Source of the DNA: a virus
Lineage: Duplodnaviria; Caudoviricetes
Length of the DNA stretch: 64,000 bases
IMG/VR virus record: IMGVR_UViG_3300003324_000863
Coordinates: 2,170-66,169 of that record
Direction: 5' to 3' (one strand)
Shown here: in pieces, positions 1 through 64,000 of the stretch
How positions within the stretch are numbered: position 1 is the first letter of the stretch
How the letters are laid out: the number at the start of each line of letters is the position of its first letter
Notes under the pieces: generated by a model
The model's input: the letters and a program-made list of their open reading frames with translations, nothing else
The model's database searches: none
What the model was told of the DNA's origin: nothing
Position numbers and translations under genes: made by a program

Positions 1-1065
1 GCGGGTGACCTGAGAGCGGGCGATCTCCCTCACCTCCTCGTCGGCGAACGCAGCCGCCATCTCCTTCTCCAGGTTCTCCAGGTACTCGAGCTGCTTCTTG
101 CTCTCGACTGCCTCCTCACAGTAGTCATCCCGGATCTGGAGGATGGCCTCGTGTGCTCCGTATCCCCCGAGACAGATGAGAAGCGAGGAGAGTCCGGTGC
201 CGGTTCGGCCGTGTCCCCCAACACAGCAGAGGGTGACCCGGCCTTCGAGCTTGCCATGCCGGTCGATGAGGAGTTCCTTGATCCGTACCCAGAGGGCCAG
301 CCAGAAGGGAGCGCCGACGGGGGGGATGCCCTGGTCCGGCCACTTGAACTTGATGAGGGCGCCCGGCTCCTTGGGTCGAGGGACCAGGACGTTCAGCGCC
401 CGGAACTGCTCTGGTCCGGTGAGGACGAACTTGTCCGGGTCCTTGCCGAGGGAGTAGGAGTCAGCGAAGTCCAGCACCACGTCCGGCTCGTAGTCCATGT
501 CCAGGTTCGCGGCCTTCGACCCGGAGAAGACGACGTCCCCGATCTTGAAGACCAGGTCCAGGTCCGAGCCATCGTGCGGCCCGCTGCAGTTGGCCTTGTA
601 GCTGTACCCCGTGCCCCCCGTGTAGCTCTGTCCTGTCCCGGTCACCTTCCCCTCCGTCTCCGGCGCCTTTACATCAGACGCCACTGTGCTCTCCACTCCC
701 GCCTCCGTCCCGATGATCGTCTCTCCGTAGAGGTAGGTTGCCTGGTCGGGGTCGATGAAAGCGGCCTGGCCGAACTTCTCGAAGATGAAGTCGTACCACC
801 AGTCATCAGTCAGCTCGTCCAGGTTCTGGTCCTCCAGCCACTTGATGTACTCGTTGTACAGGCTGTCATCGACGGCGTCGAACTGGAACTCTGGCTTCAG
901 ATCATCGTGACCTAAGAGGTAGCCCGGGTACGTCTCTTCATCCTCGTCTTCCCAGTCATCATCGTCTGCTGCCAGCTCAGCTTGGACCGCACCGACGTCC
1001 CCATCGAGGAAGAGGAGGGCATCGGACTGGGGCTTCGGCTTCCCCTTAGTCTTCGTCTTCTTCAT
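1..1065 (-). CDS. PTP/dual-specificity phosphatase with acidic N-terminus; frameshifted and running off the window edge
   Basis: Manual translation from ATG at 1065 (MKKTKTKGKPKPQ, after GAGGAGG) gives KFKWPDQGIP (WPD loop) and TLCCVGGHGRTGTG (CX5R P-loop). About three frame changes are needed, near 580, 370 and 320. Confidence 0.75.
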   Translation of the reverse strand, partial: MKKTKTKGKPKPQSDALLFLDGDVGAVQAELAADDDDWEDEDEETYPGYLLGHDDLKPEFQFDAVDDSLYNEYIKWLEDQNLDELTDDWWYDFIFEKFGQAAFIDPDQATYLYGETIIGTEAGVESTVASDVKAPETEGKVTGTGQSYTGGTGYSYKANCSGPHDGSDLDLVFKIGDVVFSGSKAANLDMDYEPDVVLDFADSYSLGKDPDKFVLTGPEQFRALNVLVPRPKEPGALIKFKWPDQGIPPVGAPFWLALWVRIKELLIDRHGKLEGRVTLCCVGGHGRTGTGLSSLLICLGGYGAHEAILQIRDDYCEEAVESKKQLEYLENLEKEMAAAFADEEVREIARSQVTR

Positions 1066-3790
1066 CCGCTTCCTCCTCCTCGTCGTCGTCTTCATCCATC
1101 TGGGGGCAGCAGTCCTCCGAGGTGCAGTCCCAGCAGAGGAGCTCGCCGCAGTGGTCACAGGAGTGCTGCCAGTCCACCATGCCGTTCCCGCAGAGGACGC
1201 AGTGGTACTGGTACTCCACTTCCTCCTCGGACTCCTCGTACTCCGGGACGGGCTCGACGATCTTGGTGTCTGGGATAAGCTGCTTATTGCAGGAGTCCTC
1301 CCCGATCAGGCAGCAGGACTCCGGTGCCGTGTAGGCAAGGCAGTTCTCGTGGATGTTGCCGACCCGGATATCCCCGTCGACCACCGGCAGCTGCTTGTAC
1401 GTCATCTTGGAGTGGGCCAGGGACTTGATGTGGTCCAGAGCCAGAGCCTTCAGGTAGCTCTGGCAGTTGTCGCAGACCCCAATGTCGTCGAGATTCACGT
1501 TGACTGCCGTGTACCCCGGCTCTCCGCCCCGCTTGTACTGGATGTGGACGAAGCCCTGCTCGGGCACCCACCGTCCCTGGGCGTAGGTCACCGGCGGCAG
1601 GGTCACCACCGTCGGCTCGGGCTTCGGCGCCTGGGCAAGGATCGCCTTGGCCAGCTCACCCACGGTCATTCCCACGGTTCCTGACTGGGGTGGCGCCGAC
1701 ATCTTCATGGCCGCTTCGTACTTCTTCTTGTTGGCGGCGATGAGCTTCGCCTCGTACTCTGCGTGGGCCTTGGCCTGCTTCTCCAGCTCGACCTGCTTGC
1801 GGTACTCATGATCTCGGATGATCCGCTCGGTCTTGGGATCGGGCACCCAGGTCGGGACAGTGTGCATCTTGCCGAGCACCGAGATCACCCGGTCTCCCAT
1901 CTCGAAGACCGTGCCGTCCCGCCGCAGCCGCTCCGCTTCCCAGATGGAGATCGCTGCTCGGGCGGGCACGATGGGATGGCCCTGGGCTGCGAGGTCGAAG
2001 GTGTGGCCGTGGGCCCACTTGTTCAGCCACCAGCCCCCGTTGTGGACCTGGTCGACGGCGACGTTGAGGGCCTTGGCCAGGCCGTCCACCTCCAGCTTCC
2101 CCGTAACGAAGTCCCGGATGGCCTGGTCGACCTGGAGCGTCGCCACCGCGCAGTCCTTCCACCGCCGACCGCCGATGGACCCCGCTCCCCAGGGGTACTT
2201 CTCAAAGATCCATCGGGCCCGCTCCAAGGCCTGCCGTCCCCCGAACGGAGACCGGAAGCTCTCCGTGTACACCTCCTCCCGCGTCCGCTCCCGCCGGGCC
2301 AGCCGGGCATGCCGTGCCTCACCGAGACAGGCCGCCGATCCGTACCGCAGGATCATGGCCATGGCATAGCCGATGTGGTACGTATCCTGACCGCGGAGGA
2401 GGCCGGAGTTGTGGGCTGCCCAGACCAGGTGGTTGATCTTCGACGCATGGCCAACGTATGCCGTGCCCTGATCGTAGTCCAGCTGCTTCTTGATGTGCTT
2501 CAGGTCCGTCATGAAGCCGGCGACCAGTCCATCCAGTGCCGCCTCCCTGCTGTAGGGCTCGAGATCGAACGTCGGTTCAAGCACGTCTCCGACCTGGGGC
2601 TCGAAGCTGATGACGATCGGGATGCGGGACGAGAGACAGTGGGCGCCGTAGTGGGTCGCCAAGCTGCCGCCTGGGTGGTAGACCACGGTACCCGGCTCGA
2701 ACTCCTTGACCTTCCGCTCCCATTCGAGGAGGTCACCTGACGCTTCGACGACGTGCTGGACGGTCATCTTCTCGGGGATGTAGTCCCGCTTGCCCTCGGC
2801 CTTGGGCCCGGCCCGGAGCTGGACGAACTTGGCGCCCCCGTTCTCGTCGATGACCACCTCGAAGTAGGGATGCTCATCGGCCACGTCCACCCCGGCGTTC
2901 TTCATCCGGTGGGCATGCTCGATGTGCCACTCGGATGCCTGGGGTAGGACCACCGCACCCTTCCCACTCGTCGCCCCGTCGTGCCCGGGTCCGATGGTGA
3001 GGAGGTTCGGGGTCCAGACCACGTTCAGCTGCGCATTGACCGGCGGCATGAGGATCAGCTCAGCCTCGGGGTCCTCGGCCAGTGCCTCCTCCAGGACCTT
3101 GACCGCCTCGTCTGCGGTCTTCACCTTCCGGCTATCGACGAAGCCGTGGCGTGGCCGAGTGGGGGCAGGCCGGGCGAACACCTCACCGATCGGGTTCTTG
3201 AACCGCCCCGACTTGTGATGGAAGGCGAAGCGCACCCCGTCCGCATCCTGGGCCACGACGTAGCTCAGGGTCGGGAGGCTGAAGCCAGGGAGCTGGGGCA
3301 GCCCCTTCGCCTTCTGGGTACGGAGCCGCTTGGCATCCGTGTACACCCCGTAGGCCTCGGGATCATAGACCCACGCCTTCGGCACCTCGACCCTGGGTGC
3401 AGAGCTGACCCCCGTTCCGCCGACCGAGGAGCGGAAGACCCCCAGCATCTCCTCGAAGCTGATCGCCTTCGGCGCGTCCAGGGTAGCGGGGATCTCCGCC
3501 CCGATCTCCACCTGAGGGGACTCCTCTAGGGCATCGTCGGAGACAGGCACGATCCATTCCTCCTTGTACCCGAAGGCCGTAGAGGAGTAGTAGGTAGGGT
3601 CCTCCCCCGGGTCAGGGATAGGGGCCGGCTCGGGCCACGTCACCTGGTAGTCGTAGAAGCCTCCGGGCTCGAGAACGTTCGCCACTGTACCGACCAGGTG
3701 ATCCGGGGGGCAGTTGGCGCCTGAGTTGGGGTTGACCTTGACCTTCATCCCAACCTTCAGCTTGGTCGGCGTGTCAACGAGTGCTGCCAT
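1046..3790 (-). CDS. PEP-synthase/PPDK-like phosphotransferase: ATP-grasp-like region, phospho-His swivel, unknown helical domain, Zn ribbon and acidic tail
   Basis: Motifs KAKGLPQLPGFSLP, FEVVIDENGGAKFVQLR and VVYHPGGSLATHYGAHC..RIPIV resemble PEP-utiliser motifs; AAAGGAGG RBS. Confidence 0.7.
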   Translation of the reverse strand: MAALVDTPTKLKVGMKVKVNPNSGANCPPDHLVGTVANVLEPGGFYDYQVTWPEPAPIPDPGEDPTYYSSTAFGYKEEWIVPVSDDALEESPQVEIGAEIPATLDAPKAISFEEMLGVFRSSVGGTGVSSAPRVEVPKAWVYDPEAYGVYTDAKRLRTQKAKGLPQLPGFSLPTLSYVVAQDADGVRFAFHHKSGRFKNPIGEVFARPAPTRPRHGFVDSRKVKTADEAVKVLEEALAEDPEAELILMPPVNAQLNVVWTPNLLTIGPGHDGATSGKGAVVLPQASEWHIEHAHRMKNAGVDVADEHPYFEVVIDENGGAKFVQLRAGPKAEGKRDYIPEKMTVQHVVEASGDLLEWERKVKEFEPGTVVYHPGGSLATHYGAHCLSSRIPIVISFEPQVGDVLEPTFDLEPYSREAALDGLVAGFMTDLKHIKKQLDYDQGTAYVGHASKINHLVWAAHNSGLLRGQDTYHIGYAMAMILRYGSAACLGEARHARLARRERTREEVYTESFRSPFGGRQALERARWIFEKYPWGAGSIGGRRWKDCAVATLQVDQAIRDFVTGKLEVDGLAKALNVAVDQVHNGGWWLNKWAHGHTFDLAAQGHPIVPARAAISIWEAERLRRDGTVFEMGDRVISVLGKMHTVPTWVPDPKTERIIRDHEYRKQVELEKQAKAHAEYEAKLIAANKKKYEAAMKMSAPPQSGTVGMTVGELAKAILAQAPKPEPTVVTLPPVTYAQGRWVPEQGFVHIQYKRGGEPGYTAVNVNLDDIGVCDNCQSYLKALALDHIKSLAHSKMTYKQLPVVDGDIRVGNIHENCLAYTAPESCCLIGEDSCNKQLIPDTKIVEPVPEYEESEEEVEYQYHCVLCGNGMVDWQHSCDHCGELLCWDCTSEDCCPQMDEDDDEEEEADEEDED

Positions 3791-3842
3791 GCGTCCTCCT
3801 TTCGTCGCATCACTTCACTCCGCGTCAGCGGAGAGCGGAGAG

Positions 3843-4109
3843 TTAAGCGCTTAACTTGTAGGCCAGCCGCACTATCGCTTGCAGCTCCAGCAGACTGATG
3901 GGGAGCTGCTCGCCCCGTGGATCGTAGACTCCGGCAGTACTGAAGTGGCCCTCACTCTTGCGGAACTCCTGATCGGCGGCGTAGGCGATGGCTGCCTGGA
4001 ACGAGGGGAACCCGGACCGAGAGAGCAGCTTGCCCTCGACCCAGTAGGTGACGCGGTACGAAGGACTGAGCATGCGCTCGAACTCTGCCTTGTCAAGGAC
4101 CTTGACCAT
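3843..4109 (-). CDS. hypothetical early protein
   Basis: ORF MVKVLDKAEF, downstream of a promoter. Confidence 0.6.
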   Translation of the reverse strand: MVKVLDKAEFERMLSPSYRVTYWVEGKLLSRSGFPSFQAAIAYAADQEFRKSEGHFSTAGVYDPRGEQLPISLLELQAIVRLAYKLSA

Positions 4110-4163
4110 TGACCTAACCCCCTTTACCTGGGACTTCGTGACTGTTTCGTTCGGTCGATCGGC

Positions 4164-4198
4164 ATTGTCGCACGATCGAGCGGCGGCCGTCAAGATGG
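4164..4198 (-). promoter_or_regulatory. early sigma70-type promoter, copy 1
   Basis: TTGACG-18 nt-GACAAT with TG extension; near-identical copy at 5589-5623. Confidence 0.7.
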
Positions 4199-4209
4199 GG
4201 AACGCGGGT

Positions 4210-5022
4210 CTACGGGGTGAAGGTGTGCGTCTTCCCACGAGCGAGGGAGTAGAGCTGAACCCTATCTTTGGTGTTAGGGCACAGCCGTTCCCCGATCTCC
4301 AGCACTGCCTTGAGGGCGCCGTCGGTGAGAGGGAAGTTGTAGCTGGTGGGGTAGGTGGGATTAGCTAGCATATTTTCAGCCCGGATCAGTAGAGATCGGG
4401 CGATGATGCCGAGCACGTCTTTCCCCATACCGTATCTCTTCCGGAGTTCCTCCTCGAATGGCCGCAGCCCCTCGACGATGCACCTGGCCAGGGCCTCAGC
4501 CTTCTCCTCGATGGTCTCACCCACCGGCGTGCTGGTCCAGGGATCGAGCCACTCGGGCTTGTAGTAGAGCTTGAGGTTCGGGGTATATCCCATCTTGGTG
4601 CCCGTCAGTGGGTGGTGGGTCTGTGGTGTCTCAAACTCCACAATGATGGGATTGAAGGGATGCGGGGTGTCCTGAGGATTGAACCCGGTGACCTTGCCCC
4701 TGATCTCTGGATTTCCATGTCCCTCCCTGGTCCGGACCTCGTCCCCGATCTGGAACCCTCCGGTTACCAGCTCCGGCGTCTCTTCCTGCGGAGCAGCCAG
4801 CTCCAGCTCCCAGTCGTAATAGTGGTCCTCGTCCTTGCCCTCCTTCAGCCAGTAGGGCGTGCCTGATGCAGTCCCGTAGTGGCCGTTCGGCTGGTCCCAC
4901 TTGACAAGGAACAGGCCATCGTAGATTTCCGCGGTCACCATGCCGAGGGTCTCGGGGCTGACGACGTGGTGCCCGTCGAGCTGGTTCGCCTTGAACCTGA
5001 CCTTGTCTCCGACCTTGAACAT
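4210..5022 (-). CDS. protein with two SH3/KOW-like modules
   Basis: FKVGDKVRF and FQIGDEVRT repeats; GAGGAGGAG RBS. Confidence 0.7.
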   Translation of the reverse strand: MFKVGDKVRFKANQLDGHHVVSPETLGMVTAEIYDGLFLVKWDQPNGHYGTASGTPYWLKEGKDEDHYYDWELELAAPQEETPELVTGGFQIGDEVRTREGHGNPEIRGKVTGFNPQDTPHPFNPIIVEFETPQTHHPLTGTKMGYTPNLKLYYKPEWLDPWTSTPVGETIEEKAEALARCIVEGLRPFEEELRKRYGMGKDVLGIIARSLLIRAENMLANPTYPTSYNFPLTDGALKAVLEIGERLCPNTKDRVQLYSLARGKTHTFTP

Positions 5023-5070
5023 CGCTCCTCCTCTCTAGCCCAAGTCTCCAGCGTGCCGCCGGCAGTCCAG

Positions 5071-5262
5071 CTAGAAGACATAGGTCAGGTCCACGGGCTC
5101 ACGGGTTACTTGGACTACGAACCACCCCAAGCGTAGCTCTAGGACCGGCCGCTCGGAGTTGTCCCGCCGGATATAGAATGGACAGCATCCCTCCTTATCG
5201 TAGGTATCCGACTTCAAACGCCATCTCTGGCCGAATGGACACCGATAGATGCTGATCGTCAT
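5071..5262 (-). CDS. hypothetical protein
   Basis: ORF whose start overlaps the upstream stop; GGAGG RBS. Confidence 0.55.
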   Translation of the reverse strand: MTISIYRCPFGQRWRLKSDTYDKEGCCPFYIRRDNSERPVLELRLGWFVVQVTREPVDLTYVF

Positions 5263-5498
5263 CGTGAGTACCGATCCTCCCCTTGCCCAGCCACTCGGGT
5301 GAACTGGCCGCCGTTGAAGTCGGCGTAGTCCTCCTCGAATAAGCGCTTATACCATCGGGTCACCTCGTCCCAGAACTCCGCATCCGGCTGGGTCTTGGGG
5401 TGGCCCTGCTTGTCCCGCTCTTCCCGTCGGGTCAGGTCCAGGCCGTGGCGGAGGGCCGAAGCTACTTCACCTATGTTCTTCCGATCCGCTCGGGACAT
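5259..5498 (-). CDS. hypothetical protein
   Basis: ORF MSRADRKNIG, downstream of promoter copy 2. Confidence 0.55.
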   Translation of the reverse strand: MSRADRKNIGEVASALRHGLDLTRREERDKQGHPKTQPDAEFWDEVTRWYKRLFEEDYADFNGGQFTRVAGQGEDRYSR

Positions 5499-5588
5499 AG
5501 GGCTCTTCCTTATTGCTTCTGGCAGACTTCTCACCTCCCTTCTTATAGTCTCCCGTCTGACACTAGGCGTCCGACGTGAAACGGGTCG

Positions 5589-5623
5589 ATTGTCGCACGG
5601 CCGAGCGGCGGCCGTCAAGATGG
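5589..5623 (-). promoter_or_regulatory. early sigma70-type promoter, copy 2
   Basis: 33/35 identity to 4164-4198. Confidence 0.7.
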
Positions 5624-5660
5624 TCTCGCGTCCCATCACCTCCGACTTTAGCCGCTTAAC

Positions 5661-5700
5661 TATGGCTGCACCCCAAGGCCGAGGCTGAGTCTTTGTCTAG
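5661..5700 (+). repeat. dispersed element copy S1 (type A, short)
   Basis: GCACCCCAAGGCCGAGGC-TGA-GTCTTTGTCTA. Confidence 0.8.
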
Positions 5701-5843
5701 GCGGTCTCGGCCCAACACGAGCGGATGTAGGCGCGAAAGTACACCAGGTCTCCCGTGCTCTGCCAGAGTCTTGCCCAGTCTTGGGACTTCATCGTGGGCC
5801 AGACGGCGTGCCAGAGGATCATGGTGAGGTCGACGAAGTCCAT
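5697..5843 (-). CDS. small hypothetical protein
   Basis: MDFVDLTMIL with GGAGG RBS. Confidence 0.5.
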   Translation of the reverse strand: MDFVDLTMILWHAVWPTMKSQDWARLWQSTGDLVYFRAYIRSCWAETA

Positions 5844-5845
5844 GG

Positions 5846-5998
5846 TCAGCCTCCGATCTGGTCTTGCCAGTATGCCGCGGCCGTCTTGGCGTGGCGGTAG
5901 ACCATCCATGCCCCAGGACAGCCGGTCTTGAGGAACTCCTGCCAGAAGCGATCGGCCCGTCTCAGGCAGGCCTCCCGCTGCGTCTCGGCGTAGCTCAT
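5846..5998 (-). CDS. small hypothetical protein
   Basis: MSYAETQREA with GAGGGA RBS. Confidence 0.5.
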   Translation of the reverse strand: MSYAETQREACLRRADRFWQEFLKTGCPGAWMVYRHAKTAAAYWQDQIGG

Positions 5999-6177
5999 GG
6001 TCGATCCCTCACGATCGGTTCGTGGAAATGGTGCGGTCTTGCGACGGAGATCACCCGCCGATTCTTTCCGTGCAGGCTCAAGGATCGGCTCTTGGTTTGC
6101 CTCTTGGGGCAGTCTGGGTTGGGGCATGGGTCTCGCTGGTCTCCCCGTGGGCAGCGGCAGGCACGGCAGGTAACCAT
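5995..6177 (-). CDS. small Cys-rich protein
   Basis: CRAC..CPNPDC; GGAGG RBS. Confidence 0.45.
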   Translation of the reverse strand: MVTCRACRCPRGDQRDPCPNPDCPKRQTKSRSLSLHGKNRRVISVARPHHFHEPIVRDRP

Positions 6178-6194
6178 CGCTCATCCTCCGAAGA

Positions 6195-6234
6195 TAAAGC
6201 AAGACCAGGGACCGATTGTCTCAGCCCCTGGTCT
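6195..6234 (-). terminator. intrinsic terminator
   Basis: CAAGACCAGGG/CCCTGGTCTTG stem followed by CTTTATCTT on the minus strand. Confidence 0.55.
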
Positions 6235-6263
6235 TGGGTCTATTCGATTGGCGCGGTCTTGGG

Positions 6264-6566
6264 CTAGGCCACCAGGTACAAGCTGGCGATGGTCTTGATG
6301 GTCTCGAACCCGGCGTACTCCTCCACCTCGAAGGCCGTCCCCTCAGGCAGCCACGTAATGGCCAACGTATCCTCCCCGAGGTAGCAGAAGTGCTCGTCCA
6401 TCCCTAGCACGAAGGGGCAGGGGCCAACCTTTCCACCCTCAACCCACTCGACGGTCTTGGGATCGAACAGGCACTCGGGGTGGTCTTGGTTCCAGGTATA
6501 CCAACCCGCGCCGTAGCCGGGTGAGTACAGCACCGCCACCTTCCCGTCTCGGATCACCTTCTCCAT
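6264..6566 (-). CDS. conserved phage hypothetical protein
   Basis: MEKVIRDGKVAVLYSPGYGAGWYTWN, a recurrent phage family; GGAGG RBS. Confidence 0.75.
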   Translation of the reverse strand: MEKVIRDGKVAVLYSPGYGAGWYTWNQDHPECLFDPKTVEWVEGGKVGPCPFVLGMDEHFCYLGEDTLAITWLPEGTAFEVEEYAGFETIKTIASLYLVA

Positions 6567-6651
6567 CGGTCTATCCTCCGTCTTGCTATGGGCTAGGCCC
6601 ACGCTTAGAAGGCCGAAGGCACGGACACCTTGGGCCCTCTCTAGCGTGGTC

Positions 6652-6906
6652 TTAGCTGGCCAGTGCCACCGCTTCGGTCTTGCCCACCGCGTCGAAGTCC
6701 CGCGCCAGGATGGTCTCAAGCTCATCAGCGGTCTTGCCCGTGGCGCGGCAAATGTCGGTCTTGGGCAGCCGCGAGGTCTTGGCGAACATCTTGGCGCACC
6801 AGTCTTCCAAGTCCTGCAAGGATGGGTCTGCCTTGGCGCGACGCTCTTGGGCTCGGGCAATGGTGCGGGCCTTAAGCGGCTTGTTGTGGCGCGCGGTCCT
6901 TGACAT
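6652..6906 (-). CDS. hypothetical protein
   Basis: MSRTARHNK with AAGGGAG RBS. Confidence 0.55.
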   Translation of the reverse strand: MSRTARHNKPLKARTIARAQERRAKADPSLQDLEDWCAKMFAKTSRLPKTDICRATGKTADELETILARDFDAVGKTEAVALAS

Positions 6907-7010
6907 GGGTCTAACTCCCTTCCCTCTGCCCCTGTTCTCAGGCGACAGCACTAACCCCCGAACCCGGAGGCTCAGGGGCTAGGGTTGTGGCCGGAGGATT
7001 AAGCGGTAGT

Positions 7011-7238
7011 CTACACGACTTCCCCGTTGTAATAGCAGTACTCGGAGACCTCCCAGTCCCAGTATAGGAGTACCGCACTCCGCATATCCTCCCAGATGTC
7101 TACTCGGGGATTGTCTGCGGCCCACCCAACCCACCGTAGGCCGTCATGCTCGTACCCCATATCCATTCTGGTACTCCACTCCCTAGGTATTGGGTGATCC
7201 TTCGGACATTCACCCTGGGGGTTTAGGGTAGGGCCCAC
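7011..7238 (-). CDS. hypothetical protein
   Basis: ORF fills the gap in the operon; start uncertain. Confidence 0.4.
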   Translation of the reverse strand: MGPTLNPQGECPKDHPIPREWSTRMDMGYEHDGLRWVGWAADNPRVDIWEDMRSAVLLYWDWEVSEYCYYNGEVV

Positions 7239-7259
7239 ATCCCTACCCCCGTCACCCGT

Positions 7260-7730
7260 CTAGCTCTTGGCGAAGCGGGCCTGAAGCTTGGCGAGCCGCG
7301 CCTTGTACTCCGCTTCCCGTCCTTCCTTGACCGCGATGCCCCCGTCGACGTTCACGGGCTGGCTGGCCATGATCCCGAGGATCTCTTCCTCCCACTCGAA
7401 GAACGTGAGCCAGTGCTCGGGGAAGTGCACGGCGGGGAAGCGGCCCAGTCCCGTCAGAGCGATCGTTCCCGATCCTACCGTGGGCTTCCCGTCCTTATCG
7501 TTGTTGCCCGTGGGGATGCCTTTGCCGTAGACCCGCAGCTTGATTGTGCTCGCCCCCGTGGACTTCGCAGCCTGGAGCGCCGCAATCTGCGCGTCTTTCT
7601 CCGCGAGCTTGGCGTCCTGGACGTTGATTTGAGCCTGTAGGCTAGCCAGCATCGCCTCGAGCTTGCCCATGTCCATGCTCGCCGCGGGGGTCTCCGTGGT
7701 CGTCGAGGTCGCCGTGGTCGTCTTGCCCAT
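7260..7730 (-). CDS. coiled-coil protein with GLGRFP motif
   Basis: Coiled coil followed by IALTGLGRFPAVHFPEHW. Confidence 0.65.
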   Translation of the reverse strand: MGKTTTATSTTTETPAASMDMGKLEAMLASLQAQINVQDAKLAEKDAQIAALQAAKSTGASTIKLRVYGKGIPTGNNDKDGKPTVGSGTIALTGLGRFPAVHFPEHWLTFFEWEEEILGIMASQPVNVDGGIAVKEGREAEYKARLAKLQARFAKS

Positions 7731-7815
7731 GATAGTCTCTCCCTTCATATCGGCCATAGCCGCATTCTTGGCATGCAGTAGCTCAGGGTGCATCTCACCC
7801 AGGGTAGGCATAGGC

Positions 7816-8175
7816 TTACCTCCGATTCAGCTTGGTTGCCTCCGATAGCCTGTACTGTCGGTCCCTGTCGGGCTTCCAGCCTTCCAGGGCCCAGGGGTAT
7901 TCCTCGGCTACACCGTCCTTCCAGCGGTTAGCCGCAACATACCGACGCTTACTCCGCTCCGCGTCCTGTTCCCGCATATCGGAGACACGGGACTGTAGCG
8001 CTACGGCGTCGGACACCCTTTTCTGGGCATTGTCAAGGGGCAGCTCCCCAGTAAGGATACGTCGCTTAACTTCAGCCCGAAGCACGACGTTCCGTGCCTG
8101 ATCCCCCAGAACCTGACGTGCCAGCAACTCCGCTTGGAGCTCAAGCATCTGCGCTAGCACGTCCGCCTCAGCCAC
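7816..8175 (-). CDS. hypothetical protein
   Basis: GTG start 2 nt after the upstream stop. Confidence 0.55.
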   Translation of the reverse strand: MAEADVLAQMLELQAELLARQVLGDQARNVVLRAEVKRRILTGELPLDNAQKRVSDAVALQSRVSDMREQDAERSKRRYVAANRWKDGVAEEYPWALEGWKPDRDRQYRLSEATKLNRR

Positions 8176-8177
8176 GG

Positions 8178-8315
8178 TTAGTTCCCCCAGTCCAGGTTGT
8201 CGAGGGGGATCATCCATCCCCGCGTCCCATCCGCGAACTGGACGTTGGCGAAGTCACCGATAACACGGTGAATGATGCCCCACCGTCCATCGAACCAAAC
8301 CCGATCGCCCGCCAT
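8178..8315 (-). CDS. small SH3-like protein
   Basis: MAGDRVWFDG..ANVQFADG; GGAGG RBS. Confidence 0.5.
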   Translation of the reverse strand: MAGDRVWFDGRWGIIHRVIGDFANVQFADGTRGWMIPLDNLDWGN

Positions 8316-8399
8316 GTCCAAACCTCCCACGTCGGCGTCCGTTGCTCGGTCGCCAGATGGGGAAATCATCGTGTATACACGGCCGAGAATCAATACCCG

Positions 8400-8725
8400 A
8401 AACGGACCAATTTGACTCGGATTCTGTGTGCGTCAAAAAAGTGACACGTCGGAAAAGTGACATACGTAGGCACGAATCGGCGATTCTGTAACAAAATCGC
8501 CTCGTGTTACTGCACAAAAATTGTTGATCAACAATCCCGACAATCGGCCGCCCAGTGGCCCCCGATGTGTCAGTAGCGGGGCATATCGCCAGAAACCGAC
8601 ACGTCAAAAAAGTGACACATCGCCGCGCAGCGCGGAGCTCCCACGGCCCCGCAGAGGCAGCGCCAGCCCGTCGGAAACGTAGGGCGGGGCAGCGCTGGGG
8701 ACACCCCCCCTCCGATTTTTCTGCC
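8400..8725. other. non-coding repeat-containing region; candidate genome terminus, packaging site or origin
   Basis: Lower GC; CGTCAAAAAAGTGACAC at 8431-8447 and 8602-8618; AAAAGTGACA at 8453; C7 tract at 8704. Confidence 0.45.
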
Positions 8726-8727
8726 CC

Positions 8728-9087
8728 TCAATTTTGGGCTCGAACCTTTCCTGACCGCTTCCTGACCGATGCTTCCGGCCTTCCCAGAATCCGCTGCACG
8801 ATCTGACGCGGCATCTCCGGGTGCTCCTCGAGGAACCGCAGCTCGGTGGGCGTCCAGGGGCGGCCGGAGTTCCGCGCGGTTCGGTGGTCGGAGAGCGGCC
8901 GCGTGAGGTTCAGGTGGGTCCAGGTCTTTCGGACGGCAATGTCGTGGATCGTCACTGGGGACACCCCGAACTCCGCCGCGATCTCCCGCTCCGTCTTCTC
9001 AGCGACCAGGAGCGCCCAGACCTGCCGGACCTTCTCCTCGGTCAGCCTGGCCCGGCCGTTCTGCGCCCCGACCCGTTCCATACTCAT
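8728..9087 (-). CDS. HTH DNA-binding protein
   Basis: ARLTEEKV..EREIAAEFGVSPVTIHDI..TW plus a second WTPTE..L module. Confidence 0.7.
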   Translation of the reverse strand: MSMERVGAQNGRARLTEEKVRQVWALLVAEKTEREIAAEFGVSPVTIHDIAVRKTWTHLNLTRPLSDHRTARNSGRPWTPTELRFLEEHPEMPRQIVQRILGRPEASVRKRSGKVRAQN

Positions 9088-9230
9088 ACATCCCTCCCAC
9101 AGTGCGGACAGACCGTGGCCCAGCGGCTCCGTGTCTTCCGACACAGCTTGCACGTCACGTTCGCGTAGGCCATGAAGAGCGGGAAGCCGATGAGCAGCCC
9201 GAGGAAGCCGATCGCGAGCAGGTTCTCCAC
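9084..9230 (-). CDS. small membrane protein with Zn ribbon
   Basis: Manual translation: TM segment then CKLC..CPHCG; AAGGAGG RBS. Confidence 0.55.
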   Translation of the reverse strand: MENLLAIGFLGLLIGFPLFMAYANVTCKLCRKTRSRWATVCPHCGRDV

Positions 9231-9247
9231 GCCCCACCTCCTTCGAG

Positions 9248-9373
9248 TCAGTCGACCTGCTTCCAGGCGGGGCCGACGATCTGTCGCGGCACGCGGCCAT
9301 CGGGCGGAACCAGCACGTCACGCTGGTAGGTCGCCAGCGTGACCGGGTGCGGGGTCAGGTTAATGACGGTCAT
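9248..9373 (-). CDS. short, probably chimeric ORF
   Basis: MTVINLTPHPV..QIVGPAWKQVD; GAGGAGG RBS. Confidence 0.45.
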   Translation of the reverse strand: MTVINLTPHPVTLATYQRDVLVPPDGRVPRQIVGPAWKQVD

Positions 9374-9374
9374 C

Positions 9375-9566
9375 TCAGTCCTCCTCGCACCAATCGATGG
9401 CATATTCGACAAAGCCACCATCCGTCATGGTGACCGCCACCGGTTCATCCCGGTGCTCGGGGCACCGCACGATCCGTCTCGTGACGAGCCAGCCCTCGCG
9501 CGGCTTGTCGTCGCGCACGCGACGATGACAGTAGTCGCAGACGAGGAAGCGGTGGTGAATTCTCAT
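9375..9566 (-). CDS. small Zn-binding protein
   Basis: CDYC..CPEH. Confidence 0.55.
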   Translation of the reverse strand: MRIHHRFLVCDYCHRRVRDDKPREGWLVTRRIVRCPEHRDEPVAVTMTDGGFVEYAIDWCEED

Positions 9567-9567
9567 C

Positions 9568-9816
9568 TCAGTCCTGCTCGTAGGCCCACGCGCAGTCGTC
9601 GGGGTCACCGCTGCTCATGACGGCATTCTCCAGCGTCTCGCGGGTGACCTCGCTGCGAGGCAGCGGGCCGAGGATAGCAGTGTAGTTGGCCGAATAGCCT
9701 GGTGCATTGTCCTGCTCGAGGATGTAGACCTCGCCGCTTGGATGGTGGCTGAAGAAGCCTCGCCAGGTTTGGCCGTCGTTGTCGGTGTACATCCCGTACT
9801 CTCCGTAACGGCTCAT
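9568..9816 (-). CDS. hypothetical protein
   Basis: MSRYGEYG with AAGGAGG RBS. Confidence 0.6.
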   Translation of the reverse strand: MSRYGEYGMYTDNDGQTWRGFFSHHPSGEVYILEQDNAPGYSANYTAILGPLPRSEVTRETLENAVMSSGDPDDCAWAYEQD

Positions 9817-9859
9817 CAGTAGGGCCTCCTTTACTTTGGCTCTCGTCTCAGGCTTGGGG

Positions 9860-10096
9860 TTACTCGATCTGCCTCCACGCGGGACCGACGATCTGTCCGT
9901 TCTCTTCGTGGGGGTGGATGTACTCCCAGCGATGCCCGAGCTCACATCGAGCGGTTGAGTTCCCGATATCCGCGAGGAACACGGCGCTGCCGTCGATATC
10001 GCACCGAGAGTTTGAGTACACGTCATGCGCCTCAATCTCGGCGGGCGGGACGATCTGCTTCGTGTGCTCGTCGTACCAGGTCGTGGTAAACGTCAT
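9860..10096 (-). CDS. hypothetical protein
   Basis: MTFTTTWY with GAGGAGG RBS and an upstream TATACT. Confidence 0.6.
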   Translation of the reverse strand: MTFTTTWYDEHTKQIVPPAEIEAHDVYSNSRCDIDGSAVFLADIGNSTARCELGHRWEYIHPHEENGQIVGPAWRQIE

Positions 10097-10116
10097 CGGT
10101 AGTCCTCCTCTCCAGT

Positions 10117-10371
10117 TGACCCAGTATACAGGCCGCACCTGCCCAGACAAAGGACTGCGCCCTCGGTCCTCTGGTGTCGCCTTACGTCAAGTAGAACCAT
10201 AACAACTCCTCCGTTTTCCTGCATACTTCCTCACCGTTTCACCATGTATAATCTGGTCAAATTTTGGCTAACTCCCCAAACCCGGGCCAATCCGTGCCTG
10301 GAGTCCTTCATCTTCCGAACGATCTGACCCAGTACCCGACCCACTATCTGACCCAGTATCCTGACCCAGCA
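10117..10371. repeat. putative integrase arm-type sites and attP region
   Basis: YGACCCAS(T/C)A at 10117, 10325, 10337, 10349 and 10362, flanking an AT-rich spacer at 10195-10267. Confidence 0.55.
10145..10186 (-). repeat. dispersed element copy S2 (type B, short)
   Basis: CGTAAGGCGACACCAGAGGACCGAGGGC-GCA-GTCCTTTGTCT. Confidence 0.8.
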
Positions 10372-11464
10372 TTCGGTTCATCGACTCCGCGACGCGCTGC
10401 CGGCTCTCGTCGTACCAGTGACCATACAGGTTCGCCGTGAGCCCGATGTTCGAGTGCCCCAGCGTCCGTGCCACATCATTCAAGGATAGCCCCGAGGCCA
10501 GGAGAAGGGACGCCGCCAGGTGTCTCAGGCCATGGAAGGTCTGCCTGGGGAGCCCCGCCTTCCTGAGGATGTGCTGCATGTGCTTGGTCATCATCGCGGG
10601 GTGGATCGGCTTCCCCCGACGCACCCCACGGAAGAGCAGCTCGTCCTCCGACTCGGGGTGCCGCTTCTCCTTCAGCTTTACCAGCAGATCCCAGGTGAGC
10701 TTCGGGAGTCCCACGACGCGCCGGCTCCTCCGGGTCTTGGCATACTCCTTGACGACGAACTCCTTGTCGATCAGGTGCATCGTCCGGTTCACGGAGACGG
10801 TCCCCTTCTCCAGATCAATGTCCCGCCAGGTGAGAGCCCGCGCCTCCGCGGAGCGTAGCCCACAGGTCGCAGCGATCACGTAGCACAAGCCCAGCCAGTC
10901 GTCTTGGATCACGGCAAGGAACTTCCGTGCCTCCTCAGGCGTCAGGGGCTTCATCTCCTTTCCCTTGACCTGGGGCGCCTCTGCCAGCTTCGCCACGTTC
11001 CGGGTCACCACGCCCCACTTCAGCGCGTGGTTCAGGGCCATCCGCAGGACCGCGCGGTGCTGGCCGATGGTCGACTTCGCCAGGCCCCACTCGAGCTTCT
11101 TGGCAATGTAGGTCTCGACGTGGAGGGGCGTCAGCGCCCGGAGCCGGTACGCACCCAGCCCCGGGATGAGGTGGTGGGTCACGATGCTGGAGAAGGTCTG
11201 GTAGGAGTTCGCCTCGACATGGTTCTTCCGAAGGGCGAGCCAGTCCGTGAGGAAGTCGGCCAGGGTCGGGTCTTCACTCAGCTCGCCCTGCAGCTCGGTC
11301 GGCGGCGTTCCCGTCCCCGCCCGCAGCAGCTCGATGGCCTGGTGGGCCTCCGATTCCGTCCGCCCGTAGACCGAGTGGAGGGTACCCCCGATCGTGATCC
11401 GACCTTCATACCGCCCATCCGGCCGGAGGCGAACGCTCCCTGTGCCCTTAGCCCTCCTGGCCAT
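10268..11464 (-). CDS. int: tyrosine integrase
   Basis: N-terminal arm-binding GSVRLRPDGRYE; catalytic residues in GLRSAE, HGLRH, LGHS and LYGH. Confidence 0.95.
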   Translation of the reverse strand: MARRAKGTGSVRLRPDGRYEGRITIGGTLHSVYGRTESEAHQAIELLRAGTGTPPTELQGELSEDPTLADFLTDWLALRKNHVEANSYQTFSSIVTHHLIPGLGAYRLRALTPLHVETYIAKKLEWGLAKSTIGQHRAVLRMALNHALKWGVVTRNVAKLAEAPQVKGKEMKPLTPEEARKFLAVIQDDWLGLCYVIAATCGLRSAEARALTWRDIDLEKGTVSVNRTMHLIDKEFVVKEYAKTRRSRRVVGLPKLTWDLLVKLKEKRHPESEDELLFRGVRRGKPIHPAMMTKHMQHILRKAGLPRQTFHGLRHLAASLLLASGLSLNDVARTLGHSNIGLTANLYGHWYDESRQRVAESMNRMLGQDTGSDSGSGTGSDRSEDEGLQARIGPGLGS

Positions 11465-12881
11465 CGCCCTGCTGCCAGCGCTCCCGATCCTTCTGGATGA
11501 TGTCGAAGACCGGCGATCGCTCCTCTTCAGGTGGTGCTGTTTCGGTCTCTGTGATCTGATTCACATTCACCTTGAGGAACTCGGGCCGGTTGGCGAACCA
11601 CATCTTCAGGTAGTCCACCGCCCGCTGGAGGTCCTGCCGCCGGCCCATGGGCGCCGATGCCCCGACCTCGAACGCGCCGGTCTTCATCCAGATCGAGTCC
11701 TCGGTGATCGGGACCGCGGTGTGCTGGGCGATGGCGCCGAAGAACTCCCGAATGTCCTCCGCACTCGCGTCATCCTTGACCTCGTGGTAGAAGCCCGCCA
11801 GGACCCGCAGGAATGCCGTACTCCCGAGGAGGCTCGTCGTCCGGAGGTACTGAGGGCTGATGTCCTTGGTCAGCATCTTCTCCACATCAGGGAAGGCCTT
11901 GAACAGGATCGTCAGGAACTGCTTCGTCGTGTCGGCCAGCTCCCGGTCCTTGTGACTTCGCTCCGCCTCCCGCTCCATGGCCCGGCCCACGCGGCCAGAG
12001 ATCCCCACCTCGATGTCCCGCGTCAGGTCCGCGATGTGCTTGGCGCTGATCCAGTACGGGCTCTTCCCCGTGGTCCGGTCCCGCGCCAGGTCGACGACGT
12101 CCTTCAGGGCCGGCATCTCGAGCACGTAGTCCGTGGCACGGTTCACCACCTTGCGCCGGTCGAAGAGGACCCGCAGCGTGGCCCCCACCCCGAGCTGGGT
12201 ATCGTTGATATCGACGAACATCTGCTCGTAGACCCGTTTGTCGTCCGTTACGTGAATTTGGATGCTTATCCGCTCGTTGAAGAACCGCCGCCGCTCGGCC
12301 TCCAGGTCCCGCAGCTGCTTCTCGAAGTGGGCCACGAGGCCATGGTTCTCATCTCGCTTCGCTGCGGCGAGGGAGCTCCGAGTGTCGTCGATCTTCTTGT
12401 TGAGCTCCCGGTAGGCAACGTGCAGGCCCTTGACCCGGTGCTGCCCGTCCAGGATGTGCAGGTCCCCCCGCGCGTCGCGAGGAATAGAGAGCACCCCGAA
12501 CTGGCTCCCCCCGATTTCCTCATGCGCCTCGAAGTGGAATCGATCCCCAGGAGCCCGCAGAAGCAAGGCCCCCGAGACCCAGTCCTCATTCCCCCGCACG
12601 TAGTCTCCGAAGCCCTTGGCATGTGGGACGTTCAGGGGGCGCTGCCCTGTGTCAACCGTCTCCGACTCAGGCTCCGGAAGCGATGCAACGATCGCTGCGA
12701 GGCTGAGATCGATCGAGTAGACCGTCCGCTTTCCCTGGTGATACCGGGTTGCGAAGTAGCGGTCTGCCGTGTCGTACCCCGTGAGGGCCACGTTCTCCCC
12801 CGAAGGTAAGACCACCTCTGCCCCCTGATCCTGTTCTTCGGCCCGCCGACGCCGCGGCCGGGCCTTCGCTGGCTCGCTCAT
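11448..12881 (-). CDS. DGQHR-domain (DndB-like, ParB/Srx fold) protein
   Basis: QRPLN..HA, ILDGQHRV and QMFVDIN motifs; its 3' end overlaps the integrase start. Confidence 0.85.
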   Translation of the reverse strand: MSEPAKARPRRRRAEEQDQGAEVVLPSGENVALTGYDTADRYFATRYHQGKRTVYSIDLSLAAIVASLPEPESETVDTGQRPLNVPHAKGFGDYVRGNEDWVSGALLLRAPGDRFHFEAHEEIGGSQFGVLSIPRDARGDLHILDGQHRVKGLHVAYRELNKKIDDTRSSLAAAKRDENHGLVAHFEKQLRDLEAERRRFFNERISIQIHVTDDKRVYEQMFVDINDTQLGVGATLRVLFDRRKVVNRATDYVLEMPALKDVVDLARDRTTGKSPYWISAKHIADLTRDIEVGISGRVGRAMEREAERSHKDRELADTTKQFLTILFKAFPDVEKMLTKDISPQYLRTTSLLGSTAFLRVLAGFYHEVKDDASAEDIREFFGAIAQHTAVPITEDSIWMKTGAFEVGASAPMGRRQDLQRAVDYLKMWFANRPEFLKVNVNQITETETAPPEEERSPVFDIIQKDRERWQQGDGQEG

Positions 12882-12980
12882 GACTATTCCTTTCCGCCGT
12901 TAGGCGTTTATGTGCTTAATAAGCATACCTCACATGTGATCTGGTTAACAAGAAGTATTCGGTAACTGTTCAGGAATGTT

Positions 12981-13178
12981 TCAGGAAACAGCCCGTAACC
13001 TGTATAGCACATAATGTGAATGATACCCGGGGACATAGATCAGCTCCCCCTCTTCCAGATCCTCGACGACCTGATACCCCAGCTTCTCAACCGATCGCGC
13101 CTCATCATCGCTGCACGGCTCGTCCTGGACCTCAACCTCCTCGTCGGAAATCCGGTACGCTGGGAACAACTGGAACAT
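12981..13178 (-). CDS. small acidic hypothetical protein
   Basis: ORF with GGAGG RBS. Confidence 0.5.
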   Translation of the reverse strand: MFQLFPAYRISDEEVEVQDEPCSDDEARSVEKLGYQVVEDLEEGELIYVPGYHSHYVLYRLRAVS

Positions 13179-13259
13179 CCGTTCTATACCTCCACTGTCT
13201 TAGATAAGCGATGCCCTCCTCCTGAATTCTCAGTGGGGTCGTGACATAATGGAACAGGC

Positions 13260-13460
13260 GTGGCCACAATGCTACCACCAGCGCACGAGTATTTCAACAT
13301 CGTTACATCCCCTCACACTGGAATACCGTCCATGCATGACGCCTCTCCGAATAAGCCGCCTAAGTCCATTCCCTGCCCGGTCTGCGGCCATCCGATCCCC
13401 GACCTGGCCGGCACGAAGCAGCCCTGCCCGAACTGCGGCTACCGAGAGGGTTGCTGTTAA
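13260..13460 (+). CDS. small Zn-ribbon protein
   Basis: CPVCG..CPNCG. Confidence 0.5.
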   Translation: MATMLPPAHEYFNIVTSPHTGIPSMHDASPNKPPKSIPCPVCGHPIPDLAGTKQPCPNCGYREGCC

Positions 13461-13469
13461 AATTACTAT

Positions 13470-14147
13470 ATGGATACCCCGCAGCCGACCCAGGTCCCGA
13501 ACGTCACGCTCTTCTGGAGGACTGACGAGCCCCCGAAGGCGAAACAAGCGTTCAAGGACTACCTTGCCCTCGGACCCTCCCGCTCGATCGAGCTGCTCTA
13601 CGAGAGCTACCTGCGGGCCGCTGAGGAGACGGACACCAAGCCCTTCGCCCCACCCGCCACGCTCCGCAAGTGGGCGACCGAGTTCAACTGGGACCAGCGC
13701 CTCACCGAGCAGTCCGAGGCGGCCTCCTATGACGAGGAGATGAACCGCCTGGACCTCATGCGCCTGGAGCACGAGCACGCGGTGAAGCGGATCGAGGCGT
13801 GGGACGAGGTGCAGGAAGAGCACCGCTCCCGCATGGTGGACCTGGGCAATAAGCTCTACTCCCGGATCCTCGAGATGCTGGCCCAGCCCATCGTCAAGGA
13901 TGAGATCGACGAGGATGGGGTCACGGTCATCCGCTACCCGATCAAGTACGCCGCGTCGGATATTGCTCGCTACGTCGAGGTCATGGACAAGCTCGTGCGC
14001 CTGGCCGCCGAGATGGATACCTCCCGGGACAAGACAACGATCATCAGCGAAGAGCAGATCGACGCCGCCGCCCGGCAGTACGGGGTCCGGCGCGAGGACC
14101 TGGTCCGACGGCTGGACGAGATCACCAAGACCCTTACCAAGAAATAA
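13470..14147 (+). CDS. terminase small subunit (putative)
   Basis: AKQAFKDYLALGPSRS..LRKWATEFNWDQR HTH followed by a helical region, a common TerS type. Confidence 0.7.
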   Translation: MDTPQPTQVPNVTLFWRTDEPPKAKQAFKDYLALGPSRSIELLYESYLRAAEETDTKPFAPPATLRKWATEFNWDQRLTEQSEAASYDEEMNRLDLMRLEHEHAVKRIEAWDEVQEEHRSRMVDLGNKLYSRILEMLAQPIVKDEIDEDGVTVIRYPIKYAASDIARYVEVMDKLVRLAAEMDTSRDKTTIISEEQIDAAARQYGVRREDLVRRLDEITKTLTKK

Positions 14148-14168
14148 GCGCGTAACGCCGGAGGCATC

Positions 14169-14537
14169 GTGGCGAACGAGATCTCATACACGATCATCGG
14201 CAAGCTCCAGAACGGGGGCTTCACCGACGATCTAGGGACCGTGACCTATGCCTTCGACCAGTCCGCCGAGGGCGCCTGGCGCAACATCGTGACCGTGACG
14301 ACCTCCGAAGGAGACATCACCCCGACCGGCATCACCACGGCTGGGTACTGCTTCATAAAGAACCTCGATACGACCAACTACGTCCAGGTCGGACCCAAGA
14401 GCGGGGGCTCCATGGTCGCGTTCACCAAGATCAAGCCGGGCCGCTTCGTGATCCTCCCACTCGATCCGGGGGCGACGATTCGGGCCAAGGCCAACACCGC
14501 TTCCTGCCTCGTGGACATCCGCATCTGGAATGACTAA
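14169..14537 (+). CDS. putative virion protein
   Basis: Beta-rich, IKNLDTTNYVQ; GGAGG RBS. Confidence 0.65.
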   Translation: MANEISYTIIGKLQNGGFTDDLGTVTYAFDQSAEGAWRNIVTVTTSEGDITPTGITTAGYCFIKNLDTTNYVQVGPKSGGSMVAFTKIKPGRFVILPLDPGATIRAKANTASCLVDIRIWND

Positions 14538-14597
14538 GCGTGCAGAGTGACGAGGACCGTCCATTCGTGAAGGGGGAACTTCACCTAGGGACGTGCC

Positions 14598-15314
14598 GTG
14601 AGCGACTTCACCAGCATCCAGTTCCAGTTCAACAGTAATACGAACGCCAGCCCGACGTGGACCGACCTCATCGGGGCGAACCACGAGCTGCGCTTCCACG
14701 ACACGAACACGGCCGGCCTCTCGACCGCCTCAGCCGCGTGGCCCTACGTGACGCGCCCCTCCTCGACCGGCATGGTGAGCTACGCCTATGGCTATACCGC
14801 CGACGCCGTTGGACTCGGGCTCATCGGGTCCGGCGGCGCGCCGACCGCCTGGGCGCGGACGAACTATCTCCAGTACCGCTGGCACTGGGACAACACGGGC
14901 ACCTTCGCCTCGGCTCCCGTCATCACCTGCTACGCCACGACCGCCCACGCGGCGATCACGAGGGGCGACGGCTCCATCCTGGGCGGCCATGCGACGGATA
15001 CCGGCGCGACGGCGAAGAGCTACATCAAGTGCGCCATCTTCGGGCGCGTCGGGAGCGCGGGCGTTCCCGCGGCGGCACCCGGTGCCGATCCGGTCGTGAC
15101 CGATGGGACGGTGGGCTCGATCAGCCCGACCGCCGGGGCGAATTGGAGCGGCTGGCAGGGGCTCATGGGGGACAACGACTGGCTGACCAGCGTCTTCACG
15201 CCCGCGGCGACGACGGCTGATGACCTGTACGAAGAGCTGACCATGTTCGATGGGCCGAACGAGACGCCTGGGGTGCTGCTGCCCGTTCACAGCTTCAAAT
15301 ACACCTATGCGTAG
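14598..15314 (+). CDS. putative tail/virion protein, paralog 1
   Basis: G/A/T-rich; paralogous to the next gene. Confidence 0.7.
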   Translation: MSDFTSIQFQFNSNTNASPTWTDLIGANHELRFHDTNTAGLSTASAAWPYVTRPSSTGMVSYAYGYTADAVGLGLIGSGGAPTAWARTNYLQYRWHWDNTGTFASAPVITCYATTAHAAITRGDGSILGGHATDTGATAKSYIKCAIFGRVGSAGVPAAAPGADPVVTDGTVGSISPTAGANWSGWQGLMGDNDWLTSVFTPAATTADDLYEELTMFDGPNETPGVLLPVHSFKYTYA

Positions 15315-15323
15315 CGGGGACGC

Positions 15324-16046
15324 ATGACCGCGTTCGGCAGCATCACCTTCGAGCCCAATGTCGGATCGCAAGGCTCGCCCGACTGGAGCCACAACCTCGT
15401 CGGGGGCGCCGGGAGCGGCAAGGAGTTGCGCTTCTACGACTCGGACGCGGCCGGCCTCGCAATAGGATCGCTCGCCTGGCCCTTTATCACGCAGCCGGCG
15501 AGCGCTCAGGCGATTCCCTACGCCTACGCCTACACCACGGACACCACCGGCTACGGCGTGCTGGGGAACGGCGGCAATCCAGCGGCGTTCACCATCAGCA
15601 ACTACCTGCAATACCGCTGGCACTGGGACGCGGTGGGCACCTTCGCAGCAGCGCCGCTCACGACCTGCTACCACTCATCACTCCGCACAGACCTCTCACG
15701 CGGCGACGGCACGATCCCCGGCGGCGCGGTGCCCGATACGGGCGCGGCAACCGCTCGGAGTTACCTCAAGGGCGCGGCCTGGGGCGCGGTCGGGACGCCA
15801 TCGGGTGCGCCGTCCGGTGCGCCGACCGCGACCGATGGATCGACGGGAGCTGTGACCGCGGGTCCGGGCGCGGCCTGGAGCGCGTGGCAGGGGCTCATGG
15901 GCAACATCGACTGGATCGTTGCTGGCTTCACGCCGGCGGGGGCGGCGGCCAACTGGTGGAACGTCATGCTCGAGATGTTCCTCGGTCCAACCATCACGCC
16001 CGGCGAGCTGGTCCCGATCCTCTCGCTCAAGTTCACGTTCACGTGA
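15324..16046 (+). CDS. putative tail/virion protein, paralog 2
   Basis: Shares NYLQYRWHWD..GTFA..WQGLMG with 14598-15314. Confidence 0.7.
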   Translation: MTAFGSITFEPNVGSQGSPDWSHNLVGGAGSGKELRFYDSDAAGLAIGSLAWPFITQPASAQAIPYAYAYTTDTTGYGVLGNGGNPAAFTISNYLQYRWHWDAVGTFAAAPLTTCYHSSLRTDLSRGDGTIPGGAVPDTGAATARSYLKGAAWGAVGTPSGAPSGAPTATDGSTGAVTAGPGAAWSAWQGLMGNIDWIVAGFTPAGAAANWWNVMLEMFLGPTITPGELVPILSLKFTFT

Positions 16047-16053
16047 GGCAGGA

Positions 16054-16755
16054 ATGACGCACATCCTCTCCGGTATGCAGGACGCCATCTGGGCCAATCG
16101 GGTCTACGCTCGGCCGCAGGCGATCATGGCGCGCGCGAATGGGCAGTCCTTCTGGGCTGCGCGCTTCCGTGACCGGGTGGACCTCTACGAGTGGGACTGC
16201 CCGTGGGAGGAAATCCCGAAGGCCACGAAGAAGACGATGGTCGAGTTGCGCCTGTGCTGCCCCAACGGCCGGGTCCTGCCCCTCGGGGCCGAGCCGGCAC
16301 CGGGCGCGGGAAGACGGATCGACTTCGGGGAGCGCTTCTTTCAGTTCAAGGTCGCAGCCGTGACGACGGGAGCCATGCGCGGGGTGAGCAGCATCGTCGA
16401 TCTCATGAGTGGCCGACAGAGTCCCATGCAGCTCCAGGGCCACGTCATCGGCTTCATCGACGGCGTAAATGGAGAGTGCATCCTCCATGCGTGGGAGCCG
16501 CCGTGGAAGGTGAGCTACGAGGAGCAGTACGACGACTCGCGCCCCCAGGACTTCCAGGCCCCGGCGAACGATGGGAGTGGGGGCGTCGTGTGGCTCCCCA
16601 GGAAGACCATCGTTGAGCGCCATCCTGGCGTCACTCGGGAAGGGATGCGCTGCCGGATCGAGGCATTGACCGGGAAGGAGATTCGGATCGTGGGCTACCA
16701 GGACAACGTCTTGACCCGGCTCAGCCAGGACGTGCTCGGGATCAGGGCGGACTAG
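16054..16755 (+). CDS. hypothetical protein
   Basis: MTHILSG start just after the upstream stop. Confidence 0.6.
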   Translation: MTHILSGMQDAIWANRVYARPQAIMARANGQSFWAARFRDRVDLYEWDCPWEEIPKATKKTMVELRLCCPNGRVLPLGAEPAPGAGRRIDFGERFFQFKVAAVTTGAMRGVSSIVDLMSGRQSPMQLQGHVIGFIDGVNGECILHAWEPPWKVSYEEQYDDSRPQDFQAPANDGSGGVVWLPRKTIVERHPGVTREGMRCRIEALTGKEIRIVGYQDNVLTRLSQDVLGIRAD

Positions 16756-16759
16756 GCTC

Positions 16760-17707
16760 GTGAGTACCGAGAAGCTGATCCTCAGCTACGTCACCAACCC
16801 GAACACCGACACGCCCGACACGACGCTCAACAACGGCGGGACGCTGACTTCGGGGGCGACCTCGCTCACCGTGAACACGCTCCCCGCCGGCGTCTCGGCC
16901 GCCCAGTTCCGCATCAAGATCGACGACGAAATTCTGCTCGTGACGGCCATCGGCGGGACCGGCAACAAGACGTGGACGGTGACGAGGGGCGTGGAGGGCA
17001 CGTCTGCCGCCTCACACGTTGACGGGAGCAACGTCTACATCATCCCGACGCCGGGTGGGTTCCTCCAGTGGCTCCAGGACACGATCCTCGGATCGACCGC
17101 CCCCGCTGATCCAGGGAATGCTGCGTCCAACGGGTCCGGCACCGAAGTCGCGCGGGCGAACCATGTCCACCGCGGCGGCCTGGTGCTGTTGGAGCAGCAC
17201 ACCGCGTCCACGTCGGCCTCGCTCGACTTCACGACGTGCATCACCGCGACCTACGACGAGTACCTCTTCGAGCTCCTGAACCTGATCCCCGCCACGAACA
17301 ACGTCAATCTCTGGCTGCGCATGTCGACAGACGGCGGGGCGACCTACGACTCGGGGACCAACTACGGGTGGTCCGTCAACCGGTTCAGCAGCGGTGGTGG
17401 GGCGTTCTCGGGCGGCAACAGCGGACAGGCATCAATCGTCATCGACGGCGGCGGGGCCGGAGACAAGGTATCGAACAGCAGCAACTACGGCATCTCCGGC
17501 TCGCTGCGGCTCTTCTCCCCCTCGAGCACGAGCCTGTACAAAGCCGCCTCCTGGCAAACCAATATGTTCTCAGCCGCATCCTCCATCCAGCCAGCGTATG
17601 GGGGCGGCTTCTACCTGTCGACGACGGCGGTCAACGCCGTCCGGTTCCTCTTCAGCAGTGGCAACATCACGTCCGGGATCGTCCGTGCATTCGGCGTGAT
17701 GAAGTAG
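16760..17707 (+). CDS. tail fibre / receptor-binding protein
   Basis: IKIDDEILLVT..TVTRGVEGT..H module, ARANHVH knuckle and a C-terminal beta-sandwich (NAVRFLFSSGNITSG). Confidence 0.75.
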   Translation: MSTEKLILSYVTNPNTDTPDTTLNNGGTLTSGATSLTVNTLPAGVSAAQFRIKIDDEILLVTAIGGTGNKTWTVTRGVEGTSAASHVDGSNVYIIPTPGGFLQWLQDTILGSTAPADPGNAASNGSGTEVARANHVHRGGLVLLEQHTASTSASLDFTTCITATYDEYLFELLNLIPATNNVNLWLRMSTDGGATYDSGTNYGWSVNRFSSGGGAFSGGNSGQASIVIDGGGAGDKVSNSSNYGISGSLRLFSPSSTSLYKAASWQTNMFSAASSIQPAYGGGFYLSTTAVNAVRFLFSSGNITSGIVRAFGVMK

Positions 17708-17710
17708 CCG

Positions 17711-19096
17711 ATGTTCGGCTCCCGCTTCGGCAGTATTCGCGCCCGCCTCGGCCTCTCCCGTCTTGGGGCGCTTCCAGGCGGCCTTCCCTTCCGCGAGGCC
17801 GCGCTCCGCTTCCATCTCGACCTCAAGACCGTGCATTCGGCTGTCCGCTTCAACCTGGCGAAGACGAAGGACGCGGCGACCCGGTTCCAGCTCAAGAAGA
17901 CGGCGGACGTTGCCGAGCGCTTCAAGCTCCAAGCCCAGGGCTACAAGGACGTCGCCACACGGGTCGCCTTCACCCTCGCTGGCGGTCCGACCACCGCCAA
18001 CATCCTCTACTTCCGCAACCAGGCGCAGCGCTCCGACCTGGTGCCGACCGCCGGGACGCACTCTGGCCTTTCCGCGTCGGTCGCCAACAGCGGCAGCCCC
18101 TTCGAGGACCGGATGCTGAGTCCGCAGAAAGGGCCGAGCGGTGGGCAGACGAGCTTCGCGATCTTCTCGACGACCGGGACACGGAACTTCTACATGGCGC
18201 GCGGGACGAGTGGGCCGCTCAAAGCGCAGCATGTGAACGCGGGCAACTGGATCACCGGGGTCGGCCAGAAGGTCGGCAACACCTTCATCGAGATGGCGAG
18301 TTGCGATGCGATCTACATCTGGCGGCCGTCCACGAGCAGCGTCGTCGCCACCATCCGTTCGAGCCTCGGCAACGCCAGTTCCCCACCGAACGACAACGCC
18401 GAAGATTGGTACATCAACGTCTACACCGGCCTGAACGGCGGCGCGGGGCCAGCGTTCGATACGCAGGATGGCGACGTGCTGGTGTGGGAGGTCTGGTTCT
18501 CCGGCTCCTACGCGGTCACCACCGGCAACACGACCTTCTTCTTCAACGGGTCCGATGCCTCGAAGGCGAACCGGGCAGCCGTCAGCGACGCCGCGTCGTA
18601 TATCCGGGCCCCGCAGGCCCTCCAGTTCATCAATCCCTCTGATGCCCACATGCGCTTCAAGATGTGGGTTGGGCCGAAGTGGCGCGACACGCAGATGCTC
18701 GTCTGGCTGCGCCTCGGGGGCTACGCCTTCGCGACCATCCGGACGAACCTGGCGCAGTTCTTCTTTCGCGAGACGTCGATGCGCGTGGAGCTGCGGCCGG
18801 GGAACGTGCTCGTCGACGCGGCCATGCGCGCGGTCTATCGTCCGCTGGCCTTCAAGGACCCACAGCTCCGGTTCAACGTTCCCACCTGGACCTACCGGGA
18901 TGCCGGGCTGCGGATCGCGCTCCAGATTCTCAGTGCCATCAAGGATGCACAGATGCGCTGCAACCTGATCCAACCCACCTTTCAGGAGCCTACCGTGCGG
19001 TTCCAGCTTCAGGAAGAGACGTTCCAGGGGCTGGCCCTCCTGGATGAGACCACGGGGCTGCCGATCTGGCAGAAGACCCAAGCGAGTGACTTCTGA
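17711..19096 (+). CDS. putative tail protein with short repeats
   Basis: KD(A/V)xxRFxL-type repeats flank a central globular domain. Confidence 0.65.
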   Translation: MFGSRFGSIRARLGLSRLGALPGGLPFREAALRFHLDLKTVHSAVRFNLAKTKDAATRFQLKKTADVAERFKLQAQGYKDVATRVAFTLAGGPTTANILYFRNQAQRSDLVPTAGTHSGLSASVANSGSPFEDRMLSPQKGPSGGQTSFAIFSTTGTRNFYMARGTSGPLKAQHVNAGNWITGVGQKVGNTFIEMASCDAIYIWRPSTSSVVATIRSSLGNASSPPNDNAEDWYINVYTGLNGGAGPAFDTQDGDVLVWEVWFSGSYAVTTGNTTFFFNGSDASKANRAAVSDAASYIRAPQALQFINPSDAHMRFKMWVGPKWRDTQMLVWLRLGGYAFATIRTNLAQFFFRETSMRVELRPGNVLVDAAMRAVYRPLAFKDPQLRFNVPTWTYRDAGLRIALQILSAIKDAQMRCNLIQPTFQEPTVRFQLQEETFQGLALLDETTGLPIWQKTQASDF

Positions 19097-20151
19097 TGGG
19101 ACAGCCGTACAACTACGTCGATGCCGTCCAGGCCCGACTCCTGGTCAGCCCGAACAACTACATCGCCGGCCCGTGGGGATCGGTCTCGCATCCGGCGCAT
19201 CCCATCGTGGGTGGGGATGAGCGCGACTTCTTCGTGGCCAATGGCTCGTCATTCCGACCGACCGAATGGATGCTCGCGCGTCATGCGCCGTTCATTGCGA
19301 ACACCTACTGGGTGTTGACGATCTCCCACCGGAGCTTCTGGGACCTGATTCTCCGCGAGCAGATCAACCCGCTCCTCGACTCGCCTCCATGCCCTTTCCG
19401 GGACGTGTGGCGCACCTTCTGGTCAGAACCAGAGTACTTCTCCTTTTACGCAGGGATCATCAGCAGCCTCTGCCCGGTGATCCTCTCGCCAGCAGACGGG
19501 TTCGACTCCCACTGTATCCATCATCACAGCACCGACATGCACCATTTCCTCGCGAATTTCCACTTCGAGTATCTGTTCAACCGCACCCCGACGAACCAGA
19601 TCGAATGTCAGGTCACGATGTACGGGGACCCGGACTGCCCGGGGGAAAGTCCCGTCACGCCCGAGGGTGGCCCCCTCGCGACGCCGACGCTCTCGACGCA
19701 GGTCACGAATGCGACGGTGGGCATCAACACGCCCTTCCGGGACACGATCACGCTCGGCGGCGGCAACCGGCCGACGGGCACGATCACGGTCACGCTCTAT
19801 CTGAACGGCGCGCCGATCAGCCAGGAGACGATCCCCATCTCGGGGAACGGTACCTACGCGAGCGGTCTGATCCAGGCGGCGGTCGGGAGCGTCTACAGCT
19901 ACTCGGCCTATTACTCCGGCGATGCGCGCAACAACCCGGTGACGATGGGCTACGGCGACCCGCACGAGCAGACCACCGTCGTGCAGCACGACCAGATCGG
20001 CTACAAGGACGTCCAGCTCCGCATGCACGTCCAGCCGCTGTGCTATGAGGACGTAGGGCTCCGGGCGAACGTCTCGCCCGTTCATCCGGGGATCGGCCAC
20101 TACCAGCCGAGCGATGGATCGCGGATCAAGTACAAACGGACGCATCCATGA
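19096..20151 (+). CDS. putative tail protein with Ig-like domain
   Basis: PTGTITVTLY..YSYSAYYSGDARN, bacterial Ig-like. Confidence 0.65.
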   Translation: MGQPYNYVDAVQARLLVSPNNYIAGPWGSVSHPAHPIVGGDERDFFVANGSSFRPTEWMLARHAPFIANTYWVLTISHRSFWDLILREQINPLLDSPPCPFRDVWRTFWSEPEYFSFYAGIISSLCPVILSPADGFDSHCIHHHSTDMHHFLANFHFEYLFNRTPTNQIECQVTMYGDPDCPGESPVTPEGGPLATPTLSTQVTNATVGINTPFRDTITLGGGNRPTGTITVTLYLNGAPISQETIPISGNGTYASGLIQAAVGSVYSYSAYYSGDARNNPVTMGYGDPHEQTTVVQHDQIGYKDVQLRMHVQPLCYEDVGLRANVSPVHPGIGHYQPSDGSRIKYKRTHP

Positions 20152-21008
20152 CGCGGATGCAGCGTGGGGACGTCGCGATCGGCGGCGGGCTCGGCTACGA
20201 CGAGGTCATCACCAAGGTCGCCGAGTGGGAGCAGTACCTCCAGGCTTACGATGACGCCCACCTGGACAACCCCATCCTTATCGACAACCCGATGCTGGTA
20301 TCGGGGGCGACGTTCTCCCCCTCAGGGCACCTGTATCTCTCATGCGCTGACCCGACCCAGAACTCGGACTACGACCCCCATGGCATCGTGTGGCTTCCCA
20401 AGGCTCATGCGGGCGCGCAGCTCGCCGTCCTTATTGCCCGAGTCGGGGATACGCTCGAGCTGTGGGAGTACGACTCGACACTGAACGATCCCGTCACGGT
20501 CCATACCGGTCTCGACGTCGATCCTGGATGGAACCGGAAGACCTACACCCATCTCGACTGTCTCTCGGACGGCCGCACGATCTACTACACCACGCAGGGG
20601 AAGACGATCTTCCGCTACCACCTGGACGACGGGCAGCTCACCCCGTTCACGCAGCTCGGGCCTGAGGCGCACCACATCTACGCCGACCTCAAGATCGTCC
20701 AGAAGACCGGCCGGGTCCTGGTGGCGATGACCTCGACCGGGCATGGGCCCCGGAACGCCGTGTGTTTCGACTCGAACGGCACCTCGCTCTGGCATGACGA
20801 GATCAACCCGCCCGGCGCGTACAACATCTGGAAGCGGCTTATCGCCGATGGCTCGCTCGTCAATGACGTCGCCCAGGGGGTGCCGGAGGGGAAGTTCGAG
20901 GTGTCCCTGGCGCCTGGAGTTGCGGGGGTCGGGAACAATGCCGAGGTGTTCAGTCTCGCGTGCTGGCTCCAGGGCACGTTCGGAGCCCACATCACCGTGC
21001 TCGGTTAA
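20148..21008 (+). CDS. putative beta-propeller virion protein
   Basis: Blade-like segments FSPSGHLY, SDGRTIYY and DSNGTSLW. Confidence 0.6.
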   Translation: MTRMQRGDVAIGGGLGYDEVITKVAEWEQYLQAYDDAHLDNPILIDNPMLVSGATFSPSGHLYLSCADPTQNSDYDPHGIVWLPKAHAGAQLAVLIARVGDTLELWEYDSTLNDPVTVHTGLDVDPGWNRKTYTHLDCLSDGRTIYYTTQGKTIFRYHLDDGQLTPFTQLGPEAHHIYADLKIVQKTGRVLVAMTSTGHGPRNAVCFDSNGTSLWHDEINPPGAYNIWKRLIADGSLVNDVAQGVPEGKFEVSLAPGVAGVGNNAEVFSLACWLQGTFGAHITVLG

Positions 21009-21030
21009 GCGGCTTAATCACCGTATACTT
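21005..21030 (+). promoter_or_regulatory. palindrome plus -10 promoter box
   Basis: TTAAGCGGCTTAA followed by TATACT. Confidence 0.6.
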
Positions 21031-21065
21031 TAGAGAGAAGGGGAGACCGACCACCGGAGTTCCCC

Positions 21066-21641
21066 TTGCCGCGTGTCTATACGAGTAGGGTCAAGTTCAC
21101 AGCTGGCCTCGAGCTGGAGAACGCCGTCCAAAACCATACCGCGAAGGTCACCCTGACCGACGCGCAGATCAAGGCGCTCCCGACGACGCCGGTGGTGGTG
21201 GTGCCTGCGCCGGGGGCTGGGAAGATGATCTTGCCGGCGACGGCGTTGCTCCGGGTGCAATTCCCATCGGCTCCATCTGGCGGGTATAGCGGGATCGACA
21301 CCGACTTTGCGGCCATCTATCTGCAATACCAGGCCGGGCAGCAGATCGCCGCTGGGGTCATGAACCAGAACTCCCAGTTCACCATGCAGAACCTCAATAC
21401 GCTTCTTGGCGTCGGCGGGGCGACCGACGACACCTGGGCGCTGATCCAGGTGAGCACCATCAACAATGCGGCCGCCGCGATCACCGCATTCGGTTCGCCC
21501 GTCATCGCGGATGGCGGGTCGCCGGTCGACAAGGCCATCGTCATCGCCGGGAACGACAACGTCGCCAGCGCCTGGACCGGCGGCGACCCGGCGAACAGCC
21601 TGAAGGTCACGGTCGTCTATCTGGTGCTGGACCTGTCCTGA
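21066..21641 (+). CDS. putative virion protein
   Basis: TTG start 6 nt after GGAG; AQIKALPTTPV..VPAPGAGK motif seen in phage structural proteins. Confidence 0.65.
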   Translation: MPRVYTSRVKFTAGLELENAVQNHTAKVTLTDAQIKALPTTPVVVVPAPGAGKMILPATALLRVQFPSAPSGGYSGIDTDFAAIYLQYQAGQQIAAGVMNQNSQFTMQNLNTLLGVGGATDDTWALIQVSTINNAAAAITAFGSPVIADGGSPVDKAIVIAGNDNVASAWTGGDPANSLKVTVVYLVLDLS

Positions 21642-21659
21642 CCTGGGAACTGCGAGTCC

Positions 21660-21728
21660 GGCTTAATCTGCTATACTAAGGACACACCAGAGGACCGAGG
21701 GCCGGGCGCGAGTCCGGTCCTTTGTCTA
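21660..21728 (+). ncRNA. promoter plus hairpin RNA/terminator, dispersed element copy S3 (type B, long)
   Basis: GGCTTAATCTGCTATACT then AAGGACACACCAGAGGACCG-AGGGCCGGGC-GCGA-GTCCGGTCCT-TTGTCTA. Confidence 0.55.
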
Positions 21729-21800
21729 CCCTGCTTCGGAGAGATCCTCCCGTGATCGCCTTGCTTCCCCTTGCCCTCGCCGCGCTCCTCTTCCGACGGC

Positions 21801-23420
21801 CTACCCAGCGTCGGGTGGCGCTCCTGAAGATGGCGGCGGCGGGAGTCCTATCCGTGTCCGCAGCTCGGGATCTACAGGAATGCCGCAGTACTGGCAGCTC
21901 ACCCCGGCCCAGTCCCCGGTCAGTGACGTGTCCGTGATGGGGTTGCCGCAGTAGTCGCAGACCACGCAGCTCTGGGCGTACGCGCTCATCAGGTCCTGGA
22001 AGCTCCGCCCCTCCATCCAGAAGGCCATGGCCACGGCGTCCCCCGCGTCCGTTGACCGTCCGAGCCGTTTCCGGATGTGCTCCTTATCCTCGACGCGGAT
22101 CTTGCCCCCGGGCATCAGGTCGTAGGTTGGGGTGATCAGGTCGTAGGTCAGCTTCTCATCCGGGGGGAGCGCCAGGTCCTCGCCATGCACGGGGTCGAGC
22201 ATCTCTCGCAGGTGCCACCACATCTCGCTCCGCTTATTCGAGAACCCGAGCTCCCGCGTCCGGTCCTTGGCGGTGCTCTTCTGGCTGGCCACGAACGCGA
22301 CGTGCTCGATGCCCGCCCGCTGCAGGCTCTCCACCACGCCCGTGCCGATCCCGATGGCGTCCACCACCGCGATGCCGCCGTGCGCCTTCACCATCCCCGT
22401 GACGATGTCTGCAAGGGTGAGGGTATTGCCAGTGTTGGGCTTTCGCAGCTCGGTGATGGTGTGGCCCACACGAGGAGCCAGGACAGACTCGTCATGAGAC
22501 AGACCAACGTCAACGCCGAGACTGTCCATGCGATCAAGAGGAACGAACCCGCTATCACCAGCCTGCAGCTCCCACCGCCGGTTTGCGGCCTCCACCCAGC
22601 TGAGCGGGATGACGCCATTCGTCTCATCGTGTGCGAACTCCCCCAACACGCGGATCTTGAAGAGCGGGCTCTCCTCACCCCACACCTGCGCGCGCTCGTC
22701 CACCCACTCACGACTTGGGAGATAGGGATAGGACCCGGGATGGGCATACTCGGGCGTCTCCTTGGCGCTCAGGGTGATCGGGTGGTACAGGTGGCGCTGG
22801 CTGTTGAAGGCGTCAAAGAAGTAGCCGCTCGTCTGGGTGGGGTTCCCGATAAGCACTAAATGCGGGTCCTGCCCGGTCAGGGTCGCCTCGATGCCCACGG
22901 CAATGTCCGGGTCGATCCCCGACGCCTCGTCCACGATCACCAGCACATGCGGCGCGTGGATGCCCTGGAACTGCTCGGACGTGGTCGCCGTGAACCCGAT
23001 GATCTTGTGCTGGTCGTTGACGACGTTCGTGTCCTCGAGCTTCAGCTTGAACAGGTTCCCGGGGAGCATCGCGCGGGCGTGCATGGACCGGATGTAGCCC
23101 CACATGGCCACTTCCACCTGCCGCGCCGTTGGCCCCGTCGTCACCACGATCGAGTCATCGAAGGCGTAGTAGAAGGCTAGCGCGGCCATCGCCATGCCCC
23201 GGGTCTTCCCGACCGAGTGGGCGCTCTTCACCGCGACCCGCTTCCGCGAGAATACGGACCGGATGATCTCTTCCTGCCGCGGCCAGGGATCCTCGTGGAG
23301 CACGTCCCGCACCCAGCGCACCGGGTCTTCCCGGATCCGCTCCTGCGCTTCCCGGTGCCCCAGCAGCTCCGCGATCGCCAGGGCTAGCGGATCGACCCGG
23401 GCCTTACTCTGGATAGACAA
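21801..23420 (-). CDS. terL: terminase large subunit
   Basis: SAHSVGKT Walker A, VIVDEASG Walker B, IGNPT, and RNase H-like GVDVG..DAGDA. Confidence 0.92.
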   Translation of the reverse strand: MSIQSKARVDPLALAIAELLGHREAQERIREDPVRWVRDVLHEDPWPRQEEIIRSVFSRKRVAVKSAHSVGKTRGMAMAALAFYYAFDDSIVVTTGPTARQVEVAMWGYIRSMHARAMLPGNLFKLKLEDTNVVNDQHKIIGFTATTSEQFQGIHAPHVLVIVDEASGIDPDIAVGIEATLTGQDPHLVLIGNPTQTSGYFFDAFNSQRHLYHPITLSAKETPEYAHPGSYPYLPSREWVDERAQVWGEESPLFKIRVLGEFAHDETNGVIPLSWVEAANRRWELQAGDSGFVPLDRMDSLGVDVGLSHDESVLAPRVGHTITELRKPNTGNTLTLADIVTGMVKAHGGIAVVDAIGIGTGVVESLQRAGIEHVAFVASQKSTAKDRTRELGFSNKRSEMWWHLREMLDPVHGEDLALPPDEKLTYDLITPTYDLMPGGKIRVEDKEHIRKRLGRSTDAGDAVAMAFWMEGRSFQDLMSAYAQSCVVCDYCGNPITDTSLTGDWAGVSCQYCGIPVDPELRTRIGLPPPPSSGAPPDAG

Positions 23421-23488
23421 AGACCCCGGATCCTTTCGGACGCGGGGCCTCGGCCTTGGGGTGCGTCCTTAGTATAGCAGAATAAGCC
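23414..23488 (-). promoter_or_regulatory. promoter plus hairpin leader of terL, dispersed element copy S4 (type A, long)
   Basis: GGCTTATTCTGCTATACT-AAGGACGCACCCCAAGGCCGAGGC-CCCG..TCC GAAA GGA..CGGG-GTCTTTGTCTA. Confidence 0.65.
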
Positions 23489-23492
23489 GTAC

Positions 23493-23690
23493 TCACAGCC
23501 GTATCCCCCGGTTCACGAGGAACTCCCGCAGCCTCCGTTCCCGCTGCTCGTCTTCACTCAGCGCGGGGTACCAGACGCAGCACTCGCAGCACGCGGCGCC
23601 CGTACAGCCACACGGGCATGCGGGCCACGGGTGCGCATCGAACCATCGCCAGAGGTCGAGCCAGGTCAATCCGTGCAGCGCTCCGTCCAC
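23493..23690 (-). CDS. small Cys-rich protein
   Basis: CPCGC..CCECC. Confidence 0.45.
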   Translation of the reverse strand: MDGALHGLTWLDLWRWFDAHPWPACPCGCTGAACCECCVWYPALSEDEQRERRLREFLVNRGIRL

Positions 23691-24433
23691 TCGTTCTCAT
23701 CCCCATTCACCCGCACGCACGCGCGTTCATGCACATACGGATCGGGCGTCGGGGTCGGGGGCACCTGGGTTGCCGTTGGCGGAACCGCGGTTGCCGTCGG
23801 GGGGACCGGAGTCCTGGTGGGCGTCGGCGGAACAGGCGTTGCCGTCGGCGTGGGGGTATTGGTCGGCGGGGCGATGCCGCCTGACTCCGGCAGGGTGCCG
23901 GCTTCCAGGACCCAGTAGTCCGGATAGGGGCACGTCGTGCAATGGTAATGGCCGAGGGCAGCAACGCTCCACCCCGGCGGGAAATACGCGGGAGCGTACA
24001 GAATACCGTTAAACTCGCCACAGCACGCGTACTGCCAGGTCGAGTACACCCCATACGGGTCCGAGAGGAAGCTCTGCACCCGGGCCTCGCTCACCTGCGC
24101 ATCCGACCGGTAGCCGCAATAGGTGTCCCGCGTCCGTGTATCGCGCCCGAGGCTATCGGTGGCGGTGTAGATGTCCCGGCGCGTCGCCATGTCCTTCGCC
24201 ATCCACGCACCTGCCTGCGCGAGCTGGGGCGACCAGGTGAGCGGGGATTCGCCCACGCCGGTTCGGGTGTTCATGATGTACTGCCAGATCCCAGCGGTCG
24301 TTGGGTCGGACAGGGAAGTGGCCGTCGCGGTGCAGTCCCCCGAAGCCTCGGCGGCTGGCAAGGTCACGGACTGGACGAGGATCGTGCCGCTCGCAATGAT
24401 GCCGAGGGCGGTAAGGACGAGTCGCTTCAACAT
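23666..24433 (-). CDS. secreted CAP/SCP-domain protein with Pro/Thr linker
   Basis: Signal peptide, NTRTGVGESPLTWSPQLAQAG..MA, YWVLEAG and PTATPVPPT repeats. Confidence 0.75.
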   Translation of the reverse strand: MLKRLVLTALGIIASGTILVQSVTLPAAEASGDCTATATSLSDPTTAGIWQYIMNTRTGVGESPLTWSPQLAQAGAWMAKDMATRRDIYTATDSLGRDTRTRDTYCGYRSDAQVSEARVQSFLSDPYGVYSTWQYACCGEFNGILYAPAYFPPGWSVAALGHYHCTTCPYPDYWVLEAGTLPESGGIAPPTNTPTPTATPVPPTPTRTPVPPTATAVPPTATQVPPTPTPDPYVHERACVRVNGDENEWTERCTD

Positions 24434-24446
24434 GGATCTTTCTCCG

Positions 24447-24629
24447 TTACTTCATCACGCACTTGGTCTCAACTCTCGACAGCACGGCTCGGACCATGCC
24501 GTTGTGGAAGTCCACGATGATTGTCATGGACTGCAGATCGTGTTCCGAGTCCGTCAGTTCCTGGCCCAGGCGGAAGGCGATCTCATTGGCCACCTTCTGC
24601 TGGACCTCTTTCACCCGCTCAGTCTTCAA
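24447..24629 (-). CDS. hypothetical protein
   Basis: ORF overlapping the portal stop. Confidence 0.5.
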   Translation of the reverse strand: MKTERVKEVQQKVANEIAFRLGQELTDSEHDLQSMTIIVDFHNGMVRAVLSRVETKCVMK

Positions 24630-26442
24630 GGCCGAGACTCACACACGCATCCGCGATCATCTTCTGGACCCAGACCCGCTCCTCGACCTCGGCCGGCCGA
24701 CTGAGCCACACGTTTCCTAATGCATCGACCACCTCGTCCGGGAGGACGACGGGGTAGAACGGCCGGTCCGCGTGCTTCAGGAGATGGTTCCCGAGGTTCC
24801 CCAGCTCCTTCAGCAGGGCCTTCTTCCGTGCTACCGTCCGGCCATCCGGCACCACCTCCGTCGTTGGCTGATCGCCGGCGCCGGTGCCCACGTTTTCCTC
24901 ATCCTCCGCATCGACCGGAGCAGGCGATCCTGGCGCCTCATGCACCGGCTGCGGCGCCTCGACTTCGGGCAGGGGCTCCCCCGTCGCTGAGGCGAGACTC
25001 ACCACACCCGAGCGGGTCGTCACGAGGAGCATGTTCGCTTCAGGCTCCTCGGCACGGTTCCAGCCGTTCTCTTCCCGGATCTCGTTCCGCGGCCGGAGCC
25101 CCCCAGCGGCATAGATGTTGTCGATCTGCGCCTTCTGCAAGAGGTCCTGCTGACTCAAGCTCAACCACCGGAAGGAGAACCGCCGCTCCCCGATGATGTT
25201 GTGGATGACGAAGTTGAAGATCTCGGCCAGGTAGATGAGCCGCGGCCTGATCGCAATCCGCAGCTGCCGCCTCGTCGACTCTTCCGCCCAGCCGCCACCA
25301 CCCAACCCGCTCTTCGGGCTCAGGTTCATGGACTCCGGGGAGATCGAGTAGGCCATGGAAATAATCCGGATCAGGAACTCATCGAAGCTCAGGTCGTACT
25401 GATGCGGCCGCACCTGCGTGATGTTCCCGCCGCCCGTCGGCACGACCTTGATCCGGTGCTTCCACCCGGGGTCCCCGGCCATCTCCATGTTGATGTTCCG
25501 CTGGTACTCCTTGATCTGCTGCGGGCCCCAGTCCTCGGGCGCGGGGAAGAACATGGCGGGCATATCGCTCTGATCGAAGTACGCCTGGTGGTACTTCTCC
25601 CGGTCCATCCACAGCTTGATCTCATTCAGACAAGATTCCGTTTCTGAGAACCCATAGGGTGTCCACGAGAGCCGGTGGAAGGGCTTGTAGATGATCTGCC
25701 GGCCGGTGAAGTTCTGGACCACGGGGTTCTTCCCATCGCCCAGCTCCTCCTTCACCCACGGGGCAATGAGGTCTGCCCGAGGCGCACCATACAGGTACTG
25801 CTGGAAGGCGGGGGCCGGGGGCTGGGGCCGTCCACCGCGGATGTCACGGAGGGGCTTGATCAGGGTGCCGTCAAGGATCTGGAGGCTGTGGAGACCAGAG
25901 CCGAGAACCCCGGCCGACTGCGCCCGGGTCTTCCGCACGTACACCGAGAGCGCGTCGATGACACTGATCTCCTCCTCGGCCATCTTCACCCAGTCGCTGA
26001 AGGACAACCCCTCGTCCCGATCCGGGTGGGCAAAGAACTCAATGAGCTGCTTCCGGACATCCTCGACCTCCGGCCCCTTCTGATCGTGGTACTCCGGGAG
26101 CAGGACAATGTCCCACTCCATCGAGGCGATCTCGGACTTCCGGACATCAATGGCGCGCCACACCGGGAGCACCATCTTGCTCGTGGCCCGCAAGAGCGCG
26201 AAGGGCACCAGCTTCGTGTATCCGGGCAGGCTGAACTGGTTCCACCCGGGCAGATATTCCGCGAGTCTCGGTTCCCCCGACTCGTCAATCGGGTACGGGT
26301 TGATCGGGATCCCCGGTCCGAACTGCCCGGCAGTAAAGAGCTCCGGCGGTCGGGGCAGGGCCACATCCCCCACGGACGCGGCATCCTGGGGCTCGAGGAT
26401 CTGCTTCGGGGCTTTCTCTAGGAGCCAGCGGGCATCACGCAC
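24619..26442 (-). CDS. portal protein
   Basis: LQILDGTLIKP, AFQQY, PYGFSETE and NEIREENG motifs; 607 aa. Confidence 0.88.
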   Translation of the reverse strand: MRDARWLLEKAPKQILEPQDAASVGDVALPRPPELFTAGQFGPGIPINPYPIDESGEPRLAEYLPGWNQFSLPGYTKLVPFALLRATSKMVLPVWRAIDVRKSEIASMEWDIVLLPEYHDQKGPEVEDVRKQLIEFFAHPDRDEGLSFSDWVKMAEEEISVIDALSVYVRKTRAQSAGVLGSGLHSLQILDGTLIKPLRDIRGGRPQPPAPAFQQYLYGAPRADLIAPWVKEELGDGKNPVVQNFTGRQIIYKPFHRLSWTPYGFSETESCLNEIKLWMDREKYHQAYFDQSDMPAMFFPAPEDWGPQQIKEYQRNINMEMAGDPGWKHRIKVVPTGGGNITQVRPHQYDLSFDEFLIRIISMAYSISPESMNLSPKSGLGGGGWAEESTRRQLRIAIRPRLIYLAEIFNFVIHNIIGERRFSFRWLSLSQQDLLQKAQIDNIYAAGGLRPRNEIREENGWNRAEEPEANMLLVTTRSGVVSLASATGEPLPEVEAPQPVHEAPGSPAPVDAEDEENVGTGAGDQPTTEVVPDGRTVARKKALLKELGNLGNHLLKHADRPFYPVVLPDEVVDALGNVWLSRPAEVEERVWVQKMIADACVSLGLED

Positions 26443-26715
26443 TCATGCCTCGGGGTCCTCTTCCAATTCGACCACGACCCCCCACAGCTCCTCTGATGCC
26501 CCTTCCCAGAACTCGATGCTCTCGATCCGTCCCAGCTCCTGGCCCACGGACGGTGGATAGAACGTTACGTGCTTAATCCGCGGGCAGAAGAACGTATGGA
26601 CACACCCGCACCATCGGCAGACATCGACAACCCCGCCGGGCCCCATGATCCGTCCGTTCTCGTACCGCACGGGGAGCGACGGGCGGGCCTTCGGCTTCGT
26701 CCACGGCCAGTCCAT
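26443..26715 (-). CDS. hypothetical protein
   Basis: CRWCG..H..CPR; AGGAG RBS. Confidence 0.55.
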   Translation of the reverse strand: MDWPWTKPKARPSLPVRYENGRIMGPGGVVDVCRWCGCVHTFFCPRIKHVTFYPPSVGQELGRIESIEFWEGASEELWGVVVELEEDPEA

Positions 26716-26791
26716 ACGTCTCCTGTTTCACTATGCTATCATCTAATTGTAACCGGTTAACTGAATACCTTGTTGAAGCCCACAGGTGTAG

Positions 26792-26831
26792 GAGCGGCTG
26801 TCCTCTTCGGAGGCGGCCGCTCTTTTTGTTT
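26792..26831 (+). terminator. leader terminator before the head operon
   Basis: GAGCGGCTGTCCTC-TTCG-GAGGCGGCCGCTC followed by TTTTTGTTT. Confidence 0.75.
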
Positions 26832-26840
26832 GGGGAGCGA

Positions 26841-28295
26841 ATGGCCACCGACCTCACCCGACTCTACGTGCCCATCACCGTCAAGATGGACCCCGGCAAC
26901 CCGGGCGTCCGCGTCGTCTCCGGCCTCGCCACGGACCCAACGCTCGATTCCGACCGGCAGATCTGTGACCCGGGATGGCTCGAGAAGGCGATGCCGGCCT
27001 ACGAACGGTGGGGCAATATCCGCGAGATGCATCAGCCCATCGCCGCCGGGGTGGCCACCTCCATCATCAAAGAGGGCGATGCCTACTACGTCACCTCCAA
27101 GATCATTGACCAGGGCACCTGCGCCAAGCTCGACGCGGGGGTCCTCAAGGGTTACTCGATCGGTATCGCCCACCCCCAGGTGATCCGGGACACCAAGGCG
27201 ATCGGGGGCCGCATCGTCGGGGGCGAGATCATCGAGATCTCCCTCGTCGACCGCCCGGCCAACCCCTCCGCCCTCATCGACTCCGTTGAATTTGCCGAGA
27301 AGATGGACAAGGTCTTCCTCCTTCCTCCGGAAGACGAGCGTCTCACGGCCGTCAAGACCCACCTCGCGTCCCTCGTCAAGGGCGACCTCGACCCCGCTAA
27401 CGCCGACGTCATGAACGTGCTCCAGCTCAATGAACTGGACGATGCCCAGCTCGCCCTCCTGGCAGCCGATCTTATCCGCCGCCTGATGATTCGCGAGCTG
27501 CACGAGGGCGCCGAGCCGGGCGAGGGTCTCTCCTACTCCATGGGCACCCTGTCCTACTGCTACGACTGCCTCCTGGCCTACTCCCGTGAGGAAGCCGAGG
27601 AAGCCTGGAGCTACCTTGCCGCCCAGCTCATCGGCCGCATGGAGACCGGTCACACCGTAAGCCAAGCCACTGAGGTTGTTATGGATAACGCAGAACAGAA
27701 CCAGCCCGAGGGGAAGGCCCTCCTGGCTGAGCTCCAGAAGGCGCTCTCTCGTGCCGACACCGCGACCCTCCGTGAGGCTCACGACATGCTGGCTGAGGTC
27801 ACCAAGAGCGCCGACATGTGCAACGACTTCGCCACCAAGTTCTCTTCCGCTGTCGCGGAAGCGGCGAACAAGGACGCGGAGTCCGAGGACCCCAAGGTTG
27901 AAGAGCCTGAGGCGGTGAAGTCCGAGGGTGAAGAGGCTCCCGAGCTTGTTGCCGGCGAGCCCGTCCCGACGGTTGAAGAGATCGTTAAGCGGCTTATCGA
28001 AGCCCGAGAAGCGGAATGGACCTCCCAGCTGGAAGCGGCGACGACCAAGGTTGCCGAGCTGGAAGCCAAGCTGACCGAGCTCGGGAACCAGCCGGACGAT
28101 ACGAACTCCCCGCTCCTCCAGTCCCCACCGATCGTGAAGAGCTACCTCGAGAAGCAGCTCGATGGGCTGAAGGAGCGCCAGAAGTCCCTCGACTACACCG
28201 CCAGCAACCACCCGGACGGGACCATGCGCGCCCGCGCCTTGGGGGACCTCCGCAAGGTGAACGCGCAGATCAAGGAGATTGAAGGCAATGTTTAG
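26841..28295 (+). CDS. prohead protease-scaffold fusion
   Basis: NIREMHQ, LKGYSIG and EISLVDRPANP (HK97-type protease), then an acidic coiled coil. Confidence 0.88.
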   Translation: MATDLTRLYVPITVKMDPGNPGVRVVSGLATDPTLDSDRQICDPGWLEKAMPAYERWGNIREMHQPIAAGVATSIIKEGDAYYVTSKIIDQGTCAKLDAGVLKGYSIGIAHPQVIRDTKAIGGRIVGGEIIEISLVDRPANPSALIDSVEFAEKMDKVFLLPPEDERLTAVKTHLASLVKGDLDPANADVMNVLQLNELDDAQLALLAADLIRRLMIRELHEGAEPGEGLSYSMGTLSYCYDCLLAYSREEAEEAWSYLAAQLIGRMETGHTVSQATEVVMDNAEQNQPEGKALLAELQKALSRADTATLREAHDMLAEVTKSADMCNDFATKFSSAVAEAANKDAESEDPKVEEPEAVKSEGEEAPELVAGEPVPTVEEIVKRLIEAREAEWTSQLEAATTKVAELEAKLTELGNQPDDTNSPLLQSPPIVKSYLEKQLDGLKERQKSLDYTASNHPDGTMRARALGDLRKVNAQIKEIEGNV

Positions 28296-29964
28296 TTACG
28301 ACTCCACCCTCGGGCCCGATGCGGTCAAGGGGATGGGCCAGGCGTACGGCGCGGAGGTGAGCGTCGATGCCATGCTGGAGGCCTGCGAGCGCGCGAACAG
28401 CGTGTTCAAGGCCTCCATGGACAATGTGAAGAAGTGGACTAACCCGGCCCACGAAGCGTTCGGCCAGGGTGACTGGGACAAGGTCAGCCCCCAGATGGTC
28501 CCCCAGCTCGCGGCCATGTCCAACATGATGGGCAAGGCGATCAACACCGAGCAGCTGATGCAGCGCCTCCAGTCCATGCAGCAGGACATGGCGAACGGTC
28601 TGCAGAAGGACTTCACGCTCACCTCGCCCCTCTCGACCGGCCTCGTGCCCTTCGACCTGGTCGCCCCGGCCAAGCTGATCTACCCGGTCTACTCGCCCAT
28701 CCGCAACAAGATCCCCCGCACCCCCGGTATGGGCACCTCCCGGAAGGGCAAGCGGATCACGGGCATCGACGGGTCCAACGGCGTGTTCTCGAACATGTTC
28801 CTGGCGGATCTCCCCGGCGGGAACTTCGGCACGTTCAACTACCCGACGGCCATGTCCAACATCACGGCCGACGACAAGGACTTCCCCTACGCCTACTACG
28901 GCCTCGGGAACAACGCCTCCCTCCTCTCGATCCTGGCCGGCCGCGGCTACCAGGACATCGAGAGCCTCACCACGCAGGTCCTCTTGCAGTCGATGTTCCT
29001 CCAGGAGGAGGGCCAGATGCTCTTCTCCCGCCGGACCGCCGCTCTGGCCGTCCCGGGAACCCCGACCGTCACCGACCACGTCCCCTCGGCCACTGGCACG
29101 GCGTTCAACTCGGGCGGTGCCAAGTACGTCTTCGTGAAGATCACGGCGCTCTCCGGCATCGGTGAGACCACGGCGTCGGCCACGGCGGGCACGGTCCAGA
29201 TCACGGCGGGCAACAACCTCCTCGTCTCGTGGACCGAGGTCCCGGGTGCGGTGGCCTACCGGGTCTATGTCTCGGACAACACGGCGAACTCCGATCCGGG
29301 CGACGGCTCTCGCTTCCTCTACGCCACGGTGGGCCAGGTCACGAACGTCGAGATCGGCTCCCGCGTGACCTCCGGTACGACGGCTCCGGTCTCCAATACG
29401 ACCCAGCAGACCAACGGCTACGACGGCATCTTCGCCAACGTGGCCGCGGGCGGTGACTACACCCAGCTGAAGGCCGGCTTCACCACGGGCGCCCCGGAGA
29501 TCCAGAAGGCGTTCGAGCGGGTCTACAACAGCATCAAGGCCGACCCCGACGAGATCTGGCTCTCCGGCTCCGACCGCCTGCGCCTGTCCATGAAGCTGGT
29601 CGAGGACCAGTCCAACACCTCCGCCTACCGCCTCTCGATCATGTCGAACGAGCGCGGCTCTATGACGGGCGGGGTGGTGGTCACGGCCCTCTACAACTCG
29701 GTGACGGGCAAGGAAGTCCCCCTGACGGTCCACCCCTGGATCCCCCAGGGCAACGTGCTGGGCCTCAGCTACCAGTTCCCGTTCCCGGTCAACGACACCC
29801 CGAACATCTGGGAGATGGTGATGGTTCAGGACTACCTGGGCCTGGCCTTCCCGCAGATCGACCTGGCCCGCCGGTTCGCCATCATCGCCTACGGCGGCAT
29901 GGCGTGCTGGTCCCAGGCCTTCAACTTCTGGATCGGCGGCGTCGAGAAGAGCGCGCTGCCCTAG
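28288..29964 (+). CDS. major capsid protein with inserted FN3/Ig-like domain
   Basis: Follows the protease; GLVPFDLVAPAKLIYP..PIRNKIPR and VHPWIPQG; strong codon bias; terminator downstream. Confidence 0.85.
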   Translation: MFSYDSTLGPDAVKGMGQAYGAEVSVDAMLEACERANSVFKASMDNVKKWTNPAHEAFGQGDWDKVSPQMVPQLAAMSNMMGKAINTEQLMQRLQSMQQDMANGLQKDFTLTSPLSTGLVPFDLVAPAKLIYPVYSPIRNKIPRTPGMGTSRKGKRITGIDGSNGVFSNMFLADLPGGNFGTFNYPTAMSNITADDKDFPYAYYGLGNNASLLSILAGRGYQDIESLTTQVLLQSMFLQEEGQMLFSRRTAALAVPGTPTVTDHVPSATGTAFNSGGAKYVFVKITALSGIGETTASATAGTVQITAGNNLLVSWTEVPGAVAYRVYVSDNTANSDPGDGSRFLYATVGQVTNVEIGSRVTSGTTAPVSNTTQQTNGYDGIFANVAAGGDYTQLKAGFTTGAPEIQKAFERVYNSIKADPDEIWLSGSDRLRLSMKLVEDQSNTSAYRLSIMSNERGSMTGGVVVTALYNSVTGKEVPLTVHPWIPQGNVLGLSYQFPFPVNDTPNIWEMVMVQDYLGLAFPQIDLARRFAIIAYGGMACWSQAFNFWIGGVEKSALP

Positions 29965-29980
29965 TAGCTGACCCTGTCTG

Positions 29981-30017
29981 AGGGGGCTGGGGCTTCACGG
30001 CCCTGGCCCCTTCTTTC
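29981..30017 (+). terminator. intrinsic terminator
   Basis: GGGGCTGGGGC..GCCCTGGCCCC followed by TTCTTT. Confidence 0.7.
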
Positions 30018-30032
30018 GTCTAGGAGGACCAC

Positions 30033-32048
30033 CTGACGAGCTTCCGTGACCCCTCCACCCACTCCGTCCTCGCCGGCTCCCTCGACCTCACCGCCCTCGC
30101 CTCCCGCATCCGCACGACCAACCTCTCCCCCGGCGGGCACGGCGATGCCACGATCGAGTTCGAGGATGTGGCCCCCCTCTCGGTCCCATCCCCCGGTGAC
30201 CTCCTCGTCATCTCCGACGAGCTGGGCCCCTACTGGACGGGCCGCGTCGAAGAGCCCACGGTTGCCTTCCGACCCGGTGGGGGGAAGGTCAGCATCCTGG
30301 CCCGGGGCATGGCGTCCTCAGCCGGGGACCAGATCGTCAACACGACCATTGCCTGGAACCCCTCGACGGGCCTCCCCTACCCCTACTTCCCCGCGGGCAT
30401 GGCCTGTCGCGATGCCTTCATTGCCGTTATCCTGAACATCTGTCCCAACATCAGCTTCTCCGCGCCGGACTTCCACGTCGGCGCTACCCTAGCCGGGGAC
30501 TCGCAGCCGCTCTGGGGCCGCACGGGCCTCGAGTGCTTCAACGAGATCGCCACCCTGGGCTCATCGTATGGCCCGGCGGCCACCGGCGGCGAACAGGTCT
30601 ACTGGCACGTCTACTGCGACGGCGCCCTCCGGCCCGGCAGCAGCACCACGTCGCTCCTCGAAGCCGTCTACTACGGCCAGGTCCCGGCCTACGAGATCGC
30701 CATGGCCGAGTGCGACGAGACCGAGATCAGCTGGCCGATGAAGTACGTGGCCAACCGGGTCCATGTCCAGTGGAAGGACGCCTCGGGGAGCGGGGGTATT
30801 GCGACGGCTACCGACCCCGTCTCCTTCTCCCAGCTCCGCATCTGGAAGGACCACTTCATCGACGGCTCCTCCCATGTGACGACCCACTACGAAGCCTGGC
30901 TCATCGCCAACACCGTGCTGGCCCGCGTGAAGAACATTCGGGCGGTGGGCCACCAGATTCGGATCAAGTCGCCGGCCATGGTCACGGGCCTCGATGGCAA
31001 CCCCTGTCCCCTGTGGCGGGTCCTGGCCGGGCGCATGATCCGCATCACCGGTCTCTCGGCCACCAATCCCACCTGCGACGCGGCCGGCAATACCTTCTTC
31101 ATCCGTGAGACGGAGTGGGACGAGTACGAGCGCACCCTCACCCTCATCACCGAGGAAGTGGAGACCATCGCGTCGGTCGTCGGCCGCACGCTCCCCGCCC
31201 AGCTCGGGGCCCTCAACACCAGTAACCCCAGTGCTGCCCGTCCCGCGCTTCCCCGCAACGATCCTCCTGCTGCTGCCGGCAGTCCGAACTCTTCAACCGG
31301 GGGTGCTTTCCCCGCCTCGGTCAAGCCCGGCCATCTGAACGAGGTCGATCGCGGCGCGGCTGAGCGGGACATTGTGAACCCCCAGATCATCGCCAACGGC
31401 TTCGGCTCGCCGATTCCGACCGACAAGATCCTGGGCTGGCTCGCCATCTCCTTTGCCGGGTACCTGACCAAGGTCACCATGGACGCGACCAAGGCTGCCG
31501 ATCCGGCCCTCGTTGCCGCGGCCTCGGCCACCGTGGAGGTCTGGCGGGCGGACTGGAACGACGGCATCCTGGACTATGACGGACGCACGGTCCTCCATAC
31601 CCTGGACACCACGACCGGCTTCGACGAGTGGTCCCCGACCGATCCCGTCGAGCTCTACCGCAACTCCCGCCTCGGCTTCACGTACACGGCCGGGGACGCG
31701 GAGATCCTGGTCATCCCCTCGGTCTATACCCGGGATGCATCCCTGGTCGACCCGGGCGCCACGCCTGTCACCCCGACCATCTCCAACGTCGCCCTCACCC
31801 CCGAATCAGCGGCGAGCGGTGGCGTGGGCTTCCTGGCCATCTGGGATACCGACGTCCTCTCGCGGGGCCAGATCAGCTGGGGTGTCTCCGACGTTCGGGA
31901 GAACTGGAAGGTCCAGCACACGGGCCTGATGAAGCACCACGAGGTCCACATCCCGGCCGTCGCCCCGGGCCAGGAGTTCCTGTTCGAGATCACCGCGACC
32001 TCCCAGGACGGGACCGACGGGACGAAGGCCGGGACCTTCCACAGCTAG
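30033..32048 (+). CDS. tail hub/baseplate-like protein with C-terminal FN3-like domain; probable CTG start
   Basis: WTGRVEE and ANRVHVQW hub-like segments; AGGAGG followed by an in-frame CTG at 30033. Confidence 0.7.
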   Translation: MTSFRDPSTHSVLAGSLDLTALASRIRTTNLSPGGHGDATIEFEDVAPLSVPSPGDLLVISDELGPYWTGRVEEPTVAFRPGGGKVSILARGMASSAGDQIVNTTIAWNPSTGLPYPYFPAGMACRDAFIAVILNICPNISFSAPDFHVGATLAGDSQPLWGRTGLECFNEIATLGSSYGPAATGGEQVYWHVYCDGALRPGSSTTSLLEAVYYGQVPAYEIAMAECDETEISWPMKYVANRVHVQWKDASGSGGIATATDPVSFSQLRIWKDHFIDGSSHVTTHYEAWLIANTVLARVKNIRAVGHQIRIKSPAMVTGLDGNPCPLWRVLAGRMIRITGLSATNPTCDAAGNTFFIRETEWDEYERTLTLITEEVETIASVVGRTLPAQLGALNTSNPSAARPALPRNDPPAAAGSPNSSTGGAFPASVKPGHLNEVDRGAAERDIVNPQIIANGFGSPIPTDKILGWLAISFAGYLTKVTMDATKAADPALVAAASATVEVWRADWNDGILDYDGRTVLHTLDTTTGFDEWSPTDPVELYRNSRLGFTYTAGDAEILVIPSVYTRDASLVDPGATPVTPTISNVALTPESAASGGVGFLAIWDTDVLSRGQISWGVSDVRENWKVQHTGLMKHHEVHIPAVAPGQEFLFEITATSQDGTDGTKAGTFHS

Positions 32049-32278
32049 AAGCAGTCGAGGAGCTTCTCGGCCGCCGCCCGGTACGCCAGGTCCACTGTCT
32101 CCTCGACCGAGAGGTCCAGGGCCCGGACCAGGTCCACCGTTGTGTGAATCGTGGGCCGCCGTCTCCCCGCTTCCAGCTCCCGGACCAGGGACTCGGAGAC
32201 CGACGCGGCAACGGCGAGGTCCGCCTGCCCCCACTTCCTGGCCTTCCGTAGCTCCCTCATCTTGCGGCCAAAGCGCAC
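32045..32278 (-). CDS. XRE-family HTH regulator
   Basis: RELRKARKWGQADLA..VSESLVRELEAGRRRP; GGAGGTG RBS. Confidence 0.85.
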   Translation of the reverse strand: MRFGRKMRELRKARKWGQADLAVAASVSESLVRELEAGRRRPTIHTTVDLVRALDLSVEETVDLAYRAAAEKLLDCF

Positions 32279-33015
32279 TCGATCACCTCCTGGCAGAGAT
32301 CGCTGGCCCGCTTGTAGTCCGGTTCCCCGGGGAGCGGTGAGCAGATGTACGCTTCCTTCAGGGCATCGAGGAGTCGTTCCGCTTCCGCGAACGCCCGCTC
32401 CTCGTCCCATTTCCCAGCCCGGATATCTCTCAACTCCTCCGCGTCTGCATGTCGGAAGACCTGGAGTTCCCCGTCGGTGAGGAACTCGACCCCCATCCGC
32501 AGGACTCGGATCGCGTGCATCATGTCCTTCCATGGGAACGGGGGCCAGGTGTCGTATCCACCACACGGAGGACACGGGGCCTCTGCGCAACACCGATCGC
32601 AGCGCTGGAATGGCCGGTTCTTCATCCGCCGCAGGTGCCCGGTGGCCATGTCCTTGAACGCGCCGTAGACGTGCCGGCCCACGAAGACGTCCCGGTTCTT
32701 CCGGAGGAGATCCCCGGCATCCGTAGTCCGCACCGCGTACATCGGGACCCAGAGTACCTCGAGCACCGATGGGTTCCCTTTAAGCGCTAAACTGAAGAAC
32801 TTCCGGCACTCATACACGACGATGTCGAACTCGCCCTCCTTGATCTCCTTTGTCCCTTCAGCTCCGTACCGCTCCAGCCCCGCGTAGTGCGAGAGGGGCG
32901 GCACGCAGATGGACAGAACGTCGAAGTCACTCGTCTCCGTCGCCAGGTTGTACGCCCGGCTCCCGCGTGGGCAGGAATAGATAGACCACTCTCCGAACCC
33001 CGGATCGTCGATCAT
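32257..33015 (-). CDS. Pol-beta-superfamily nucleotidyltransferase (RlaP/YcgL-like)
   Basis: GSRAYNLATETSDFD, LKGNPSVLEVLW and KDMMHAIR..L..IRAGKW. Confidence 0.85.
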   Translation of the reverse strand: MIDDPGFGEWSIYSCPRGSRAYNLATETSDFDVLSICVPPLSHYAGLERYGAEGTKEIKEGEFDIVVYECRKFFSLALKGNPSVLEVLWVPMYAVRTTDAGDLLRKNRDVFVGRHVYGAFKDMATGHLRRMKNRPFQRCDRCCAEAPCPPCGGYDTWPPFPWKDMMHAIRVLRMGVEFLTDGELQVFRHADAEELRDIRAGKWDEERAFAEAERLLDALKEAYICSPLPGEPDYKRASDLCQEVIECALAAR

Positions 33016-33203
33016 CGTCCCCTCCTTCTCGACGCATGCCCGGTGTGGTACGCCGAGCAGAAGGCGCACTTGTACACCGACATCACGTCGTTCTTCCCCC
33101 GGTCCCGATTGAGCGCACGGGCGTGCAGGTATGCTGAGGTTGCGCTCGGGTGCTTGAACTTCCCTTCGCAGGACTTGCGTCGGACATGCCGCTTGGATGC
33201 CAC
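33012..33203 (-). CDS. small basic Zn-finger protein
   Basis: C..K..YKCAFCSAYHTGH; AGGAGG RBS. Confidence 0.7.
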   Translation of the reverse strand: MASKRHVRRKSCEGKFKHPSATSAYLHARALNRDRGKNDVMSVYKCAFCSAYHTGHASRRRGR

Positions 33204-33224
33204 ATCTCCCCTCCTATCCCTTCT

Positions 33225-33328
33225 ACCCCTTCAGACACGAGGACGGCCCCGTCACACGGTGTTAAGCCGCATGCCGGGGCCGTTGCCCTGGGGAAGGGGG
33301 AACCCAAGGCGTGGTCGGAGGACACTTA
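33225..33328 (-). ncRNA. candidate structured leader RNA
   Basis: Follows TGTTATAAT; stems CCTTGGG/CCCAGGG and ACGGCCCCG/CGGGGCCGT, closed by GACCACG/CGTGTC. Confidence 0.45.
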
Positions 33329-33377
33329 CATTATAACAGTCTGTTTCGCATCGTTGCACTCGGCGCGCGAAGCGCCG

Positions 33378-33743
33378 TTAGAAGGTGAACACCATGAACT
33401 CGATGTCCGTAGTCTCGGGCGTGATCGTGATCTTGCCGGTCTCCGTATCCACCCACCCATCGGTCGAGGAGAAGTAGAAGCCGGCCGTCTCCCCCGCACC
33501 GATCGAGTAGTCCGTGATGTCGCCCGTGCGGTTATACGGCGTGTCCACCACACTCGAGATCGTGACGGTATGGGCGCCCGCGTCCGTGTTCCGCATCAGG
33601 ACCAGGTACCGGGTTGCCCCAGAGACCGCGATGGTATTCCCCGACGCATCGCCCGTCGTCCAGGCGAGATCGAGCGAGTTGGCTGCGACAGGCAGGGCAG
33701 GATACGGACCGATCTTCGTGACCGGAGTCAGCGCAGTGGCCAT
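33378..33743 (-). CDS. putative virion protein
   Basis: Beta-rich ORF in the tail operon. Confidence 0.65.
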   Translation of the reverse strand: MATALTPVTKIGPYPALPVAANSLDLAWTTGDASGNTIAVSGATRYLVLMRNTDAGAHTVTISSVVDTPYNRTGDITDYSIGAGETAGFYFSSTDGWVDTETGKITITPETTDIEFMVFTF

Positions 33744-33997
33744 GCAGGCTTCTCCTCAACAACAGGTACAGGTTCGGTATCCTCGGTCACCTTCTTCGCC
33801 CAGCCCTTCGTCGAGGGAGGCGCCACCGCTTCCGGCTCGGGCTCCTCATGTTCCCCGGCGACCTCCCAGTCCTCGCGGTCCCGGACCTCGTCCTCGGGCA
33901 TGATGCAGTCCTCGCCCTCCGCGACGATCCCGCCCCACGGCAGGACAACCGGGCCGTAGCCCTTCTTCCTTCGCGCCCACGTCAGTCCAGATTCCAT
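33728..33997 (-). CDS. hypothetical protein
   Basis: Coupled ORF in the tail operon. Confidence 0.55.
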   Translation of the reverse strand: MESGLTWARRKKGYGPVVLPWGGIVAEGEDCIMPEDEVRDREDWEVAGEHEEPEPEAVAPPSTKGWAKKVTEDTEPVPVVEEKPAWPLR

Positions 33998-34455
33998 TAC
34001 TCTGTCACCTCGTACGCTGCGTCCGGCATGATCACCGGCATCACCACGTACCTGACCATGAGGGTCGACCGGCCCACGCTTGCATCCGTTCCCACGGTCA
34101 CCACCGTTGCCGTCACCACCCCGCCGTTCGGGTAGTAGCCCGGGGACGCACTCGTGGGATCCATCGTCCCGATGCCCTGTGCTATGCCGATGCTCTCCCC
34201 CTTGGCTGGGACGGTCTTCACATCCACCCCGTCCATGAACAGACTGGCATCAGACTCGTCGCCGCAGTCCAGGGTGGCTGAGGTCCCCGCGCCCCACAAC
34301 TCGCGGTTCGCCCACCGGACATCCAGGAGCTGGCTATTCGGAGGGAGCGGCACGCTCGCGGTATACGTCCCGGCCGCGCCCTGCTCGGTGAAGTTGCAGA
34401 CGGCGGTGATGACCTCCGCCGCCCACTCGCTCGCCAGTGCTTGTACGTTCGTCAT
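33997..34455 (-). CDS. putative virion protein
   Basis: Beta-rich; AAGGAG RBS. Confidence 0.65.
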   Translation of the reverse strand: MTNVQALASEWAAEVITAVCNFTEQGAAGTYTASVPLPPNSQLLDVRWANRELWGAGTSATLDCGDESDASLFMDGVDVKTVPAKGESIGIAQGIGTMDPTSASPGYYPNGGVVTATVVTVGTDASVGRSTLMVRYVVMPVIMPDAAYEVTE

Positions 34456-34464
34456 GCCCGCTCC

Positions 34465-34680
34465 TTAGCTTGCCGCCAGGATACCCGCGGTCTCCAGCGC
34501 ATCCAAGATCGCCGCGATCGCTGTTCGTGCTTGGCTATCCGTGGTGGCCCCGCCGGTCGGGTCCGCGATATGGGCCGCCTGGGTCATGAAGACGTCGACC
34601 GTCGGGTCCTCGAAGATGTCGATCGTGGCTTCCGCGTCCAGCGTCCGCTTGTTTAGGGGCTTATTCTGGGAAACGCTCAT
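34465..34680 (-). CDS. putative head-fibre-like small protein
   Basis: QAAHIADPTGG..ARTAIAAILDALETAGIL. Confidence 0.65.
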   Translation of the reverse strand: MSVSQNKPLNKRTLDAEATIDIFEDPTVDVFMTQAAHIADPTGGATTDSQARTAIAAILDALETAGILAAS

Positions 34681-34756
34681 ATCTCGTCCTGCTCCTTACA
34701 CGTAGGCTAGGCTACATCATCCGTCGTGAACATTGGCGATATGTTCGCTGACCCTA

Positions 34757-35749
34757 TCACACGTAAGCAGACGCGGTTGCGTTCTGGCTCTCGATCTCGC
34801 AGATATGGGTATTCGTTCCCTTGAGTGCCTGGCCCTTGGCCTGGATCATGAACGCCTTGGCATTCGCGTCGTAGGTCGGCTTCGCATCGCTCATGACGAT
34901 GTTGTAGAGCTTGATCTGCGTGTAGTGATCCGGGCTCCCGCCGAGGTCGAACTTCAGCTGCAGGCTCGTGAGGATACTCGGCGCGGCGACCGGAGCCGTG
35001 GCGCCCGAGCTGCCGAAGAACACTTTCCGATAGAGCGCGTTGTCCGGCACGAACACCGTGAAGTCCAGCGTGAACTCTCGGGCGGTGGGGAAGATCACGG
35101 CCGGGCTGATCCCACAGAACGTGTAGATCTGCTCGCCCGTATTCTTCATGTCGATCGAGACCTGGGTCACATCGCACGGCGCCACGTCCACGCCGACGAG
35201 GGTCAGCGTGCCATCCGCGTAGATCGCCGGGCGGTCCGTCTCGAAGGTCACCGTCGCGCCCGATCCCTGGGCCACCGCACCCGTCCCCTTGGCCACCACA
35301 TCCAGCGTGGTCAGGTTCCCGGCCACGGCCTTCAGGGTGAGCTGGTCGACGAGACAGTCCTTGATCCGGTCGACCTCCAGGCCGTTCCCCATCGAGTGCT
35401 CGAAGGAGACGATGGGCAGGGAGGTCAGGGCGCCGGACAGCTCGTTGAAGCTATGCTTGTAGGGATCGGCGCCACCTGTGACCGTGTCCGCGCCGCCGAG
35501 GAAGTAGTTCAGCAGTGCGGTCGAGGCGTCCGGGTAGAGCCAGGTGGTGTAGGCGATGTCGTGCCAGGTCGCCAGCTTGAGGCCAATCGTGGCATCCCTC
35601 GAGCTGCCGTCGTGGTAGTAGCCCATCCGCATGGCCTCAGACGCCTCGCGGACAGCACTCCACCTCGAGAACCGGGTCGGGGCAACGGCGGTCCCGGCAA
35701 CGGACTGCTTCCCGAAGCCGATATACGCCAGGGCTGGCTGGTGGGCCAT
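34757..35749 (-). CDS. major tail (tube) protein
   Basis: YIGFGKQSVAGTAVAPT, PYKHSF and IKDCLVDQLTL; position downstream of the neck genes. Confidence 0.8.
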   Translation of the reverse strand: MAHQPALAYIGFGKQSVAGTAVAPTRFSRWSAVREASEAMRMGYYHDGSSRDATIGLKLATWHDIAYTTWLYPDASTALLNYFLGGADTVTGGADPYKHSFNELSGALTSLPIVSFEHSMGNGLEVDRIKDCLVDQLTLKAVAGNLTTLDVVAKGTGAVAQGSGATVTFETDRPAIYADGTLTLVGVDVAPCDVTQVSIDMKNTGEQIYTFCGISPAVIFPTAREFTLDFTVFVPDNALYRKVFFGSSGATAPVAAPSILTSLQLKFDLGGSPDHYTQIKLYNIVMSDAKPTYDANAKAFMIQAKGQALKGTNTHICEIESQNATASAYV

Positions 35750-35761
35750 GTCTCACTCCAT

Positions 35762-35880
35762 AACGAAAGGCACCCGAACACGAGATCCAGGTGCCCTCCG
35801 CCCCGGGTGGGCTTAGCTATGGAGTCCCGTGCATACGAGTGCCTAGCGCGAACTCTCCTAAGCACGGGAGGACAGATTCA
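35762..35880 (-). promoter_or_regulatory. structured leader with terminator before the major tail gene
   Basis: TGGTAGAAT upstream; TCCCGTGC/GCACGGGA stem; GGCACC..GGTGCC-TTTCGTT terminator. Confidence 0.6.
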
Positions 35881-35915
35881 GTTATCCCTTAATTCTACCA
35901 TTCGCAAGCTCAGCT

Positions 35916-36158
35916 CTACGAGCAGCAGCCATTGGGGGCCGGGACCGTGTACCCTGCCATCAGGTGGCTCACGTCCTGGTCCAGGACCCAGTCCTCCCGG
36001 TCGATCGCTTCTTGCAGCGGGAGGTAGTAGACCCCGCCCTCGGGGATCGTCGCCCGGGCCTCGGGCATGTACGCCGCTCCCCAACCTGTCGCTCGCCGTA
36101 CCCGGACCCGACCGGGGAGCTTGCTGATCTGCTCAAGGAACGGGTTCACCTCAGACAT
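35916..36158 (-). CDS. hypothetical protein
   Basis: Coupled ORF. Confidence 0.55.
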   Translation of the reverse strand: MSEVNPFLEQISKLPGRVRVRRATGWGAAYMPEARATIPEGGVYYLPLQEAIDREDWVLDQDVSHLMAGYTVPAPNGCCS

Positions 36159-36630
36159 CCCGGACCTCGCGGATCCAGTCCCAGATCGTGGCGTGGCGGA
36201 ACACCGAGGGGATGGACGCCGTGGTCTCCGAGTGGCTAGCCTTCCGGTCGATCCGCTCGGCGTGCAGCAGCAGGAACCCCGGGGGGATATCTGCCCGCCC
36301 CGACAGCCGGTAGTCCGAGGACAGGACCTCCTTCACCCGGAGCACCAGCTGCTCGAACGCCTTGTGCCCATCACCATTGTCGAAGCTGAAGATGTGGATC
36401 TCCAGGGGCCAGTCCACCTGCTTGTATCCGCCGAGGCTCGCCCCCTGCCCGAAGCCCCCCGCGAGCCGCGTCTCCTGCACGTTCACGTTGTCCGGGACCT
36501 TGAGCCGGATTGCGGGGCACTCGTGGAGCTCGGGCTCGGGCTTGTCCTCTTCCCAGATCGACACGGTCTTGGCCACCGCGTGCTGGTTCAGGAGCCACTC
36601 CACCGCCTCCATGACGGACAGCTCGCTCAT
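36151..36630 (-). CDS. tail terminator-like protein
   Basis: Size and synteny; CPAI..VKEVLSSDYRLSG. Confidence 0.65.
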   Translation of the reverse strand: MSELSVMEAVEWLLNQHAVAKTVSIWEEDKPEPELHECPAIRLKVPDNVNVQETRLAGGFGQGASLGGYKQVDWPLEIHIFSFDNGDGHKAFEQLVLRVKEVLSSDYRLSGRADIPPGFLLLHAERIDRKASHSETTASIPSVFRHATIWDWIREVRDV

Positions 36631-36773
36631 ATGACCGCATAGTCCGACCGCAGACGACGGTTCGGATCCTGGAGCACGAGGATCGTAATGAACTGCTCGG
36701 CCATCTCGCGGGTATTGAACTCCCCGAGAATCTCATAGGAGTACTGATCACGGACCTTATAGGTCTTAGACAT
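36627..36773 (-). CDS. small hypothetical protein
   Basis: Manual translation MSKTYKVRDQ..; overlaps both neighbours. Confidence 0.5.
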   Translation of the reverse strand: MSKTYKVRDQYSYEILGEFNTREMAEQFITILVLQDPNRRLRSDYAVI

Positions 36774-37341
36774 CCGCCAACCTCGCAAAGATATCTCGGA
36801 CGAGCCGCTCGGGATGGATCATGGCCGGGTTGTCCCGGATCATGTTCCGTACCCGCTCGGCTGCTGGATAGGCAAAGTCATTGGGCTTCACATTCCCCCG
36901 AACGATCTCTCGTGCAAAGTGCTTCTGCCCATCCCGGCCGTAGAACATCAGACGGTTCCGTCCCTGCGGATCGACCAGGGTATGTGGCCTGACGGGTCCG
37001 GGCCGCAGGGGACTCCCCGATGTCATCATGACCGTTCGCGCATACTTCGGTCGGATGATCGTACCACCCTTCGTCCCTTTCAGGATCCACTCGATCAACG
37101 GCTCTGGGAGATCCGCGTAGACCTCGATGACCGCGTGGTCCAGGTCGTTCCAGGTCACCCGCGCCCGGATCGCCCGCTTCACCTGGCCGGCCACCGCCTG
37201 CTTCCGAGGATCGCCGCCGGTGTACTCGGGCGCCTCCTGGACCGCGATCTCCCGGGCCCGCTCCGTCACCGAACCCACCACACCCTCATCGAACACCCCG
37301 CCGGGCGTCGAGGTCTGCGTCAACGTTGCTGTTAGCGTCAT
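36766..37341 (-). CDS. neck / tail-completion protein
   Basis: APEYTG..GTKGG.IIRPK..KPNDF; synteny. Confidence 0.65.
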   Translation of the reverse strand: MTLTATLTQTSTPGGVFDEGVVGSVTERAREIAVQEAPEYTGGDPRKQAVAGQVKRAIRARVTWNDLDHAVIEVYADLPEPLIEWILKGTKGGTIIRPKYARTVMMTSGSPLRPGPVRPHTLVDPQGRNRLMFYGRDGQKHFAREIVRGNVKPNDFAYPAAERVRNMIRDNPAMIHPERLVRDIFARLADV

Positions 37342-38195
37342 GGGGTCAGGATGTAGCCGTGCTCTTGCAGCAGGTTCACGGCTCGCTTGAAGTAGTTGAC
37401 GGGGCGCTCGATCTGGTCCCCGCCCATGAGGTCCAGGCTCGCGATGGTCAGCGTCTGCCGCGTGTGGCTCTGCGCAATGTCCCAGCACAGCCAGACCGCG
37501 GCCCGCCACACCGTTCGGGGAATCTCCGTCACTCGGATCCCGGCCGCATGGTTCCCCGCGAACTGCTCCGCGAAGGTCAGGGTCTTGGTTCCCGCGTTCA
37601 CTGCCGTGACCGTCATCCCCTCGGCCAGGTCGTCCATGACCTCGACCACGTCGCCCACGAGGAACCCGGTCACGTCATCCACCACTGCCGTGCTCGCTCC
37701 CGACGAGACGGGATTGGTGAGCAGGGTGTTGGGGAACCCATTCACATACGTGGCCGTGATCCGCATCGCCTGACTCCGCATGTACTCCCACATGCCGGTG
37801 ACAATGATGTCCCGCCCGTCGATGTAGACATAGTCAATCGGGATGATGTTCACCTGCGTCGGCGCCGCTACCGGGTTGTAGGTCATCTGCGTCACGGACC
37901 GGACGGGTCGGTAGTTGCTGATGAACACGAGCTGGCCCAGCTTGTCCACCATGACCTGGTCCCGATCGGTGGTAATCGACGACTCGGTATCCTCGGTCGC
38001 GCGGAGGACGTACTTCTTCCGACTCGTATACACGTACTTCCCGCAGATATCGTCGACCAGGTCCGTCACCTCCCGGCACAGCTTCACCAGCTTCTGGTCG
38101 GGGGAGAGCTGCGACTCGGGGTACAGGCCGGAGAAGTCTACCCCGCCCGACTCGGCCAGCAGCTCTGCGGGGAGGATGTACGGCACGCTAGACAT
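37338..38195 (-). CDS. head-tail adaptor
   Basis: PYILPAEL..VDDICG..RPVRSV..TYVNGF..IPRTVWRAA. Confidence 0.7.
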   Translation of the reverse strand: MSSVPYILPAELLAESGGVDFSGLYPESQLSPDQKLVKLCREVTDLVDDICGKYVYTSRKKYVLRATEDTESSITTDRDQVMVDKLGQLVFISNYRPVRSVTQMTYNPVAAPTQVNIIPIDYVYIDGRDIIVTGMWEYMRSQAMRITATYVNGFPNTLLTNPVSSGASTAVVDDVTGFLVGDVVEVMDDLAEGMTVTAVNAGTKTLTFAEQFAGNHAAGIRVTEIPRTVWRAAVWLCWDIAQSHTRQTLTIASLDLMGGDQIERPVNYFKRAVNLLQEHGYILTP

Positions 38196-38400
38196 TGCTC
38201 ATTCCTTCGAGGTACGGCTGGAAGTCTTCAGGCCCGAGATCGAGGTTCAGCACCTGGTGCCGGACGATGAAGTTCTCGATGCACGGCGTGCTGCAGTACC
38301 AGAACCGGTACTCGACCGGCGAGTCCGAGTCTGTCCGCAGCACGAAGCTCACGGTCCCATCCTTAGGCACGAGCCGCCGGCACGATTCACACTGGACCAT
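38188..38400 (-). CDS. small Zn-binding protein
   Basis: CESC..YCSTPC. Confidence 0.55.
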   Translation of the reverse strand: MVQCESCRRLVPKDGTVSFVLRTDSDSPVEYRFWYCSTPCIENFIVRHQVLNLDLGPEDFQPYLEGMSNV

Positions 38401-38402
38401 GC

Positions 38403-38660
38403 TCAGACCCACTCGACGTCCTCCGATCCGCACCACTTGCACTCGGGCCCGAAGAGACTCTGGTGTCCACAGGTTAAGCACTTAACGCCAGGGATGTTCG
38501 TGTGGCTGAGGCTCGTCACCTTGGCCGTTACATCCGCGACGTGCCGGATCATCCGAGCGATCGTCGGGGGAACTTCGGCTCTCCCGTCCTGGGCCTCATA
38601 CCTCCGCCCCGCGATATCAACACTCTTGGCGCCCTTCGGAAGATTGACGTTGTAGCTCAT
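38403..38660 (-). CDS. small Zn-ribbon protein
   Basis: CLTCG..CKWCG. Confidence 0.6.
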   Translation of the reverse strand: MSYNVNLPKGAKSVDIAGRRYEAQDGRAEVPPTIARMIRHVADVTAKVTSLSHTNIPGVKCLTCGHQSLFGPECKWCGSEDVEWV

Positions 38661-38694
38661 CGCTTCACTCCGCTCAGCGCCGACATAGGAGGCG

Positions 38695-39186
38695 TCATGT
38701 GAGATCGTTCTCCTCTTCGGGCGCATCGCACCGGATCTCGAAGTTGGACCGGATCCCCCCAGAGGGCAGCCACACCCGTGCCCCCTCGACCTCATCCCCA
38801 GTCTGCACCAGGTACCGAGTCACCGGGCTCAGGCTCCCCTGGTTCAGGAACTGTTCGGTGTAGTAGACCGGGGGCCAGGGGTTCGGACTATCTTTGAGAT
38901 GTCTCCAGTACTGCCGGGCATCCTCGAGCATCCGCCGGAGGGCGATCAGCCTGGCCAGTGCCGCGTCGTACCCATCCACGGGGTCCGGGACGAAGTCCAA
39001 TTGCGCCGACATCTGCACGGCCATGATCCGGGAGTAGGCCAGATCCGATCCGCCCGACCGCCGTTCCCGGAAGATCTCCCGCTTGAGATACTCCTTGTGG
39101 AAGCCATCCGGCGGGAAGATGTACCGGGACGTATCGGACAGCACGATCTCCGAGGCCGTCGGCCCCAGCTTGATGATGCACGTCAC
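38695..39186 (-). CDS. distal-tail-like protein (putative)
   Basis: Directly follows the tape measure gene. Confidence 0.55.
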   Translation of the reverse strand: MTCIIKLGPTASEIVLSDTSRYIFPPDGFHKEYLKREIFRERRSGGSDLAYSRIMAVQMSAQLDFVPDPVDGYDAALARLIALRRMLEDARQYWRHLKDSPNPWPPVYYTEQFLNQGSLSPVTRYLVQTGDEVEGARVWLPSGGIRSNFEIRCDAPEEENDLT

Positions 39187-39232
39187 CGCGTCGTTCTACT
39201 CCGCGCCGATAGGCGACATGATCTATTGTACC

Positions 39233-42200
39233 TTACGGCTGCCCTGAAACAGATCGCCTGGTCTCCATCCGATCGATCTGCCGCCGCTCGGTCCGCCCGT
39301 CCACGACGATGGTGATCTCGATGGGCTGACTCTTCACGGCATCGGAGATCCTGCGCGCACTGCCATCCGTCACCTCGACCGAGACCGCGCGGGAGAGGCG
39401 ACTGTCTACGCTCTTCATGACGTCGTAGATCTTCTGGCTGTCCGTCGCGTCCTTCCGCGCAGCAGCCGAGAGCTCCTTGTCATGCCCCGGGCCGGCCATG
39501 TTCCGGATCACGTCGGCCGTGTACCCATGCAGGTACTGACTGGCAAAGGCATCCGGTGACCCCGCCCCCGACCGCCGGATCAGATCCAGGATGTAGGGCG
39601 TCACGTTCGCCAGGGCCGACTGGCTGACCTGACTCGCTGTCGCGTTCCTCTGAGGAATTGGTACTGCCGCTGCGGCTTCTCTTGCGTAGCGCAGCATGTC
39701 CTGGAAGTCCGGCACGGTCTCGCCGGTCGTGTCCTTCACATCCTGCCAGGCACGGACATTCTTCTCCGCTTCCTCCCGCATCTGGCCCATCAGGTCCAGG
39801 CTCTGCTGCAGCTCGGTGTTCCACTCGGACTGCGCGTCCTTCACCCGGGCCAATGCAGCATCAGAGTCCTCACCTACGAGCGTATGGGCCTTGACCTCCT
39901 GCTCCTGGAAGAAGAGCTGCATCCGTCGATCACTCGCCCGCAGCTCCCGCTCGGCCTGCTGGGTGGCCTGGAGCTGCTCCTGGGCCGCGCGGCGGTTGAT
40001 GTTGGCGATCTGCCGGTCCGTGGCCAGCTTGTCCTTGGAATCCGCGTCGATGTGGAGCTTCTCTTCCAGGGCCTGCTTGTACGCGGCCACCCGGTTGGCG
40101 TTGTCCTCCTGGACCGCGCCCTTGTCGATCTCGTCCTGGATGGCACGGTCCTTGGCCATGGCCTCCTGGATGAGCTGCTTCGCCAGCTTCGCGGCAGCGA
40201 CCCGGTCCTCCTCTTCCTGGACCTGGCGCTGGAACTTCAGCTTCTCCTGCTCAAGCTGGAGCTGCTTCATCGCCTTGTCCCGCTCGGCCTGGATCTTCTT
40301 GTCTTCCTCCGCGTTCCCCGTGAAGTCCACCCGAGAGGCGACGGTGTTCTGGCCGTAGTAGCTGGCGCCGAAGGCCTTCAGGCGATTGAGCTCGGAGTCC
40401 TGGGACTTCTCCTTCAGGTTGTCGATCTGGTCCTGGACGTGCTCGACGAACGCATCCATCTGGTCCTGGACCTTGTCCGTGAGCTGCTCCTGCTTCAGGG
40501 TCTCCTGGAAGCCCTTCACGAACTGGTCGGCCACGAGCTTCCCGCTCTGCTCGAACTGCTGATCTTTCAATCGCGTGTAGATCTGGTCGAGCCCGTCCGC
40601 CTGGGTATCCGCGATCCGCTGCCAGGTCTCGTTGAACGACCCGACCAGGTCATCCTCGCCGCCGCCCATCAGCTCGTGCAGCTTCTCCAGGGCCTGGTCC
40701 ACCTGCTTCGTCACAGCCTCGCCCAGCTGGGCATTCGCGACGTCCGTGGCCAGGGCCATGATCGCCCGGCTCGCCTCTTCCGCTGCCTCTGGGGTCCGGT
40801 CGGCCAGCGCCTTCTGGGCCGCGTCGGCCACGTCGTTGAACCGCTGGGCGAGGTCGGGGAGGTTCGCTTCCCGGCCCTTCTCGATCAGCCCCTGGATCTG
40901 GTTGAAGAGATCCCGCCCCGCGCCCGCGGCCGTCGGCACCCGGATCCCCGTCTCCAGGTCCTCGATCGCCTTGGCTGCCAGCTTCCCGTAGGTATCCTCA
41001 GCCAGCAGATCCCCGACGTCCCCGCGGGCTGCCATGAACTCCCCGATCGCCGTCTGAACAACCTTCTCTTCCTTCGGCTTCTTATGGCTCGGCGGCGGGG
41101 GTGCCGTGACGGTGAGTCCACCACCAGGAGCTGGCGCTTCCCCTGGCGACCCGGTGTCCGGAGCCGATCCCGCTGGGGGTGGAGAGATCCGCCCGACCTC
41201 GATGCCATTGACGTAGGTGACTTGGGACCCGTCCGGGAGATACTCGGTAGTCGTCACTGGAAGGCCCGGTGTGGGCTGAGGATTCGTCCAGTCAGTCCGT
41301 GGTGGCAGCTTCGGGGTATTTGAGCCTCCCAAACCCGCGCCCCCAAAGGGTGAGTTCGCCAGGGCAGCGGCGAGTGGGCCCAGCGCCTCGCGGAACCCAT
41401 CTGCCCAACTCGTTCCAGCGGCCTTCCCCGCGTTCTTGATGGGCTCGTGGTTCTCAGCGAAGGCCTTCGCCGCAGCGGTCGCAACGTCGGTTGCCGCCTG
41501 CGTGGCCTCATCCTTTGCGGAACTCAGCCCCGTTGCGTACGCCGATCCTGCCGCCTGGCCCGCCGCCCGGACCTGGACGTTGGCGCCCTCCATGGAGCTG
41601 ATGACCGTCTGCACCATCTTGACGGTCTCATCCCCGGCGCCCCGCTGCTCGACCAGCTCGTCCCGGTAGTTCTTCAGCTCGCCGACGAGGTCCGAGGTCT
41701 TCCGAGTCTGGTCCTGCTGGGCCGCCACGACGCTCGTCGCCGCTTCCCGGGAGTCCTGGAGGGCCTTCTTCTCGTCGTCCAGGACGGTCTTCTCGTCCTT
41801 CAGCTTGTCGATCTGCTGCTGCATCTGGGCGACTTGCGCGGCGAGGGCCGGGTTTGAGGCGTTGGCGATCACATAGGCCAGGTCCTGCTGCTTCTTCGTG
41901 ACCTCGTCGATGTTCCCGCCGCTCTTCAGCATGCGGTCCAGCTCTTCCTGGAGCTTTGCCACACTCTGCGCGCCCTGGCCCATCAGCGTGATCTGGGCCT
42001 GGATCTGGGAGATCTTGGCCTGGACGACGTCGGACTGCGCCTTGAGCCCCAGCTCCTCCTTCGTGGGCTCCTTGGTCAGGTCCTTCAGCTTGTTCTGGGT
42101 CGCGTCGATCTCCCGCTGCAGATCCTGGAAGTGCTTGACTGCGTCGCCGGTCGAGTCATCCAGGTGCTTCTTCGTCTCCTGTGCCTGGTCGGAGAGCACC

Positions 42201-44608
42201 TTGAAGGCACCGGCTCCAGCGAGCGCACCGGCTGCCAGGACTGCCCAGCCAATCGGACCCATAGCTGCGTTGAGCGCAATGAACGCGATGGCGAGCGCCC
42301 CGACAACCCCACCGAAGAGGAGTGCCCCCGCGATCGCCGCTCGGAACCCGGGGTCGATCTTGGCGACAGCCAGCGCCACCTGCTGGATCCCACGCTCGAA
42401 GCTCGTCAGGATGGGCGCCATCTCCGAGCCCATCGTGGCGAAGATCGCCTGGATCGTGGCGTGCATGCTGGTCCCGGCCGTCTCCAGCTCGTGAAAGCGC
42501 TCGGCCTGCTGCTCGGTGCCAACACCCATAGCCTGGAGGAGCTCCAGGTAGAACTTGATCGGCTCGGCCCCGCCCTGGAAGACCTTGACCAGCTCCACCC
42601 CGCGCTCACCCAGGATCGCCATCCCTCTTCCCAGCGTCTCGTCCGCCTGGCCGGTGAGCTTCACCTGGTCCTCGTGCCGCTTGAAGGCGTCGGCCATCTC
42701 GAGGGTGACCTGGAAGGTGCTCTTCGCCTTGCCCTGGTTGTCGACGAGGCTGATCCCCATGGCGTCGAGGGCCTTGGTCATGTCGTTGACGGGGACCTTG
42801 CCTCGGGCCATCCCATCTTCGACACTGACAATGTCCTTCGCCATCTGTGCCATGACACGGGTGAAGTTGGTCCCGTCTACTCCCGCGCTCCGTGCAGCCA
42901 AGGAGATCGCTCCGAGCTGCTGGGCGGTCATCCCGGCACCCGAGCCGACGACCTCGAACTCTTTCTCCATGCTCTTGAACTGGGCGATCGACTCCGCGAC
43001 CAGGAGCCCGCCAGCGGCAATCCCTGCAACCGAGAGGAGCCCCGGGAGGAGGAACCGCTGGAGCCCATTTGCCCAGCCCACCGATGCCGTGTTCGCCGCA
43101 GTCATCGCCGCCGCGTTCTGCTCCGCCGCACGGGTCGCCAGGTTCATAGCCGCCATGGCAGCGAGGCCACCCTGCGTCACCTTCCCAAGTCCCGTTACAC
43201 CGAACGACTCCGCGGCCCACGCGGCAGCCAGGACCGTGTACCCGACTTCCCGTGCCTCATTACGGAAGTCCCGCATGCCGGCGGCCAGCTCCTCTGGGGT
43301 TTTCCCGACCAGGAAGGACCGATCCCCGGTCGCGGCAGCGCGCAGCCTCCCGAGGTTCGCGGCCTCGTTCATGTTGCTACGGCCATCATCCCCCAGGCTG
43401 GACGTGATCGGCTTGCTCAGGAGCCGGGCGTTGCGCTCCCGGGCCGCGGCCATCTGCTCCTCGTACTGGAGGATCTCCTTGTCCGTGCCAAGGACCTTCC
43501 GGAGAGCGTCCAGTCCATCCTGCTCAGCCCGCGCCGCCCGCTCGGTGCTCTCCCCGCGGGCAATCCGGGCTGCGGCCAGGCGCTGCTCGGTCTCCGTCAG
43601 CTGGCCATTCACGTCCAGTGCGTTCCGGAGAGCATCGATATTCCTGCGCTCCGCCTGGGCCGCCTCGTCCAGCTGGGCAGCCCGGGCTACCCGCGCATTC
43701 AGGTCCTCCTGCCGTTCGACGCGCCCTCCCTCGGGATCCTTTAGGAAGGCACTGCGCTGCTGCTCGAGGACCTTGTTCCAGGCGTCGGCAGCCTGCCCCG
43801 CTTCGCGCTGCTCCTGCTGGAACTGCTGCTCAACATCGCGGGCCGACTGCGCCAGGATACTCCGCTGCTGCTGAAGAGACTTCGACCAGTGGTCGACCAC
43901 TTCCTGGGTGGTCTTCACTTCCCGCTGGACCGCACGGAACCCGTCGACGTCGGCCTCCGATTTCTTGAGAGCGACCTGCATCTGCCCGATCAGCTCGCTC
44001 TGGGCCCTGATCCGTTCACCGTATGGGCCGGAATCGAACTCCGCACCCGACTCCGCGGCGGCCACCCGTGCCTCAGCCATCTCGACCTGGATCTTCCGGA
44101 GGTTCAGGATCTCCTGGGCAAGGACACGAGCTGCCGCTGCCTTCTCCTCCATGGTCTGACGGGTCCGGGCATTCGCGGAGGCGAGGTCGGTATTGGCCTG
44201 GTACTCCTTGTGGAGGGCAGACTCCACCTCAGATGCAGCCCGAACCTCCTGCTCCATAGCCTGACGAACCACGGCTTCCTGGAGGGCGAGCCGTTCCAGG
44301 GCCTTGGTGAGCTGATTGTAGGCTTTTTCAACATCGATAACCGCGTCCTTCGTCGAGCTGGCCATCTGCTTACTCGAAGACCCCGCTCGTCGGGCCGCCT
44401 GCTCCACCTGTTGGACGCCCTCGGACATCTTCCCGAAGGTGGGCATAGCAGAGCCGAGCTGGTCCATCCCTTGCGTCAGGGACGCCAGCTCGGCCTTCAG
44501 CTCTTTGATCGCGTTCCGGGAAAGCTCGACGAAGTCGGTGAAGGAGGCGAGGGCATTCTCACCCCCGCTCGCATCGAGGTCAACGCGGAAGAGGACCTGG
44601 TCTGTCAC
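39233..44608 (-). CDS. tape measure protein
   Basis: 1791 aa, Ala-rich coiled coil with hydrophobic segments; follows the chaperone pair. Confidence 0.92.
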   Translation of the reverse strand: MTDQVLFRVDLDASGGENALASFTDFVELSRNAIKELKAELASLTQGMDQLGSAMPTFGKMSEGVQQVEQAARRAGSSSKQMASSTKDAVIDVEKAYNQLTKALERLALQEAVVRQAMEQEVRAASEVESALHKEYQANTDLASANARTRQTMEEKAAAARVLAQEILNLRKIQVEMAEARVAAAESGAEFDSGPYGERIRAQSELIGQMQVALKKSEADVDGFRAVQREVKTTQEVVDHWSKSLQQQRSILAQSARDVEQQFQQEQREAGQAADAWNKVLEQQRSAFLKDPEGGRVERQEDLNARVARAAQLDEAAQAERRNIDALRNALDVNGQLTETEQRLAAARIARGESTERAARAEQDGLDALRKVLGTDKEILQYEEQMAAARERNARLLSKPITSSLGDDGRSNMNEAANLGRLRAAATGDRSFLVGKTPEELAAGMRDFRNEAREVGYTVLAAAWAAESFGVTGLGKVTQGGLAAMAAMNLATRAAEQNAAAMTAANTASVGWANGLQRFLLPGLLSVAGIAAGGLLVAESIAQFKSMEKEFEVVGSGAGMTAQQLGAISLAARSAGVDGTNFTRVMAQMAKDIVSVEDGMARGKVPVNDMTKALDAMGISLVDNQGKAKSTFQVTLEMADAFKRHEDQVKLTGQADETLGRGMAILGERGVELVKVFQGGAEPIKFYLELLQAMGVGTEQQAERFHELETAGTSMHATIQAIFATMGSEMAPILTSFERGIQQVALAVAKIDPGFRAAIAGALLFGGVVGALAIAFIALNAAMGPIGWAVLAAGALAGAGAFKVLSDQAQETKKHLDDSTGDAVKHFQDLQREIDATQNKLKDLTKEPTKEELGLKAQSDVVQAKISQIQAQITLMGQGAQSVAKLQEELDRMLKSGGNIDEVTKKQQDLAYVIANASNPALAAQVAQMQQQIDKLKDEKTVLDDEKKALQDSREAATSVVAAQQDQTRKTSDLVGELKNYRDELVEQRGAGDETVKMVQTVISSMEGANVQVRAAGQAAGSAYATGLSSAKDEATQAATDVATAAAKAFAENHEPIKNAGKAAGTSWADGFREALGPLAAALANSPFGGAGLGGSNTPKLPPRTDWTNPQPTPGLPVTTTEYLPDGSQVTYVNGIEVGRISPPPAGSAPDTGSPGEAPAPGGGLTVTAPPPPSHKKPKEEKVVQTAIGEFMAARGDVGDLLAEDTYGKLAAKAIEDLETGIRVPTAAGAGRDLFNQIQGLIEKGREANLPDLAQRFNDVADAAQKALADRTPEAAEEASRAIMALATDVANAQLGEAVTKQVDQALEKLHELMGGGEDDLVGSFNETWQRIADTQADGLDQIYTRLKDQQFEQSGKLVADQFVKGFQETLKQEQLTDKVQDQMDAFVEHVQDQIDNLKEKSQDSELNRLKAFGASYYGQNTVASRVDFTGNAEEDKKIQAERDKAMKQLQLEQEKLKFQRQVQEEEDRVAAAKLAKQLIQEAMAKDRAIQDEIDKGAVQEDNANRVAAYKQALEEKLHIDADSKDKLATDRQIANINRRAAQEQLQATQQAERELRASDRRMQLFFQEQEVKAHTLVGEDSDAALARVKDAQSEWNTELQQSLDLMGQMREEAEKNVRAWQDVKDTTGETVPDFQDMLRYAREAAAAVPIPQRNATASQVSQSALANVTPYILDLIRRSGAGSPDAFASQYLHGYTADVIRNMAGPGHDKELSAAARKDATDSQKIYDVMKSVDSRLSRAVSVEVTDGSARRISDAVKSQPIEITIVVDGRTERRQIDRMETRRSVSGQP

Positions 44609-44625
44609 TGGGACATCCTTACCCG

Positions 44626-44910
44626 CTAGTGCGGGAGAACTAGCTCGCCGTTAGCCCGGATCTCCCTCATCTCGCGCATCCACTGCGCATCCTCCGCCGA
44701 CCGCTCGGCTTGATGACTGTCCCTGCTCGCTTGCAAGAGACGGGTAAATGCGTGCATCGGGGTCTTGAGGACGTCCCGGTACGTGTGCCCGGGGTACGCC
44801 TGCATGAACATGCTGATCAGCTCTGACCAGTAGACGCGCTGCTCTCGCTCTTTGACTCCGGGGGTGGGGAGGTCTGGTCGTCCGGGGTCTTCGGGGTCCC
44901 AGTCGAGTCC
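44626..44910 (-). CDS. tail assembly chaperone, -1 frame extension
   Basis: Open -1 frame (..YWSELISMFMQAYPG..) with no convincing start of its own. Confidence 0.6.
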   Translation of the reverse strand, partial: GLDWDPEDPGRPDLPTPGVKEREQRVYWSELISMFMQAYPGHTYRDVLKTPMHAFTRLLQASRDSHQAERSAEDAQWMREMREIRANGELVLPH

Positions 44911-45296
44911 TCCTCCGAAGCCGTCAGCTTGCCCGTGATGATCCCCGCGATCCGCTCGGCCGTCTCCTTCTTGATCTGGCCGGCGCTGGGCGCCATCACT
45001 GCGAAAAAACCGTATGCCCACCCGATGTGCTGGCGGGAGCACTTCTGATAGATCTCGTCCTTGGTCCAGTCGGGGTTCGCCGGGAGGACCAGCTCGGCAA
45101 AGAGGTCGGTCATGAGCCGGATGGCCTTGACCTCATCCCCTGCCTCCATGAGCTTGGTCTCCTCTTTGAGCGCCTCTTTGACCTTCAGCTCGAACTCGAC
45201 GGTGTACATGCTCGGATCGAGGACGAGGTCCTTCCCCTTGACGGCGATCGCAATGGCCACGGGCTGGATGTCGTTCTCGACGGTGATGCGGTCCAT
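44817..45296 (-). CDS. tail assembly chaperone
   Basis: Upstream of the tape measure gene, with an overlapping -1 ORF. Confidence 0.75.
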   Translation of the reverse strand: MDRITVENDIQPVAIAIAVKGKDLVLDPSMYTVEFELKVKEALKEETKLMEAGDEVKAIRLMTDLFAELVLPANPDWTKDEIYQKCSRQHIGWAYGFFAVMAPSAGQIKKETAERIAGIITGKLTASEEDSTGTPKTPDDQTSPPPESKSESSASTGQS

Positions 45297-45310
45297 CTGT
45301 TTCCCTTCCG

Positions 45311-45472
45311 TTAGCTAGTTAATTGTACCGGCTCAGGCTTGCACAGCTTGCACACCCCGAGCGGCCCGACACGGTCCCCGGGCTGCGTGACATACGCCAG
45401 GTTCTCGGCCGTGAGGATGAGGCCACAGCCGCAGCAGGGGGTTCCGAGAACTCGGTTCGCCGCGTCTGGCAT
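45311..45472 (-). CDS. small Cys-rich protein
   Basis: CCGCG..CKLC. Confidence 0.45.
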   Translation of the reverse strand: MPDAANRVLGTPCCGCGLILTAENLAYVTQPGDRVGPLGVCKLCKPEPVQLTS

Positions 45473-46248
45473 CAGATCAACCCCTTTCCACGGGCGATAT
45501 CGAGGTAGGCATTCACTGCCCCGATGAAGGTGTCCCAACCATTCAGGCCCCCGTTCACCCCCGTCCGGACACGCTGCCAGTCCCCTCGCTGCGCAGCGGC
45601 ACAGAGGTCCCGGTCGGTGAAGTAGAGGACGAACACCCGGGCACTCACCTCGGGGTCAAGCGCGAGATCAGGATTAGACTCAAGATCAATCCCAAGACGC
45701 TGGCCATAGTTCCGGTAGTTGGCACGGCCCGTAAGTTGAAGCAGTCCGCGGCCACAGTAGCGAGCACCATCACCAGGATAGACGTTACCCAGATCAGATC
45801 GTCCTTCGTACAGTCGGGTGAAATACGCATCATCTCCGTACTCATGGATGGGCCAGAAGGGCGGGCACTCCACCCGGATCGTGGCCAGTGTAGCGATCGC
45901 GGTGTAGAGATCCGGCGCCCCGGCCTGGGCGAACCCCTGTGCCAGGAGCGGCCACTGGTCCACGATGTTGTCGAGTGGTGCGCCATAGGAGACCGTGTGG
46001 ATCTCATCCGGTGTGAAGTACGCCGTGGCGTCCGAGGGCTCCTGGACCGTGTCGTCGTGCCACCAGTCGGCCTGGTTCTGCGGATCCCCGCCAACACGGA
46101 GGGCCCAATGCGGGGAGTTCGGGTCGTACTCGAAGCCGTCCGGCGGCATCTGCCACCAGGACTCGGGCTGGTTCGGATCCCCCTCCGGATCGTAGTACCA
46201 GCCGGGGCTATTGGCGTCCTCCAACCACCCACTCGGTGGCTGGGCCAT
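45472..46248 (-). CDS. endolysin, GH19 chitinase-like
   Basis: RVEC..IHEYG, DLGN..GDGARYCGRGLLQLTGRANY and VNGGLNG. Confidence 0.9.
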   Translation of the reverse strand: MAQPPSGWLEDANSPGWYYDPEGDPNQPESWWQMPPDGFEYDPNSPHWALRVGGDPQNQADWWHDDTVQEPSDATAYFTPDEIHTVSYGAPLDNIVDQWPLLAQGFAQAGAPDLYTAIATLATIRVECPPFWPIHEYGDDAYFTRLYEGRSDLGNVYPGDGARYCGRGLLQLTGRANYRNYGQRLGIDLESNPDLALDPEVSARVFVLYFTDRDLCAAAQRGDWQRVRTGVNGGLNGWDTFIGAVNAYLDIARGKGLI

Positions 46249-46257
46249 GTCCTTCTC

Positions 46258-46722
46258 CTAGCTCGGATCGTCCGCTGGGGGAAGCCCGGGGAGTCCGGTC
46301 ACTTTGTAGCCGGTATAGTCCATCCATGTCTGCATGGCCAATGCGCACCCCTTCGCGAAAGCTTGGTCAAGCGATATATGGCCGAGAACACCAAAGATCA
46401 AGAACCCGACTCCGATCGCTAGGAGTACGAGAAGGATCTTGCCGTACTTGTGTTGGTTAATCCAACTCTGTTGCTTGATGTCATTGAACATGAGCGCCAT
46501 GGCCTTGGCGATCCACATCACGTCAGTTCCGGCACTCGCAGCTGTCATCCCGTTCGAGGCAGCCAGTACCCCTCCACCGATGCCGATGTTAACCGGAACG
46601 GAGTTGGTAAGGCCCGGCGTCCCGGGTGGGGTAGTGGTGAGGCTGCTTGGCAGAGCAGGCGGAGGAGGCGCTGGGTTCCCCCCCGCCTGCCGAGCCTTCA
46701 TCCATGGAGGTACGGTTGCCAT
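46258..46722 (-). CDS. membrane protein, holin candidate
   Basis: Hydrophobic segments; adjacent to the lysin. Confidence 0.55.
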   Translation of the reverse strand: MATVPPWMKARQAGGNPAPPPPALPSSLTTTPPGTPGLTNSVPVNIGIGGGVLAASNGMTAASAGTDVMWIAKAMALMFNDIKQQSWINQHKYGKILLVLLAIGVGFLIFGVLGHISLDQAFAKGCALAMQTWMDYTGYKVTGLPGLPPADDPS

Positions 46723-46724
46723 GG

Positions 46725-47024
46725 TTACGGGAGCGGGATCGCCTCAGCCGCGGCGCCCAGGACCTTGTTCAGGCGCTCCTGGGTCCGGTCCGCGAAGTCT
46801 GCGATGCGCTTCATGAGGTCCGCCCGCTCGCCCTCGATCTCAGCCAGGGCCTCGTTTGCCATGGTGTGGAGGTGGCCCGTGGTATCCTCGGCCGCGCCGG
46901 CCAGGGTCTGGACCGCGTCCATGCCCTCACCCGTCGCCGCGTCGAGCACGGCAACCGCCACGTCCGAGGCCTTGCCCACCATGTTCACCGACTGGGTCAC
47001 GCCGATCTTTGCAATGTCGCTCAT
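46725..47024 (-). CDS. hypothetical protein
   Basis: Ala-rich helical ORF. Confidence 0.55.
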   Translation of the reverse strand: MSDIAKIGVTQSVNMVGKASDVAVAVLDAATGEGMDAVQTLAGAAEDTTGHLHTMANEALAEIEGERADLMKRIADFADRTQERLNKVLGAAAEAIPLP

Positions 47025-47425
47025 CAGCAATACCATCCTTCGTATTCGTAGTTGTACTGGCCTGCCGGATACTCGGGCCGCGGTTCTTCGTCCTCAGCTA
47101 CCGTCCGGATCAGGTAATCGCATCCCTCGACCATCGCCCGGCGCGCCTCTTTCCCCATCCGCTCGAGCCCGGTGAACTCCGTCGCGCCACTCCGGTTCAA
47201 GTGGTGAGCTGGGGACTGCTTCATCTCGTAGTCCAGCTCGTAGCAGATCCCCTGGAAGACCGTCTCCACCTCCTCATCGGTCAGGGGCGGCTCACGGATC
47301 GCCCAGGGATCTCGGACGATCAGGTCCTCCCTGCCCATCTCCAGCTTCTCGAAGCAATCCTGGATCCACGCGATGACCGCCAGCGTTCGGTCCGGGACCC
47401 AGACGTTCTCGATCTTCTCACCCAT
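47024..47425 (-). CDS. hypothetical protein
   Basis: MGEKIENVW, coupled ORF. Confidence 0.55.
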   Translation of the reverse strand: MGEKIENVWVPDRTLAVIAWIQDCFEKLEMGREDLIVRDPWAIREPPLTDEEVETVFQGICYELDYEMKQSPAHHLNRSGATEFTGLERMGKEARRAMVEGCDYLIRTVAEDEEPRPEYPAGQYNYEYEGWYC

Positions 47426-47609
47426 GCTTTGGCAGCTCCCGCTCGATGCGCCTGACGACGCGATTCTTCTGGCCTGGGCAGATTTTCCCTGGGTTAAGCC
47501 TCCGACTCGGCTCCACTTCCGGCGCTGGGAGCTTGAACGGTCCGCGCTCCGGCTCCGGCGTCTTGGTCGGGGTCTTCGTTGGCGTCTTCGGTTCGACCTT
47601 GAGCGGCAT
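47418..47609 (-). CDS. small Pro/Lys-rich protein
   Basis: PKTPTKTPTKTP; GGAGCAGGA upstream. Confidence 0.45.
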   Translation of the reverse strand: MPLKVEPKTPTKTPTKTPEPERGPFKLPAPEVEPSRRLNPGKICPGQKNRVVRRIERELPKHG

Positions 47610-48039
47610 CTTCCTGCTCCTTCCATTCAGCCATCAGCTTCAGCACATCGACCTTCTCCAGTTCCCCATCCCCGGTCGGCTGCCCCATCTGCCGGGCAAG
47701 CCAGCCCTTCTCGGTCTCGGGGTTGAGGAGTCCAGAGAAGATCTTCTCTAACAGGCGGATGCCGAACTTCGGGTCTTCTGGGGTTCCATCGAGCGACGAG
47801 ACTTTGGTCCGGATGAGCCAGAGCTCGGCCTCGGTCAGGTCCACGGCCAGGAGCTTACTGGACAGCTCGGCCTGGTCCATCTGGTTGGCCAGGAGTGGCC
47901 GAACGACGGCGAGCCAACGGTCCGCCATCTTGCGGAGCAGCTCGAAGGTGTCCACCTCCTGGTCTTCCCAGCCGCAGTCATCGTTCTCGATCTTGTCTGT
48001 CAGGTAGAGAATCTCTCTCGGCGTCAGGTTGATAAGCAC
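47494..48039 (-). CDS. hypothetical protein
   Basis: AGGAGG RBS. Confidence 0.6.
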   Translation of the reverse strand: MLINLTPREILYLTDKIENDDCGWEDQEVDTFELLRKMADRWLAVVRPLLANQMDQAELSSKLLAVDLTEAELWLIRTKVSSLDGTPEDPKFGIRLLEKIFSGLLNPETEKGWLARQMGQPTGDGELEKVDVLKLMAEWKEQEDAAQGRTEDANEDPDQDAGAGARTVQAPSAGSGAESEA

Positions 48040-48050
48040 ACATTCCCCTC

Positions 48051-49127
48051 CTATGCGATCTTCGCGTAATGGATCTCACCATCCTCTTCCCAGATCCGGT
48101 ACGTCGGGGTGATCAGCTCCCCACCATCCCAGGTCACCTGCTGCAGGTGGAAGCCCTCCCCAACGTGGATCACCTCAGTCCATCCATTGGCCCAGTCCGG
48201 CGTGTTCGTCCAGCCCAGACCGCCAAGGATCTTGCACATCGTTCCATTCTCGACGGCGTACAAGGTTCGGAGCTCCGTGTCCGAGAGATGGAGCGTCTTG
48301 CGGATAATGGCAAGTCCGTGCGTGTGTCCTTGGATGTACGAGTAGGTCACGTTCTCTAGCTCGGAGAGGGCGGCGCCTCCCCGGATCTTCCGTGACCGAT
48401 CGCCATGGAATCCGTAGAAGTTCGGGGCAATCTCGATATGGGCAAGGGGGTACTCGTTGGCACCACAATCACCAACCCACTCAATGTCAAGCTCTTCCAG
48501 GCCGAACAGTCCGGGCAAGGACAGAGCGGGGTATCGTGCCCCAGCTGCTCGCACACCGAACAGCATTGGAGCCTTGCTGAGAAGGGTCTTCGTGAGGTTG
48601 TGCTCATGATTCCCCGGCAGGTAAGTGATCTCGGTGTCCCAGCCGCAGGACTCCCGGTAGTCCTCCAGCACTGCCCGCCCCGAAGTCACCGTCTCCTGCA
48701 AAGACTCTCTGACTGCCGAGTCCAGGTGCCGCGAGGTCGCGGCGTTGTCCACAAAGTCCCCGAGGATGATGAGGCGCTTCGGCTTGGTGACCCGGAGATA
48801 GGTGCAGAAGAGCTTGTGCAGCTGCTTATCGTGCTGGGGGATCTGGTGATCCGAGACGATGATGGTCTTATCGGCCACCTCCCGCGGCCCCCGCACGCCC
48901 TTCAGCGTGTGACTGAGGATGGGCGCCCGGACGATTCTTGGGGTGAGCGTGACCTTGTAGTCCTTGCTACTGACCACTGTCTCATCGACCTGCCAGAGCG
49001 CAGCGTCGAGCCCCAGGGCCTCCATCGCCTCGGCCAGGGTGCCCTCGGAGAACGTGACCTCCAGCTCCTCGCCCTTACTCTTCAGCTTGACCTCGGTCTC
49101 CTTCGCAACGTACTCCAGGAGATCCAT
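48051..49127 (-). CDS. calcineurin-like metallophosphoesterase
   Basis: SDHQ, LGDFVD, GNHE, FHG and GHTH motifs. Confidence 0.9.
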   Translation of the reverse strand: MDLLEYVAKETEVKLKSKGEELEVTFSEGTLAEAMEALGLDAALWQVDETVVSSKDYKVTLTPRIVRAPILSHTLKGVRGPREVADKTIIVSDHQIPQHDKQLHKLFCTYLRVTKPKRLIILGDFVDNAATSRHLDSAVRESLQETVTSGRAVLEDYRESCGWDTEITYLPGNHEHNLTKTLLSKAPMLFGVRAAGARYPALSLPGLFGLEELDIEWVGDCGANEYPLAHIEIAPNFYGFHGDRSRKIRGGAALSELENVTYSYIQGHTHGLAIIRKTLHLSDTELRTLYAVENGTMCKILGGLGWTNTPDWANGWTEVIHVGEGFHLQQVTWDGGELITPTYRIWEEDGEIHYAKIA

Positions 49128-49129
49128 GG

Positions 49130-49378
49130 TCAGCCCCGCTGGGGGCGCTGGAGGAGTCCCGGCGCCTCCGTGGTCCCGAAGAGCACAGCATCCAGACGGC
49201 TGTGAGAGCCCTTGAACCCCTTCTCTTCACAGAGCCAGCGGTACACGGCGGCGATGGTCCCGCCCTGCTTCACGTACTCTTCGATCTGAAGAACGAGCTC
49301 CGGCCGGGCCAGGAGCCAGTTCCGGATGCTCTTCCGGGGCGGCGCCTCATAGCGCCCGATCTCAATCGTCTCGACCAC
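49130..49378 (-). CDS. hypothetical protein, possible HTH
   Basis: Coupled ORF. Confidence 0.55.
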   Translation of the reverse strand: MVETIEIGRYEAPPRKSIRNWLLARPELVLQIEEYVKQGGTIAAVYRWLCEEKGFKGSHSRLDAVLFGTTEAPGLLQRPQRG

Positions 49379-49820
49379 TTACCCCCCTCATCCGATCCAC
49401 CAGCGCTCGGTCAATCGCGATCACCACCTTCTCGGTCATGTGATCGATGCGGTCCAGGATCTGCTTCCGCTCGTCCGCGGCATCCCGGCGCTGGTTCTCG
49501 GAGATCATCAGGTAGTCTCGGTGCTGCTCCCGCATGGTTCCCAGGGTCTCACGGTTCTGATTCACAGACTCCTTCATGACGTTCGCCATCTCGGCAATGG
49601 TCCGCATCTCCCGGGCTCGGTCCTGCCCCACCTGCTCCGCGAACTCCTTCGACTCGGTGCGCAGGACCTCGATCTGGCCGGTTAAGTACTTAATGTGCTC
49701 GTCTTTCCCGTGACCGTACTCCCGCCATAGGTAGAAGGAGACGAGTGCCAGGGCCAGGAAGAGGGCCGAGCCCGGCCCGAAGGTGGTGTAGATGCCGCTG
49801 AGAATATCGGACCAGGGCAC
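49362..49820 (-). CDS. single-TM coiled-coil membrane protein (holin-like)
   Basis: N-terminal TM segment plus coiled coil; AGGAG RBS. Confidence 0.6.
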   Translation of the reverse strand: MPWSDILSGIYTTFGPGSALFLALALVSFYLWREYGHGKDEHIKYLTGQIEVLRTESKEFAEQVGQDRAREMRTIAEMANVMKESVNQNRETLGTMREQHRDYLMISENQRRDAADERKQILDRIDHMTEKVVIAIDRALVDRMRGVSGRDD

Positions 49821-49829
49821 TCAGCGCTC

Positions 49830-50420
49830 CTACTCACGGTCGAGGAACCTGGCAACGGTTACCCCCCATGGCACCCCCTGCTTCCTGGGGCTCCGCCGGG
49901 TCTTTCGAGGAATGGCGACGAGGTCCTCTGTAACCTGGTCAGCTTCCTGCTGCCACGATTCAATTGTACCAGGTGAGAGCCCCTTAACGACCGCGCGGCG
50001 ATAGAACGCCCGGAAGGTCATGGCTACACCGTCCCGGTCCGGCACCCAGATCGGCATCATCTCCAGCTTCCGGCAGAAGGAGTAGATCGCCATCTGCATG
50101 GACCCGATATGCCAGCCCGTATCCCGCTTCCGGTAGACCACATGGCTCCCATCCAGGGACCAGGCGCCCTCGAGGAGGAGGATCCGGGTATCGAACTCGT
50201 GCCGCATCCGGGTGCATTGGGCTTCGAGGCGGCCCGACTTGAGGGAGGAGAGGAAGTCACTGACGGTCTTCCGCTCCATCCCCAGCCGGACCCCCTCACA
50301 CTCGATGACGTAGTCGCCGGTCTCGATCATCTTGATCTCGGTACCTGGGATAAGCAGCTTAACTGCGTCCTTGTAGATCGCCGGTTCGCGGGCATCGACA
50401 GTCGCGACCACCTTGTGCAC
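49830..50420 (-). CDS. ERCC4/XPF-type nuclease (putative junction resolvase)
   Basis: VDARE..GDYVI..ERKTVSDF..S..GRL..Q. Confidence 0.88.
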   Translation of the reverse strand: MHKVVATVDAREPAIYKDAVKLLIPGTEIKMIETGDYVIECEGVRLGMERKTVSDFLSSLKSGRLEAQCTRMRHEFDTRILLLEGAWSLDGSHVVYRKRDTGWHIGSMQMAIYSFCRKLEMMPIWVPDRDGVAMTFRAFYRRAVVKGLSPGTIESWQQEADQVTEDLVAIPRKTRRSPRKQGVPWGVTVARFLDRE

Positions 50421-50469
50421 TGGCGGACCTCATGCGAGATTCGCCCTCCGACCAGCGGGCCCCCACCCG

Positions 50470-50901
50470 CTAGGCTGCCTCTGGATCAGGCAGCGGATCG
50501 ATCCCTTCCGGCCACTTGTCCCTCGGCACGTCATGCCAGAAGGAACATCGGGGCCAGGATCGCAGCCGTTCCGGTTCCTTCGGCGCATCCGGCCCGTAGA
50601 AGTTCTGGTACCAGGGGAAGCCGGCGCAGATCTCCGGCTTACGATCCTGGGCCATGCACTCGTGCGTCTCACGGTCGTACTGATCGCACTCGTAGTACGG
50701 TCCGGACCCCTGGAACCCGAGTCGTTCGGACGCTGTCTTCTTACTGATCCGGTGCCAGTGTTCCCGGAGGAACGGGCCATCCGTCTTGATGATGTTCCCG
50801 TCCCCATCGACCGTAGCATTGATCCCGTCGTGCATGTCCTTCTTCAGCCGAGGGAAGTAGATGGCATCGCAGCACATCCCACACTTCGCACATCCGGTCA
50901 T
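50470..50901 (-). CDS. YkgJ-like CxxCxxCC metal-cluster protein 1
   Basis: CAKCGMCC..C..C..KPEICAGFPW. Confidence 0.85.
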   Translation of the reverse strand: MTGCAKCGMCCDAIYFPRLKKDMHDGINATVDGDGNIIKTDGPFLREHWHRISKKTASERLGFQGSGPYYECDQYDRETHECMAQDRKPEICAGFPWYQNFYGPDAPKEPERLRSWPRCSFWHDVPRDKWPEGIDPLPDPEAA

Positions 50902-50909
50902 CCGTCCTC

Positions 50910-51572
50910 CTAGTGCTGATGGTACGAGACTTCGACGCCGGGCTTATCCCAGCAGACCCGGCAGGACCCGCACTGGTTCCCCTGGTACGCTGCCGGACAG
51001 GTGTATCCCTTGGCCGTCGCCGTGGTCCCCGCTGCCAGCCCTGGGATCTTTGGTGGAAGATCGCCGAACTTCAGGGCAGAGGGACGGAGCGCCACGTTGG
51101 GCAGGGCTCCCAGCTCGAGAAGGGCATCCTTCCACTTCGGATTCGCCATGAACTGCCAGGTCCTGGTCGGGATGTAGAACTTGACGTCCGGGAGCCGCCG
51201 GCAGACCTCGGCCCAGGCCCGCACATACGTGGGGTTGAAGAGATCCCCCGAGTCGTGGACCCGGAAGTACGGGTTCTTCGTCGCCTTGATCGCTCCGACC
51301 ATGGTGGAGATGAACTCCTCGATCCCCTCGGGCGCCCGCATGCACTGGGTCACCCACTGGAACCGGAGCGCCTGGGACTCGCGGACGTTGGGGAACGTGT
51401 ACATCCCCTTGTCCGCGTAGCATGCCCCGCAGATCGTATCCGGCCCGAACACCGCTGCCGGGCACGCCTTCTTCGCTGGGAGAGACCAGGACTTACACGG
51501 CATCTTCGAGGTCCTGGTTAGGAGAGACGTACTGGTATTGGGTACAGTACGCCTAGCGCTGAGGTTTGGCAC
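50910..51572 (-). CDS. Gp88-family (radical-SAM-like) protein
   Basis: SKMPCKSWSLPA..CP..CGACYA, YFRVHDSGD and CGSCRVCWD. Confidence 0.8.
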   Translation of the reverse strand: MPNLSARRTVPNTSTSLLTRTSKMPCKSWSLPAKKACPAAVFGPDTICGACYADKGMYTFPNVRESQALRFQWVTQCMRAPEGIEEFISTMVGAIKATKNPYFRVHDSGDLFNPTYVRAWAEVCRRLPDVKFYIPTRTWQFMANPKWKDALLELGALPNVALRPSALKFGDLPPKIPGLAAGTTATAKGYTCPAAYQGNQCGSCRVCWDKPGVEVSYHQH

Positions 51573-51632
51573 TCACCCCTCCGCGTTAGGCCGGGGGTAC
51601 AGGGATTAGGCCCCCTGCCCCCGGCCGATTCT

Positions 51633-52040
51633 CTAGCTATAGATCTTTGGCACGTTCGGGTCGGGGAGTGGATCGGTCCCCGCGAGCCACTGCTGCTTTG
51701 GCAAGTCATGCCAATAACTACACTTGGGCCACCACCGGATCCGCTGGGCCTCGGGCTGGCCGGTGTACCAGGGGAACCCCGTGCAGACGTAGGGCTTCTC
51801 CCAGCCCGCCATGCACTGGTGGGTCTCCTTGTTGTACTTGTCGCACTCGTAGGTGCTCATCCCCTTCAGCTCCTCCTCGGGGATGTTCGGGTTCCGCTTC
51901 AGCACCTCGGCCCTGGAGATCGGATGCCAGTGCTTGTTGACGAAGCCCCGGGATGGGTCACCATAGGCCCAGTTGGACTTCGGCTTGTCGACGACGATCG
52001 CTTCGCAACACGACCCACACTGCGCACACCCGGCCCCCAT
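51633..52040 (-). CDS. YkgJ-like CxxCxxCC metal-cluster protein 2
   Basis: CAQCGSCC..KPYVCTGFPW; paralog of 50470-50901. Confidence 0.85.
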   Translation of the reverse strand: MGAGCAQCGSCCEAIVVDKPKSNWAYGDPSRGFVNKHWHPISRAEVLKRNPNIPEEELKGMSTYECDKYNKETHQCMAGWEKPYVCTGFPWYTGQPEAQRIRWWPKCSYWHDLPKQQWLAGTDPLPDPNVPKIYS

Positions 52041-52772
52041 CTACTCACCCCCCAGCAGCGAGCGGAGCGTGGCGTAGTCCGGGTCGGGGAAGCGGAACCC
52101 CCGCAGCTTCGGGTTCGACCGGCAGCTCTCGATCGTGGCATGGAACTTCTTGTCGGTCTGGTCCTGCTCCATGCGGATCGTCACCCCCGCATAGGCCGGC
52201 ACCTCACCCCAGCCCTGCATCTTGAACTGGCCGGGGATCTCGTTACCGCCGTTGTCATAGACCTTGGCCGCGCGGTGGATCAGCACGAGGTTGACGTTGG
52301 GCAGGTTCCAGGCCTGGTTGATGTAGTCGCCGGTCCGGACGTTGGCCTCGGCGTAGTCGAACGGGAAGACCTTGACATCCTCCTCACTCTTGTTCGACGA
52401 CTTTGCCCGCCGCGCCCGGACCTCGTTCAGCTTGGCGTTGTCGATGAGCTGCCGGATCTGGGTGTAGGTATCCACGACCACGGTGCCGCTCCTCTTCGAT
52501 GCTTCGCGGAGCGCCTCGCCGTAGTCCTGCTCGAACTGGGCCAGGGTCTGCTCGGCGCTGATCCCGTTGAGGAGGCCGGTCTTGATATGCGAGACATAGA
52601 TCTCTTCGTCGGGGAACTTCTGGATCACGCCCTCCAGGGACCCGGCGTCCAGTCCGAGGTAGTAGAGCGGCTTCGGGAAGGTCAGGGCTGTATGGGTCTT
52701 CCCCTCCTTCTCCCGGCCCCACAGGGCGCAGATGATGCGGAATGGAATCGTAGTTACTTTCTCGAAAGGCAT
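52041..52772 (-). CDS. Sak4/AAA_24-like P-loop ATPase
   Basis: WGREKEGKT, TVVVDT and VLIH. Confidence 0.75.
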   Translation of the reverse strand: MPFEKVTTIPFRIICALWGREKEGKTHTALTFPKPLYYLGLDAGSLEGVIQKFPDEEIYVSHIKTGLLNGISAEQTLAQFEQDYGEALREASKRSGTVVVDTYTQIRQLIDNAKLNEVRARRAKSSNKSEEDVKVFPFDYAEANVRTGDYINQAWNLPNVNLVLIHRAAKVYDNGGNEIPGQFKMQGWGEVPAYAGVTIRMEQDQTDKKFHATIESCRSNPKLRGFRFPDPDYATLRSLLGGE

Positions 52773-52781
52773 TCGTCCTCC

Positions 52782-52940
52782 TTAGCTCAGATCGATCACG
52801 ACGGCGATGAGGTTGAGGATCACGACGACAACGTCGAAGAGTACCAAGCCAGCCTTTCCTCGTATGGCATCATTGACCGCCTCGCGCGCCATCCACCCAG
52901 CGGCGGCAGTGCTGAGGAGTAACCCCCACGGAACGGTCAT
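52782..52940 (-). CDS. small membrane protein
   Basis: Two hydrophobic stretches; AAGGAGG RBS. Confidence 0.55.
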   Translation of the reverse strand: MTVPWGLLLSTAAAGWMAREAVNDAIRGKAGLVLFDVVVVILNLIAVVIDLS

Positions 52941-52972
52941 AGTGTCCTCCTTGTGTACGTAGATTTGCCGAG

Positions 52973-53023
52973 CGTAAGGCGGCACCCCAAGGCCGAGGCC
53001 CCGCCGCCGGAAGTCTTTGTCTA
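52973..53023 (+). repeat. dispersed element copy S5 (type A, medium)
   Basis: CGTAAGGCGGCACCCCAAGGCCGAGGC-CCCGCCGCCGGAA-GTCTTTGTCTA. Confidence 0.8.
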
Positions 53024-53206
53024 GCCCGCGTTCGGACCAGGCTCCTCGGTCACCTCGACCTGAATCTCCCCGTAGTCGTAGCTGAAGCCGCGGTGCAGGT
53101 ATTCCTGTATGGCATCAGCGCTGTACCAGTCGATGCCCGAGGCCAGCGAGCTCTCCCGCACGGAGTCGGGGATGAGGAAGGTCACCTTGTACTCCCGCTT
53201 GATCAT
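53021..53206 (-). CDS. hypothetical protein
   Basis: MIKREYKV, coupled ORF. Confidence 0.5.
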   Translation of the reverse strand: MIKREYKVTFLIPDSVRESSLASGIDWYSADAIQEYLHRGFSYDYGEIQVEVTEEPGPNAG

Positions 53207-53940
53207 GCCTCTCCCTTCAGCAGCTTCTCCGCCTCGAACCAGTGGTGCTCCCGGCCCGGCCCCCCGGGGCACAGCGTTCCCTTGGCGGGGCAGTACTTAC
53301 ACTGCCAGGCCACATGCTGGTCGAAGAGTATGGCCCGGACGTTATCGTTCCAGAGCGGATCCCGGTCGGCAGGCTCATACCCCTCGACCGCAGCGACGAG
53401 GAGTCGGAGACGCGCGATCAGCTCTTCTCCCCAGGCCTGGAGCTCATCGTCGGAGAACTCGAAGCTGTAAGCCTTGGCCACCTTCTTGTAACCAGTGTTG
53501 TGGATGACGTACAGCCGCCCCTCGTTCACTTGGAGCATCCAGCAGTAGGCGGCGAGCTGCTCGACGTAGGTATCGCTGACCTTGCCGGGCGCCATGCTGG
53601 TCGTTTTCAGCTCGCAGGGGATCTCACCGTCCATGAAGTCGACGTAGCCGGTGATCTCCATCTCATACATCGGGGCCGTCCAGTACACGGGCACGTCTTC
53701 CTCGGTCCCAGCCTTGCCGAACACCCCGTGGCCCGATGTCCCCAGGAGCAGGGTCAGCATGGACTGGGTATCAGGCGCGTCGGTGATCTGCCCGGTCCGC
53801 TGGTAGTACGCCTTGAGGAGGCAGCCGATCAGTGTCGTGACCCCGGCCGACTTGGGATTGTAGGGGTGCTTCCGCTCCTGAGCGTTCCATGCCGCCTCGA
53901 CGAACGCCTGTGCCAGGTCGGCCCGCTCCTCGACGATCAC
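53203..53940 (-). CDS. Cas4-like PD-(D/E)XK exonuclease
   Basis: C..G..H, GYVD..ELKT, QLAAY and WQCKYCP..C. Confidence 0.85.
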   Translation of the reverse strand: MIVEERADLAQAFVEAAWNAQERKHPYNPKSAGVTTLIGCLLKAYYQRTGQITDAPDTQSMLTLLLGTSGHGVFGKAGTEEDVPVYWTAPMYEMEITGYVDFMDGEIPCELKTTSMAPGKVSDTYVEQLAAYCWMLQVNEGRLYVIHNTGYKKVAKAYSFEFSDDELQAWGEELIARLRLLVAAVEGYEPADRDPLWNDNVRAILFDQHVAWQCKYCPAKGTLCPGGPGREHHWFEAEKLLKGEA

Positions 53941-54086
53941 GAGGCGATCCCGCAGAGCATGGCGAGGCCGAGGACCAGCCAGCCCCACGGCGTCAGCGGC
54001 ACCAGGTAGGCCCCCATCACCACCAGGATGATCCCCGGCGGGATGAGGTACCAGTTCCCGTGGTACCCAAAGATCTTATGCAGCAT
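53937..54086 (-). CDS. small membrane protein
   Basis: Manual translation MLHKIFGYHG..; GAAGGAGG RBS. Confidence 0.5.
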   Translation of the reverse strand: MLHKIFGYHGNWYLIPPGIILVVMGAYLVPLTPWGWLVLGLAMLCGIAS

Positions 54087-54187
54087 CCTCCTTCTCCTTT
54101 CGCCTTCGCTCGTCGAGCTCTCGCTGGGCCAGAGCCCTTGACTGCTTCCAGATCCGCGGCTTAGTCAGGCCCAGCTTCCGCTTCTGC

Positions 54188-54691
54188 TTATGGTTGGGCC
54201 CCGGGTGCGGTCCCGTTAGGTACGAGGACTGGCGAACCGTCCGGGTTGGCCACTGGTACCGGGACGTAGCGCTTGAGGTCGTAGTCCCATCGGATGTTGG
54301 CTGGGAATGGCTGATCGCAGATGGCGTGGGGGAATCCAAGCGGGGCCTCCTGATGCACGTAGCTCTTGTCCTTGTACCTCGTCGTCTCGTCCTGCGGCAG
54401 CACGGGCGCCATCTGCATATAGTCCAGGTACAGCTTGAGGATCAGGACCCCATAGACCGCCCGATCGAGGAGGTTGTCGTACAGCTCCTCGTAGGGACGG
54501 CCTGCTTTCAGCATGTTCTCGGTGCGGGTGTCCTTGTCCCCGGCCCGGATCAGCGCGCCCTGCCAGGCTGGTATCCCCATCCGCTCACAGCGCCGCAGGT
54601 TGTCGTACTCGTCGAGGTGATTCCCATACCCGGCCTCGCCCTTATGCACATGGACCTTCCCGATGAACTCGAGCACCTCGTCGAACGTCAT
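54188..54691 (-). CDS. nucleotide-modification-associated all-alpha protein (DUF1599-like)
   Basis: K..YG..N..GALIRAGDKDTR..DNLLDRAVYGVL. Confidence 0.7.
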   Translation of the reverse strand: MTFDEVLEFIGKVHVHKGEAGYGNHLDEYDNLRRCERMGIPAWQGALIRAGDKDTRTENMLKAGRPYEELYDNLLDRAVYGVLILKLYLDYMQMAPVLPQDETTRYKDKSYVHQEAPLGFPHAICDQPFPANIRWDYDLKRYVPVPVANPDGSPVLVPNGTAPGAQP

Positions 54692-54862
54692 AGGTCACCC
54701 CCTTGAATGTCTGGCTGCCACGAGCAGGATCACCAGGATGAATAGCGCGGCGAAGACCAATGCCCCCATCTTCCCTCCTTCACTTCGAGTACGCGGCCGT
54801 GACCCAGATGGCCACGATGATCGCCGCCCCCGTCAGCAGGCCCACGAAGAACACCCCGTCCA

Positions 54863-55267
54863 TCACTTGCCTCCCGCGGCCTTGCCCAGGAGCTGCATGA
54901 TCGTGGCCCCCTCCGGTGCGATGAGGACTGGCAGCCAGTACGCGAGCGAGCTGAGGATGCAGATCGACCCCAGAACTGCGCCTGGCACGGAGACGACAGC
55001 GACCAGCCCAAGAAAGTCTCCGCTGGTGGGAAACTCTCCAGCTGACCATCCCCCCTGCTTCTGGAGCGCTCCTCTTGCGGCATGGATTAAGATGCCTACG
55101 CCCATCCACATCCCAACGAGCGCCGCCAGTAGCACGAGCGTTGTCCCGATGGCCTGCGCCCAGATGTAGCGGACCACTGCCGGATAGGCATACTCGAACG
55201 CGACCCCGAGCTGGCCAGCGGCATCCCGCAGGAACCCGAGCACCTTGTCAACCGTTTGCTGATCCAT
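54863..55267 (-). CDS. membrane protein
   Basis: Two TM segments; AAGGAGG RBS. Confidence 0.65.
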   Translation of the reverse strand: MDQQTVDKVLGFLRDAAGQLGVAFEYAYPAVVRYIWAQAIGTTLVLLAALVGMWMGVGILIHAARGALQKQGGWSAGEFPTSGDFLGLVAVVSVPGAVLGSICILSSLAYWLPVLIAPEGATIMQLLGKAAGGK

Positions 55268-55292
55268 GTCCCCTCCTTACGTTGCAGTGTGG

Positions 55293-55324
55293 AAAAGGGA
55301 CCGAGGCTCCTCACCCCGGCCCCT
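55293..55324 (-). terminator. intrinsic terminator
   Basis: AGGGGCCGGGG..CCTCGGTCCCT followed by TTT. Confidence 0.6.
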
Positions 55325-55378
55325 CCTCCGGTTGTCCCAGTCCTTGAGGTCGGTCAGCTCTCAAGGGTTGACCGGTCT

Positions 55379-56071
55379 CTAGCTCCGGCGGACCACGTCT
55401 CCGTCCAACACGGCGAAGCCCTTGTCCACCATCTGCTGGATGATGCTCTCGTCGGCCAGGGCGGCCCCCACATCACCACCCTCTTCAGCGGCAACTCTCA
55501 TCCGCTGGATCCGGGTGAGCCCCTCGATCTTCTTCAGCACGTCACCCAGGGTCAGGTCGTCGAACTCCTTGGCGGCCGGGGGCTGGTAGGGCTGGGCGCT
55601 CACCCCGCCCTCACCCTGGTCCTTCCAGCTGGGATCCTTCCCGAGCGGCGCCAGGTTCTGAGCCAGGGCCTTCTGCTCTTCTGTCGCCAGGCCCACAGGG
55701 ATCGTCATGCGCACACCTTTGCCGCCGAACTTCCGGGTCCCGCGGATGAAGAGGCCGATCTTCCCGACGAGCTTGCCCTGCCCCACCGGGACGATCGATG
55801 CGTGCTCGCTCTTGGGGATGGCCTTCTTGAAGCCCTCGATGTACAGGCCCAGCTTGGACGTGGGGCTCGTCGAGTCGTTGGCCCGCTCATGGAACACCCC
55901 ACCCTCACTCTGGAGGGCGTAGTCCAGGGGCCGGATGGCGAAGTGCCACTGCTCCCCACTCTCGTTGTACTGGTTGGGGATGATCTCGTCGGCCACCACC
56001 AGGCCCACGAACGGATCGCTGTCCTTCTCCTCGAAGGTACTGGTCAGACCCACGTTGTCGAATGCGCCCAT
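55379..56071 (-). CDS. hypothetical replication protein, possible SSB
   Basis: Own promoter, RBS and terminator; lies among recombination genes. Function inferred from context only. Confidence 0.5.
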   Translation of the reverse strand: MGAFDNVGLTSTFEEKDSDPFVGLVVADEIIPNQYNESGEQWHFAIRPLDYALQSEGGVFHERANDSTSPTSKLGLYIEGFKKAIPKSEHASIVPVGQGKLVGKIGLFIRGTRKFGGKGVRMTIPVGLATEEQKALAQNLAPLGKDPSWKDQGEGGVSAQPYQPPAAKEFDDLTLGDVLKKIEGLTRIQRMRVAAEEGGDVGAALADESIIQQMVDKGFAVLDGDVVRRS

Positions 56072-56146
56072 ACTTCCTCCTTCTCACGCCCCTCTTGGGC
56101 GTCTCCTGTTTCACTTGGCTCTCAATTGTACACGATGGTTAAGCCA

Positions 56147-56350
56147 CTAAATCTTCACCTCCATCCCGGGGTGGAATAGCTCCGACAGCTTCTTCCACAT
56201 CTCCATCAGTGCCCCAGCCTCCCCGACGAACTCCATCCGGATCTCCATCTCATGGGCTGGAGGGATTACCGGAGCGCCCCCCAGTGCGTAGTGTCCATAG
56301 GTGGCCGACGACTTCATGTCCGCATCCATCTTCACGAGAATCGTCTTCAC
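56147..56350 (-). CDS. hypothetical protein
   Basis: GTG start overlapping the helicase stop. Confidence 0.5.
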   Translation of the reverse strand: MKTILVKMDADMKSSATYGHYALGGAPVIPPAHEMEIRMEFVGEAGALMEMWKKLSELFHPGMEVKI

Positions 56351-57822
56351 TTCACCACTGCCTCCAAGAACCAGTTGGGTAAGAACCTCTTCGCCGCGTG
56401 CTTGAACCACCCGAAGTTGGCATCACACAGGTACGTGATCCCCCAGTCATCCTCGGCCCGCATCGCCCGCCCGTAGGCTTGAACCAGGGCGCTTGCCGTG
56501 TCGTAGATGGCCATGTCCTTCCCGACCTGGCTCCTCGCCTGGGCTACCCTCACTGGATCTGACCGATCGGGGAAGGGCAGCTTGAGGATCACCTGGAACC
56601 GACACTGCTCGAACGGTGCATCGAACCCCACCATCGCACTAGGGGAGATCAATACCGCAGGGAACGTAGCACTTCGGTAGTTCCGGAACGTCTGCTCTCG
56701 GTCCTTGCTGTCGTGGCACAACAACCGATGCGTATTCCTCGAACGGCGTAAGACTTCCTGGGTCAGCCGGTAGCTCACGCTGTGGATGATCCCCTTGTCC
56801 CCCGGGTGCGCCTCCAGGATCCGGTCCACCTCCTCCACCAGGCTCGCGATCTCGTCCTCCCCCATCGATGCCGAGACCTTCGTAACTAATCTCAAGCGTA
56901 AGGGTCTTCGTTCCACTGGGAACGGCGAAGGTATATCGAAGAAGGCAGTCCGATCCATCGCCAACCCCAACTGCCGACAGAAGAGATATGGGTCCAGGAT
57001 GGTGGCGGACATAATAACGGCACGCTTTGACCAGGAGAGAATAGTCGGAGACGCCCACATCCCCGCCCACACGGGCTTCACGCTCCACCCGTAGGGTTCC
57101 TCGACCACGAGCCTTTCGCCTGAGCCATTCAAACACTGGACGTACTCCTCTACAGCCTTGGCCGACCGAGCATGTCTCTTGTCCTCCGTCTTGGGAATCT
57201 CGACCCGCTTTCCCCAAGCTCGCCACTCCTCGATCCCAGTTCCGCGCGGAGGATGTGGAGCGTCGACGGATGCAAGATCCCCCCGCTTGAGATCGCGAGC
57301 CATCCAACTAGACATCTCAGAAGCCAGCTCATGGCCCTCATCACACACGAGGAGCTCGGGCTTGAACCCGGAGTCTGGCTCCATGTTCCGGAGTGCGTAA
57401 CTGTAATTGGTCACCACCTCCCTACTCTGAATCGCTGCCCTCTTGGCATCGTAATAGCTACACCCAGGTAGCCCTGTCGGCCCGGCGTAGTCACAGGGGA
57501 TCCCGAAGGTGCAGTTCCCCCAGTCCGCCTGGAGTCTCTCATCGATCTTGCACCGGAAGTTCTGCCGGCCCCGCATGTCCACCATCCCACCCATGCTGAG
57601 GTACTGGTCCTGCAGCTGCTTGGTGCTGGTGAGGTACATGGTCTGGGACGGGCTGAGCATGCGGCTCACGAGGATGGCGATGGCGGTCTTCCCTACCCCC
57701 GGCGGCGCCTGGACCAGGACATGCTGCGCCCCATCCCTGAACTTCCTCACAATCTCCTGTGCCAGCTCGAGCTGCCCCTCCCGGAAGCTCTCGAATGGCA
57801 GGCCCCAATCACTCGGGGTCAT
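56347..57822 (-). CDS. DinG/XPD-family SF2 helicase
   Basis: FREGQ, APPGVGKT, four Cys (Fe-S), CDEGH, SAT, KLPFP and QAYGRAMR. Confidence 0.9.
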   Translation of the reverse strand: MTPSDWGLPFESFREGQLELAQEIVRKFRDGAQHVLVQAPPGVGKTAIAILVSRMLSPSQTMYLTSTKQLQDQYLSMGGMVDMRGRQNFRCKIDERLQADWGNCTFGIPCDYAGPTGLPGCSYYDAKRAAIQSREVVTNYSYALRNMEPDSGFKPELLVCDEGHELASEMSSWMARDLKRGDLASVDAPHPPRGTGIEEWRAWGKRVEIPKTEDKRHARSAKAVEEYVQCLNGSGERLVVEEPYGWSVKPVWAGMWASPTILSWSKRAVIMSATILDPYLFCRQLGLAMDRTAFFDIPSPFPVERRPLRLRLVTKVSASMGEDEIASLVEEVDRILEAHPGDKGIIHSVSYRLTQEVLRRSRNTHRLLCHDSKDREQTFRNYRSATFPAVLISPSAMVGFDAPFEQCRFQVILKLPFPDRSDPVRVAQARSQVGKDMAIYDTASALVQAYGRAMRAEDDWGITYLCDANFGWFKHAAKRFLPNWFLEAVVK

Positions 57823-58022
57823 TCGGTGTTCTGCCTGATCTCACTCGTGACAGGGTCGACATCTATGAATCCAAGCTCATCGTGTGTGATGAGATGGTTG
57901 TCAGTTCCCCAGGGTGATGCATTACTCCAGATACTGATCCCGTGGTCCTCACCTTCGTACACGTCGACCAGGGCATTCCCGGGGTACTTCTGCAACTCCT
58001 CGATCAGCTCGTCTACGGTCAT
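57819..58022 (-). CDS. hypothetical protein
   Basis: MTVDELIEELQKYP, a common phage motif. Confidence 0.65.
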   Translation of the reverse strand: MTVDELIEELQKYPGNALVDVYEGEDHGISIWSNASPWGTDNHLITHDELGFIDVDPVTSEIRQNTE

Positions 58023-58453
58023 TCGTCCTCCTCTCTGGATAAGAGCTTAATCACCCCGTCGACCCGGTGGAAGTGCATCCCGTCCCACTGGTAGTAGCCC
58101 CCGTTGATGGCGGGCCGCTCGATGTAGATCCCCAGGGGCTCGTGCCGGTGGTCCTCCTCCCAGTGCTGGGCCATGAACGCCACGGCCTCCAGGAACGGGG
58201 AGATGTCCGACTCCTCATACTCCCAGGCCTGGTCGACATACCCCGTCAGCTCGGGCCAGGGCGAGTCCTCGGTGTCCCGATGCTGCCGGAAGATATGGAT
58301 CGCCCCGGGACTCAGGCTCCAGACATGTCCCTCGATCTCACTGGAGAGCCCCACGTTCCCCGGGTTCGAGATGACCACCGTCCGCTCGATCGGGGACCAG
58401 TGAAAGATCCGGAGGGTCAGTCCACCCTCGAGCTGGATCTCCTCCTTGGGCAC
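58019..58453 (-). CDS. hypothetical protein
   Basis: GTG start with GAGG RBS. Confidence 0.55.
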   Translation of the reverse strand: MPKEEIQLEGGLTLRIFHWSPIERTVVISNPGNVGLSSEIEGHVWSLSPGAIHIFRQHRDTEDSPWPELTGYVDQAWEYEESDISPFLEAVAFMAQHWEEDHRHEPLGIYIERPAINGGYYQWDGMHFHRVDGVIKLLSREEDE

Positions 58454-58472
58454 GCCTCTGTGCCCATCGCCG

Positions 58473-58730
58473 TCACCGTCCTGCATGCGTCAGCCACCTC
58501 CATGCCTTGGGGCCCCAGACATCGATGGTCCAGGGATGTGCTTCCTTCCGCACCTCGTCGACGACCTTGAGCTGCGCGATGGCTCCCATCGTGTACCCAA
58601 TTCGGAACAGCATCTCCTGGTCGGCAACCGTTCCCATCCCGATCTGGCACTGGACAAACTTCCAGTCGTTGGTGAGATGAGCTTCCCATAGGCGGTCTGC
58701 GATGGTCATCTCCTTATCCGGCTTGGGCAA
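58473..58730 (-). CDS. hypothetical protein
   Basis: Overlaps the polymerase stop. Confidence 0.5.
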   Translation of the reverse strand: MPKPDKEMTIADRLWEAHLTNDWKFVQCQIGMGTVADQEMLFRIGYTMGAIAQLKVVDEVRKEAHPWTIDVWGPKAWRWLTHAGR

Positions 58731-61011
58731 GGTAGACCTCCAAGGGTTCCTGATCGACCCAGTTCGGGCCCGCCGTCACCTCGACGACTAGGGGCACCAT
58801 CACCTCAGGAGCCCCGCACTCTGCTCCGATCCGCTGCATCGCTTCGCCCACCTCCTTCACCGCCCCTATGGGCACCTCAGCATTGACCTCATCGTGAACC
58901 TGGAGCACCGGCACTGCATCGTAGTAGTCGAACACCTCCTGCATCTGGGCCATCCACCGCTTGATGATCCCCGCTTCCGTTGCCTGGATGGGCATGTTCG
59001 CCGCCTCCCTCAAGGCTGCCGCCTTCTCCCGGTAGATCGGGCTGAAGTACTGGGGGTAGTAGTTCATCCATCCGTACTTGCTCTCCACATACCCATGCAT
59101 CTCGAGGAACCGTTCCACCGTCTCGGGCCACTCCAGGAAGGCGGGCATCCTGGTCTTGATGGTCTTGAGGAACGCATCCGCCTCCCCTGCCGGGACGCCC
59201 GCTGTGACCGCCAGCTTATCGATCGCTACTCCGAACATGACTGCGAACAGGCTGTTCTTCGCCGGCTTCCGATCGATCCCGAGCATATCCGCCGCAGCCT
59301 GATGGACGTCCTGGCCCGTTCGATACGCTTCCAGAAGGACGGGCTCCTGGGTGTAGTCCGCGAAGACCCGAACCTGTAGCTGAGAAAAGTCACCGTGTAC
59401 CCAGACGTGGCCGGGTCGAGCGACAAATGCACGTCGTAGTTGCTTGCCAAGATCAGTCCGTGCCGGAACGTTCTGCAGATTAGGCTTGCTCGAGCTGAGC
59501 CGATCCGTATCTGTAACTGTCTGGTGGTACTGGGTGTGGACCCGGCCCTCGCCATCCCGCAGAGCCAGGAGCTTTCGGACGTAAGTGGATCGGAACTTGA
59601 TGAGGCCACGTCGATCGAGAACCGCCTGAGCAAACTCCCGAACATCCTCGCCCAGCTCACCCTTGACCACCTCCTCCAATACAGCCTCATCGACGCAGAT
59701 CTTCCCGGTCTCGGTGAACTTCTTCGGCACCCATCCCCTGGCCATGAGCCACTCGGCTACCTGCTCGTTGGACCCGGGGTTCTCGATGTCCGCGTTCGCT
59801 TTCAGGAGACCGTCACAATCATCGAGCGCTTCGTTGGCCCACTCTTCCAGACCTGCAAGGATATCCGGATCGACCAGCACCCCGGCAGATTCCATGCGGT
59901 GAAGGATCGGGACCACGGGCTTCTCGAACTCCAGGTAGTAACGTCGCCTGGGCGGGTCCCGATCCAGGAGTTCTCGAATGATCTCCCAGCACCGGGCAGT
60001 AACCACCGCGTCAAGAATCGCATACTCCACCCCTGACTCGTAATCCTCTTCCAGGACCTGACTGAACTTCCGGCCCTTAGCCACCTCGTTGAACGTCCGC
60101 ATCTGCATCCGGGTCAGCTTCGGGCCCAGCTCCTTCAGTGCGTGGGGGAGCCGGAGCACGTACGCGGCGAGGAGTACGTCCTCCCAGTTCACCTCGTCGA
60201 ACCCGAGCCCCATCTTCGGGAGGTCTGCCCGGATATGAGCGAACGCGGTGGTCTTCTCTCTGGCCCGGAGCTTCTCCTGGATGAACGGGAGCTGGTCCGC
60301 AGTCCAGAGGTACCCGCACCACGGCGCCGCTACCTGTACCGACACCAGCGTATCCTGCCCGGCCACGTCCCCCTTGTCCGCGGTATCGTACTCCGTGTCC
60401 ACCCCGAGCACGTCGGCCGTCCAGTTGGCGTACTGCGTCCACGGTTCTGGCTCGGGCAGCTGCTCCGGTGTCACCCCGACCAGTTCCTCCACGATCCGTC
60501 TGATCTCCGCTTCCCATGCCGTCCGCTTCCCCGGACTCCGGAGGATGTACGCCGGGTGGTAGACGTGGGCCACCATCCCCTCGTACCCCGTGTCCTCGAG
60601 CACCTTGGCCAAGCCCTTCTCACTGACCTCACCAAGACATAGGATGAGTCGTGGCTTCAGCTTCAGGATCTCGTAGGCCAGGTACGGGGAGCAGTTCTCC
60701 ACCTCCTCGGCCGTCGGCTTCCGATCGCCCCCGCCTTTCGGGTTCTTCCCGGGGTAGCACCGCACGGCGTTCGTGTACCAGGTGCTGAGAAGTGGGAGGT
60801 GCTGCTCCATGCAAACGGTGCCGATGATTGTCGCCAACACTGGCCGGATGAGCTGCCCCGCCTGTCCTGCGAACGGGTATCCTAGCTGGTCTTCCGTCCA
60901 TCCCGGTGCCTGGCCGATGCACAGGATGTCCACCTTCTCCGGCGGGACCGGGCTCACCACCCTACTCCTGGTCTCGCACATGCTGGGGCACAAAGAACAC
61001 GTCTGATTCAT
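58714..61011 (-). CDS. family A DNA polymerase with N-terminal family-4-like uracil-DNA glycosylase domain
   Basis: UDG: CxxC, GQAPG..ED..PF, HPAY. Exonuclease: DTE, YAILD. Polymerase: RLSSSKPNLQN, DFSQ, K..F..FG, VHDE. Confidence 0.92.
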   Translation of the reverse strand: MNQTCSLCPSMCETRSRVVSPVPPEKVDILCIGQAPGWTEDQLGYPFAGQAGQLIRPVLATIIGTVCMEQHLPLLSTWYTNAVRCYPGKNPKGGGDRKPTAEEVENCSPYLAYEILKLKPRLILCLGEVSEKGLAKVLEDTGYEGMVAHVYHPAYILRSPGKRTAWEAEIRRIVEELVGVTPEQLPEPEPWTQYANWTADVLGVDTEYDTADKGDVAGQDTLVSVQVAAPWCGYLWTADQLPFIQEKLRAREKTTAFAHIRADLPKMGLGFDEVNWEDVLLAAYVLRLPHALKELGPKLTRMQMRTFNEVAKGRKFSQVLEEDYESGVEYAILDAVVTARCWEIIRELLDRDPPRRRYYLEFEKPVVPILHRMESAGVLVDPDILAGLEEWANEALDDCDGLLKANADIENPGSNEQVAEWLMARGWVPKKFTETGKICVDEAVLEEVVKGELGEDVREFAQAVLDRRGLIKFRSTYVRKLLALRDGEGRVHTQYHQTVTDTDRLSSSKPNLQNVPARTDLGKQLRRAFVARPGHVWVHGDFSQLQVRVFADYTQEPVLLEAYRTGQDVHQAAADMLGIDRKPAKNSLFAVMFGVAIDKLAVTAGVPAGEADAFLKTIKTRMPAFLEWPETVERFLEMHGYVESKYGWMNYYPQYFSPIYREKAAALREAANMPIQATEAGIIKRWMAQMQEVFDYYDAVPVLQVHDEVNAEVPIGAVKEVGEAMQRIGAECGAPEVMVPLVVEVTAGPNWVDQEPLEVYLAQAG

Positions 61012-61027
61012 CCCCCTCCTCGTCCTC

Positions 61028-61255
61028 CTAGAGTCCTGGTCTTGGGGTGATCCGCACCCTCGGTCTCTCCTCCTCGACCCGCATGGTCTCCCGGAAGTAG
61101 GAGATCAAGAGCCCCCGGACGAACTCACTCCTGGTCTGGCCGTACTCGTACCGTAGCTCGTCGATCCGCTTGAGCACCGAGGCGGGCAGCCGGAACGTGA
61201 TTCGCTGGTCCTGCTTCACTACCCGGTACCGCTTGTTCACCTTCGCCGTGGTCAT
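61028..61255 (-). CDS. ribbon-helix-helix DNA-binding protein
   Basis: RITFRLPASVLKRIDEL..TRSEFVR. Confidence 0.8.
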   Translation of the reverse strand: MTTAKVNKRYRVVKQDQRITFRLPASVLKRIDELRYEYGQTRSEFVRGLLISYFRETMRVEEERPRVRITPRPGL

Positions 61256-61518
61256 CCGTGGATCTCGCGGCGGATCACGTAGTCGACGGACCGTTGCAGC
61301 CCGAGTATCCGGATGGCCTGCTCCAGGTCCCTGATCCGCTGCGCTGCTTCCATGGCCAGGCTTGCGGGCACATGGTCGCCGGTACAGACCGAGTCACCGG
61401 CATTCCAGTCATCCGGGTATGTTGGGTAGCCGAGGGCCTTGCCGAGGATCTGGTCGATCTCATGGTCGGACCTGATCCAGGCCTCGAGCACCTCTTCCTT
61501 CGTCTCGTCTCCCCTCAT
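61252..61518 (-). CDS. hypothetical protein
   Basis: Coupled ORF. Confidence 0.6.
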   Translation of the reverse strand: MRGDETKEEVLEAWIRSDHEIDQILGKALGYPTYPDDWNAGDSVCTGDHVPASLAMEAAQRIRDLEQAIRILGLQRSVDYVIRREIHG

Positions 61519-61805
61519 ACGTGCCGCCCCACGCCCGTCCCATCAGCGATCCACTTCCGGGCACGGTTCTTCCGCATCTTCTGGTCGATCGCCTCGTGCA
61601 GGTCCAGGCCCATGGTGCTGGCCAGCTGGTACAGGACGATTACCACATCGGCCATCTCCTCGGCCACATAGTCATCCGGCTTGGTCTTGGCCACAGCGGT
61701 CAGCAGCTCGGCCATCTCCTCGTTCGCACGGGCCGCTGCGACGATGGGCTCCGGACTCCCGAAGGTCACCGTCGTCCAGGCGGCTACGCTATCCTGTGTC
61801 TCCAT
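61515..61805 (-). CDS. MazG-like NTP pyrophosphohydrolase
   Basis: W...TFG..EEMAEL..EEMADV..KMRKNRARKW. Confidence 0.85.
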   Translation of the reverse strand: METQDSVAAWTTVTFGSPEPIVAAARANEEMAELLTAVAKTKPDDYVAEEMADVVIVLYQLASTMGLDLHEAIDQKMRKNRARKWIADGTGVGRHV

Positions 61806-61966
61806 CACTCCTCCTCCAGTCGGCAGGCCCCATGCTGGCAGCTCGTCCAACACCGCCGACAGATCCCCGTGCCGTTCGGGTTCTGGGTCTCGTACTCCTG
61901 TCCGCAGCAGCCGCAGAGCATCAGGTGCCAAGGCTGCTCCGTCTTGCGGTAGTCCCGCCGCCTCAT
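61805..61966 (-). CDS. small Cys-rich protein
   Basis: CGCCG..CRRC. Confidence 0.45.
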   Translation of the reverse strand: MRRRDYRKTEQPWHLMLCGCCGQEYETQNPNGTGICRRCWTSCQHGACRLEEE

Positions 61967-62054
61967 CGCCACCAGCCCAGGACGATCCACACGCCGAGGA
62001 ACACCCAGGTCTGCGCTGCTCCCACGACGATCAGGTTCGCTAACCCGATCCGTC

Positions 62055-62270
62055 TCATCCGAGCACCGTGTCCAGGGCCCGCTCCAGGACGTCATCCTCG
62101 ACCCCGTACACATCGCCCTGCGGGTTCCCGAGGCAGACGTAGATGAGCTGGGTCAGTCGCAGATCTGGGAACCGGCGCCAGTGCTCCCGGACCTTGTCCA
62201 GCATCCGGTCGATCCGCTCCGGGTCCCGCTCATAGGCCGTGGTCCTCGGCGCCTCAGCGAGCATGCGCAT
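62055..62270 (-). CDS. conserved phage hypothetical protein
   Basis: RDPERIDRML..W..PDLRLTQL..VEDD. Confidence 0.7.
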   Translation of the reverse strand: MRMLAEAPRTTAYERDPERIDRMLDKVREHWRRFPDLRLTQLIYVCLGNPQGDVYGVEDDVLERALDTVLG

Positions 62271-62628
62271 GGTACGTCTCCCGCACGGCGAGGAACAGCT
62301 CCTTCTTCTCGAGCTCCAGGTCGACCATGAAGTCCGGCTTGCCCTCCGCCGCGGCCTTGAGCGCCCGACCCACGGCGATGCGGTAGCCCAGCTTGTGGTT
62401 GTAGTTGTCCCGCTCGTGGCACTTCGCCTTGCCTACGAAGCACTCGCCCCGCTTGGACACTACGACGGCAACGTGGACCGTGTTCCAGTCAGCGACGAGC
62501 TGCCCGTGAAAGTAGTTGAGCGACTTGGCTTCCGTGCGGAAGTGCTCGATGTCCTTGATGGGGCCGATGGTGAACTGGGCCCGGGTCAGCCACCGGTCCG
62601 CCGACTTCGGTACTGCGATCACGTTCAC
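62254..62628 (-). CDS. conserved phage hypothetical protein
   Basis: GKAKCHERDNYNHKLGYRIAVGRA. Confidence 0.7.
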   Translation of the reverse strand: MNVIAVPKSADRWLTRAQFTIGPIKDIEHFRTEAKSLNYFHGQLVADWNTVHVAVVVSKRGECFVGKAKCHERDNYNHKLGYRIAVGRALKAAAEGKPDFMVDLELEKKELFLAVRETYHAHAR

Positions 62629-62635
62629 CCTCCCT

Positions 62636-62872
62636 TCAGCGATTGACCACGATCAGGAGCGCCGAGACGAAGGCGATCGCCAGGACCCCAATCCCGGTCA
62701 TCCACGCCACGGCCTCCCCGAACACGGCCGTCCGATCCCCGCTGCCGGCGCAGTACCCGTTGTGGTACCCCGCCACATACGCCCGCTCGATCTCGTCATC
62801 AACCTGGTCATCGTACTCCTGGACCGCCTCCTGGGATTCCTCCAACTCCTTGACCTCGTCGTACCCAATCAC
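62636..62872 (-). CDS. small membrane protein
   Basis: C-terminal TM segment. Confidence 0.5.
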   Translation of the reverse strand: MIGYDEVKELEESQEAVQEYDDQVDDEIERAYVAGYHNGYCAGSGDRTAVFGEAVAWMTGIGVLAIAFVSALLIVVNR

Positions 62873-63405
62873 ACGATTCCCCTTTCCGATCCGAAGATCT
62901 CCTCGTCCCACTCCCCGCCATCGAGGATGTACCCCACGACTGGCAGCCCCGTGAAGTCCACCGCTGCCTTGGTATCGCCCGCCTTGGCGAAGTCGGCCAG
63001 CGTCTCCTCGACCACCTCCTTGGCGCGGTCTTCTTGCCCCGTCTTCAGCAAGACCAGCAGCTCGTCTCTCGCCATCCTAAGAAAAGCCTGCTCCCGCTCC
63101 CGCTCGTCCTTCAGCTGGGCGTAGCGGGCCATGGTCTGGTACTGCTGGAGCCGCCGCTTGTAATCCTCGGGCACGTACCCCTCGGCGTAGGCTTCCTGCA
63201 AGGCATGCAGGCTCTGGTAGAGCATCTCCCGCACGACCATTGCCTGGCTTTCCAGCCGCAGCTCGGGGCAGTGCTGCGCCCAGGTGATCATCTCGAACAA
63301 TTCGTTGTTGATACAGATGTGCAGGTCCCGGCTCTTCGAGACCTGGTGCAGGTGGGGGTGAAGCGCGAACTCCCCCAGGTTAAGCACGTATTCCTTCGTG
63401 GACAA
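62869..63405 (-). CDS. hypothetical protein
   Basis: GGAGG RBS. Confidence 0.6.
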   Translation of the reverse strand: MSTKEYVLNLGEFALHPHLHQVSKSRDLHICINNELFEMITWAQHCPELRLESQAMVVREMLYQSLHALQEAYAEGYVPEDYKRRLQQYQTMARYAQLKDEREREQAFLRMARDELLVLLKTGQEDRAKEVVEETLADFAKAGDTKAAVDFTGLPVVGYILDGGEWDEEIFGSERGIV

Positions 63406-63482
63406 CTATCCTCCGGGTCTTCTGATACCGGGGTCAGTGCTATCGCCCGTCTCCGGGCCTCTCCGCGCGTCTGGTGCAATGT

Positions 63483-63842
63483 CTAGAGGGTGGCCGCGGC
63501 GCGCTTCAGAGTCTCGATCCGCCATGCCTGGAAGCTGGTCAGCTCGGGGTGGTGAGGCAAGACGTGCTCTTGCCACTGGCGGGTCACGATATCCCGGATG
63601 GCACACCCCACCCCTGTCCATGGGTTCGTGGGGCTTGGCCTTCCCCAGACATACTCTGGATTCTCGAAGTCACGGGCCGTGCTGGCCATGTCGTTTAGGA
63701 CGTACCGGACCTCCTTCACTGAGGACCAGGCATACTCCCTTCCCTGCTCGGCCTTCCAGGCATCGATGCCCCCAACCGCCGCCCGTGCCAGGTCCTCCTC
63801 GAACTGGGGATCGTACACCAGGTGCGCCGTCTCCTCTGCCAT
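63483..63842 (-). CDS. hypothetical protein
   Basis: MAEETAHLV start. Confidence 0.5.
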   Translation of the reverse strand: MAEETAHLVYDPQFEEDLARAAVGGIDAWKAEQGREYAWSSVKEVRYVLNDMASTARDFENPEYVWGRPSPTNPWTGVGCAIRDIVTRQWQEHVLPHHPELTSFQAWRIETLKRAAATL

Positions 63843-64000
63843 CACGCCACCCCCGTGAGCTGGTCGATCCGCTTGCTCACCATGTTGAGGACGTCCAGCT
63901 CCCAGGCCTTCGGGTCCTCGACCGGCGTCCGCTCCAGCTGCAGGTCCATGATGGTCTTCATCTGCCGGGCGATCGTGGACCACCGGTTCCCCCCCCCCCC

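Follow-up and report, generated by a model that had tools for sequence, protein, structure and literature searches.

The window, meaning the whole 64,000-nucleotide stretch of tailed-phage DNA that we analysed, belongs to a 66-kb record (IMGVR_UViG_3300003324_000863) that is ~60% complete. One of its genes encodes P0001, a protein in which a family-4 UDG, a 3'-5' exonuclease and a family A DNA polymerase (PolA) are fused (Table 1). The start ATG at position 61011 is supported by an N-terminal CxxC (C5, C8), which aligns with that of P0003, a 72% identical relative from a different assembly, and with those of solved UDGs. The polymerase domain is identified as PolA by its PF00476 score of 252.8 bits, which is above the cut-off of 34.3. 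The exonuclease model PF01612 (DNA_pol_A_exo1) reaches 19.1 bits (E 1.3e-3; cut-off 23.6); it is annotated on the relatives P0005-P0007, and the DxE, D and YxxxD residues, which P0001 shares with Klenow, are conserved in both of our alignments, A1 and A2 (D205, E207, D263, Y330 and D334). The Pol I and UDG_fam4 models of NCBIfam also match P0001, every score being below its cut-off. P0001 is best explained as the replicative UDG-exonuclease-PolA of an uncultured, temperate, tailed phage.

Table 1. Features of P0001 and their positions in the window
Feature	Position	Strand	Basis
Gene P0001, UDG / 3'-5' exonuclease / family A DNA polymerase fusion, 765 aa	58714..61011	(-)	ORF, translation, Pfam PF03167 + PF01612 (weak) + PF00476
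Family-4 UDG domain, aa 24-167 (Pfam)	60511..60942	(-)	PF03167 86 bits; phmmer to 4ZBX, 1UI0
UDG motif 1, GQAPG (Gln34 replaces family-4 Glu)	60901..60915	(-)	Alignment to 1UI0, 4ZBX; codon check
3'-5' exonuclease domain, aa 200-349	59965..60414	(-)	PF01612 sub-threshold; ExoI D205/E207, ExoII D263, ExoIII Y330/D334
Family A polymerase domain, aa 404-752	58756..59802	(-)	PF00476 252.8 bits; phmmer to Klenow E 6.7e-59
TDRLSS (Klenow TGRLSS)	59491..59508	(-)	Klenow alignment; R504 = R668
Motif A, DFSQLQVR	59368..59391	(-)	Klenow alignment, codon check
Motif B / O helix, RKPAKNSLFAVMFG	59230..59271	(-)	Klenow alignment, codon check
Helix Q motif, NMPIQATEAG	58969..58998	(-)	Column scan, triad tables, independent-pair test; numbering from Klenow alignment
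Motif C, LQVHDEV	58885..58905	(-)	Klenow alignment, codon check

The UDG domain

The UDG part of P0001 exceeds the PF03167 cut-off of 24.3 bits and scores 89.5 with TIGR00758, below the full-length cut-off of 125.3. In phmmer it matches 4ZBX (E 2e-14) and 1UI0 (E 1e-12), the alignment beginning at aa 3-5. Residues C5, C8, C85 and C107 align with the four cysteines of the Fe-S cluster in 4ZBX, and motif 2 is kept (H152-P-A-Y). The motif-1 Glu (GE[AG]PG) is absent: as the earlier note had read it, the sequence is GQAPG, aligned to the GEGPG/GEAPG of 1UI0 and 4ZBX, while P0003 and most relatives have GEAPG. For the equivalent substitution in Tth UDGa, E41Q, Table 2 of PMC5387724 gives an 888-fold decrease in k2/Km.

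An N-terminal family-4 UDG followed by an exonuclease and PolA is also described for the N4-like cluster #17 and SPO1-like enzymes (Czernecki et al. 2023, PMC10201439) and for the SP15-like enzymes of YerA41 and phiLo (Missoury et al. 2026, PMC13697223), where the UDG domain is reported to read template dU ahead of the polymerase. P0001 keeps the motif-2 His as the SPO1/SP15-like enzymes do. Unlike the SP15-like proteins (>1000 aa), which those authors describe with two large inserts and a ~80-aa C-terminal domain, P0001 lacks these elements, and its match to 9qhs_A (1142 aa) is weak (E 1.5e-3) and limited to the UDG part. The UDG of cluster #17 is described as having lost catalytic residues, including the hairpin that bears the His, whereas P0001 retains H152, a separation based on residues. 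Identity of the UDG domain to that of any deposited phage is about 24-33%. The deposited UDG-PolAs that we examined combine Glu or Asp at the gate with Tyr at position 766, in contrast to Q/F in P0001.

Three coupled substitutions in the polymerase active centre

In E. coli Pol I, E710 is the steric gate that excludes rNTPs, and it interacts with Y766; in the usual form the Tyr766 hydroxyl hydrogen-bonds and braces the gate Glu, which is usually regarded as invariant in family A. We paired residues through a HMMER alignment of P0001 to Klenow chains (chain index + 323 = Pol I numbering). Klenow is the best solved-structure match to the polymerase by sequence, at only about 30% identity. Motifs A, B and C are all kept. 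Motif A (D541-F-S-Q-L-Q546-V-R) aligns to Klenow D705-Y-S-Q-I-E710-L-R, the O helix (R581..K585..F589..F593-G) to R754..K758..F762..Y766-G, and H706, D707 and E708 of motif C to H881, D882 and E883. The catalytic D705 is thus kept as D541, R754, K758 and F762 as R581, K585 and F589, and, on helix Q, N845 and Q849 as N672 and Q676.

Three residues differ. The steric gate E710 is Q546 (codon CAG at 59374-59376) and Y766 is F593 (TTC at 59233-59235), so that the earlier note was right on both residues and on the integrity of the catalytic ones. The third, A852, is replaced on helix Q by E679 (GAA at 58975-58977). A852 to Glu is an obligate member of a coupled set with E710 to Gln and Y766 to Phe. 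The helix Q partner had been overlooked in the earlier note. Although the Glu gate braced by Tyr766 is absent from P0001, its membership of PolA stands, because these two residues are a conserved family trait and not a criterion of homology. The catalytic carboxylates D541, D707 and E708 align with those of Klenow.

The coupling was measured in 233 PolAs collected by homology without regard to the motifs, 13 of them with a Gln gate. Phe at 766 occurs in 10/13 Q-gate rows versus 8/220 others (Fisher p 1e-10, uncorrected for kinship), so the Q/F covariation that the earlier note had suggested looking for among phage PolAs is present. Glu at 852 is tighter still, in 13/13 versus 3/220 (Fisher p 8e-19, likewise uncorrected for kinship). 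Motif scans gave 48 viral Q-gate ORFs, with E852 in all 45 where the region is readable, and 120 bacterial matches including 112 PolA ORFs, with E852 in 103/103 readable; because motif A served to select these sets, their counts are free of bias at positions 766 and 852 alone. The coupling of F766 is not universal; bacterial Q-gate PolAs mostly keep Tyr.

Other combinations are scarce. We found four rows of the mirror form, E710/Y/Q852, two cases only of E710 together with E852, both with F766, and one row with a His gate and E852. Such a pattern would be expected of an amide-carboxylate pair in contact. The intermediates E/F/E and Q/Y/E exist, and the steps can therefore be nearly neutral.

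Several further candidates for the coupled set were rejected. The change of TGRLSS to TDRLSS, which the earlier note had listed beside the gate, is present in P0001 but falls outside the set, because this position varies among G, D, N and S in clade members with either gate residue. K599, L545, N586 and T554 had looked enriched in the Q clades, but they occur in 20-25% of E-gate members too and thus track clade membership and not the gate residue. No published account of the triad came to light.

Independent origins of the Gln gate

Trees were built from alignments from which the columns of motifs A and B and of helix Q had been removed. On a FastTree phylogeny of 315 rows, Gln at 710 requires ~12 changes. 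E852 goes the same way as Gln in ~9/9 independent pairs on supported branches (sign test p ~0.004); F766 does so in 5-6/9 and goes the opposite way in at most one (p ~0.06). In an IQ-TREE phylogeny of 65 rows, P0001 and P0003, both Q/F/E, stand beside P0004, which is E/Y/A, at 99% SH-aLRT. When the 13 Q rows within the UDG-PolA clade are constrained to be monophyletic, a grouping defined once the tree had been seen, the likelihood falls by 200 lnL units (p-AU 4e-47). The Q/E swap has thus appeared repeatedly, both in phages and in certain gut bacteria that have no other Pol I, and it therefore looks like a compensated redesign and not a sign of exotic nucleotides.

Carriers of the triad

A single-protein query of IMG/VR returned no close relatives of P0001. 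An alignment query returned 60 loci, none with a Gln gate; motif A was readable in 47 ORFs (43 E, 4 D, 0 Q). Among deposited proteins, the best match to P0001 over its full length is 26% identical, and for the Q/F/E PolA of another locus, L099, no deposited relative exceeds 25%. Among six deposited UDG-PolA phages the gate is Glu in five and Asp in one, Tyr766 is kept in all six, and Gln occurs in none. Since the deposited matches are remote and these six phages lack Gln, we know of no carrier of the triad among cultured phages or hosts from these searches. The carriers that we did find are diverse, comprising the temperate phage described here, marine-type viral contigs, reduced gut bacteria and CPR, and no context shared by their hosts or lifestyles was found.

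The bacterial set comes from gut alphaproteobacterial MAGs (titled Candidatus Enterousia, Rickettsiales or Alphaproteobacteria; loci L111-L230), with 99 Q/Y/E and 4 Q/F/E enzymes among the 103 readable. These are full-length housekeeping Pol I proteins of about 930 aa for the Q/Y/E form. Like P0001 they combine the Gln gate with E852. Unlike P0001 they have a 5' nuclease and no UDG, mostly keep Tyr766, usually have Phe or Tyr before the new Glu, and form a separate clade on the tree. In 4/4 small alphaproteobacterial genomes checked, the Q/Y/E enzyme is the only PF00476 match, and the Q/E site is therefore compatible with ordinary DNA.

A proposed rewiring of the gate brace

The single substitutions have been characterized in Klenow by Hohlbein et al. 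(2013, PMC3715850), where E710Q alone is reported as a mutator with a low incorporation rate; its Kd2 for the correct dTTP is given in Table 1 of that paper as 230 μM, versus 0.83 μM for the wild type. Y766F alone is described there as near wild type, with the unliganded enzyme shifted to the closed state (open-state occupancy 28%) and K2 raised to 9.6. For closure on rUTP the same table gives a K2 of 0.056 for E710Q, 0.083 for the wild type and 0.16 for E710A. As E710Q alone makes a poor, mutator enzyme by that account, some compensation is needed. In that work E710Q and Y766F were made singly, whereas natural Q-gate enzymes always add A852E. We found no test of A852E in Klenow in the literature, and no text on the three-dimensional neighbourhood of A852 in the papers that we searched for the gate region, in part by the names A852 and, for its Pol gamma equivalent, A1105.

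We consider it likely, with a probability of roughly 60%, that the triad is a charge-conserving rewiring of the gate brace, a natural alternative family A architecture with ordinary dNTP selectivity. The gate is Q546, Gln being isosteric with Glu, and the bracing Tyr hydroxyl is lost with F593. The new Glu, E679, lies on helix Q three residues past the minor-groove Gln849, and, judging from the covariation, its carboxylate may accept a hydrogen bond from the Q546 amide. A single buried negative charge would thereby be kept and the gate side chain held in place, now from the opposite side of the pocket. We infer both this direct contact and an unchanged substrate selectivity, by which the enzyme would remain an ordinary dNTP-selective, proofreading DNA polymerase.

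Alternative readings

The triad might instead tune kinetics or fidelity, shifting the fingers-closing equilibria, the dNTP affinity or the error rate while leaving the substrates unchanged, as might suit replication when dNTP pools are low, or a higher mutation rate. The effect of Y766F on the closed state and the mutator behaviour of E710Q in Klenow are in line with such tuning, and convergent fixation on the scale counted above could reflect selection and not drift. However, the diversity of the carriers offers no common context for it, and the existing intermediates allow near-neutral steps; we regard tuning as unlikely. Equally doubtful to us is that Q710/E852, with or without F766, marks a functionally distinct class of family A and not a mere compensated copy. 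If it did, a carboxylate placed elsewhere than on the gate would alter the reading of the sugar, 3'-OH or minor-groove edge of the incoming nucleotide; altered discrimination (against rNTPs, 2'-/3'-modified or chain-terminating analogues) or a different fidelity would be possible, and this could explain the roughly one dozen convergent fixations in phages and reduced gut bacteria.

Somewhat less probable still is the altered sugar or base selectivity that the earlier note had proposed, namely that the Q/F(/E) site admits rNTPs, makes primers or uses modified dNTPs, the phage DNA being non-canonical. The substituted residues line the sugar pocket; in Klenow, E710 acts as the gate against rNTPs, and its change to Gln alters nucleotide handling (PMC3715850). 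Moreover, the UDG motif-1 Glu is lost too, and Y766F is the one substitution common to both DpoZ clades in the accounts of PMC8599892 and PMC10201439. Two genes upstream (61515-61931) lies a gene for a MazG-like NTP pyrophosphohydrolase, which weakly matches the dATP/dGTP pyrophosphohydrolase family. In deposited phages UDG-PolA often adjoins base-modification genes of queuosine type or for a hydroxymethylase (4/6 inspected).

The proposal is not supported by our analysis. Gln is isosteric with Glu, and by the K2 values above E710Q does not favour closure on rUTP. The Gln gate is present in the sole PolA of all four bacterial genomes checked. The six deposited phages, including the four with adjoining modification genes, keep Tyr766 and an acidic gate. 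PurZ (PF00709) was found in 0/48 Q-gate viral records, and ThyA-like (PF00303) and TGT/DpdA (PF01702) each in 0/20, the latter two having been searched in the 20 largest of 49 records, namely the present contig plus 19 of those 48; nine of the records searched are at least 90% complete. A base-hypermodification context was rejected on the PF00303 and PF01702 counts. In the present contig, given its ~60% completeness, modification genes could sit in the missing part.

Another reading, that P0001 is a DpoZ-like polymerase of a phage with a 2-aminoadenine (Z) genome, is very improbable, and we rejected it. Phe at Tyr766 (motif B position B4) is described as a hallmark of both DpoZ clades, phiVC8-like and Wayne-like (PMC8599892, PMC10201439), and is matched by F593, and the MazG-like gene is nearby; non-DpoZ enzymes, though, have this Phe too. 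The 66-kb contig, at ~60% completeness, and the 48 other Q-gate records yielded no PurZ, the NCBIfam DpoZ model NF038380 scores 121.5 bits versus a cut-off of 500, the DpoZ of phiVC8 has retained Glu at the gate and Ala at 852 (E/F/A, versus Q/F/E in P0001), and the IQ-TREE phylogeny places P0001 within the UDG-PolA clade and far away from this DpoZ.

Errors of sequencing or assembly and decay of the gene are favoured only by the rarity of the residues. They are refuted by a frame open for 765 aa with all polymerase and exonuclease catalytic residues and by the same three residues in P0003 and several hundred other sequences, which upholds the argument of the earlier note from the joint change of Gln and Phe. 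Only one sequencing run was found; it contains 5% of the words, and the contigs from it cover four short pieces, all outside the motifs.

Implications

A Gln gate with a helix Q Glu, usually accompanied in phages by the change of Tyr766 to Phe, is a natural, repeatedly evolved alternative to the usual gate. It implies that what is conserved is a carboxylate in the pocket, and not Glu710 as such. The triad could serve as a new scaffold for engineering the sugar pocket of polymerases, and as a three-residue marker for PolA diversity in viromes and in one lineage of gut Alphaproteobacteria. It also calls for caution, in that a gate substitution alone is no basis for inferring exotic nucleotide chemistry.

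Domains and active-site residues of the polymerase

We aligned P0001, the uracil-DNA glycosylase (UDG)-exonuclease-PolA fusion of this phage, to Klenow with HMMER (E 6.7e-59). Pol I numbering was taken as chain index + 323; it reproduced D705, E710, R754, K758, F762, Y766, Q849 and D882 in the HMMER output, and was thereby verified. The alignment and the codon positions bear out the residues reported in the earlier note, namely Gln at the steric gate, Phe at position 766, TDRLSS in place of TGRLSS, and unchanged catalytic Asp residues. The catalytic, O-helix, minor-groove and exonuclease residues are all intact, with motif C reading HDE and D205, E207, D263, Y330 and D334 present in the exonuclease.

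Features of the polymerase gene, its product and other genes of the contig
Feature	Position or sequence	Strand	Remarks
UDG-exo-PolA gene, product P0001, 765 aa	58714-61011	-	ORF translation
Family-4 UDG domain	aa 24-167 of P0001		Pfam
3'-5' exonuclease domain	aa 200-349 of P0001		Pfam, sub-threshold match
PolA domain	aa 404-752 of P0001		Pfam
Motif A	DFSQLQVR		catalytic Asp kept; Gln546 = E710 position (CAG, 59374-59376)
Motif B	RKPAKNSLFAVMFG		R754, K758, F762 kept; Phe593 = Y766 position (TTC, 59233-59235)
Helix Q	QATEAG (Klenow QGTAAD)		E679 = A852, three residues past Q849
MazG-like NTP pyrophosphohydrolase	61515-61931	-	two genes upstream of polymerase; weak dATP/dGTP pyrophosphohydrolase family matches
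DGQHR-domain/DndB-like protein, 477 aa	11448-12881	-	TIGR03187 74.8 bits; Pfam DndB 93 bits
Integrase	10268-11464	-	adjoins DGQHR/DndB-like gene

The earlier note also held that UDG motif 1 reads GQAPG (60901-60915), and alignment to the solved family-4 enzymes 1UI0 and 4ZBX, which have Glu there, agrees. GEAPG is retained in P0003, the closest relative (72% identity, separate assembly), and GQAPG recurs sporadically (locus L005, protein P0086). The corresponding change in Tth UDGa, E41Q, lowers k2/Km 888-fold (Xia et al. 2017, PMC5387724). By analogy, the UDG of P0001 is probably a much slower glycosylase, and may act as a uracil-binding or structural module more than as a glycosylase. It still has its Fe-S cysteines and its motif-2 catalytic His, in contrast to the dead UDG of the N4-like group, which is listed with SPO1-like enzymes among the UDG-PolA groups (Czernecki et al., PMC8599892, PMC10201439). 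In SP15-like polymerases, cryo-EM shows the UDG domain reading template dU ahead of synthesis (Missoury et al. 2026, PMC13697223).

The window covers bases 2170-66169 of the source record, an IMG/VR virus of 66,169 bases that is listed as linear with a completeness of about 60%. Its structural and lysis genes in the window encode a large terminase, portal, head protease, tape measure, minor tail protein and GH19 lysin, and a minus-strand replication module encodes an ERCC4-like nuclease, a GP88-family protein, an AAA_24 ATPase, a PD-(D/E)XK nuclease and a DinG-like helicase. On the upstream side of the polymerase gene lies a gene for a small HTH protein, then the MazG-like gene. The DndB-like gene may have an accessory role in defence or in DNA modification; no TGT/DpdA partner for it was found on the contig. 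Among the structural genes is an RlaP-family nucleotidyltransferase (RNA repair pathway, Pol beta-like; 32257-33069, minus strand; Pfam 90.8 bits), and the GP88-family gene is flanked by genes for two paralogous small CxxCxxCC proteins, putatively Zn/Fe-chelating (50470-50901 and 51633-52040, both minus strand).

The Gln gate is coupled to Glu852

P0003 is identical to P0001 at both the gate and position 766; in P0004-P0007, which come next at 38-51% identity, these residues are Glu and Tyr. Two homology searches yielded 194 proteins, with (gate, 766) pairs E/Y in 175, Q/F in 11, E/F in 3, Q/Y in 2, and Q/K, H/Y and D/Y in one each. We scanned IMG/VR for D[FY]SQxQxRxxA with a degenerate DNA pattern and obtained 48 stretches, every one inside a PolA ORF (clade-HMM E-values 1e-27 to 5e-51), and every one with Phe at the Tyr766 position. 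Clade alignment matched 60 IMG/VR loci; motif A could be read in 47 of their ORFs, of which 43 had Glu at the gate, 4 had Asp and none had Gln. The joint change is no error, in line with the earlier note, and it is not unique; the Gln/Phe covariation among phage PolAs that the note raised as a check proved positive in both the protein set and the viral pattern matches.

When every polymerase-domain column was scanned for residues common to seven Q clades yet rare elsewhere, one further site emerged: E679 of P0001, in helix Q (Klenow A852). The triads (710, 766, 852) in 276 rows were E/Y/A (172), Q/F/E (53), E/Y/S (14), E/Y/G (10), E/F/A (6), E/Y/Q (4), D/Y/V (3), two each of Q/Y/E, E/F/E, E/Y/C and E/Y/N, and single cases of H/Y/E, Q/K/E, D/Y/S, E/F/S, E/Y/V and a gap at 852. 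All 56 Q-gate rows carry Glu852. In the 233 motif-unbiased rows, Glu852 occurs in 13/13 Q-gate rows versus 3/220 others (Fisher p 8e-19) and Phe766 in 10/13 versus 8/220 (p 1e-10), both p values being uncorrected for kinship. The coupling exceeds chance and is established.

Glu at both 710 and 852 was seen in only two rows (P0093 and P0122, bacterial-length Pol I), both with Phe766; the mirror form, Glu710 with Gln852, accounts for the four E/Y/Q rows, and the sole His-gate enzyme (P0043) has Glu852. These minor classes are what one would expect if an amide and a carboxylate were in contact and two carboxylates side by side were avoided. The rows listed as apparent intermediates or mirror forms are P0093, P0122, P0104, P0137, P0175, P0188 and P0043.

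Two other kinds of UDG-PolA were noted. One divergent group (L042, L046, L053, L060 and Microcystis phage Mel-JY34, L234:2992-5424) has motif A DLDRADLQ, with Asp at the gate and no terminal Arg, His at F762 and Val at 852. In Weizmannia phage Youna2 (L233) and Bacillus phage BSTP12 (L235), UDG-PolA is annotated as two CDS of ~670 and ~190 aa separated by small ORFs, the shorter carrying helix Q and motif C; alignment found motif B in neither piece. FolE/QueE-type 7-deazaguanine genes adjoin them.

Repeated origins in phages and bacteria

Trees were built from the polymerase domain with motif A and motif B columns removed, and in later trees those of helix Q also. FastTree placed the Gln gate in seven separate clades (257 rows), and, with bacterial sequences added (315 rows, <85% identity), gave 12 changes of Q. 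On supported branches, Glu852 changed in the same direction as Q in about nine of nine independent pairs (sign test p ~0.004); Phe766 did so in 5-6 of nine and moved the other way in one at most (p ~0.06). IQ-TREE (LG+G4, quick search, 65 rows) put P0001 and P0003 (Q/F/E) beside P0004 (E/Y/A) with 99% SH-aLRT, inside a 99% UDG-PolA clade, and the remaining Q groups in other supported clades. Constraining the UDG-PolA clade's 13 Q rows to form one group cost 200 log-likelihood units (p-AU 4e-47; group named after the tree was seen). Repeated origin is established.

Applied to prokaryotes, with each species represented by one genome, the D[FY]SQxQxRxxA pattern matched at least 120 stretches. Of the 120 listed, 112 were PolA ORFs and 8 were chance matches outside PolA; the listed PolA ORFs comprised 99 Q/Y/E and 4 Q/F/E, and 10 stopped short of motif B or helix Q. 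Most listed carriers (L111-L230) are ~930-aa full-length Pol I from MAGs titled Alphaproteobacteria, Rickettsiales or Candidatus Enterousia, with a few in CPR and Desulfomonilaceae records. In the Q/Y/E Pol I of small-genome (0.8-1.0 Mb) gut Alphaproteobacteria MAGs, for example at L116, L129, L135 and L146, Phe or Tyr usually precedes the new Glu. Judging from these sequences, the change of Tyr766 to Phe is common as a third step, mostly in viruses, and is no requirement. The Q-gate ORF was the only PF00476 match in all four genomes checked (0.8-1.0 Mb), indicating that Gln710 with Glu852 is compatible with ordinary cellular DNA synthesis.

Substrate use and proposed mechanism

In Klenow, the pair formed by Y766 and E710 through a hydrogen bond belongs to the nascent base-pair pocket (Hohlbein et al. 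2013, PMC3715850). In the same source, E710Q is a mutator with a low incorporation rate and a Kd2 for correct dTTP of 230 uM (wild type 0.83 uM), Y766F is near wild type, and E710Q brings no gain in closure on rUTP, K2 being 0.056 for E710Q, 0.083 for wild type and 0.16 for E710A. This severe defect of the single E710Q change would explain why Gln never occurs without Glu852. As covariation suggests, Glu679 would take the buried-carboxylate role, with the amide of Gln546 donating a hydrogen bond to it, and Gln546 would retain the gate's shape and position beneath the incoming sugar's C2'. The Tyr hydroxyl, formerly a donor to Glu710, would become dispensable or unfavourable and be lost in phage lineages. 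The reading that we favour (probability about 0.6) is that the architecture is compensated in this way and that P0001 uses ordinary substrates, as a proofreading, dNTP-selective replicase. It is doubtful that the triad tunes kinetics or fidelity.

The earlier note had proposed altered sugar or base selectivity. Its view of a coupled, genuine change stood, given P0003 and the covariation; the altered selectivity was not supported, given the searches for modification genes and the bacterial sole PolAs. PurZ was found neither in this ~60%-complete contig nor in any of the 48 viral Q/F records (9 at >=90% complete); no ThyA-like hydroxymethylase or TGT/DpdA was found in the 20 largest Q-gate viral records, the present contig among them; and no HD-type DatZ was seen on the contig. 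Phe at Tyr766 is the only substitution common to both clades of DpoZ, the PolA of Z-genome phages (Czernecki et al., PMC8599892, PMC10201439), yet the phiVC8 DpoZ triad is E/F/A as against Q/F/E, and P0001 scored 121.5 with the NCBIfam DpoZ model (cut-off 500). Six deposited UDG-PolA phages all have Tyr766; their gate residue is Glu in five and Asp in one. In four, 7-deazaguanine or pyrimidine-hydroxymethylase genes adjoin the polymerase. Even with the MazG-like neighbour, the general association of UDG-PolA with modified genomes and the ~40% of the phage genome missing from the contig in its favour, altered selectivity seems improbable.

The literature searched, which most subscription journals lie outside, contained no account of a natural Gln gate or an A852E partner, and the Gln710/Glu852 variant appears to be previously undescribed. 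From sequence comparison, P0001 fits best as one representative of a convergently evolved family A active-site variant, with Gln710/Glu852 as the defining pair and Phe766 as the usual viral third.
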